This document shows, one piece after another, positions 1 to 14,607 of a stretch of 14,607 bases of DNA. Each line of letters starts with the position of its first letter. The first letter of the stretch is position 1. A model generated the notes under the pieces. That model had not been told where the DNA came from. It did not search any database and worked only from the letters and a program-made list of their open reading frames with translations. This stretch comes from an uncultured Muribaculaceae bacterium. Its GTDB lineage: Bacteria; Bacillota_I; Bacilli_A; RF39; UBA660. The stretch is taken from assembly GCA_964616645.1 (NCBI GenBank), contig CAZTUM010000018.1, forward strand, positions 1 through 14,607, read 5' to 3'. The position numbers were made by a program, and so were the translations under genes.

Positions 1-1
1 A

Positions 2-775
2 TTAAAGACAGAATATTGCTATGAGAGTAAAGATTTTAATGAAGTAAAAGGAAGATTAAAATATTTAAAAGAAATAAAAGGGATAGGATTATTTATAGGT
101 AGTAGTGGATTAGGGAAAACATATTCAATAAGATGTTTTACAGAAAGTTTAAATAAAGATTTATATAAAGTAATATATATATCACCAACAAAGAAGATGC
201 GAGTATTTGAGTTTTTTGCACAAATAGCAAGGAACTTAAATATAGATACAGGAGCTTGTTATAAAAATGAAATGTATGAGAGAATACAAACAGAAATAAA
301 AAGATTAGTAAATGAAAAGAGAATACAACCAATATTTATAATAGATGATGCAGACAATTTAAATGAACATATATTAATGGAATTAAAATTATTATTTGAC
401 TTTCAGATGGATAGTAAAGATTATACAACAATAATACTAGTAGGACATGAAGAGTTAAGAAAAGAATTATCAAAATTAAAATATGAAACATTACAACAAA
501 GAATAGTAGTAAATTATAGATTTAATGGATTATCAAGAGAAGAAGTGAAAGCATATGTAATAAGTAGATTAGAACTAGCAAATCAGAAAAATAAAATATT
601 TCAAGAAGCAGCATTAACAGCACTATATTCAGCAAGTAAAGGAAGTCCAAGAAGATTAAATAATTTAATAATAAATGCATTAATGATAGGATATCAAAAT
701 AATAAAAGTGAGATAGATGAGGAAATAGTGATGTTAGCTAAGAATGAAATTGACTTTATGGAAGGAGAATGGTAA
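2..775 (+). CDS. ExeA/TniB-like AAA+ ATPase (transposition-helper type), 5'-partial; the frame is open to the window edge
   Basis: The frame of ORF 197..775 stays open back to nt 2 (LKTEYCYESKDFNEVKGRLKYLKEIKGIGLFIGSSGLGKT...). Walker A GSSGLGKT is at 98-121 and Walker B is IFIIDDAD. The C-terminal GSPRRLNNL motif is typical of ExeA-family ATPases that accompany DDE (Mu/Tn552/Tn7-like) transposases. Confidence 0.8.
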   Translation, partial: LKTEYCYESKDFNEVKGRLKYLKEIKGIGLFIGSSGLGKTYSIRCFTESLNKDLYKVIYISPTKKMRVFEFFAQIARNLNIDTGACYKNEMYERIQTEIKRLVNEKRIQPIFIIDDADNLNEHILMELKLLFDFQMDSKDYTTIILVGHEELRKELSKLKYETLQQRIVVNYRFNGLSREEVKAYVISRLELANQKNKIFQEAALTALYSASKGSPRRLNNLIINALMIGYQNNKSEIDEEIVMLAKNEIDFMEGEW

Positions 776-990
776 GAAAAAATAAAAGAAAAATGATAAA
801 TAAGTATGAAATAATATATAAAATGAATGCAATAATAGATTATTTAAAAAATAATAATGGATATAATTATAAAACGTATAATATGTTATGTCCAGGTATG
901 GGTGAACCGGATTCAAATATTATTGAATATGCTAAAGATGTTTTAAATATAATTAATGAATTAATTAATAAAAATCAAGAGATTAAATAA
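769..990 (+). CDS. Small hypothetical protein (73 aa), translationally coupled to the ATPase
   Basis: Its ATG overlaps the ATPase stop (ATGGTAA). The ORF is open in AT-rich DNA where stop codons are frequent. I recognise no motif. Confidence 0.4.
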   Translation: MVRKNKRKMINKYEIIYKMNAIIDYLKNNNGYNYKTYNMLCPGMGEPDSNIIEYAKDVLNIINELINKNQEIK

Positions 991-1050
991 ACTTATTAAA
1001 TTATCCCTTGATTTTTTAAATATAATTAAAAAAAATAATACTAAAAACAA

Positions 1051-1079
1051 TTGTCAAAAGAATAAATTTATGATATCAT
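1051..1079 (+). promoter_or_regulatory. Candidate sigma-70-type promoter for the DGR operon
   Basis: TTGTCA (1051-1056), a 17-nt spacer, then TGaTATCAT (extended -10; TATCAT at 1074-1079). It lies about 140 nt upstream of the RBS/ATG at 1206/1220. Confidence 0.35.
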
Positions 1080-1113
1080 TTATACATAAGGTAGGCAAGT
1101 TGATTGAATTATT

Positions 1114-1620
1114 TTGAAGGTAATTTATGTTGAGATAATTTGTAAAAAAAAATCCCAAATAATTCGCAATTATAAAGTCCCAAATAATTCGCAAATCAAC
1201 AATAAGGAGGATAAATTATATGAAAAAACAAACCAACGTTCGTGGGGGGGGGGTACTTTAATAATTAGACAGTCCAGTGGGATTTTCTATGAAGTTAATG
1301 ATAATGATGCAATAATTTTAAATTATTTATTTAATTATAAGATTACTGGTTCTAATAGAGTAGGGTTTCCTAATACTGCATTATCTAAAGTATTAAATAC
1401 TTTAGAAAAAGATAATATAGATTATATTTTATATTATATAAATGGAACAAAAGATGAATACCATAAAGTACCTAATAATTATAATAAAGTATTAACACTT
1501 GCACTTAGTAATTATGATTTTAATAATAAAATAAAAGATATTACTTCTAAAATAAATAAATTAGATAATATTAAATTAAATAATTTATTAAAAATAATCG
1601 AGGATTATTTAAATGAATAA
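1114..1620 (+). CDS. DGR accessory ORF with MutS domain-I-like (mismatch-binding-domain-like) sequence; the native start is probably ATG 1220, which is out of frame as assembled
   Basis: LIIRQSSGIFYEVNDNDAIILNYLFNYKIT...RVGFPNTALSKVLNTLEKDNIDYIL resembles the MutS N-terminus ([17 protein letters not shown]...L.ITLT...PMAGVP..A...YI..L...GYKV). The as-assembled ORF needs TTG 1114, which has no RBS. The strong GGAGG (1206-1210) plus ATG 1220 is in the +1 frame and stops at 1259-1261 after the G10 tract. The stop overlaps the avd start. Confidence 0.5.
   Translation: MKVIYVEIICKKKSQIIRNYKVPNNSQINNKEDKLYEKTNQRSWGGGTLIIRQSSGIFYEVNDNDAIILNYLFNYKITGSNRVGFPNTALSKVLNTLEKDNIDYILYYINGTKDEYHKVPNNYNKVLTLALSNYDFNNKIKDITSKINKLDNIKLNNLLKIIEDYLNE
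1153..1194 (+). repeat. Two perfect 17-bp direct repeats, TCCCAAATAATTCGCAA (1153-1169 and 1178-1194), separated by 8 nt
   Basis: The exact duplication is read directly. It sits between the candidate promoter and the GGAGG RBS of the first DGR gene. I saw no further copies on either strand. Confidence 0.9.
1244..1253 (+). repeat. G10 homopolymer (simple-sequence contingency tract) inside the 5' end of the first DGR accessory gene
   Basis: Ten consecutive G counted at 1244-1253 in otherwise very AT-rich DNA. G11 or G8 would fuse ATG 1220 to the long downstream frame. Confidence 0.95.
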
Positions 1621-1957
1621 TGATTTTAAATTGATTATTTTAGTTAAAAATTATATATTATCTTTAGAGGATTTACTTATTAATGTACCTAATAAAGATT
1701 ATTATAATAAAAATACAATGAGAAGTTATTTAGATGATATTTTATTTTTAATTTATTTAATTAATAATCATAAGGATAAGAATGTTAAGATTAATTTAAA
1801 ATATGTTCTTTTATCTAAGGTTAATATGCTTAATTTTTATATTGAAAGATATCATAAGTTAAAATATATATCTAAAAAACAAGTATTTCAAAATGCTACT
1901 AAGATTGAAGAAATTACTAAAGTTATATATGGATGGATAAAGAGTAATGATAAATAA
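1613..1957 (+). CDS. avd: Avd-like accessory variability determinant (small four-helix-bundle protein)
   Basis: 114 aa, basic and helical, located immediately upstream of the RT and overlapping it. The C-terminal ...KYISKKQVFQNATKIEEITKVIYGWIKS matches the Avd pattern (..is..qy..l...i.eigkml.GW.k). GAGGA RBS lies 8 nt upstream. Confidence 0.75.
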   Translation: MNNDFKLIILVKNYILSLEDLLINVPNKDYYNKNTMRSYLDDILFLIYLINNHKDKNVKINLKYVLLSKVNMLNFYIERYHKLKYISKKQVFQNATKIEEITKVIYGWIKSNDK

Positions 1958-3032
1958 AATAGATTATTTTAAAATATTGGATACTTATGATAAGACTGTA
2001 AGTAAAAGAGTTAGAAATAAAAGAAGTTTAATTAATATGGAAATGAATAAAATTAGCTATGTTAGTAATATTTATAATTTATTAATTAATAATAATTATA
2101 AATTTTATAAATATAATATTTTTATAATAAAAGAACATAAATATAGAATTGTTATGTCATCTAATATCTATGATAAAGTAATTAATCATTATTATACAAA
2201 TGAATTTTTATATAAAAAGGTAGAACCTTATTTAGATAAAAGAAATATTGCTACTAGAATAGGTATGGGTACTGACTATGGTATTAAATTAATAAAAAAA
2301 TATTATGAAATATATAAAAAGTATGATACTTTTTATATATTAAAATTAGATATAAAGAAGTATTTTTATAGTATAGACCATAATGTATTAAAGAGTATGT
2401 TAAAAGATATATTAGATAAATATGAGTATTATATAATATGTAATATTATTGATAGTACTAATTATGATTATATTAATAATGAGATTAAGAAATTAAAGAT
2501 TAAATATAATAATCCTTATGTTAATGATATTCCATATTATTTACATGATAAAGGTCTAGCTATAGGACTTATGACTAATCAAACTTTAGCAATATTTTAT
2601 TTATATAAATTACATAATTTTATTAATAGAAAACTAAAATTAAAACATTTTATTTCTTATATGGATGATATAATTATATTTCATAAAGATAAAGATTATT
2701 TAAAGTATTCTTTAAAAGAAATAGAAAAATATTTAAATAATGTTTTAAAATTAGAGTTAAATAAAAATAAAACTATGATATGTAAATCAAGTAATTGGGT
2801 AGAGTTTTTAGGATATAATTTTAAAGTAGTTAATAAGAAAACTATTATTAGAATTAGAAGTAAGTCATTAAAAAGAATAAAGAAGAATATTAAGAATACT
2901 AAATATTTATATGATATTAATAAGATATCTTTAGAGAAAGCTTTTTCTATTATTAATAATTATAAATATAGTTATAAATATGATAAAAGTATGAAAGTTA
3001 ATAATTTAATAGATAAATATTGGAGGTGTTAA
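1947..3032 (+). CDS. DGR-type reverse transcriptase
   Basis: 361 aa. Motifs present: KYRIVMSSNIYDKVINH (KxRxI....DRVVQH-like), LDIKKYFYSIDH, GLAIGLMTNQTLAIFYL (compare Bordetella bRT GLPIGNLTSQHFANFYL; nt 2562-2582) and the catalytic YMDD (2658-2669). There is no maturase or endonuclease extension. A cognate TR starts 26 nt after the stop. Confidence 0.93.
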   Translation: MINKIDYFKILDTYDKTVSKRVRNKRSLINMEMNKISYVSNIYNLLINNNYKFYKYNIFIIKEHKYRIVMSSNIYDKVINHYYTNEFLYKKVEPYLDKRNIATRIGMGTDYGIKLIKKYYEIYKKYDTFYILKLDIKKYFYSIDHNVLKSMLKDILDKYEYYIICNIIDSTNYDYINNEIKKLKIKYNNPYVNDIPYYLHDKGLAIGLMTNQTLAIFYLYKLHNFINRKLKLKHFISYMDDIIIFHKDKDYLKYSLKEIEKYLNNVLKLELNKNKTMICKSSNWVEFLGYNFKVVNKKTIIRIRSKSLKRIKKNIKNTKYLYDINKISLEKAFSIINNYKYSYKYDKSMKVNNLIDKYWRC

Positions 3033-3057
3033 ATATAAAAGGGTAATATGAATTAAA

Positions 3058-3149
3058 TTACTCCTAATTCTAGTAATTCTAACAACGTCTTCAACGTGAA
3101 CAACAATGCGAATGTGAACAGCAACAACGCGAACAATGGCAACGGCGTT
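3058..3149 (+). repeat. DGR template repeat (TR); the 5' boundary could be 3055
   Basis: The 92-nt segment aligns without gaps (offset 1565) to 4623-4714. All 59 non-A positions are identical, and 16 of the 33 A positions differ in the VR. It is much more GC-rich than its surroundings and lies in intergenic DNA just 3' of the RT. Confidence 0.95.
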
Positions 3150-3309
3150 TCCTAGTACTTTATTTACTTGGTAATTTTAAAGGTCTATCCTTTAAAATCT
3201 ATAGGAATAAAGGACAAGTATTATCCTTGATACTAAGTATCTAAATTTAAATTATGGATGGATATTTCTTAGTTATTTATCCTAGAACCATAATATATTT
3301 AATTTTATT
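3150..3309 (+). ncRNA. Noncoding segment 3' of TR; candidate DGR RNA spacer or priming region
   Basis: A 160-nt ORF-free stretch follows TR directly. I can draw only short helices, for example AAGGA 3210-3214 with TCCTT 3224-3228, and GATAC-TAA-GTATC at 3229-3241. The assignment is by analogy to the spacer needed for cDNA priming in the Bordetella phage DGR. Confidence 0.25.
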
Positions 3310-3651
3310 ATGAGTGTATATAATAGATATAAATTTATAAAAGATATATATAGTAATTATATAATATTTATAAAGAAAAAGAATAAATATTATACTTATG
3401 ATATAGATAATAAAATGCTTAGAAGTTTAAAAGTAAATTATTATAAAGATATTGATAAGTATAAAATAAATTATTTACTTATTAATAATTTAGAAATTAT
3501 TAATAAGGTTGAATATAAAAATAATAATTATAATAAATATTTAATTAATTATTTAATAAATGAAATTTATAATAGATATAAAGAAAGAGAAGATGGTTAT
3601 AATGAAGAAATTATTAAAAATATTAGTTCCTATAGTAATAATATGTATTAG
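3310..3651 (+). CDS. Hypothetical 113-aa protein between TR and the target gene; possibly a second MutS-domain-I-like accessory
   Basis: An open frame of 113 codons is unlikely by chance at this AT content. RYKFIKDIYSNYIIFIKKKNKYYTYDIDNKMLRSL loosely parallels MutS [36 protein letters not shown]. There is no obvious SD, the sequence is low-complexity, and it overlaps the target gene 5' end by about 50 nt. Confidence 0.4.
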   Translation: MSVYNRYKFIKDIYSNYIIFIKKKNKYYTYDIDNKMLRSLKVNYYKDIDKYKINYLLINNLEIINKVEYKNNNYNKYLINYLINEIYNRYKEREDGYNEEIIKNISSYSNNMY

Positions 3652-4798
3652 TATATTTATTATTAATAAAAATAATAATAAATATACTAGTATTTCAGGT
3701 TACCCTAATACTAAGATTATGGTATCTTATAATGGAGTTGCTAGGAGTGATTTTCCTAGTAAGGATACTTCTTTATATTATAATGTTACTACTAATTGTA
3801 ATAATGCTTCTTCTCATTGGGATTATGATAATTGGGAATTAGTAATTAGTAATTTAACTAGTACTAGTAAATGTAATGTAGATTTTACTACTAGTAGTAA
3901 AACTACCTTATATAACTATATAGTAAATACATTATATAATAATACGGATGGAAATAATGATATATATAAAGAAGACCATACAATAAATAATAATAGTTAT
4001 TCAGAATATAGATATGAAGGAGAAGATACAAAAGTAAATAATTATGTATGGTTTAATAATGAATTATGGAGAATAATCGGGGCATTTCCAGGAGGAACAC
4101 CCACTACTAGTAGTACTAGTCTAGGAGATGGAGCACCTAGTACAAATAATACAGTAAAAATAATAAGAAATGATTCATTAGGAAGTTATGCTTGGAGTAA
4201 AAGTAATACCAATGAATGGACTACAGCCTCATTGAATAGAGAAATATTAAATAATTTATATTTAAATTCATCTTCAGGAACATGTAATTTTTATTCAACT
4301 TCAGTATCAAAAGCATGTGACTTTACAAGTAATGGACTAAGTAATGTAGAAGACTTTATAGAAAATGCAACATGGAATTTAGGAGGGTATAGTAGTAGTT
4401 CAGTGACAGCAAGTAGTATGTATGAATATGAAAGAGGCACCACAGTATATTCAGGAAGAAGTATATATGCAACAGTGAAAGTAGGACTAATGTATCCATC
4501 AGACTATGGATATTCAGTAACTAACACAAACTGTAATCACAGTAGTACAAATCTATCTAGTTATAACTCTTCATCATGTGGAGGAAAGAGTTGGATGTTA
4601 AAGTATGGATTTGAATGGACTCTTACTCCTTATTCTAGTTATTCTTACTACGTCTTCGACGTGAACAACTTTGCGAGTGTGTACAGCGTCATCGCGAGCT
4701 TTGGCGACGGCGTTCGACCAGTCGTATATCTAAAATCTAATGTCTATGTAACAGGGGGAGATGGAAGTATTGATAATCCATATCAAGTATCACTTTAA
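3602..4798 (+). CDS. DGR target (variable) protein: N-terminal membrane anchor, Asn/Ser/Thr-rich ectodomain, C-terminal VR-bearing lectin-like domain
   Basis: The ORF is open from ATG 3560. ATG 3602 (alternative 3593) gives MKKLLKILVPIVIICISIFII, a signal-anchor. The C-terminus EWTLTPYSSYSYYVFDVNNFASVYSVIASFGDGVRPVVYLK contains the VR in frame and ends with the G.RPV motif seen in DUF1566/CLec-like DGR variable domains. Confidence 0.88.
   Translation: MKKLLKILVPIVIICISIFIINKNNNKYTSISGYPNTKIMVSYNGVARSDFPSKDTSLYYNVTTNCNNASSHWDYDNWELVISNLTSTSKCNVDFTTSSKTTLYNYIVNTLYNNTDGNNDIYKEDHTINNNSYSEYRYEGEDTKVNNYVWFNNELWRIIGAFPGGTPTTSSTSLGDGAPSTNNTVKIIRNDSLGSYAWSKSNTNEWTTASLNREILNNLYLNSSSGTCNFYSTSVSKACDFTSNGLSNVEDFIENATWNLGGYSSSSVTASSMYEYERGTTVYSGRSIYATVKVGLMYPSDYGYSVTNTNCNHSSTNLSSYNSSSCGGKSWMLKYGFEWTLTPYSSYSYYVFDVNNFASVYSVIASFGDGVRPVVYLKSNVYVTGGDGSIDNPYQVSL
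4623..4714 (+). repeat. DGR variable repeat (VR) within the 3' end of the target gene
   Basis: It is the counterpart of TR 3058-3149. The 16 differences (11 A->T, 5 A->G) are all at TR adenines. Homology ends at 4714/4715, right after the GC-rich GGCGACGGCGTT. Confidence 0.95.
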
Positions 4799-4805
4799 GT
4801 AGCTA

Positions 4806-4847
4806 TATACGGTTAATGTGGAAGGATATCTTCCCATTAGCCGTATA
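4806..4847 (+). terminator. Strong stem-loop after the target gene (probable terminator or insulator before the rpsP promoter)
   Basis: TATACGGTTAAT (4806-4817) pairs with ATTAGCCGTATA (4836-4847): 12 bp including one G-U. An inner GGAAG (4820-4824) pairs with CTTCC (4830-4834). The downstream tract is A/T-rich but is not a clean U-run. Confidence 0.5.
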
Positions 4848-4873
4848 ATTAAATATATGTTAACCAAATATGG

Positions 4874-4902
4874 TTGACATCTTTTATTTAATATGATAAT
4901 AT
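4874..4902 (+). promoter_or_regulatory. Promoter of the rpsP operon
   Basis: TTGACA (4874-4879), a 17-nt spacer, then TGaTAATAT (extended -10; TAATAT at 4897-4902). Confidence 0.6.
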
Positions 4903-4927
4903 ATTGTAAGTGAAAGGAAGTGTTAAT

Positions 4928-5191
4928 ATGATAAAGATTAGACTTAAGAGAATGGGTGCTAAGAAAGCTCCGTTTTACCGTGTAGTTGTAGCAGATTCAC
5001 GCACACCTAGAGATGGTAAGGTACTAGAAAATTTAGGAACTTATAATCCAATTACAGGTGATATAAATATTGATAATGAAAAATGCTTAAAATGGTTGAG
5101 TAATGGAGCTCAACCTACTGATACTGCTCGTAATATTTTAAGTAAGGCTAAGGTTATGGAAGAGTACCATAACTTAAAGTTATCTAAGTAA
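4928..5191 (+). CDS. rpsP: 30S ribosomal protein S16
   Basis: [31 protein letters not shown]... is the canonical S16 N-terminus. AAAGGAAG RBS lies 7 nt upstream of ATG 4928. The GTG at 4910 in the ORF track would add a non-conserved extension. Confidence 0.93.
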
Positions 5192-5436
5192 TGGATTTAC
5201 GAGAATTAACTCTTTATTTAGTTAAGAAGTTAGTTGTTAATGTAGATGCAGTATTAGTAAATGAAAAAAAAGAAGGAAATACCTATATTATTGATATTTT
5301 AGTAGATAAAGATGATTTAGGTAAAGTAGTAGGTAAAAATGGCAAAGTAATAAATGCTATTAGAACAGTAGTTCAAGCAAGTGGTTATGCTAATTCTTTA
5401 GGTAATGTTAGAATTAATGTAAGCGCTAAGGACTAA
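5191..5436 (+). CDS. ylqC: KH-domain RNA-binding protein (UPF0109/YlqC family)
   Basis: 81 aa with the GKVVGKNGKVINAIRTVV KH GxxG motif. It is coupled to rpsP by a TAATG overlap, which is the conserved rpsP-ylqC arrangement. Confidence 0.85.
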   Translation: MDLRELTLYLVKKLVVNVDAVLVNEKKEGNTYIIDILVDKDDLGKVVGKNGKVINAIRTVVQASGYANSLGNVRINVSAKD

Positions 5437-5550
5437 TGTTCTTTTTTTATTAAGATATTAATTGTATATTTTACACTTTGAATAGTAAAATAGCACATAA
5501 AATATTTAATTAAATATAATAATAGTGTATAATGTTATTAAGGTGAGAAG

Positions 5551-6309
5551 ATGAGTTCTATTAAGATTGATAACATGAATATAAATTATTTAAGATATGG
5601 TAAGGGTTCTATAACGATGGTTTTATTGCATGGTTGGGGTCAAAATATTAAGATGATGATGCCTATTGGAAATGCTTTTAAGAGTATGTTTGATATAGTT
5701 ATTATTGATTTACCAGGATTTGGAGATAGTGATGAACCTAAGGAGGTACTTAGTATATCTTCATATGCAGATATAGTTAATAAGGTTATTAATAGTTTAG
5801 GTATTTCTTCTGTTATTTTAATTGGACATTCTTTTGGAGGTAGAGTAGCTATTTCATATGCTAGTAAGTATAAGGTTAGGAAGTTGATACTTTTATCTAG
5901 TCCTTTTGAGAAGAGAATTAAGAAGAAGAGTTTTAAACAAAAATTGCTTATGGTTTTAAAAAAGGTTCCTTTATTAAATAAATTAGAACCTTGGGCTAAG
6001 AATCATTTAGGTTCTAGTGATTATAAGAATGCTTCTTTTATGATGAAGAAGATACTTGTAAATACTGTTAATACTGATTTAACTGATGAAGCATCTAAGA
6101 TTTTAGTACCCACTTTGATTATTCAAGGGGACTGTGATTCTGCAGTTTCTTTAGAAGAAGCTAAGAGGTTAAATGATATAATTAAAGATAGTGGACTTGT
6201 TGTTTATAATAATAAGAGTCATTATGCTTATTTAGAGGATTTAAATAAGACTATTAGTGTTTTAGATAAATTTTTATATAAAGAAAGTAGGGAAGATAAT
6301 GAAAATTAA
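5551..6309 (+). CDS. Alpha/beta-fold hydrolase
   Basis: HGWGQ oxyanion-region motif and GHSFGG nucleophile elbow (GxSxG). The C-terminus contains D...H. AAGGTGAGAAG RBS. Confidence 0.8.
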   Translation: MSSIKIDNMNINYLRYGKGSITMVLLHGWGQNIKMMMPIGNAFKSMFDIVIIDLPGFGDSDEPKEVLSISSYADIVNKVINSLGISSVILIGHSFGGRVAISYASKYKVRKLILLSSPFEKRIKKKSFKQKLLMVLKKVPLLNKLEPWAKNHLGSSDYKNASFMMKKILVNTVNTDLTDEASKILVPTLIIQGDCDSAVSLEEAKRLNDIIKDSGLVVYNNKSHYAYLEDLNKTISVLDKFLYKESREDNEN

Positions 6310-7471
6310 AGTTGGTTTTATATATGGAGGGAATAGTGTAGAACACGAGATATCTGTTATATCTGCTGTTCAAGCTATGGAATATTTAGATGATGATAAG
6401 TATGAGGTAGTTCCTATTTATATTACACATGATAGGAAAATGTATACTGGAGGTATGCTTACTGATATAGAAAGTTATAAAGATTTTAGTTTGATTAAGA
6501 AGTATGGTAAGAGAATTAATTTAATAAATAAAGATGGTAGGATAATTTTACAAGGTGGTAGAATATTTAAAAGAGAGATAAATTATATAGATATTGCTTT
6601 TCCTATTGTTCATGGTAGTGGTTGTGAAGATGGTAGTATTGCTGGTTATTTAGAAACTTTAGGTATTCCTTATGTAGGTAGTAAGGTATGTTCTTCTGCA
6701 GTAGGTCAAGATAAAGTATTCCAAAAACAAATATTTTCATGCAATGATATACCTGTTGTTAATTATACTTGGTTTTTTGATAATGAATATGATAGTGATA
6801 GAGAGGGTGTTATTAATAAGATAAACAACTTATCATATCCTCTTATAGTTAAACCCGCGAATTTAGGTAGTAGTATTGGTATTAGTTATGTAGAGAATAA
6901 AGATATGCTTTCTAAGGCTATAGAAGAAGCTATATCTTATGATAGTAAGATACTTGTTGAAGAGGTTGTTAGTAATCTTTGTGAAGTTAATCAATCTGTC
7001 TTGGGTACTACTAGTAAATGTATGACTTCTTTGATTGAAGAGGTTATTAAGGAAGATGATATTTTATCATATAAGGATAAATATTTAAGTAATGGTAAAT
7101 TATCTGGTAGTAAAGGAATGGCATCTACTAGAAGGATAATGCCCGCTAGAATTAGTGATAAGTTATCTAGTGAGATAGATGATATATCTAAAAGAGTATT
7201 TAAATGTCTTAATAACAGTGGGGTAGTTAGAATAGATTATTTAATAGATAATAAGAGTAAGAAAGTATATGTAAATGAAATTAATACTATTCCAGGTTCG
7301 CTCTCATATTATTTATGGGAAGGTAAGAATATAAGTTATTATGAGCTTTTAGATATGCTTATTACTAATGAAATAAAAGATTATAAGAAAAAAATGAAAA
7401 AGATGTCTTCTTTTAAAACTAATATATTGAGTAATTATGGTATGTATGGTACTAAAGGAATTAAGAAATAA
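6299..7471 (+). CDS. ddl: D-alanine--D-alanine ligase
   Basis: KVGFIYGGNSVEHEISVISA N-terminus, the ATP-grasp region LIVKPANLGSSIGIS, and C-terminal VNEINTIPG. Confidence 0.93.
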   Translation: MKIKVGFIYGGNSVEHEISVISAVQAMEYLDDDKYEVVPIYITHDRKMYTGGMLTDIESYKDFSLIKKYGKRINLINKDGRIILQGGRIFKREINYIDIAFPIVHGSGCEDGSIAGYLETLGIPYVGSKVCSSAVGQDKVFQKQIFSCNDIPVVNYTWFFDNEYDSDREGVINKINNLSYPLIVKPANLGSSIGISYVENKDMLSKAIEEAISYDSKILVEEVVSNLCEVNQSVLGTTSKCMTSLIEEVIKEDDILSYKDKYLSNGKLSGSKGMASTRRIMPARISDKLSSEIDDISKRVFKCLNNSGVVRIDYLIDNKSKKVYVNEINTIPGSLSYYLWEGKNISYYELLDMLITNEIKDYKKKMKKMSSFKTNILSNYGMYGTKGIKK

Positions 7472-8019
7472 TGTATGAATATATAAGTGGTAAGGTTACT
7501 TTAGTTAAGAGTAATTATATAGTTCTTGATAATAATAATATTGGTTATGCTATATATGTTGCTAATCCATATTCATATCATATTGATAATGAATATAAAG
7601 TATATATATATACTCAAATAAAAGAAGATGAACATCTGTTATATGGTTTTAGTAAAGAAGAAGAAAAAGAATTATTTTTAAGTCTTATAAACGTAAAGGG
7701 TTTAGGCCCTAAGTTAGCTATGGTTATATTGTCTCATGGTGATATTTCTTATGTAAAAGAAGCAATAGAGAAAGAAGATATATCTTATTTAAAGAAATTT
7801 CCTAAAGTTGGAGATAAAGTAGCTAGACAGATTATACTTGATTTAAAAGGGAAATTAGCAAAAGGGGATACTAGGTATGATGAACAACAAGAGTTGATTT
7901 CTGTTTTAGAGAATTTAGGCTATAAAACTGTAGACATTAAGAGGGTACTTCCTAATATAAGTAAGAATATAACAATAGAACAACAAATAAAAGAAGCTCT
8001 TAAGTTAATGATAAAATAA
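7471..8019 (+). CDS. ruvA: Holliday junction branch-migration complex subunit RuvA
   Basis: MYEYISGKV...NNIGYAIYV...LLYGF...EKELFLSLINVKGLGPKLAMVIL, followed by HhH motifs and a C-terminal domain III-like tail. Confidence 0.9.
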   Translation: MYEYISGKVTLVKSNYIVLDNNNIGYAIYVANPYSYHIDNEYKVYIYTQIKEDEHLLYGFSKEEEKELFLSLINVKGLGPKLAMVILSHGDISYVKEAIEKEDISYLKKFPKVGDKVARQIILDLKGKLAKGDTRYDEQQELISVLENLGYKTVDIKRVLPNISKNITIEQQIKEALKLMIK

Positions 8020-8102
8020 TAGGAAGAATATATAATATTAATATTGATAATGTTTTTTTGTGGTTAAAATGTATAATATTATTGAAAAAATGTCAAAATT
8101 AC

Positions 8103-8131
8103 TTGAAAAAAATAGTATTTCATTGTAATAT
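8103..8131 (+). promoter_or_regulatory. Candidate promoter for the thioredoxin-like gene
   Basis: TTGAAA (8103-8108), a 17-nt spacer, then TAATAT (8126-8131). An AGGAGGAAG RBS follows. Confidence 0.45.
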
Positions 8132-8151
8132 ATTTTTTAGGAGGAAGTAAA

Positions 8152-8643
8152 ATGAAGAAGAAAGATATAGTTTTAATTGGAGTTGTTGCTGTTATATTAA
8201 TAGGAGGAATATTATTAGGAGGTAGTAATAATACTAGTGAAGATGATATTGCTATGTGGACTCAGTTACTTGATGATACTATTTTATCTGAAGGAATTAA
8301 TGATATGAGTTATGATTATTATAAAGCATTTTATAATATGGGTGAAGGTAAGCAAATAATATATATTGGTAGTAGTTCTTGTTCTTGGTGTTCAAAGTTT
8401 AGTCCAGTATTAGAAGAAATTGGTGATGAATACGGAACACGTATTATTTATATTAACGTAGCTAATTTAACTCAAAGTGAATATAATGCACTTAAAACTT
8501 CAACGGATAATAATTTTTCAGGTGGTACACCTACTACATTGATTATGGAAAATGGTGAAGTTATTGATAAGTTGGGTGGTTATGTTGAAAAAGAAAAAGC
8601 TGTAGAGTTTTTTAGAGCAAATGGTGTATTAGATGGAGAATAG
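8152..8643 (+). CDS. Membrane-anchored thioredoxin-fold protein
   Basis: N-terminal TM segment IVLIGVVAVILIGGILLGG. CSWC (CxxC) active site within ...IIYIGSSSCSWCSKFSP..., and a cis-Pro-like GTPT motif downstream. Confidence 0.75.
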   Translation: MKKKDIVLIGVVAVILIGGILLGGSNNTSEDDIAMWTQLLDDTILSEGINDMSYDYYKAFYNMGEGKQIIYIGSSSCSWCSKFSPVLEEIGDEYGTRIIYINVANLTQSEYNALKTSTDNNFSGGTPTTLIMENGEVIDKLGGYVEKEKAVEFFRANGVLDGE

Positions 8644-9100
8644 GGTATTTAAAAGATTAGGAGAGACATATCCTCATTTGATTGAGTTTAAGAGGCGTTA
8701 TCCTTCTACTGTAGCGTGGAGATTGAAACGCCATGCTAGGGTTATTGATACGCATTTAAATGATGATGAAAAGATTGTTTATGCGTTTGCGGCTCAAAAA
8801 AATGAAAGTATGTTTGATTTTGTAAATACATATGCAGTGGTTCTTACTACTAAGAGATTAATGTTAGGAACTAAAAGATTAGTATCAGGATATTTCTTTA
8901 CCGCGGTAACTCCTGATATGTTTAATGATTTAACAGTTAAAGGACATATTTTTTGGGGAGATATCCAAATAGATACTGTTAAAGAGTTTATTACTTTGTC
9001 TAATATAAGTAAAAAAGCCTTACCTGAGATAAGTAAGAAGATTACTGGATTGATGATGAAGGAGAAAAAAAAGTATCATATTAATAAAGGTGCAAAATAG
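8633..9100 (+). CDS. Hypothetical protein, bacterial PH-domain-like (YokE-like)
   Basis: LNDDEKIVYAFAAQKN....YAVVLTTKRLMLG...DLTVKGHIFWGDIQIDT fits the bPH pattern (gE.i......vlTnkRl......i.i). This is a weak call made by eye. Confidence 0.4.
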   Translation: MENRVFKRLGETYPHLIEFKRRYPSTVAWRLKRHARVIDTHLNDDEKIVYAFAAQKNESMFDFVNTYAVVLTTKRLMLGTKRLVSGYFFTAVTPDMFNDLTVKGHIFWGDIQIDTVKEFITLSNISKKALPEISKKITGLMMKEKKKYHINKGAK

Positions 9101-9111
9101 GCACCTTTTTA
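9086..9111 (+). terminator. Rho-independent terminator
   Basis: AAAGGTGC (9086-9093) pairs with GCACCTTT (9101-9108), with a 7-nt loop that contains the TAG stop. A T-run follows through 9110. Confidence 0.75.
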
Positions 9112-9147
9112 TTATATATACATACTCTATTGTAGAGGTGATAAAGA

Positions 9148-9369
9148 ATGTACGAGATATATAAAGTATTACCTGGTGATACTATTGTTTCTATAGCTAG
9201 TAAGTATAATATTGACCCTGCCTATATATATAAATTAAATGGCTTTAGTATTGATTATGTACCTGAAGTGGATAGTAATATTATATTACCTGCAAGAAGT
9301 AATTTAAATTATGAATATTATACGATTAAAAAAGGTGATACGCTTTTTATGGGGAATAATGAGTATTAA
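9148..9369 (+). CDS. LysM-domain protein, apparently truncated within its second LysM repeat
   Basis: The first LysM is YKVLPGDTIVSIASKYNIDPAYIYKLNG. The second starts YYTIKKGDTLF, then diverges (MGNNEY) and stops. There is no signal peptide or catalytic domain. Confidence 0.65.
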   Translation: MYEIYKVLPGDTIVSIASKYNIDPAYIYKLNGFSIDYVPEVDSNIILPARSNLNYEYYTIKKGDTLFMGNNEY

Positions 9370-9426
9370 ATTAAATTAAATTTTATATATAAAATAAGGT
9401 TAAGTTGGGAAAAACTCAGCTTTTTA

Positions 9427-9435
9427 TGGTATAAT
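9427..9435 (+). promoter_or_regulatory. Extended -10 promoter element upstream of the UPF0158-like gene
   Basis: TGgTATAAT (TATAAT at 9430-9435). GAAAGGAG RBS and ATG 9473 lie downstream. Confidence 0.4.
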
Positions 9436-9472
9436 TTAATTATCAAGAACTTTTGAAAGGAGTACGATTTTT

Positions 9473-9877
9473 ATGAAAGTAAAATTAAGTGAAGTAATTG
9501 ATGCTCTAGACTTTACAAACGATGAAATTGAATACTATTATAATCCAACTAATGGAGAAATATTTATGTCAAATATTGGTGATTATGAAAACTTAAATGA
9601 AGATGAATTGGATGAACTATTTGAAAAATCTATTATGTTACCCACTAGATATGATATTAATGAATATGAAATGATGGAAGATTTTGTAGAAACTATTGAA
9701 GATATTAGACTTCAAAATCAATTATATATTTCTCTAAATGGTAGTGGTGCGTTTAGAAGGTTTAAAGATACTTGCATTAATTTTGATATTATTAACGATT
9801 GGTATAAATTTAGAGATGAAAAATATAAAGAAATTGCTATAAATTGGTGCAAAGAGAATAATATCAAATTTGAATAG
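9473..9877 (+). CDS. UPF0158-like small acidic protein
   Basis: 134 aa. N-terminal ...IDALDF.NDE.EYYYNPTNGEIF and NGSGAFRRFKD....I...WYKFRDE...IA..WC.EN.I match my recollection of the UPF0158 family. Confidence 0.55.
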   Translation: MKVKLSEVIDALDFTNDEIEYYYNPTNGEIFMSNIGDYENLNEDELDELFEKSIMLPTRYDINEYEMMEDFVETIEDIRLQNQLYISLNGSGAFRRFKDTCINFDIINDWYKFRDEKYKEIAINWCKENNIKFE

Positions 9878-9887
9878 GAGATAAATT

Positions 9888-11444
9888 ATGAAGAAGTTTT
9901 TAAGAAATTATGATTTTGAAGATTATTTTGATTCACTTATACTATCTCGTGGAAAAAGTTACTATAAAGAAAATAGAATATTAGATATTTGGTGTCAAAA
10001 TGATTTAATAACTGCTTATATTGATGGCTCTGAAATATATAGAATTGAAATAAGAGCAAATGATAAAGAATTGAATAATTTTTATTGCTCTTGCCCATAT
10101 TCAGAAGGTGGTGAATATATGTGTAAACATATTGCTGCTGTTCTTTATTATTTAGAAGAAAATGATATTCCAGAATTAGAAATTTCAAATAGAAAGCAAG
10201 TAAAAAAAGAAAAAGACAAATCCGAGCTTTCTAAAATATATGATGAAATGAATTATGAACTAAGAAAAATAAGTGATAGAAATGGTTTTGTTAATTATTA
10301 TAATGGAAGATACTTTGTAGATTTAATTTCTAATGTATCTGATTACATAGATGATTTTATAGATAATGAAGAATATAACAATGCTTTTGAACTAATCAAA
10401 TATACATATAGATTTATAAAGGATACTTTTATTGACGGATCTAATGGTGAATTTCAAGATTCATTATATTTAATTAATGAAAGTGCAAGTAAACTTTTAT
10501 ATAATGATGAATATTTTGATATCTTCTTAGATTATACTGAAGATATAACATCAAATAATACCCTAGATGATTTTTCTGATTCACCATTACATGCATTTAT
10601 CCTTTATGTTCATGATAAAGATTCAGCTAAAAAAGTTGTTAAAATACTAGATGAAATTGAGTTGAACACTTATGGAATATTTGTTAGTCAAACTTTAGAT
10701 AAAATATCATTAACTTATGATTTCATTGATAAAGATGATGCTATAAAAATGTGCTATGAAAGTATTGAACATTATGGAGTAAAAGAATTATTAATTAAGT
10801 ATTTAAAAAATGATAATAAAATAGACGAAGTAATACGAATATTAAAAAATGATATTAAAAATCATGTAAGAAAAGATATGGCTTATAACAAATTACTAGA
10901 TATTTATGATGAATATGGTAAATTAGAAGAAAAGAAAAAGATACTGCCGGAAGTTATAATAGAAACAAATAGTTTTGCAAGATATAAGGAACTAAAAGAT
11001 ATGTATAGTGATTCTGAATGGGAGTCTATAAAAGAAAAAATAATATCTAAAATAAAATCAAATAATATTTATATGCTTGAAGAAATTTATGCTGAAGAAA
11101 ATGAAATTGATAAATTATTTGAACTATTAAAGAAAAATCCTAATATATCCGACTTGGCAAAATATCAAGATAAATTAAAGGATAAATATAGTAAGGAACT
11201 ATTAAATTTTTACAAAAATCAAATAATTGAGTTATCAAAAAGAGTATCGGATAGAAATTCTTATTATGGATTATGTCGTTATATTGGAATAATGAAAGAA
11301 CTTGCTGATTCTGATGATTTTATCTTTGATATGTTAAAGGAAATGTATCCTAATTATAAGAGTAGAAGAGCATTTAAAGAAGAAATAATGAATGTTTTAA
11401 ATTCTAAAAATAAACAAAGATTTCATGAGTTTATAAATAACTAG
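9888..11444 (+). CDS. SWIM zinc-finger domain protein with a long helical-repeat C-terminal region
   Basis: CSCPYSEGGEYMCKHIAAVLYYL is a CxCx(n)CxH SWIM motif, preceded by the usual beta-rich N-terminus (RGKSYYKENRI...). AGGAG RBS. Confidence 0.8.
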   Translation: MKKFLRNYDFEDYFDSLILSRGKSYYKENRILDIWCQNDLITAYIDGSEIYRIEIRANDKELNNFYCSCPYSEGGEYMCKHIAAVLYYLEENDIPELEISNRKQVKKEKDKSELSKIYDEMNYELRKISDRNGFVNYYNGRYFVDLISNVSDYIDDFIDNEEYNNAFELIKYTYRFIKDTFIDGSNGEFQDSLYLINESASKLLYNDEYFDIFLDYTEDITSNNTLDDFSDSPLHAFILYVHDKDSAKKVVKILDEIELNTYGIFVSQTLDKISLTYDFIDKDDAIKMCYESIEHYGVKELLIKYLKNDNKIDEVIRILKNDIKNHVRKDMAYNKLLDIYDEYGKLEEKKKILPEVIIETNSFARYKELKDMYSDSEWESIKEKIISKIKSNNIYMLEEIYAEENEIDKLFELLKKNPNISDLAKYQDKLKDKYSKELLNFYKNQIIELSKRVSDRNSYYGLCRYIGIMKELADSDDFIFDMLKEMYPNYKSRRAFKEEIMNVLNSKNKQRFHEFINN

Positions 11445-11459
11445 AAAGATGGTGATAGA

Positions 11460-12437
11460 TTGAAAAACAATATGATTATATATGTATCAAAAGATGGTAA
11501 TATAAAAGTTGATGTTAATATTCAAAATGAAGATATATGGATGAGTCAAGATGTAATGGCTAATCTTTATGATACTACTAAAAATAATATTTCTATGCAC
11601 TTAAAAAATATCTTTGATGAAGGTGAACTCCAAAAAGATTCAGTTGTTAAGAAATTCTTAACAACTGCAAATGATGGTAAGAAATATAATGTTTTACATT
11701 ATAATTTAGATGCAATTATTGCTGTTGGATATAGAATTAATTCTAAAAAAGCAACTGAATTTAGAATATGGTCAACTAAAGTTTTAAAAGAATATATGAT
11801 TAAAGGATTTGCTTTAAATGATGAAAGATTAAAGAATAATGGAGAAAGTCCATATTTTGAAGAGTTGCTTGCTAGAATTCGTGATATTAGGTCTTCTGAA
11901 AAAATATTTTGGAGAAAAGTGTTGGATATTTATGCAACTTCAATTGATTATGATCCAAAAAATAGATTATCAATTGATTTCTTTAAAACAGTACAAAATA
12001 AAATGCATTATGCTACTCATGGACATACTGCAGCTGAAATCATATTTACTAGAGTAGATTCTGAAAAAGATCATTTAGGACTTACTAATTTTAAAGGTAA
12101 TTATCCAACAAAGAGTGAAACTGAAATTGCTAAAAATTATTTAACTGAAGAAGAACTTAATACCTTAAATAGAATTGTATCTGCCTATTTAGATGTTGCT
12201 GAAATTAATGCTTTAGATAGGCATCCAATGACTATGCAAGATTGGGTGAATGAATTAGATTCATTTCTAAAAATGACTAGGAAGGATATATTAAATGGCT
12301 CAGGTACGATATCACACAAAGAAGCATTAGAAAAAGCACATAAAGAATATGATAAATATATGCAAAAACATTTAACTACTGCTGAACAAGATTATTTGGA
12401 AATGTTAAATAAAGAAGTTGAAGAAATTGATAAATAA
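11460..12437 (+). CDS. RhuM-family protein
   Basis: ...WMSQDVMANLYDTTKNNISMHLKNIFDEGEL....VVKKFLTTANDGKKYNVLHYNLDAIIAVGYRINSKKATEFRIWSTKVLKEYMIKGF..NDERLK is the characteristic RhuM N-terminal half. The start is TTG 11460 (GGTGA upstream); ATG 11472 is the alternative. Confidence 0.8.
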   Translation: MKNNMIIYVSKDGNIKVDVNIQNEDIWMSQDVMANLYDTTKNNISMHLKNIFDEGELQKDSVVKKFLTTANDGKKYNVLHYNLDAIIAVGYRINSKKATEFRIWSTKVLKEYMIKGFALNDERLKNNGESPYFEELLARIRDIRSSEKIFWRKVLDIYATSIDYDPKNRLSIDFFKTVQNKMHYATHGHTAAEIIFTRVDSEKDHLGLTNFKGNYPTKSETEIAKNYLTEEELNTLNRIVSAYLDVAEINALDRHPMTMQDWVNELDSFLKMTRKDILNGSGTISHKEALEKAHKEYDKYMQKHLTTAEQDYLEMLNKEVEEIDK

Positions 12438-12533
12438 TTGATTATGATTTACCAGGATAAACGCATGAGATTACAATTACTAAATTCTCAATAAAATAAG
12501 GGGTTAAATATTTAATGTTAAAGATTATATGAA

Positions 12534-12598
12534 GAGCCGTATGCGAGAAATTCGCACGTACGGTTCTGTGAGGGGCGACAGACTTCCTCTCACTAGAT
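12534..12598 (+). mobile_element. Group II intron domain V plus domain VI-like hairpin (orphan 3' fragment; no intron ORF or 5' domains nearby)
   Basis: GAGCCGTATGCGAGAAATTCGCACGTACGGTTC (12534-12566) matches the domain V consensus: the AGC triad, GAGCCGUAU pairing with GUACGGUUC, an AC bulge and a GAAA-type loop. Next comes an 8-bp helix, GTGAGGGG (12568-12575) with CCTCTCAC (12586-12593), then ...AGAT (AY end near 12598). Confidence 0.65.
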
Positions 12599-12858
12599 AA
12601 GAAAGGGAGGTGTAGTCGAGTTGTCTACTCGACAGAACTATGAAAGAAAACAAAGATTTAAATACAGATTTTCAAAATAATTTGGATTATGTATTAATCA
12701 ATTTAGAAAAAGATATATTTAAAGCAAATAGTTAGAAGATAAGTTGTATTTGGAAATGTCTAAAGATGATAAACCAATAATAAAAGCAACTACACCAAAT
12801 AGTAGTAAATATGATACAAAAATAGATGCGTATATTTAAGCTCCTAAAGTCCTACATG

Positions 12859-12907
12859 AATCATCCTATAAATTTTAATAAAAAGTTTGAATTTAGGATG
12901 ATTTTTT
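12859..12907 (+). terminator. Probable intrinsic terminator
   Basis: AATCATCCTA (12859-12868) pairs with TAGGATGATT (12894-12903). The A/T-rich interior is partly paired, and a T-run follows (to 12907). Confidence 0.55.
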
Positions 12908-12957
12908 GTTAAATTATTGAAATAACAATTTAAATGCAAAAAACATCAAAAAAACGC

Positions 12958-12985
12958 ATATATTTGCTCATTTGAGCAAATATAT
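12958..12985. promoter_or_regulatory. 28-bp near-perfect palindrome (candidate operator) abutting or overlapping the -35 box
   Basis: ATATATTTGCTCA tt TGAGCAAATATAT: 13-nt arms at 12958-12970 and 12973-12985. Its last T is the first T of the TTGACA -35 hexamer. Confidence 0.6.
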
Positions 12986-13013
12986 TGACAAAAATAGCAA
13001 AATAATATATAAT
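12985..13013 (+). promoter_or_regulatory. Consensus sigma-70-type promoter for the DUF4143 ATPase gene
   Basis: TTGACA (12985-12990), exactly 17 nt, then TATAAT (13008-13013). GGTGA RBS and ATG 13031 follow. Confidence 0.7.
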
Positions 13014-13030
13014 GTTAATGGTGATTAAAA

Positions 13031-14236
13031 ATGAATATAATATATCGTGAAGAATATATAAATAAATTAATATCTTTAAAAGATAAAAAAATAATAAAAG
13101 TTTTAACTGGTATAAGACGGGCAGGTAAGTCTACAATATTACAAGATTTTAAAGAATATCTTTTAAAAAATGGTGTAGATGAAAAAAATATAATATTTAT
13201 AAATCTGGATGATAAAAATTATAGACATTTACTTGACTCAGATATATTACATGATTATATATTATCTAACGTAGATTTAGATAAAAAAAATTATATATTT
13301 TTAGATGAAATACAAAATGTCAAAGAATTTGAAAAGTGTATAAATAGTTTATTTTTAAGAGAAAATTTGGATATATATATAACTGGTTCTAATTCATATA
13401 TGTTATCTGGAGAACTTGCTACTTATTTAACTGGTAGATATATTCAAATACACGTTTTACCATTATCATTTAAAGAATACTTAAGTTATTATGGAGAAAG
13501 TGATGAATTAAAAAAATATAATGATTATGTAACCTATGGTGGATTTCCATATTTAATAAATCTTGATAATAATAAAGATAAAATGGAATATTTAGATAGT
13601 ATTTATAATACTGTAATTATGAAAGATGTTATAAATAGAAAAAAAGTTAATGACCCCATGATGTTAGAAAGTATATGTAGGTTTATATTTGATAGTATAG
13701 GCTCTAGCATATCAACAAAAAAGATAAGTGATACTTTAGCATCAAATGGAAGAAAGAATTCTGTTCATACAGTTGAAGAATACTTAAATGCACTTTTAGA
13801 AAGTTATATATTATATAAGGTTAATAGATTTGATATAAAGGGTAGAGAATTATTAAAAACTCAAGAAAAATATTATTTATCTGATGTAGGATTAAGAACT
13901 TATTTACTTGGTAATTCATCTGGTAAAGATTTAGGACATATATTTGAAAATATAATATTTTTAGAATTAAAAAGAAGAGGGTATAAAATATATATTGGTA
14001 AGGATAACGAAAATGAAGTAGATTTTGTGTGTCAAACTGAAGATGATACAATATATATACAAGTATCTTTAACCGTAAGAGATGAAAATACATTAAAAAG
14101 AGAGTTAAAATCTTTAGAAGCAATACAAGACCATTATAAAAAATATATAATAACTCTTGATTATGATACAAATAATTATAATGGAATAAAACAAATAAGT
14201 GCTATGGATTTTTTACTTGGTAAAATCGAAATATAA
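13031..14236 (+). CDS. AAA-family ATPase with a DUF4143-type C-terminal domain (COG1373-like)
   Basis: Walker A GIRRAGKST and Walker B YIFLDEIQ. The LSFKEYL motif and the C-terminal ...EVDFV... nuclease-like/DUF4143 region are typical of this family. Confidence 0.85.
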   Translation: MNIIYREEYINKLISLKDKKIIKVLTGIRRAGKSTILQDFKEYLLKNGVDEKNIIFINLDDKNYRHLLDSDILHDYILSNVDLDKKNYIFLDEIQNVKEFEKCINSLFLRENLDIYITGSNSYMLSGELATYLTGRYIQIHVLPLSFKEYLSYYGESDELKKYNDYVTYGGFPYLINLDNNKDKMEYLDSIYNTVIMKDVINRKKVNDPMMLESICRFIFDSIGSSISTKKISDTLASNGRKNSVHTVEEYLNALLESYILYKVNRFDIKGRELLKTQEKYYLSDVGLRTYLLGNSSGKDLGHIFENIIFLELKRRGYKIYIGKDNENEVDFVCQTEDDTIYIQVSLTVRDENTLKRELKSLEAIQDHYKKYIITLDYDTNNYNGIKQISAMDFLLGKIEI

Positions 14237-14263
14237 AAAGTATATAAAATTACTTTTTTTTTT
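14236..14263 (+). terminator. Weak A/T-rich hairpin plus T10 run after the ATPase gene
   Basis: AAAAGTA (14236-14242) pairs with TACTTTT (14251-14257) around an 8-nt loop. The T-run spans 14254-14263. Confidence 0.35.
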
Positions 14264-14326
14264 ATCTAAAACATTATAATATAAAGATTATTATAACCAT
14301 AGAATTAATTGGAGGTATTAAACTCT

Positions 14327-14506
14327 ATGGTTAAATACAAGGTTAATTTAAAATTTAAAGATACTGGAAAATCTTTAAATGAAATAATTACTGAAGTATT
14401 AAAAATTGAACTACAAAAGAAGATAGATATGACTTGCAATATATTGAAAAGAGAGCTACCATGTGATTATACTCATTATTCCCAAATGGAAGGGAGTAGT
14501 AATTAA
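14327..14506 (+). CDS. Small hypothetical protein preceding the recombinase (start could be TTG 14309)
   Basis: GGAGG lies upstream of ATG 14327 (MVKYKVNLKF...). The stop overlaps the recombinase ATG (TAATG). I recognise no motif. Confidence 0.4.
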   Translation: MVKYKVNLKFKDTGKSLNEIITEVLKIELQKKIDMTCNILKRELPCDYTHYSQMEGSSN

Positions 14507-14607
14507 TGGTAGGGAATAATAGTTTTAAAGTAGGAATATATATAAGATTATCAAGAGATGATTTAACTAAAGAATCTGATAGTATTGTTAGTCAAAGAAG
14601 TTTACTT
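14506..14607 (+). CDS. Large serine recombinase, N-terminal catalytic domain (3'-partial, runs off the window)
   Basis: MVGNNSFKVGIYIRLSRDDLTKESDSIVSQRSLL matches the Y.R.S.(E/D)D....ES.SI.NQ signature, including the catalytic Ser, of Clostridial large serine recombinases (TndX/TnpX/phage-integrase type). GGAAGGGAG RBS. Confidence 0.85.
   Translation, partial: MVGNNSFKVGIYIRLSRDDLTKESDSIVSQRSLL

Follow-up and report, generated by a model that had tools for sequence, protein, structure and literature searches.

A complete MSL-containing DGR of uncultured gut Bacilli with a putatively phase-variable msl, a second MutS-like gene and a structured RNA 3' of the template repeat

The survey of Wu et al. 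2018 (PMC5758913) distinguished 48 architecture variants of DGRs, including the avd-RT-TR arrangement (B2) and the MSL-containing arrangements (Architecture D), in which a small MutS-domain-I-like gene lies beside avd and the reverse transcriptase (RT) gene; the majority of DGRs lack Msl. The MSL-containing comparators considered here are the Legionella DGR and the Bacteroides Bfr/Bth/Bun DGRs (10.1101/2024.11.15.621889). The DGR of Bordetella phage BPP-1 has the order mtd-avd-TR-brt and, according to two reports, cDNA synthesis in this system needs RNA flanking the TR (PMC6182149; 10.1101/2023.10.23.563531).

Positions 1204-4880 of the window (the whole stretch of 14,607 nt analyzed) constitute a complete MSL-containing DGR, located on the chromosome and with all its parts on the + strand in the order msl, avd, RT, TR, 3' RNA, ORFx, and target gene with its variable repeat (VR). 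A preliminary description had already recognized a complete one-strand DGR, and each part that it listed was found at or near the coordinates it gave. Its view that the order is atypical does not stand: both avd-RT-TR and MSL-containing layouts had been catalogued (Wu et al. 2018, PMC5758913), and msl-avd-RT-TR-ORFx-target is the usual layout of this RT lineage. In species-representative genomes, 360 relatives of the RT were identified, and 80 of these loci, mostly from gut MAGs of Bacilli/Tenericutes, were fetched for a survey of gene order around the RTs, in which msl-avd-RT-ORFx was kept in nearly all of the 80 loci. The preliminary description had named unconserved small ORFs and a target unlinked to the cassette in relatives as observations that would speak against it; neither is what we see, as both small ORFs adjoin homologous RTs in practically every related locus with enough flank, and a downstream target is also present in L180, L181, L022, L046, and L036. 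This DGR lineage is widespread among uncultured low-GC gut Bacilli ("Tenericutes"/RF39-like MAGs). L180 is colinear with the cassette of the window over 3.7 kb (77.8% identity) and contains both an upstream and a downstream VR, served by one TR. The nearest relatives indeed combine the same cassette with a second, upstream target, whose absence from the window is the only reason why the latter looks unusual. Three features seem to be new: an msl placed behind a hypermutable repeat and bearing the marks of a contingency (phase-variable) locus; ORFx, a second MutS-domain-I-like protein that is conserved yet divergent; and a structured RNA of ~150 nt, with strong covariation, always located 3' of the TR. 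Neither a second MutS-I-like gene, nor a repeat-bearing msl, nor a lineage-specific RNA 3' of the TR was found in the literature searched.

The RT gene (1947-3032) was identified by a Pfam RVT_1 match scoring above the gathering threshold (E-value 2.3e-11), and its translation contains YMDD as well as IGLMTNQ, which we take to be a version of the DGR motif (I/L)GxxxSQ. It overlaps by 11 nt the end of avd (accessory variability determinant; 1613-1957), whose first 8 nt are in turn shared with the end of msl. The matches of avd to bAvd (1.2e-4) and to NCBIfam DivGenRetAVD (1.2e-5) are weak and below threshold; its position is conserved, and the orthologs in relatives have precomputed bAvd matches. 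The template repeat (TR; 3058-3149) starts 25 nt past the RT stop codon, and its VR (4623-4714) ends 28 codons ahead of the target stop codon, in agreement with the preliminary placement of the TR 3' of the RT and of the target ~1.5 kb downstream. The two form a 92-nt direct repeat, 1565 nt apart and 83% identical, in which all 16 mismatches (11 A>T and 5 A>G) fall on TR adenines, of which there are 33; such an adenine-only pattern is unlike that of chance repeats. The target gene (3602-4798) was delimited by comparison with L180, which makes ATG 3602 its most likely start, rather than the upstream ATG 3560, and homologous targets occur in relatives. The encoded protein has a predicted N-terminal membrane anchor or signal sequence, carries the VR at the 3' end of its gene, and showed no match to known families.

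Immediately 3' of the TR lies a conserved structured RNA with three main hairpins (3150-3300), matched in the window by a covariance model at 3145-3318 with a score of 80 bits. The model contains 29 pairs; in an unfitted alignment, 85.6% of the cells were paired, as opposed to 38-50% in slid controls, and 96 distinct sequences were 91.2% paired, with compensatory changes in 28 of the 29 pairs. Across the lineage, this RNA adjoins the 3' end of the TR in every case; it was absent from 80 viral DGR-RT loci, and no similarity to any Rfam family was detectable. We infer that it is the counterpart of the Sp region of the Bordetella phage, by analogy with that system. In relatives, the module formed by the TR and this RNA is found upstream of msl, downstream of the RT, or in arrays, and this variable position indicates that it is a self-contained unit, whichever mRNA holds it.

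These data bear on the earlier proposal that the locus is a rearranged, unusual DGR in which one RNA, running from the promoter at 1051 to the hairpin at 4806, would serve as mRNA for both RT and target and also contain the TR, raising a special problem as to how the TR RNA is defined. The parts are co-directional, coding sequence is shared at the msl/avd and avd/RT junctions, the RT stop lies only 25 nt before the TR, in relatives there is a 4-nt overlap between ORFx and the target, and our scan found no terminator-like site before 4806; all of these would fit a single transcript. However, the layout is the norm in this lineage and belongs to a published architecture class, the TR module is self-contained in relatives, and the promoter-like site at 1051-1079 (TTGTCA, 17 nt, TG-TATCAT), although among the best with 10 of 12 matches, comes from a scan no better than chance (43 sites vs. 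45 expected in shuffles) and is for this reason a candidate only. We therefore give the proposal as a whole somewhat less than an even chance; the structured RNA offers a partial answer to the question of how the TR RNA is defined. Two consecutive hairpins follow the target (4806-4847 and 4857-4880); the first, noted earlier as strong, is indeed real (DNA fold z = -6.9), and the second is terminator-like, with a T-run.

The MutS-like nature attributed to the ORF at 1114-1620 holds at the family level, but not the intact gene as it had been drawn, since the domain is out of frame with ATG 1220. Homologs begin at the counterpart of ATG 1220, preceded by AAGGAGG, and msl was accordingly placed at 1220-1620, with its ribosome-binding site (RBS) at 1204-1210. 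A start at TTG 1114 was rejected as an artifact, the extension being the translated leader, RBS, and out-of-frame ATG. This leader contains two exact 17-nt direct repeats, TCCCAAATAATTCGCAA (1153-1169 and 1178-1194; two matches against 0.09 expected), possibly a binding site for a regulator. Pfam MutS_I was matched by 56 of 73 msl homologs; the msl and ORFx of the window, each taken alone, gave no match to it. The top ~30 PDB matches of the AF2 model of the window Msl (pLDDT 94.3) are N-terminal domains of MutS, MSH6, and MSH3 (probability 1.0, rmsd 1.3-2.5 Å to their domain I). The GxFYE motif is retained, its GIFYE aligning with GDFYE in Escherichia coli MutS.

The 5' end of msl contains a G10 homopolymer (1244-1253), because of which the domain is out of frame with the RBS and ATG: from 1243 on, the conserved domain lies in another frame than ATG 1220, whose own frame ends two codons past the tract, and the msl frame would be regained with G8 or G11. 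The copy in the window would thus be in an OFF phase. This frameshifting tract, which we consider the most interesting feature of the locus, had been overlooked in the preliminary description. It is the only G/C run of at least 7 nt in the 14.6-kb window; in 957 kb of loci there are 26 such runs, 10 of which fall between +13 and +31 relative to the start of the msl profile. Between identical flanks in near-identical strains, the alleles G6, G7, G8, G9, G10, and G-T-G8 were observed, and one VR allele occurs together with both G8 and G10. These length differences are seen between assemblies, and long homopolymers are prone to error; moreover, the window and L001 may stem from the same reads. 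The tract differences could be sequencing or assembly errors in a normal, constitutive msl with a Gly-rich N-terminus. This we regard as very improbable, because independent assemblies share alleles (six have G10, two G8, and two G-T-G8), because GGG is unexpected as a Gly codon at ~20% GC, and because repeats other than homopolymers, with units of 5, 8, 13, and 17 nt, are found at the equivalent position in other sublineages, also out of frame: (AACAC)x7.4, an 8-mer repeated at least 5.5 times, a 13-mer at least 6.9 times, and a 17-mer 2.2-2.5 times (in L022, L036, L054, L046, and L075).

All assessable copies of msl with 5- to 17-nt repeats are out of frame, as are most assembled repeat-bearing copies, and further lesions exist in L005 (A8 frameshift), L010 and L012 (ATG>ACG), and L020 (truncated C-terminus), so that some copies may be decaying. 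Given that most DGRs do without Msl (Wu et al. 2018), msl might be a pseudogene throughout the clade, with a permanent frameshift and a DGR working in its absence. This is hardly probable, as dN/dS is 0.24-0.27 at dS 0.5-0.7 with all 121 codons intact, in pairs of copies in which the tract, as assembled, separates the domain from the frame of the main ATG (the domain of two of them, L009 and L012, shares the frame of an internal ATG without RBS). In addition, different repeat types converge on one site, and in clusters at 90% identity the called N-termini occur in all three frames, in-frame alleles included. An internal ATG in a second frame, absent from the window, makes the OFF calls uncertain for relatives. 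Finally, homopolymers of at least nine residues are known slippage sites, and the RBS and ATG are intact, with the ATG frame closing just past the tract; G10 might thus act on RNA polymerase or the ribosome, by transcriptional slippage or +1/-2 frameshifting, giving a constant low level of Msl and no heritable switching. We consider this unlikely, although less so than the two preceding possibilities: length polymorphism is directly seen at the DNA level between strains, and RNA polymerase is not prone to slip on the 5- to 17-nt repeats. The two processes are not mutually exclusive. Taken together, the tract-length alleles, the varied repeats at one site, and the dN/dS of about 0.25 suggest that msl is a contingency (phase-variable) locus. 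About 90% of representative loci of the lineage have an msl without repeat, and poly-G is also found in related loci in promoter spacers and at the 5' ends of surface-protein (target) genes.

The extra ORF at 3310-3651 (ORFx, or "msl2") is real and conserved, and belongs to an unnamed family (206 homolog clusters, all unnamed). It resembles msl in hhalign comparisons (probability 87-89%, E-value 2-4e-6), and its AF2 model (pLDDT 92.6) has MutSbeta and MutS as best PDB matches; it has lost GxFYE and is ~17 residues shorter. An assignment to CH1 was discarded: CH1 proteins are acidic, 160-169 aa long, and never co-occur with avd or MSL (Wu et al. 2018).

Overall, a complete MSL-type DGR with a phase-variable msl, a MutS-like pair, and a functional 3' RNA is probably the best explanation of the locus. 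The TR and 3' RNA would form the functional DGR RNA which, on the model of the Sp region of the Bordetella phage, would recruit RT-Avd and prime adenine-mutagenic cDNA synthesis, and the VR would be replaced by the cDNA via a heteroduplex rich in mismatches. Msl, perhaps forming an asymmetric pair with ORFx, may bind this heteroduplex and either shield it from host mismatch repair or help to resolve it. In a Bacteroides DGR, mutS deletion increases VR mutagenesis 5-10 fold (10.1101/2024.11.15.621889); in Bordetella phage DGR homing, mutS is dispensable (Wu et al. 2018, PMC5758913). Changes in the repeat by strand slippage would turn msl ON or OFF in a heritable and reversible manner, and the rate of target diversification would therefore itself be phase-variable. 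If true, the mutation machine itself can be switched on and off.

The locus shares with the BPP-1 DGR the RT and Avd, A-to-N changes between TR and VR, a VR at the 3' end of the target, and a GC-rich end of the homology. It differs in being chromosomal (the nearest viral RTs are at most 37% identical to that of the window), in having the TR 3' of the RT, the target downstream, two MutS-like genes, and a 3' RNA without Rfam similarity, and in that the hairpin lies 90 nt past the VR instead of directly after an IMH. Closer are the MSL-containing DGRs (Wu et al. 2018, PMC5758913), with their small MutS-domain-I-like gene beside avd and RT, adenine-specific TR-to-VR transfer, gut bacterial hosts, and avd-RT-TR core (B2); unlike them, this lineage has ORFx as a fixed cassette member, an msl with hypermutable repeats in several sublineages, and its own structured RNA 3' of the TR. 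As in the poly-G contingency loci of Neisseria, Haemophilus, and Campylobacter (PMC5084427, PMC8355987), the repeat lies within the first ~12 codons, its unit length is not a multiple of 3, and near-identical strains have in-frame and out-of-frame tracts; here, however, the gene encodes an accessory factor of targeted hypermutation rather than a surface antigen or methyltransferase, and switching is deduced from such alleles. Both small proteins have the predicted fold of the mismatch-binding domain I of the MutS homodimer and MSH2-MSH6, Msl retaining G-x-F-Y-E like MutS, and ORFx being without it, in the manner of the subunit that makes no contact in an asymmetric MutS dimer; a pairing of Msl with ORFx is speculative. 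Unlike MutS and MSH2-MSH6, they are devoid of connector, lever, clamp, and ATPase domains, and each bears a C-terminal helical extension.

A direct repeat of 92 nt (83% identity) connects positions 3058–3149 and 4623–4714 of the window, and because each of the 16 mismatches coincides with an adenine in the upstream copy (11 A>T and 5 A>G; 33 adenines in total), we identify 3058–3149 as the TR and 4623–4714 as the VR. The homology terminates in the GC-rich GGCGACGGCGTT, and the VR stops 28 codons short of the stop codon of the target gene (ORF 3602–4798). The RT encoded at 1947–3032 matches RVT_1 above the gathering score (E = 2.3e−11), and its translation contains YMDD and IGLMTNQ, the latter of which we take to be a variant of the DGR motif (I/L)GxxxSQ; its homologs in related loci consistently adjoin TR/VR pairs. 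With a TR/VR pair, an RT, and a VR at the 3′ end of its gene, the cassette is a DGR. The 114-aa product of avd (1613–1957) gave sub-threshold matches to bAvd (E = 1.2e−4, 22.9 bits for a cut-off of 40) and DivGenRetAVD (E = 1.2e−5, 25.6 for a cut-off of 80); the position and size of this gene are kept among relatives, whose copies match bAvd. The RT gene, avd, and the ORF annotated at 1114–1620 share the strand of the target gene and precede it. The inventory of the preliminary description (TR, VR, RT, avd-like gene, small ORFs, and hairpin) was therefore borne out. The target protein had no match in Pfam, NCBIfam, or PDB sequences, and from general knowledge of DGRs we assume a C-type-lectin-like scaffold for its VR. 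GC content is 15–35% per 500 nt and 15–23% over msl, avd, RT, and the small ORF that we call ORFx.

One genome per species was scanned with an RT alignment, which yielded at least 360 relatives, and most of the 80 best are MAGs that bear the label Bacilli, Tenericutes, or Mycoplasma, joined by Clostridium sp. CAG:451 and a few otherwise labelled. HMM scans of all loci found the order msl–avd–RT–ORFx in nearly every locus with sufficient flank, a minority having ORFx upstream (ORFx–TR–msl–avd–RT); both small ORFs are thus conserved beside homologous RTs. TR/VR pairs were sought by an adenine-tolerant diagonal scan, which does not recover a pair from many contigs that are short or cut. The layouts recovered among related loci were VR–msl–avd–RT–TR–ORFx, that order plus a further VR after ORFx (L022 and L046), and VR–TR–msl–avd–RT–ORFx. 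The L036 contig starts within msl, so that an upstream target would be unseen; in it the TR follows the RT and only a downstream VR was detected, a downstream layout that the window shares. The closest relatives, L180 and L181, are colinear with 1204–4840 at 77.8% identity, and in both of them an upstream target of 571 aa and a downstream target of 401 aa share a single TR. The linkage of the cassette to a downstream target, as first proposed from the window, therefore recurs in relatives (L022, L046, L036, L180, and L181). Positions 1–1203 are unrelated to L180. The region 1–990, which resembles neither L180 nor L181 and stands where these have their upstream target, encodes an ATPase of the ExeA/AAA_22 type (TIGR03015-like, E = 2.8e−30; Walker A GSSGLGKT) that runs off the contig start and is followed by a 73-aa ORF. 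Colinearity from 1204 onward, next to an unrelated 1–1203, indicates that the window holds the downstream half of a two-target design, and about 1204 may be a rearrangement or mobile-element junction.

Two further observations concern related loci. One RT lies between two msl–avd pairs (msl–avd–RT–msl–avd–ORFx) in L014:1031–4082 and also in L015 and L016. At the upstream VR of L180–L186 (e.g., L181:7600–7725), several samples carry an identical allele, and that of L182 (7600–7725) is very different, with many A>T changes; between-strain diversification is visible, and the VR is often stable across samples.

The ORF at 1114–1620 had been described as MutS-like, which holds at the level of family and structure but not for its annotated start. 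Single-sequence searches with the window msl (PDB phmmer, Pfam, and NCBIfam) found no MutS relative; 56 of 73 msl homologs match Pfam MutS_I (PF01624; best E = 1.5e−8). The AF2 model of the window Msl (pLDDT 94.3) predicts a MutS-like fold, its top ~30 PDB matches being the N-terminal domains of MutS, MSH6, and MSH3 (probability 1.0, rmsd 1.3–2.5 Å, ~60 residues). Compared with PDB sequences, the msl profile gave a weak match to MSH6 (E = 0.48), and a profile alignment placed GIFYE of Msl over GDFYE, the Phe-X-Glu mismatch-contact motif of E. coli MutS.

Homologs of msl (e.g., P0002, a 133-aa protein starting with MKKQTNVRNGGGTLIV) begin at an ATG equivalent to position 1220 of the window, nine bases past AAGGAGG. 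From this ATG the window reads ATG AAA AAA CAA ACC AAC GTT CGT GGG GGG GGG GTA CTT TAA, and a run of ten Gs at 1244–1253 places the conserved domain (TLIIRQSSGIFYEV...) in a different frame; a G8 or G11 tract would restore the reading frame. The annotated start, TTG 1114, is an artefact: the 168-aa NCBI product P0001 begins there because that frame is merely open by chance, and its translation runs through the leader and RBS and across the out-of-frame ATG. Comparable read-through calls occur among relatives (P0154, P0166, and P0169). Gene callers mis-annotate such msl copies, by false upstream starts, by truncated calls of 76–86 aa, or by calling nothing.

The G10 tract covers codons 9–12 of msl and is the sole G/C run of at least 7 in the window. 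In 957 kb of related loci we counted 26 such runs, all of them G on the DGR strand, and 10 of the 26 sit 13–31 nt into msl. Tract lengths, drawn from cluster members and ENA/Logan contigs, vary between identical flanks: G6 (L012), G7 (L009, L010), G8, which is in frame (L005, L006), G9 (L020), G10 (window, L007/L008, L180–182, L185–187), and G-T-G8 (L183, L184). These differences are unlikely to be a sequencing artefact, since independent assemblies share identical tract alleles, contrary to what random homopolymer error would give. A scan of JGI metagenomes for GGGGGGTACTTTAATWRTTAGRCA gave zero matches. Among Msl protein clusters at 90% identity, N-termini are called in all three frames: that of the main ATG (MKKQTNVRNGGGT or MTKKQTNVRAGGGT); a second (MFETGGT, MFETGGGT, MFETGGGGT, or MFVRGGGT) from an internal ATG that has no RBS and is missing in the window; and a third, to which the window G10 allele belongs, called as 76–86 aa from a downstream Met (e.g., P0132 on 12 contigs and P0146 on 10).

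Repeats of other kinds occupy the same site in other sublineages: (AACAC)x7.4 in L022, at least 5.5 copies of ACAACAAC in L036, at least 6.9 copies of a 13-mer in L054, 2.2–2.5 copies of 17-mers in L046 and L075, and a G9 tract in L063. None of the unit lengths of 5, 8, 13, and 17 nt is a multiple of three, and all assessable copies are out of frame with their own ATG, two contigs ending within the repeat. Such a repeat is present in 7 of the 80 species-representative loci.

The gene could be a decaying pseudogene, as the extra lesions carried by some copies would suggest, but dN/dS is 0.24–0.27 (at dS 0.5–0.7, with all 121 codons intact) between copies in which the tract, as assembled, shifts the domain out of the frame of the main ATG; this argues that msl is not decaying overall and points to purifying selection despite OFF alleles. 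The lesions comprise an A8 frameshift at L005:7427–7440 (also in L006), a change of the main start from ATG to ACG in L010 (~150) and L012 (~148), and a frameshifted C-terminus in L020 (~380); these copies may be decaying or may carry additional slippery sites. One upstream VR allele, with ~30 substitutions relative to the TR, accompanies both G8 (L005) and G10 (L181, L186), indicating that the tract changes faster than the VR. A non-triplet unit in the 5′ coding region, length polymorphism, and purifying selection are together the features of an SSR contingency locus. Judged from sequence, the msl repeat looks like a phase-variable switch, and switching is predicted. Slippage at the RNA level at the tract is possible as well, and is compatible with heritable switching. 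A literature search for DGR or Msl together with repeat-mediated phase variation or SSR found no report, which is not proof of absence.

Poly-G tracts (G7–G12) also occur in related loci, either as spacers separating −35-like from −10-like hexamers or within the opening codons of DGR target genes (L044:3206, L047:11656, L076:4943, L096:4912, L085:4755, L024:5262, L028:1090, L094:4204, L007:334, and L071:4856), with the G10 of L071 and a 631-aa ORF in different frames. In these loci the genes for the variable proteins appear to be repeat-switched themselves, and repeat-based switching thus seems common around DGRs of this lineage. A G7 within the ORFx coding region (L061:260–266) is in frame in the assembly.

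ORFx (3310–3651, 113 aa) is placed between the TR and the target. Its homologs form 206 clusters of 77–114 aa, all unnamed and none with a Pfam domain, always within DGRs of this lineage and always with avd and msl. Profile–profile comparison aligned ORFx with msl over 72–76 columns (probability 87–89%, E = 2–4e−6), ORFx being without ~17 residues present in msl (YKI..VGFP.SA..KV). For the AF2 model of ORFx (pLDDT 92.6), the best PDB matches were to MutSbeta (MSH3) and to E. coli MutS, with modest scores (E = 0.024, TM 0.50), and 3 of 72 ORFx members gave weak MutS_I matches. Direct profile comparison with E. coli MutS was not significant; in its weak register KYYTY of ORFx stands opposite DFYEL of MutS, that is, with no Phe-X-Glu. 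ORFx is probably a divergent paralog of msl, and by analogy one might imagine an Msl–ORFx pair mimicking the asymmetric MutS dimer. We also considered the CH1 accessory protein, which is acidic, 160–169 aa long, and confined to DGRs that lack avd, HRDC, and MSL (Wu et al. 2018; PMC5758913); the length of ORFx homologs and their constant association with avd and msl rule out this identity.

The sequence from the TR end to +155 nt was aligned for 38 loci. RNAalifold found a 14-pair hairpin with compensatory changes in every pair. A six-helix, 29-pair structure drawn on this unfitted alignment had 85.6% of cells paired compared with 38–50% in slid controls, and a covariation of 0.507 compared with at most 0.156 in controls, with none of 500 shuffles reaching the observed value. 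A covariance model located the element in nearly all loci of the lineage, always abutting the TR 3′ end, with a single match in the window (3145–3318, 80 bits); in the 96 distinct matches, whose alignment is fitted to the model, 91.2% of cells are paired and 28 of the 29 pairs show compensatory change. Rfam gave no match in 900–5000 at E ≤ 1. The preliminary description had asked how the TR RNA is defined, and a conserved structured RNA marking the 3′ side of the TR answers this in part. The same covariance model found no copy of the element in 80 viral DGR-RT loci; as RT relatives in IMG/VR are also only distant (at most 37% identity), a phage origin of the cassette is unlikely.

Two to four tandem copies of the RNA element occur in L044:6047–7178, L048:3078–7082, L042:667–1422, L034:9589–11183, and L030:2344–4130; these are probably tandem TR units, and the loci look like multi-template arrays. 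In many relatives (L023:2530–2545, L024, L085, L087, and others) ORFx begins right at the 3′ strand of the final RNA helix, so that its translation and the folding of the DGR RNA could be coupled; the window has a gap of 17 nt between this helix and ORFx, and no clear RBS before ORFx.

A single transcript spanning the cassette, as initially suggested, is consistent with this anatomy. The promoter-like site at 1051–1079 is a good match, but the whole scan performs at chance level in this AT-rich DNA (43 sites for 45 expected), and the site is retained as a candidate. The hairpin at 4806–4847 is real; it starts 92 nt past the VR, not adjacent to it as an inverted repeat accompanying an IMH would be, and is followed by a terminator-like hairpin at 4857–4880. 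The msl leader contains two exact copies of TCCCAAATAATTCGCAA (1153–1169 and 1178–1194), 25 nt apart (0.09 expected by chance), which are possibly an operator; in relatives this place is taken by the terminator hairpin that follows the upstream target. Farther along the window, 12532–12633 (+) matches group II intron domains V/VI (RF00029, 60.5 bits, E = 4.7e−10) downstream of the ORF at 11460–12437 and with no intron-encoded RT ORF nearby, and looks like an orphan 3′ fragment of such an intron.

In the mechanism that we envisage, RT–Avd would copy the TR RNA into an adenine-mutagenized cDNA, the VR would be replaced by this cDNA, Msl (alone or together with ORFx) would work on the mismatch-rich heteroduplex, and the msl repeat would switch the gene heritably, making diversification phase-variable. 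That msl is repeatedly found behind slippery repeats suggests selection on Msl switching, and hence that Msl affects the cost or benefit of diversification. As a tentative synthesis, which we put forward as possible rather than expected, hypermutable msl repeats of several origins would switch Msl ON and OFF heritably, Msl and its FxE-less paralog ORFx would bind the cDNA:VR heteroduplex as an asymmetric mismatch binder, and populations would be mixed. If so, a gut population would always combine "diversifying" and "frozen-receptor" subpopulations. The probable second MutS-like protein and the TR-3′ RNA are conserved parts with which to study template recognition and the escape of the heteroduplex from repair, and candidate components of engineered DGR mutagenesis tools.

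Known DGRs offer several points of comparison. A role of Msl on the heteroduplex is made plausible by a Bacteroides DGR, in which deletion of mutS raises VR mutagenesis 5–10 fold; Bacteroides DGRs likewise carry MSL (10.1101/2024.11.15.621889). In the Bordetella element, cDNA synthesis and its priming depend on RNA that flanks the TR (PMC6182149; 10.1101/2023.10.23.563531); by analogy, the TR-3′ RNA may act in priming, and the TR with its 3′ RNA may be the functional template unit wherever it is placed relative to the genes. The gene order, taken at first for atypical, does differ from that of Bordetella, yet it is the norm of this lineage and belongs to a published class, avd–RT–TR (B2) and MSL-containing (D) architectures being among 48 described variants (Wu et al. 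2018; PMC5758913), and is hence not new. Members of the MSL accessory family are encoded in DGRs with avd and without HRDC (Wu et al. 2018; PMC5758913), as is the case in the window, and msl belongs to this family. The cassette is therefore an MSL-type DGR with an order ordinary for its lineage, and what seems new in this lineage is the proposed gating of msl by repeats, a probable second MutS-like gene, and the structured RNA 3′ of the TR.

Follow-up and report, generated by a model that had tools for sequence, protein, structure and literature searches.

A MutS domain I-like accessory, its probable degenerate paralogue, and a candidate poly-G switch in the DGR of an uncultured low-GC gut bacterium

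Two small open reading frames, ORF1 and ORF2, flank the reverse transcriptase (RT) and template repeat (TR) of a diversity-generating retroelement (DGR) carried in the window, the 14,607-nucleotide stretch of DNA analyzed here. The initial annotation proposed that both resemble the mismatch-binding domain of MutS and that they might be paralogous DGR accessories. This locus raises the question of whether the two proteins are indeed MutS-like and, if so, what they might do for the DGR.

The whole DGR lies within the window, with all of its features on the forward strand, in the gene order msl, avd, RT, TR, ORF2, and a target gene with VR. TR (3058 to 3149) and VR (4623 to 4714) form a 92-nt direct repeat with 83% identity in which 16 of 16 mismatches fall at TR adenines. 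The presence of an RT, this adenine-only TR/VR pair, and the position of VR at the 3′ end of the target gene (3602 to 4798), encoding the C terminus, together define the cassette as a DGR. G+C content across the cassette is just 15 to 25%, and the host of this chromosomal DGR is an uncultured low-GC gut bacterium (Bacilli/Mycoplasmatota). The start of avd (accessory variability determinant; 1613 to 1957) overlaps the msl stop, and its product matched Pfam bAvd (E = 1.2e-4), NCBIfam DivGenRetAVD (E = 1.2e-5), and the PHROG family "Avd protein of DGR" (E = 1.6e-6). The start of the RT gene (1947 to 3032) in turn overlaps the avd stop, and matches were obtained to Pfam RVT_1 (E = 2.3e-11) and to group-II-intron-like RT (E = 1.6e-18). 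The target gene, for which an alternative upstream ATG is present at 3560, was delimited from the ORF list, the VR repeat, and related target genes in locus L014; it encodes an N-terminal hydrophobic anchor and had no Pfam or PHROG match. Directly 3′ of TR, folding of the RNA from 3030 to 3310 revealed a structured noncoding stretch (3150 to 3309; z = −2.86, equaled by no shuffle). No Rfam family matched this stretch, which may correspond to the spacer region of DGR RNA.

A consensus scan placed a promoter-like site (TTGTCA, 17 nt, TG-TATCAT; 10 of 12 matches plus an extended −10 TG) upstream of msl at 1051 to 1079; the site is named for its consensus match, promoter-like sites in the region being no more numerous than the shuffle count. 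A terminator-like hairpin with a trailing T run was found at 4857 to 4880 (1 found versus 0.3 expected). The DGR operon transcript likely starts at the former site and likely ends at the latter. Downstream of the promoter-like site and ahead of the msl ribosome-binding site stand two exact 17-nt direct repeats, TCCCAAATAATTCGCAA (1153 to 1169 and 1178 to 1194), a sequence found in at least two copies in 0 of 200 shuffles. Together (1153 to 1194), the repeats are a candidate operator or 5′-UTR element.

The identity of ORF1 was evident at the level of its family. Searched singly, neither the window ORF1 nor the window ORF2 protein matched Pfam MutS_I (PF01624). The ORF1 family, however, comprises 1,122 cluster representatives at E ≤ 1e-3, mostly of 115 to 145 aa and including RT-MutS_I fusion proteins, and 86 of 126 sampled members matched this domain (best E = 3e-9). 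In a profile search of the PDB, the four best matches were to domain I of MSH6 or Taq MutS, aligned at GKFYELY. The AF2 model of ORF1 (pLDDT 93.3, pTM 0.82) was compared with known structures by Foldseek. The best 21 PDB matches were all to domain I of MutS, MSH6, or MSH3 (probability 0.97 to 1.00; rmsd of 1.4 to 2.4 Å over ∼60 columns for the closest), and the top BFVD matches were phage "MutS domain I" proteins and giant-virus MutS7 (probability 1.00). Pfam searches at the family level and comparison by AlphaFold and Foldseek, both proposed in the initial annotation, bear out the MutS domain I core that it had read by eye. The reading of this likeness as a composition artifact is ruled out by the 86 Pfam matches and by structural matches confined to the MutS family.

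The MutS domain I-like α/β core, with G-x-F-Y-E and G-F-P motifs, occupies about nt 1258 to 1461 and is followed by a C-terminal two-helix hairpin at about 1480 to 1611, after which the protein ends; neither Pfam nor the AF2 model revealed a MutS connector, core, clamp, or ATPase domain. ORF1 shares with canonical MutS/MSH6 domain I (PF01624; PDB 1E3M, 1EWQ, and 2O8B) an α/β fold of ∼60 to 70 residues superposable at an rmsd of 1.4 to 2.4 Å, the G-x-F-Y-E motif with its mismatch-stacking Phe, and a G-(I/V/F)-P strand. It differs in lacking domains II to V, and hence a sliding clamp and MutL activation, and in adding the helical hairpin. The wedge Phe is shared by 125 of the 126 family members sampled, and more than 114 of them have G-F-P. 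In contrast to canonical MutS, the Glu of Phe-X-Glu, which is the mismatch checker, is not conserved: the window ORF1 reads F-Y-E, but Glu occurs in just 14 of 126 members, so true mismatch specificity is doubtful. The phage "MutS domain I" proteins have the same fold and likewise stand alone (74 to 153 aa), although they are shorter than Msl.

MSL has been described as a DGR accessory always found together with avd, the class being characterized by 112 to 283 aa, a pI of 7.2 ± 1.7, and association with avd but not HRDC (Wu et al. 2018, NAR 46:11, PMC5758913). The Msl proteins of Bacteroides Bfr/Bth/Bun are homologues of the MutS mismatch recognition domain (bioRxiv 10.1101/2024.11.15.621889). 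The accessory class named in the initial annotation is a published one, and ORF1 fits it: the protein of ∼133 aa is encoded directly upstream of avd-RT-TR, its family matches PF01624 and its Foldseek probability reaches 1.00, and it co-occurs with avd, with no HRDC match among the cassette ORFs scanned. Its pI of 9.0 lies at the top end of the published values (the mean for our 126 family members is 8.1 ± 1.4). We conclude that ORF1 is almost certainly an Msl (MutS-like) accessory, and as such a new member of a class already described. It resembles published Msl in being a small stand-alone MutS-domain homologue beside avd and RT, without HRDC; unlike published Msl, the present lineage adds a degenerate ORF2 (and, in one relative, a complete extra msl plus avd) and a poly-G tract at the msl 5′ end.

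We found no experiment on Msl function in the literature searched. Deletion of host mutS increases DGR mutagenesis 5- to 10-fold, in an all-or-nothing manner (bioRxiv 10.1101/2024.11.15.621889), and because host MutS reduces DGR output to this extent, an ATPase-less mismatch-binding module is an obvious candidate for a countermeasure. The initial annotation had raised heteroduplex protection or a block on host mismatch repair as roles, and we tentatively suggest that Msl may shield the cDNA:VR heteroduplex from mismatch repair. The RT-Avd complex would copy TR RNA into adenine-mutagenized cDNA, which would pair with VR to give a mismatch-dense heteroduplex, and Msl would bind this heteroduplex through its conserved Phe wedge. 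Since the ATPase and MutL-recruiting parts are absent, we propose that Msl would be unable to start repair and would therefore occupy the mismatches, guarding the new sequence against all-or-nothing reversal by host MutS. Absence of mutS and mutL is frequent among Mycoplasmatota-type organisms; if this is the case for the present host, a shield would have no repair to counter.

A different role, which we consider rather unlikely, is that of a subunit of the RT-Avd ribonucleoprotein: Msl would bind template-primer or target DNA while cDNA is being synthesized or integrated, with ORF2 as a second structural subunit, and may, for example, hold mispaired A:N ends or guide cDNA to VR. Three DGR RTs (P0083, P0102, and P0133) carry a C-terminal fusion of the same family, with RVT_1 and MutS_I both above the Pfam cut-off, and RT fusions were also noted by Wu et al. 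(PMC5758913); the fusions differ from the present system in having no separate msl gene. In nearly all related loci spanning the region (three are decayed), msl, avd, and RT lie side by side, and almost every locus shows overlaps between these genes. A second msl lies 5 nt past the RT in L004. The lack of conservation of the mismatch-checking Glu is also in keeping with such a subunit, and the RT fusion and tight avd overlap are explained by action within the RT complex no less well than by a free anti-repair shield. However, MSL was found in merely 16 of 372 DGRs in the set of Wu et al., whereas avd was found in ∼74% (PMC5758913), so the core reaction does not need MSL. Moreover, it is the DNA-wedging Phe that is invariant, pointing to duplex distortion or mismatch binding.

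Supply of Msl may itself be variable. The initial annotation placed ORF1 at 1114 to 1620, and while this ORF and the peptides quoted from it are present, the TTG start at 1114 is a probable artifact. The favored start is ATG 1220 to 1222, preceded by a strong ribosome-binding site, AAGGAGG, at 1204 to 1210 and lying in another frame, as read from the sequence, homologue N termini, and aligned DNA. The ATG 1220 frame encodes MKKQTNVRGGGVL up to its stop; homologues P0002 and P0003 start M(T)KKQTNVR, the same peptide, and in-frame homologues begin MKKQTNVRNGGGTLIVRQ. Because the peptide read from this ribosome-binding site and ATG matches the starts of in-frame homologues, msl is probably 1220 to 1620, broken by a frameshift within a run of 10 G at 1244 to 1253, eight codons into the gene. 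In the window, this run separates the ATG 1220 frame from that of the Msl body (1255 to 1620, with the stop codon at 1618 to 1620, as delimited by family search, Pfam, AF2, and Foldseek), placing the gene in an OFF phase. Tract lengths of 8 or 11 G would bring the two frames back together; with the frameshift corrected, Msl is ∼133 aa.

Comparison with near-identical assembled contigs from other samples revealed tracts of 7, 8, 9, or 10 G, as well as interrupted variants, and members of the msl cluster start in all three frames, with 2 to 4 Gly. The tract is among very few G/C runs of at least 7 within 179 kb of related low-GC DNA. A 5′ coding repeat that differs in length between contigs and changes the frame is what characterizes a contingency locus. 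As in the poly-G/C contingency loci of Campylobacter, Neisseria, and Haemophilus, a homopolymer follows the start codon and three frames are represented across samples; unlike in those loci, the switched gene would be a hypermutation accessory rather than a surface or restriction-modification gene, and variation is known here from assembled contigs. These data suggest slipped-strand phase variation of Msl. We found no description of a hypervariable poly-G tract at the msl 5′ end in the literature searched.

A trivial explanation for the length differences could be homopolymer sequencing or assembly error, in which case msl would be intact and constitutively translated and the window would contain a one-base miscall. 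Homopolymers of 8 to 10 bases are error-prone, which could account for part of the differences, and several contigs have low coverage (e.g., 0.5× for L018). We nevertheless regard this explanation as improbable: many independent assemblies repeat the four lengths and the interrupted variants, with several contigs for each variant (11 for P0228; 8 in the cluster table, with 10 read, for P0230; and 12 in the cluster table, with 19 read, for P0215); three diverged msl lineages (the window clade, L014/L015, and L017) all keep a poly-G tract at this position despite the low G+C content; and in L013 this position is occupied by a different, ATG-containing repeat (13 nt × 5.3 copies). The poly-G tract is thus probably truly hypervariable. 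It is also very unlikely that the window msl is a pseudogene in a decaying cassette with an inactive DGR. The frameshift does leave the window without an ATG-initiated full-length msl, and among relatives the msl of L009 is truncated and the genes of L019, L020, and L031 are fragmented. However, the window msl retains its full length outside the tract and shares 78% identity with intact homologues; avd, RT, TR, ORF2, and the target gene are all intact; TR and VR differ at adenines alone; and the sole lesion lies in a tract where slippage could reverse it.

ORF2 ("Msl2"; 3310 to 3651; 113 aa, pI 9.3) belongs to a family of conserved basic proteins of ∼100 aa, with 55 homologous clusters, that is confined to the closest DGR relatives and always found within msl-bearing cassettes. 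The initial annotation, whose coordinates and quoted peptide for ORF2 were confirmed, had likened it to a MutS stretch and suggested aligning it with ORF1. Direct comparison did not support this likeness: Pfam MutS_I matched 6 of 49 ORF2-family members at noise level only, no Pfam domain was found across the 55 clusters, a PDB sequence search found nothing, and a single BLASTP of ORF1 against ORF2 was not significant (E = 0.53). The likeness did emerge from family profiles, which hhalign aligned over 83 columns at 94.5% and E = 7.6e-8, compared to ≤0.3% and E ≥ 0.19 for reversed and 30 column-shuffled controls. With the Msl HMM, eight ORF2-family members scored 11 to 16 bits, never equaled in 300 shuffles of each, while other ORFs of the same DNA scored at most 3.5 bits; the window ORF2 itself, at 3.6 bits, was like these background ORFs. 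Structural comparison of the AF2 model (pLDDT 88.7) was similarly divided. Foldseek matches were weak, the best being one MSH3 chain (probability 0.97, TM 0.50), with E. coli MutS at 0.4 to 0.5, but only MutS-family proteins gave a sensible rmsd. Given the profile match with clean controls and the recurrence of the pair in related cassettes, the proposal of two paralogues flanking RT-TR is supported, and ORF2 is probably an Msl paralogue. That ORF2 is instead unrelated, being a small basic protein or a noncoding ORF that resembles the Msl profile through its richness in K/N/Y/I, is highly improbable, for although the BLASTP result, the background-level score of the window ORF2, and the lack of direct MutS_I or PDB sequence matches would fit, the hhalign alignment, the eight scoring members, the shared order of secondary structure, the exclusively MutS-family rmsd matches, and the conservation of the family in msl-bearing cassettes all speak against it.

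The order of secondary-structure elements in ORF2 is that of Msl less one strand. ORF2 retains the N-terminal helix, the first β-hairpin, the helices, and an NNYNKYL motif; it lacks a segment of ∼16 residues carrying the GFP strand, and family members have Lys, Arg, or Glu (Lys in the window) aligned to the wedge Phe. The family motifs G-x-F-Y and G-F-P are accordingly absent. Having lost both the wedge residue and this strand, ORF2 is a degenerate copy and not a second mismatch reader. No description of a degenerate Msl paralogue of this type was found in the literature searched.

Purely by analogy, two proteins encoded together, of which ORF1 keeps the wedge Phe and ORF2 has lost it, resemble MSH2-MSH6 or the asymmetric MutS homodimer, although in contrast to MSH2-MSH6, ORF2 is also missing a whole β-strand. 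In such a pair, ORF2 would take the nonreading part that MSH2 plays beside MSH6. The slippage-prone poly-G tract close behind the start codon of msl would switch Msl translation on and off, and would thereby set the amount of diversification delivered by the cassette. In its most specific form, which we consider unlikely, this model would have Msl and ORF2 form an asymmetric "mini-MutS" heterodimer, with a reading and a nonreading domain I but without ATPase, that blocks repair on the cDNA:VR heteroduplex, its supply toggled by the poly-G tract (or by the 13-nt repeat in the sister lineage). If true, the cell population would be able to turn targeted hypermutation ON and OFF in a heritable yet reversible way, with one stochastic mutation mechanism gating another. 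On balance, we favor as the overall explanation an Msl protein with a degenerate ORF2, acting as an anti-repair shield under a poly-G switch.

Msl has been listed as a DGR accessory since 2017, and the conserved degenerate second copy described here hints at a two-subunit arrangement like that of MSH2-MSH6. Many public gut metagenomes contain natural msl alleles, some in frame and others out of frame. A comparison of VR diversity between msl ON and OFF samples would need no culture and would make the role of Msl addressable from existing data. An anti-repair accessory could raise the editing yields of DGR-based directed-evolution tools in mismatch-repair-proficient hosts, and, if the switch is real, this locus would be an example of phase variation governing a hypermutation device.

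The two ORFs described in the initial annotation were recovered by table-11 ORF calling with the quoted peptides: ORF1, the msl gene (1114-1620; 168 aa, TTG start), and ORF2 (3310-3651; 113 aa, ATG start). Both are located inside a complete DGR, bordered by a promoter-like site (1051-1079) on the 5' side and a terminator-like hairpin (4857-4880) on the 3' side. The cassette, whose DNA is very AT-rich (G+C 15-23%), further contains avd (1613-1957; Pfam bAvd, E = 1.2e-4; NCBIfam DGR Avd, E = 1.2e-5; PHROG "Avd protein of DGR," E = 1.6e-6), a reverse transcriptase (RT) gene (1947-3032; Pfam RVT_1, E = 2.3e-11), and a 92-nt TR (3058-3149) matching the VR (4623-4714) in the C terminus of a target gene that ends at 4798. 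All 16 of the 16 TR/VR differences fall at TR adenines. PHROGs gave no match for Msl, ORF2, or the target gene. The msl, avd, and RT genes overlap and are likely cotranscribed.

Several other elements were seen in the window. Downstream of the promoter-like site and ahead of the msl ribosome-binding site lie two exact 17-nt direct repeats, TCCCAAATAATTCGCAA (1153-1169 and 1178-1194, starts 25 nt apart); in the closest relatives they are missing, and the upstream region there differs and contains a hairpin. TR and ORF2 are separated by 160 nt (3150-3309), for which Rfam has no family; the fold of 3030-3310 (z = -2.86) beats 200 of 200 shuffles, and the 160-nt stretch may correspond to the spacer of the DGR RNA that priming requires. 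Directly upstream of the DGR, an AAA_22-type ATPase ORF (197-775) has its best NCBIfam match at model positions 89-260 of 269, so that its N-terminal part is apparently missing, and may be a mobile element remnant. An Rfam group II intron match (RF00029; 12532-12633; 60.5 bits, E = 4.7e-10) falls in the gap between the end of one gene at 12437 and the start of the next at 13031; because no intron-encoded protein is nearby, it may represent an intron without an ORF or only the 3' part of one.

The resemblance of ORF1 to MutS domain I, proposed by eye, was borne out at the family level. Searched alone against Pfam and NCBIfam, the window ORF1 did not match MutS_I. A word-indexed search retrieved eight relatives, one with a precomputed PF01624 match, and an exhaustive HMM search with their alignment returned 1122 cluster representatives at E<=1e-3, including 481 at E<=1e-10. 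Family members are nearly all 115-145 aa long; 86 of the 126 aligned match Pfam MutS_I (E<=0.01, best 3e-9), and no other Pfam family recurs among them. Msl profiles queried against PDB sequences ranked domain I of MSH6 and Taq MutS first, aligned at GKFYELY/GDFYECF, a result insufficient by itself because the E values were only 0.14-0.8. Structural comparison, which the initial annotation had suggested, agreed with its reading of ORF1. In the AlphaFold2 model from the 126-sequence alignment (pLDDT 93.3, pTM 0.82), residues 13-80 form a beta-beta-alpha-beta-alpha-beta-beta core, after which come two long helices (87-112 and 116-130); the model's 21 best Foldseek matches in the PDB were all MutS, MSH6, or MSH3 chains (probability 0.97-1.00), the closest with an rmsd of 1.4-2.4 Å over ~60 columns at ~22% identity. 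Among viral models, the top matches were phage "MutS domain I" proteins (E = 7.6e-4, rmsd 1.1 Å) and giant-virus MutS7; a search of viral contigs with the small Msl alignment found no related loci. Conserved residues include G20-x-F22-Y23, D29-A30, G48-F49-P50, and N85-x-Y87. Virtually all members (125 of 126) have the wedge Phe, but only 14 of 126 keep the Glu of the MutS Phe-X-Glu motif; the window protein has F-Y-E. A class of stand-alone MutS-like DGR accessories (MSL), mentioned in the initial annotation, has indeed been defined (PMC5758913), and ORF1 fits it. Since family, fold, and literature definition agree, we conclude that ORF1 is almost certainly an ordinary, newly added member of the published Msl class.

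The relation of ORF2 to MutS is indirect. Its 55 homologous clusters are all unannotated or "hypothetical," none carries a Pfam domain, and the family is ~100 aa long and uniformly basic (pI 9.5 +/- 0.2). The window ORF2 gave no MutS_I match in Pfam or NCBIfam, Pfam MutS_I matched 6 of 49 family members at E>=0.03, the level of unrelated noise families, and a PDB sequence search with the ORF2 profile returned nothing. The suggested alignment of the two ORFs to each other was not significant by pairwise BLASTP but succeeded between family profiles: hhalign aligned ORF2 with Msl over 83 columns (probability 94.5%, E = 7.6e-8; with small alignments, 46% and 2e-4), and controls in which either alignment was reversed or the ORF2 columns were shuffled 30 times never rose above 0.3%, with E values no lower than 0.19. 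The Msl HMM scored eight ORF2-family members at 11-16 bits, which 0 of 300 shuffles of each reached, and the remaining ORFs of the same DNA at no more than 3.5 bits; the window ORF2 itself scored only 3.6 bits. The alignment retains the N-terminal helix, first hairpin, DxxI helix, I-N-Y-L strand, and NNYNKYL motif, lacks the ~16 residues bearing the GFP strand, and shows Lys, Arg, or Glu where Msl has the wedge Phe. An AlphaFold2 model of ORF2 (pLDDT 88.7) likewise has the element order of Msl minus the GFP strand, and the only Foldseek matches with sensible rmsd were MSH3 (probability 0.97, TM 0.50) and E. coli MutS (0.4-0.5). Because direct MutS_I tests fail while the Msl profile aligns, ORF2 is tied to MutS via Msl alone. 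We consider it very probable that ORF2 is a conserved, degenerate Msl paralogue, and unlikely that it reads mismatches itself.

The annotated msl start is probably not the one used. TTG 1114 was rejected because it lacks a ribosome-binding site and because conservation is seen in the peptide starting at ATG 1220 but not in the first 45 aa read from the TTG. A ribosome-binding site, AAGGAGG (1204-1210), and ATG 1220 encode MKKQTNVRGGGVL*, intact homologues begin M(T)KKQTNVRxGGGTLIVRQ, and the Msl body lies in another frame; the change of frame falls within 10 consecutive G (1244-1253). In-frame msl would need 8 or 11 G, and the window copy (G10) is therefore out of frame.

Tract length differs among near-identical assembled contigs from other samples. 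Relative to ATG1, msl is in frame with G8 (L008, 568-575) and in one interrupted tract (L010); it is out of frame with G7 (L040), G9 (L009, an NCBI MAG, 122-130), G10 (L032-L034, L037, L038, L041, L043-L051), and other interrupted tracts (L035, L036, L042). Two more-diverged msl lineages carry a G tract at the equivalent place: one directly after ATG-GGA and out of frame (G8 in L014, 3806-3813; G7 in L015, 3288-3294), the other with G10 where 9 are needed (L017, 2970-2979). Among the members listed for 90%-identity clusters, Msl N termini have 2-4 glycines and occupy all three frames, reading MKKQTNVR.GGGT; MFETGG(G)(G)T or MFVRGG(G)T from a second ATG; MCGGGT or ..NQCSCGGGT; or internal-start calls of 86 or 76 aa. 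The cluster table lists each variant on as many as 12 contigs, and the later contig look-ups give as many as 19. The window msl uses the third frame and lacks the second ATG because AACGTT replaces AATGTT.

Taken as sequence, this variation suggests slipped-strand phase variation of Msl translation. The differences in poly-G length, seen in assembled contigs, could partly reflect assembly error. Programmed ribosomal frameshifting at the G run fits less well, since tract lengths spread over all three frames, a better match for slippage at the DNA level. In our literature search, no paper joining DGRs with homopolymer phase variation was found, and the tract plus its downstream flank, searched as a DNA pattern, had no match in JGI metagenomes or IMG/VR.

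Other simple repeats were also observed. In 179 kb of related DNA, G/C runs of at least 7 occur at only four other sites, two of which are one site with identical flanks (G10 in L021, 2278-2287; G12 in L022, 3179-3190). This site follows the RT gene of a related DGR at a distance of ~200 nt, where it may affect promoter spacing or the 5' end of a target gene. A sister msl lineage (L013, 317-385) has a 13-nt tandem repeat, GCAACACAACAAT (5.3 copies), at the equivalent 5' position; every copy supplies an ATG, and 13 nt is not divisible by three. This second kind of simple repeat could shift the start frame. In L043 (~635-650) and L044 (~35-50), the A run following the msl ATG is A7, versus A6 in siblings, and is an extra frameshift source upstream of the G tract.

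Local HMM annotation of the related loci collected identified msl-avd-RT as a fixed core. The same annotation placed ORF2 between TR and target in the window, L004-L007, L009, and L014-L016, and upstream of msl in L002, L022, and L023. By size and position only, an ORF2-sized gene (~96-97 aa; 111 aa in L040) sits between TR and target in most loci reaching that far (L032-L034, L037-L040, L042-L044, L046-L049). ORF2 was not found within 5 kb in distant msl cassettes (L025, L027, L028, L030, L031; 34-45% identity). A GTDB genome scan with the ORF2 alignment gave two loci only, one already known; the other, L012, was set aside as a weak fragment lacking a DGR in its vicinity. L004 (1049-4082) has the order msl, avd, RT, msl, avd, ORF2-like, target, with msl, full length in both copies, and avd each present twice alongside the ORF2 gene, and L019 has an additional broken msl; module duplication thus appears recurrent in the clade. 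In L014, target-type genes with VR-like C termini flank the DGR on both sides (65-3572 and 6287-7483), and a gene ending at 1018 has a third, C-type-lectin-like C terminus, which suggests a multi-target DGR. NCBI names on cluster members place the hosts among uncultured Bacilli/Mycoplasmatota.

How Msl acts can be proposed only tentatively. Msl is a stand-alone MutS domain I without an ATPase, partnered in the window by a Phe-less paralogue and preceded by a length-variable repeat. Host MutS reduces DGR mutagenesis 5-10 fold, all or nothing (bioRxiv 10.1101/2024.11.15.621889). Msl may bind the mismatch-dense cDNA:VR heteroduplex and, because it would be unable to recruit MutL, shield it; such shielding from mismatch repair is a possible function, and the model would be weakened if the hosts lack mutS and mutL. 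ORF2 would be a non-reading partner joined via the C-terminal helical hairpins, by analogy only with MSH2-MSH6, ORF2 being likened to MSH2, the non-reading partner, and Msl to MSH6. The poly-G repeat would determine the amount of Msl. In the main rival model, only slightly less probable than shielding, Msl would instead act inside an RT-Avd complex during cDNA synthesis or targeting, a role favoured by the poor conservation of the mismatch-motif Glu and by RT-MutS_I fusions. The latter, in the same HMM family and above Pfam thresholds, are three ~500-aa proteins and one fragment from outside the window (P0083, P0102, P0133, P0046), each a DGR-type RT with a C-terminal MutS_I, and they argue for a physical link between Msl and RT.

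The initial interpretation was largely right and the finding is real. The conserved degenerate paralogue, the recurrent module duplication, and the hypervariable repeat at the msl start were not found in the literature searched. The value of the finding lies mainly in the natural ON and OFF msl alleles, through which public metagenomes could be used to test what Msl does.

What the first reader, a model, noticed from the sequence alone, without database searches (positions are those of the whole stretch)
3058..4714. Template/variable repeat pair with strictly adenine-specific differences: a DGR hallmark
TR 3058-3149 and VR 4623-4714 align gap-free. All 59 non-adenine positions are identical. 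Of the 33 TR adenines, 16 are substituted in the VR (11 A->T, 5 A->G), at TR positions 3066, 3075, 3081, 3084, 3093, 3105, 3106, 3112, 3117, 3123, 3124, 3127, 3133, 3135, 3136 and 3141. The TR is intergenic and sits 26 nt after a DGR-type RT. The VR is in frame at the C-terminus of a surface-anchored protein. TR-encoded TPNSSNSNNVFNVNNNANVNSNNANNGNGV appears in the VR as TPYSSYSYYVFDVNNFASVYSVIASFGDGV. This is direct evidence of mutagenic retrohoming in this lineage.
Basis: seen in the sequence. Interest (0 to 1): 0.9.

Follow-up and report, generated by a model that had tools for sequence, protein, structure and literature searches.

The report
Diversity-generating retroelement in a gut bacterium
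This is a real, complete and apparently recently active diversity-generating retroelement that rewrites the tip of a membrane-anchored surface protein in an uncultured, very AT-rich gut bacterium; it is a clean new example of a well-known system, not a new kind of system.

Summary
TR 3058-3149 and VR 4623-4714 align without gaps, and all 16 differences fall on TR adenines (P = 3.7e-9).

It is a chromosomal DGR. The gene order is a MutS-domain-I-like accessory gene (MSL, 1114-1620), avd (1613-1957), RT (1947-3032), TR, a structured spacer RNA (3159-3294), a conserved small ORF (3310-3651) and the target (3602-4798).

- **RT:** its closest solved relative is Bordetella bRT.
- **Population evidence:** in five strains of a sister species the TR is nearly invariant, while both VRs vary at 26-27 of 29 TR-adenine positions and at 7 of 62 other positions.
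- **RNA:** across 19 related loci the TR is bracketed by a covarying 10-bp long-range helix. A short stem-loop and an A-rich tract follow. This is the layout described for the Bordetella DGR RNA.
- **Target:** the variable domain folds like DUF6273, a known C-type-lectin-like DGR target domain.

This is a new member of a known kind (the MSL-containing architecture D of Wu et al.). Minor new points are an IGxxxNQ variant of the RT motif and a lineage-wide extra small ORF of unknown function. Activity in this genome's own population is untested.

The parts
1114..1620 (+). MSL accessory gene. It encodes a small MutS-domain-I-like protein. The ORF is 168 aa from a TTG start; the true start may lie further downstream.
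   Evidence: It is conserved immediately upstream of avd in 18 related loci. Nine of the 10 sequences aligned (the window's plus nine homologs) hit Pfam MutS_I, best E 1.1e-6; the window copy alone gives no Pfam hit at E 0.01. A profile search of the PDB gives the MSH6 mismatch-binding domain as best hit, E 0.01. It corresponds to the 'MSL' gene of Wu et al. 2018.
1613..1957 (+). avd-like accessory gene (114 aa).
   Evidence: The window protein hits Pfam bAvd at 1.2e-4, NCBIfam DivGenRetAVD at 1.2e-5 and PHROG 'Avd protein of DGR' at 1.6e-6. The two curated hits are below their cut-offs. All 10 family members hit bAvd, best E 2.5e-9. The gene overlaps the RT start.
1947..3032 (+). DGR reverse transcriptase (361 aa) with a YMDD active site and the motif IGLMTNQ.
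   Evidence: It hits RVT_1 at 2.3e-11 and phrog_1423 at 2.7e-55. The best PDB hit is 8ub7, a 328-aa chain deposited as 'Reverse transcriptase' that I identify as Bordetella bRT, at 4.8e-13. IGLMTNQ aligns to bRT IGSLTSQ, and R74 is kept. In related loci the motif ends in SQ in 11 loci and in NQ in 10, counting the window.
3040..3049 (+). 5' strand (AGGGUAAUAU) of the long-range helix that brackets the TR. It is the candidate 'cPRT Stop' duplex.
   Evidence: RNAalifold predicts it independently. 98.9% of cells are paired over 19 loci, and 4 of 10 pairs show compensatory changes. The window MFE structure contains it.
3058..3149 (+). Template repeat (TR). It is non-coding, with 33 adenines and 15 AAY codons in the VR frame.
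3159..3211 (+). Spacer hairpin H2, in two tiers. The inner 10-bp stem is 3174-3183 with 3189-3198.
   Evidence: Each distinct sequence from the related loci folds the same way despite different sequences. The outer stem covaries.
3218..3227 (+). 3' strand (GUAUUAUCCU) of the long-range helix.
3229..3254 (+). Short stem-loop GAUAC-UAA-GUAUC (3229-3241) followed by the A-rich tract UAAAUUUAAAUUA.
   Evidence: All 5 pairs show compensatory changes across the loci. Every locus folds a 4-6 bp stem at this place, followed by UAAA.
3251..3294 (+). Spacer hairpin H4. The outer 7-bp stem is 3251-3257 with 3288-3294. The inner stem is 3260-3264 with 3278-3282.
   Evidence: The outer stem has 5 of 6 pairs with compensatory changes. 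Most relatives have an inner 9-bp stem capped by a tetraloop, whereas the window has only 5 bp.
3310..3651 (+). Conserved small ORF (113 aa here, 85-102 aa elsewhere) between the TR RNA and the target. Its function is unknown.
   Evidence: An intact ORF sits at the same place in 17 of 18 loci (alignment A5). Links to MutS_I/MSL are weak: hhalign probability 18.9%, and Pfam MutS_I in 3 of 12 members at E 0.028 or worse.
3602..4798 (+). Target gene (398 aa). It encodes an N-terminal hydrophobic anchor, a beta-sandwich domain and a DUF6273-like variable domain.
   Evidence: P0001 is the annotated product. The AF2 model has pLDDT 77.7 and pTM 0.75. Foldseek matches the T. ramosa IgA peptidase 9qa6, whose N-terminal domain is DUF6273, at E 5.8e-6. 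It also matches phage DUF6273 proteins at probability 1.0.
4623..4714 (+). Variable repeat (VR).
   Evidence: Across 120 homologs the positions matching AAY codons have a mean entropy of 3.02 bits, against 0.89 at other VR positions and 0.65 elsewhere in the protein.
4806..4880 (+). Strong hairpin after the target stop codon (4806-4847), then a terminator-like hairpin with a T-run (4857-4880).
   Evidence: This is the probable end of the transcription unit. It is not a BPP-1-type hairpin adjacent to the VR.

Best explanation
A chromosomal, cell-encoded diversity-generating retroelement that was active recently.

Proposed mechanism:
1. A transcript runs through the RT gene into the TR and the roughly 150-nt spacer.
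2. The RNA folds so that AGGGUAAUAU (3040-3049) pairs with GUAUUAUCCU (3218-3227). This closes the TR and hairpin H2 into a loop. A short stem-loop, an A-rich tract and a further hairpin follow.
3. The RT, together with the Avd-like protein, binds this scaffold.
4. The RT self-primes near the 3' end of the TR (about 3149) and copies the TR towards its 5' end. It inserts random nucleotides opposite adenines and stops just before the long-range helix. TR/VR homology ends at 3058, 9 nt from the helix.
5. The mutagenized cDNA replaces the VR (4623-4714).

The result recodes 15 AAY codons and 3 other A-containing codons in the DUF6273 (C-type-lectin-like) ligand-binding domain of a membrane-anchored surface protein. 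That allows about 2.8e19 possible proteins and never creates a stop codon. The MutS-domain-I-like MSL protein, and possibly the small ORF at 3310, are lineage-specific helpers. I infer that they act on the mismatched cDNA:target intermediate.

Shown here: the repeat pair, the gene content, RNA covariation, the fold, and adenine-restricted VR variation among strains of a sister species.

Inferred: transcription, priming site, stop site, the roles of the accessory proteins, surface exposure, and activity in this genome's own population.
For: - **Repeat pair:** the mismatches are exclusively at adenines, P = 3.7e-9. None of the 59 non-A positions differs, so too little time has passed since the last homing event for drift to show.
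- **RT:** it is nearest to Bordetella bRT among solved structures and keeps the R74, I181 and Q187 equivalents and YMDD.
- **Accessory genes:** Avd-like and MSL genes are in the cassette. All cassette ORFs are intact.
- **Conserved cassette:** target1-MSL-avd-RT-TR-smallORF-target2 recurs in related gut MAG loci. About a dozen of them have adenine-specific TR/VR pairs.
- **Strain comparison:** among five strains of the sister species, variation along the cassette peaks only at the two VRs. It occupies 27/29 and 26/29 TR-A positions against 7/62 non-A positions (p = 1.8e-14 and 2.8e-13).
- **RNA scaffold:** 92.9% of cells are paired against 41-46% in slid controls. 18 of 28 pairs have compensatory changes. 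No shuffle of 500 reaches the observed covariation. The layout matches the upstream:Sp duplex, stem-loop and adenosines described for the Bordetella DGR RNA.
- **Target fold:** DUF6273, a documented C-lectin-like DGR target domain whose VR lies at its C-terminal end.
- **Genomic context:** housekeeping genes flank the cassette here (rpsP, ddl, ruvA) and in the sister species (priA, rluD-like, mscS).
Against: - There are no reads or population data for this genome, so current activity is unproven.
- The window protein alone scores below the curated cut-offs for Avd.
- The RT motif is IGxxxNQ, not the canonical IGxxxSQ.
- The inner stem of hairpin H4, a 9-bp stem with a tetraloop in most relatives, is only 5 bp here.
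- The A-free identical stretch at the 3' end of the VR is short (8 nt), and there is no hairpin directly after the VR as in phage BPP-1.
- The window lacks the upstream second target that relatives carry.
- No A>C changes occur among the 16 substitutions (one search gives P about 0.01 from the relatives' spectrum; about 0.02 by my own recalculation after dropping three misregistered VR1 rows). This may be chance or selection.
Confidence: 0.85

Rival explanations
1. A DGR that worked in the past but is now frozen in this genome. The TR/VR pattern would record old activity, and the cassette would be decaying.
For: The upstream target found in relatives is missing. In its place are a Mu-B/ExeA-like AAA ATPase gene and a small ORF. 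The H4 inner stem is weakened. The RT has the NQ motif variant. There are no population data.
Against: Not one of the 59 non-A positions differs between TR and VR, so little time has passed since the last homing event. All five cassette ORFs are intact. The long-range helix, H2 and H3 are intact. RTs with the NQ motif in the sister species accompany VRs that differ between strains.
Confidence: 0.1
2. A phage- or mobile-element-borne DGR that diversifies a receptor-binding protein, rather than a cellular surface protein.
For: The DUF6273 fold is typical of gut-phage DGR targets and receptor-binding proteins. Neighbouring genes have a mobile flavour: a Mu-B-like ATPase, RhuM/Bro-N and a group II intron fragment. 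The cassette sits at a different chromosomal site than in the sister species.
Against: There are no phage structural, lysis or integration genes in the 14.6 kb. rpsP, a KH-domain gene, ddl and ruvA lie directly downstream. The target has an N-terminal membrane anchor, and paralogs occur in tandem chromosomal arrays. The location is syntenic in five strains of the sister species. A scan of IMG/VR with the RT found no relative.
Confidence: 0.04
3. An ordinary duplicated gene fragment that diverged by drift or gene conversion, next to an unrelated group-II-intron-like RT.
For: NCBIfam's best named hit for the RT is the group II intron RT/maturase, at 67 bits, far below its 300-bit cut-off. A group II intron domain V/VI lies elsewhere in the window.
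Against: Adenine-only mismatches have P = 3.7e-9. The RT is closest to bRT. There is no intron RNA around the RT. The same architecture and the same mismatch rule recur in about a dozen independent loci.
Confidence: 0.01

Closest known systems
Bordetella phage BPP-1 DGR (mtd-avd-TR-brt), the prototype
   Same: Both show adenine-specific TR-to-VR transfer. Both use an RT of the same clade (best PDB match 8ub7) with an Avd partner. In both, the TR is embedded in an RNA in which sequence upstream of the TR pairs with the spacer, followed by a short stem-loop and adenosines. In both, the VR lies at the C-terminal end of a C-type-lectin-like ligand-binding domain.
   Different: - Gene order here is avd-RT-TR, so the spacer lies 3' of the whole operon instead of between TR and RT.
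- This element is cellular, not phage-borne.
- It has extra MSL and small-ORF genes.
- The RT motif ends in NQ instead of SQ.
- The 3' A-free identity is very short, and there is no hairpin next to the VR.
- The target domain is DUF6273, not Mtd.
MSL-containing DGRs ('Architecture D' of Wu et al. 2018, NAR 46:11), which include the Legionella pneumophila DGR
   Same: Both have a small MutS-domain-I-like accessory gene together with avd and no HRDC gene. Both are chromosomal elements. As I recall from the Legionella literature, that element also diversifies a membrane-anchored surface protein; I did not check this here.
   Different: - The host is a very AT-rich uncultured gut member of the Bacilli rather than a proteobacterium.
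- Relatives carry two flanking targets.
- There is an additional conserved small ORF between TR and target.
- The target's variable domain is DUF6273.
DGRs of Faecalibacterium prophages and other gut phages with DUF6273 targets (PMC11792537, PMC10743442)
   Same: The target's variable domain has the same fold family, with the VR at the C-terminal end of DUF6273. The habitat is also the gut.
   Different: Those elements are phage-borne and diversify tail or receptor-binding proteins. This one is chromosomal, and its target has an N-terminal membrane anchor and belongs to a large family of cellular paralogs.

Membership tests
Diversity-generating retroelement (DGR) | A TR/VR repeat pair whose differences are confined to TR adenines. 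| tested here: met
   All 16 mismatches are at adenines, and 0 of 59 non-A positions differ. P = 3.7e-9.
Diversity-generating retroelement (DGR) | A reverse transcriptase of the DGR clade adjacent to the TR. | tested here: met
   It has an RVT_1 domain and YMDD. It hits phrog_1423 at 2.7e-55. The best solved relative is Bordetella bRT (8ub7, 4.8e-13), with the R74 and I181 equivalents kept. No phylogenetic tree was built.
Diversity-generating retroelement (DGR) | The hallmark RT motif [I/L/V]GxxxSQ. That this motif is a hallmark rests on my own knowledge of the DGR literature. | tested here: inconclusive
   The window has IGLMTNQ, so I and Q are kept and S is replaced by N. In related loci, 11 have SQ and 10 have NQ, counting the window. 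Loci with NQ still show adenine-specific VR variation. I read this as a tolerated variant, not a failure.
Diversity-generating retroelement (DGR) | The VR lies at the 3' end of a protein-coding target, and the TR is non-coding. | tested here: met
   The VR is in frame and ends 28 codons before the stop of ORF 3602-4798. The TR frame is bounded by stops and has no start codon.
Diversity-generating retroelement (DGR) | TR adenines are concentrated in AAY codons, so mutagenesis cannot create stop codons. | tested here: met
   There are 10 AAC and 5 AAT codons, and all adenines lie at codon positions 1 and 2.
Diversity-generating retroelement (DGR) | An Avd accessory protein (present in about 74% of DGRs). 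| tested here: met
   The window protein hits three independent Avd models, below the curated cut-offs. All 10 family members hit Pfam bAvd, best E 2.5e-9. The gene sits directly upstream of the RT and overlaps it.
Diversity-generating retroelement (DGR) | The DGR RNA scaffold: sequences upstream and downstream of the TR pair with each other, followed by a stem-loop, adenosines and a further stem-loop (Handa et al., bioRxiv 10.1101/2023.10.23.563531). | tested here: met
   There is a 10-bp helix, 3040-3049 with 3218-3227. 92.9% of cells are paired against 41-46% in slid controls, and 18 of 28 pairs have compensatory changes. I could not pin down the template:primer duplex or the priming adenosine.
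Diversity-generating retroelement (DGR) | IMH/IMH* elements and a hairpin at the 3' end of the VR, as in BPP-1. | tested here: inconclusive
   Only 8 A-free identical nt (CGGCGTT plus the preceding base) end the repeat. The flanks then diverge, and in the sister species they remain partly similar. No convincing hairpin lies directly after the VR; the first strong one is 92 nt downstream.
Diversity-generating retroelement (DGR) | The VR is displayed on a C-type-lectin-like (or Ig-like) binding fold. | tested here: met
   The AF2 model has pLDDT 77.7. It matches DUF6273 domains in the PDB (9qa6, E 5.8e-6) and in BFVD (probability 1.0). A distant homolog passes Pfam's DUF6273 cut-off. The C-lectin nature of DUF6273 is taken from PMC10743442, not tested directly here.
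Diversity-generating retroelement (DGR) | VR diversity within or between populations that maps onto TR adenines while the TR stays constant. | tested here: met
   This is met in five strains of the sister species and at protein level over 120 homologs. It cannot be tested for this genome's own population.
Diversity-generating retroelement (DGR) | Demonstrated cDNA synthesis and mutagenic retrohoming. | not testable with these tools
   This needs RNA or cDNA assays, or read-level data.
MSL accessory protein (Wu et al. 2018) | A small protein (112-283 aa) homologous to MutS domain I. It sits in a DGR cassette that also has avd and has no HRDC gene. | tested here: met
   The ORF is 168 aa. Nine of the 10 sequences aligned (the window's plus nine homologs) hit Pfam MutS_I, best E 1.1e-6, and the profile's best PDB hit is the MSH6 mismatch-binding domain. 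The window copy alone gives no Pfam hit at E 0.01. avd is adjacent, and no HRDC hit was found.

The most novel reading that the evidence does not exclude
The small ORF at 3310-3651 is present at the same place in 17 of 18 related cassettes and has no database annotation. It could be a previously undescribed DGR accessory protein, possibly a second, degenerate derivative of MutS domain I. Together with MSL it would form a lineage-specific module that recognises the adenine-mutagenized cDNA:target heteroduplex and shields it from repair. In that reading, mismatch handling would be an encoded step of retrohoming in this DGR lineage, which also uses an IGxxxNQ RT.
Probability: 0.2. Interest if true: 0.55.

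Novelty: new member of a known kind. Interest (0 to 1): 0.35.

Why it matters
**Annotation.** The finding assigns a function to a block of unannotated genes in an uncultured, genome-reduced, very AT-rich gut lineage. That lineage invests in hypervariable surface proteins. The target family has thousands of members, often several per genome. This suggests rapidly changing ligand recognition, whether of host, phage or partner cell.

**Mechanism.** The 19 related loci give natural covariation support, in a lineage distant from Bordetella, for the RNA architecture proposed from the Bordetella cryo-EM structure (upstream:spacer duplex, stem-loop, adenosines). The cassette is compact, under 4 kb. 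With MSL and one extra conserved ORF, it offers a tractable system for asking what MutS-like accessory proteins do in retrohoming, which is still unknown.

**Limits.** None of this changes the picture of what DGRs are.

Tried and rejected
- **Viral contigs:** a scan of IMG/VR with the RT found no relatives. The single-protein patterns give limited sensitivity.
- **Avd against the PDB:** a single-sequence search found nothing. A profile search gave only weak hits. Avd identity therefore rests on the Pfam, NCBIfam and PHROG models.
- **First AF2 model of the target:** built with 120 close homologs, it was unusable (pLDDT 41.7). Adding a 34-38%-identical subfamily fixed it.
- **Target against PDB sequences:** a profile search found nothing.
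- **Small ORF 3310 against MSL, MutS_I and the PDB:** only faint signals appeared, so I do not call it a MutS relative.
- **Template:primer duplex:** by eye on the alignment, UCCU 3150-3153 with AGGA 3211-3214 is possible. It has apparent covariation in L004 and L043 but fails in L006, L008 and L049. I left it unresolved.
- **Hairpin next to the VR:** I looked for a BPP-1-type hairpin and found none convincing.
- **Promoter scan:** the number of hits is no better than chance in this AT-rich DNA.
- **TR-pattern scan of JGI metagenomes:** it gave 4 loci. Only L070 is related, and it is another strain of the sister species.
- **Source names:** an exact look-up of the window's proteins returned no name for the organism.
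- **Absence of A>C changes:** I considered reading something into it, but P is only about 0.01-0.02, so I do not.
Full report
**Observation**

The window is 14,607 nt at 24% G+C. It appears to be a whole contig of an NCBI metagenome-assembled genome.

Positions 3058-3149 and 4623-4714 are a 92-nt gap-free direct repeat. It is by far the longest in the window. There are 16 mismatches. All 59 non-A positions are identical, and identity ends abruptly on both sides.

Given 33 adenines in 92 positions, the chance that all 16 mismatches fall on adenines is 3.7e-9. A pattern made from the TR with every A replaced by N matches only these two sites, and matches none of 200 shuffles.

In the reading frame of the downstream copy, the upstream copy reads as 10 AAC and 5 AAT codons. 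Its adenines lie only at codon positions 1 and 2, so no stop codon can be generated.

**Anatomy of the locus**

All genes lie on the + strand.

- **1114-1620:** a 168-aa ORF with no direct database hit.
- **1613-1957:** a 114-aa protein that hits three independent Avd models (Pfam bAvd 1.2e-4, NCBIfam DivGenRetAVD 1.2e-5, PHROG 'Avd protein of DGR' 1.6e-6). The two curated hits (Pfam and NCBIfam) are below their cut-offs.
- **1947-3032:** a 361-aa reverse transcriptase (RVT_1 2.3e-11; phrog_1423 2.7e-55).
- **3058-3149:** the TR, starting 26 nt after the RT stop.
- **3150-3300:** a G+C-enriched spacer.
- **3310-3651:** a 113-aa ORF with no hit.
- **3602-4798:** the target gene (398 aa as annotated, P0001). 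The VR ends 28 codons before its stop.

Directly downstream are rpsP, a KH-domain gene, a hydrolase gene, ddl and ruvA. Upstream is an AAA ATPase gene resembling Mu B or ExeA. It runs off the 5' end of the contig and includes its Walker A motif.

**The reverse transcriptase**

The best solved relative is PDB 8ub7, a 328-aa chain deposited as 'Reverse transcriptase' (4.8e-13). I identify it as Bordetella bRT from the aligned sequence and residue numbering; the related preprint was found. Three group II intron RTs follow far behind.

The alignment places the window's IGLMTNQ on bRT's IGSLTSQ. I181 and Q187 are kept, and S186 is replaced by N. The arginine aligned with bRT R74 is kept, and the active site is YMDD. 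From my own knowledge of the bRT literature, R74 and I181 are the residues implicated in adenine mutagenesis.

In related loci the motif ends in SQ in 11 loci and in NQ in 10, counting the window. The loci with NQ still show adenine-restricted TR/VR differences. I therefore treat NQ as a tolerated variant.

**Accessory genes**

*Avd.* All 10 members of the Avd-like family hit Pfam bAvd, best E 2.5e-9.

*MSL.* The ORF at 1114-1620 is conserved immediately upstream of avd in 18 related loci. Nine of the 10 sequences aligned (the window's plus nine homologs) hit Pfam MutS_I, best E 1.1e-6; the window copy alone gives no Pfam hit at E 0.01. The family profile's best PDB match is the mismatch-binding domain of MSH6, with the GxFYE...DA...GFP pattern aligned. 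This is the 'MSL' accessory gene of Wu et al. 2018, which defines their Architecture D. It always occurs with avd and never with HRDC, and the Legionella DGR has one.

*The small ORF.* The ORF at 3310-3651 has an intact counterpart at the same place in 17 of 18 loci. An open frame of 85-113 codons is very unlikely by chance in DNA this AT-rich, so I treat it as a gene. It has no annotation. Its resemblance to MSL or MutS_I is faint: hhalign probability 18.9%, Pfam MutS_I in 3 of 12 members at E 0.028 or worse, and no PDB hit. I leave its function unknown.

**Related loci and population evidence**

The target belongs to a very large family: 5,617 and 7,894 hits in two searches, each capped at 8,000 candidates. 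A scan of one genome per species returned 64 loci. Almost all come from gut MAGs labelled uncultured Bacilli, Tenericutes, Clostridium sp. CAG:609, Candidatus Onthocola or Candidatus Ventrenecus. Many genomes hold several paralogs, often in tandem.

The recurrent cassette is target1(VR1)-MSL-avd-RT-TR-smallORF-target2(VR2). About a dozen of the fetched loci have TR/VR pairs whose mismatches are entirely or mostly at adenines, with all three substitution types. The window lacks target1.

- Along the 5.4-kb cassette, strain-to-strain variation peaks only at the two VRs.
- The TR is nearly invariant.
- VR1 varies at 27 of 29 TR-adenine positions and at 7 of 62 non-A positions. VR2 varies at 26 of 29 and 7 of 62. 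Fisher p = 1.8e-14 and 2.8e-13.

At protein level over 120 homologs, mean entropy is 3.02 bits at the 15 AAY positions. It is 0.89 bits at the other VR positions and 0.65 bits in the rest of the protein.

This is strong evidence that this DGR lineage is active. It is not evidence about the window's own population.

**The TR is embedded in a conserved structured RNA**

I aligned the TR and its flanks from 19 loci.

- **Long-range helix.** RNAalifold, without guidance, predicts a 10-bp helix between the sequence just upstream of the TR (window 3040-3049, AGGGUAAUAU) and the spacer (3218-3227, GUAUUAUCCU). It shows compensatory changes, for example GGGUAAU/AUUAUCC becoming GGGUAGU/ACUAUCC.
- **Short stem-loop.** It follows immediately (3229-3241). 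All five of its pairs covary. A UAAA-type A-rich tract comes next.
- **Two-tier hairpins.** One lies before the helix's 3' strand (3159-3211) and one after the A-rich tract (3251-3294). They fold in every distinct sequence despite different sequences.

On the four reliably aligned helices, 92.9% of cells are paired, against 41-46% when partners are slid. 18 of 28 pairs have compensatory changes. The covariation score is 0.569, against 0.138 or less in slid controls, and no shuffle of 500 reaches it. The window's own MFE structure reproduces all the elements.

This layout is what Handa et al. (bioRxiv 10.1101/2023.10.23.563531) describe for the Bordetella DGR RNA. There, a duplex between sequence upstream of the TR and the spacer, followed by a short stem-loop and adenosines that make A-minor contacts, forms the 'cPRT Stop'. 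A stem-loop of about 9 bp capped by a tetraloop binds Avd. They predict these elements in 207 of 278 Avd-containing DGRs.

Three details fit or qualify the parallel.

- TR/VR homology starts 9 nt after the helix. This fits termination just before the duplex.
- The 9-bp/tetraloop stem is clear in most relatives (H4 inner stem) but is only 5 bp in the window.
- I could not fix the template:primer duplex or the priming nucleotide. A UCCU:AGGA pairing at the TR 3' boundary is possible but is not supported in all loci.

**The target protein**

It has a hydrophobic N-terminus (residues about 5-22) with no conserved cysteine. This suggests a membrane anchor or signal peptide rather than a lipoprotein. 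That is inference.

An AF2 model built on 116 sequences from two subfamilies reaches pLDDT 77.7 and pTM 0.75. It shows an N-terminal beta-sandwich and a C-terminal globular domain of about 260 residues, with the VR forming beta-hairpins.

Foldseek finds one significant PDB match, the Thomasclavelia ramosa IgA peptidase 9qa6 (E 5.8e-6). Its N-terminal domain is annotated DUF6273. In BFVD it finds many gut-phage DUF6273 proteins at probability 1.0. A distant family member passes Pfam's DUF6273 cut-off.

DUF6273 is documented as a C-type-lectin-like DGR target domain with the VR at its C-terminal end.

**Mechanism proposed**

1. A transcript through the RT gene into the TR and spacer folds into the scaffold above.
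2. The RT and Avd bind the scaffold.
3. The RT self-primes near 3149 and copies the TR with random insertion opposite adenines.
4. It stops before the 3040-3049 helix.
5. The cDNA replaces 4623-4714.

This recodes 15 AAY codons and 3 other codons, giving about 2.8e19 possible proteins. MSL, and perhaps the small ORF, would act on the mismatched intermediate.

The sequence-level facts are shown. The steps themselves are inferred by homology with the Bordetella system.

The complete lack of non-A differences between TR and VR argues that the last homing event was recent.

**Rivals**

- **Frozen relic (0.10).** The lost upstream target and the weakened H4 stem favour it. The intact ORFs and the zero non-A drift argue against it.
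- **Phage- or element-borne DGR (0.04).** The phage-typical target fold and the mobile-looking neighbours favour it. The housekeeping flanks, the membrane anchor, the synteny across strains and the empty IMG/VR scan argue against it.
- **Chance or an ordinary duplication (0.01).** This is excluded statistically and by recurrence in other loci.

**Novelty and verdict**

This is a textbook-quality DGR of the MSL-containing architecture, in a host group for which the held literature shows no dedicated description. Searches found no dedicated paper. Large surveys probably include such elements, but I could not check this.

It is a new member of a known kind. The modest new points are the NQ motif variant, the lineage-wide small ORF, the two-target layout in relatives, and natural covariation support for the DGR RNA scaffold.

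Interest is 0.35.

Noticed in passing
window 12532-12633 (+): A group II intron domain V/VI matches Rfam RF00029 at 60.5 bits, above the 40-bit gathering score. It lies between the RhuM-family gene and an AAA_14/DUF4143 ATPase gene. No intron-encoded RT or maturase ORF is nearby, and no clear upstream intron domains were found. It is probably an intron remnant or an ORF-less intron.
   Followed up: partly
window 2-775 (+) and 769-990 (+): The AAA ATPase gene upstream of the cassette hits Pfam AAA_22, PHROG 296 'DNA transposition protein', and the ExeA-like TIGR03015 model below its cut-off. It is open from nt 2 in frame 2, includes the Walker A motif GSSGLGKT, and so runs off the contig end. 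With the small ORF after it, it occupies the place where relatives carry the upstream DGR target. It may be part of a transposon that displaced that target.
   Followed up: partly
window 1114-4798 compared with L065, L066, L071, L072, L073: In five strains of the sister species the cassette lies between priA/rluD-like genes and an mscS-like gene. In the window it lies next to rpsP. Either the cassette or its surroundings have moved.
   Followed up: partly
L004 5459-5803 and 8836-9180: The two target genes that flank this DGR share a 345-nt identical stretch: the whole 91-nt VR plus 124 nt upstream and 130 nt downstream. This points to gene conversion between paralogs, one cDNA or recombination event copied to both, or a collapsed repeat in the assembly.
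   Followed up: partly
L001-L064 (for example L019, L039, L013, L055): Target-family paralogs occur in tandem arrays of up to four per locus, and many have no RT within 8 kb. The VR-equivalent segment is also the variable part in the 34-38%-identical subfamily (consensus). Trans-acting diversification of remote targets is therefore possible but was not examined.
   Followed up: no
window 4623-4714: None of the 16 adenine substitutions is A>C, although A>C makes up about a fifth to a quarter of substitutions in related TR/VR pairs. P is about 0.01-0.02. The VR is rich in Tyr (6) and Phe (2). This may be chance, selection or a polymerase bias.
   Followed up: partly
window 9888-14236 (+): A run of genes often linked to mobile or defence contexts follows the housekeeping block: a SWIM zinc-finger protein (518 aa), a RhuM-family protein with weak Bro-N similarity, and an AAA_14/DUF4143 ATPase.
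   Followed up: no
L060 7281-8726; L035 7956-9278: Distant paralogs of the target begin with a hydrophobic segment followed by a YAFF/FAIF-type motif. This resembles SipW-dependent signal peptides, as I recall them. The window protein lacks the motif.
   Followed up: no
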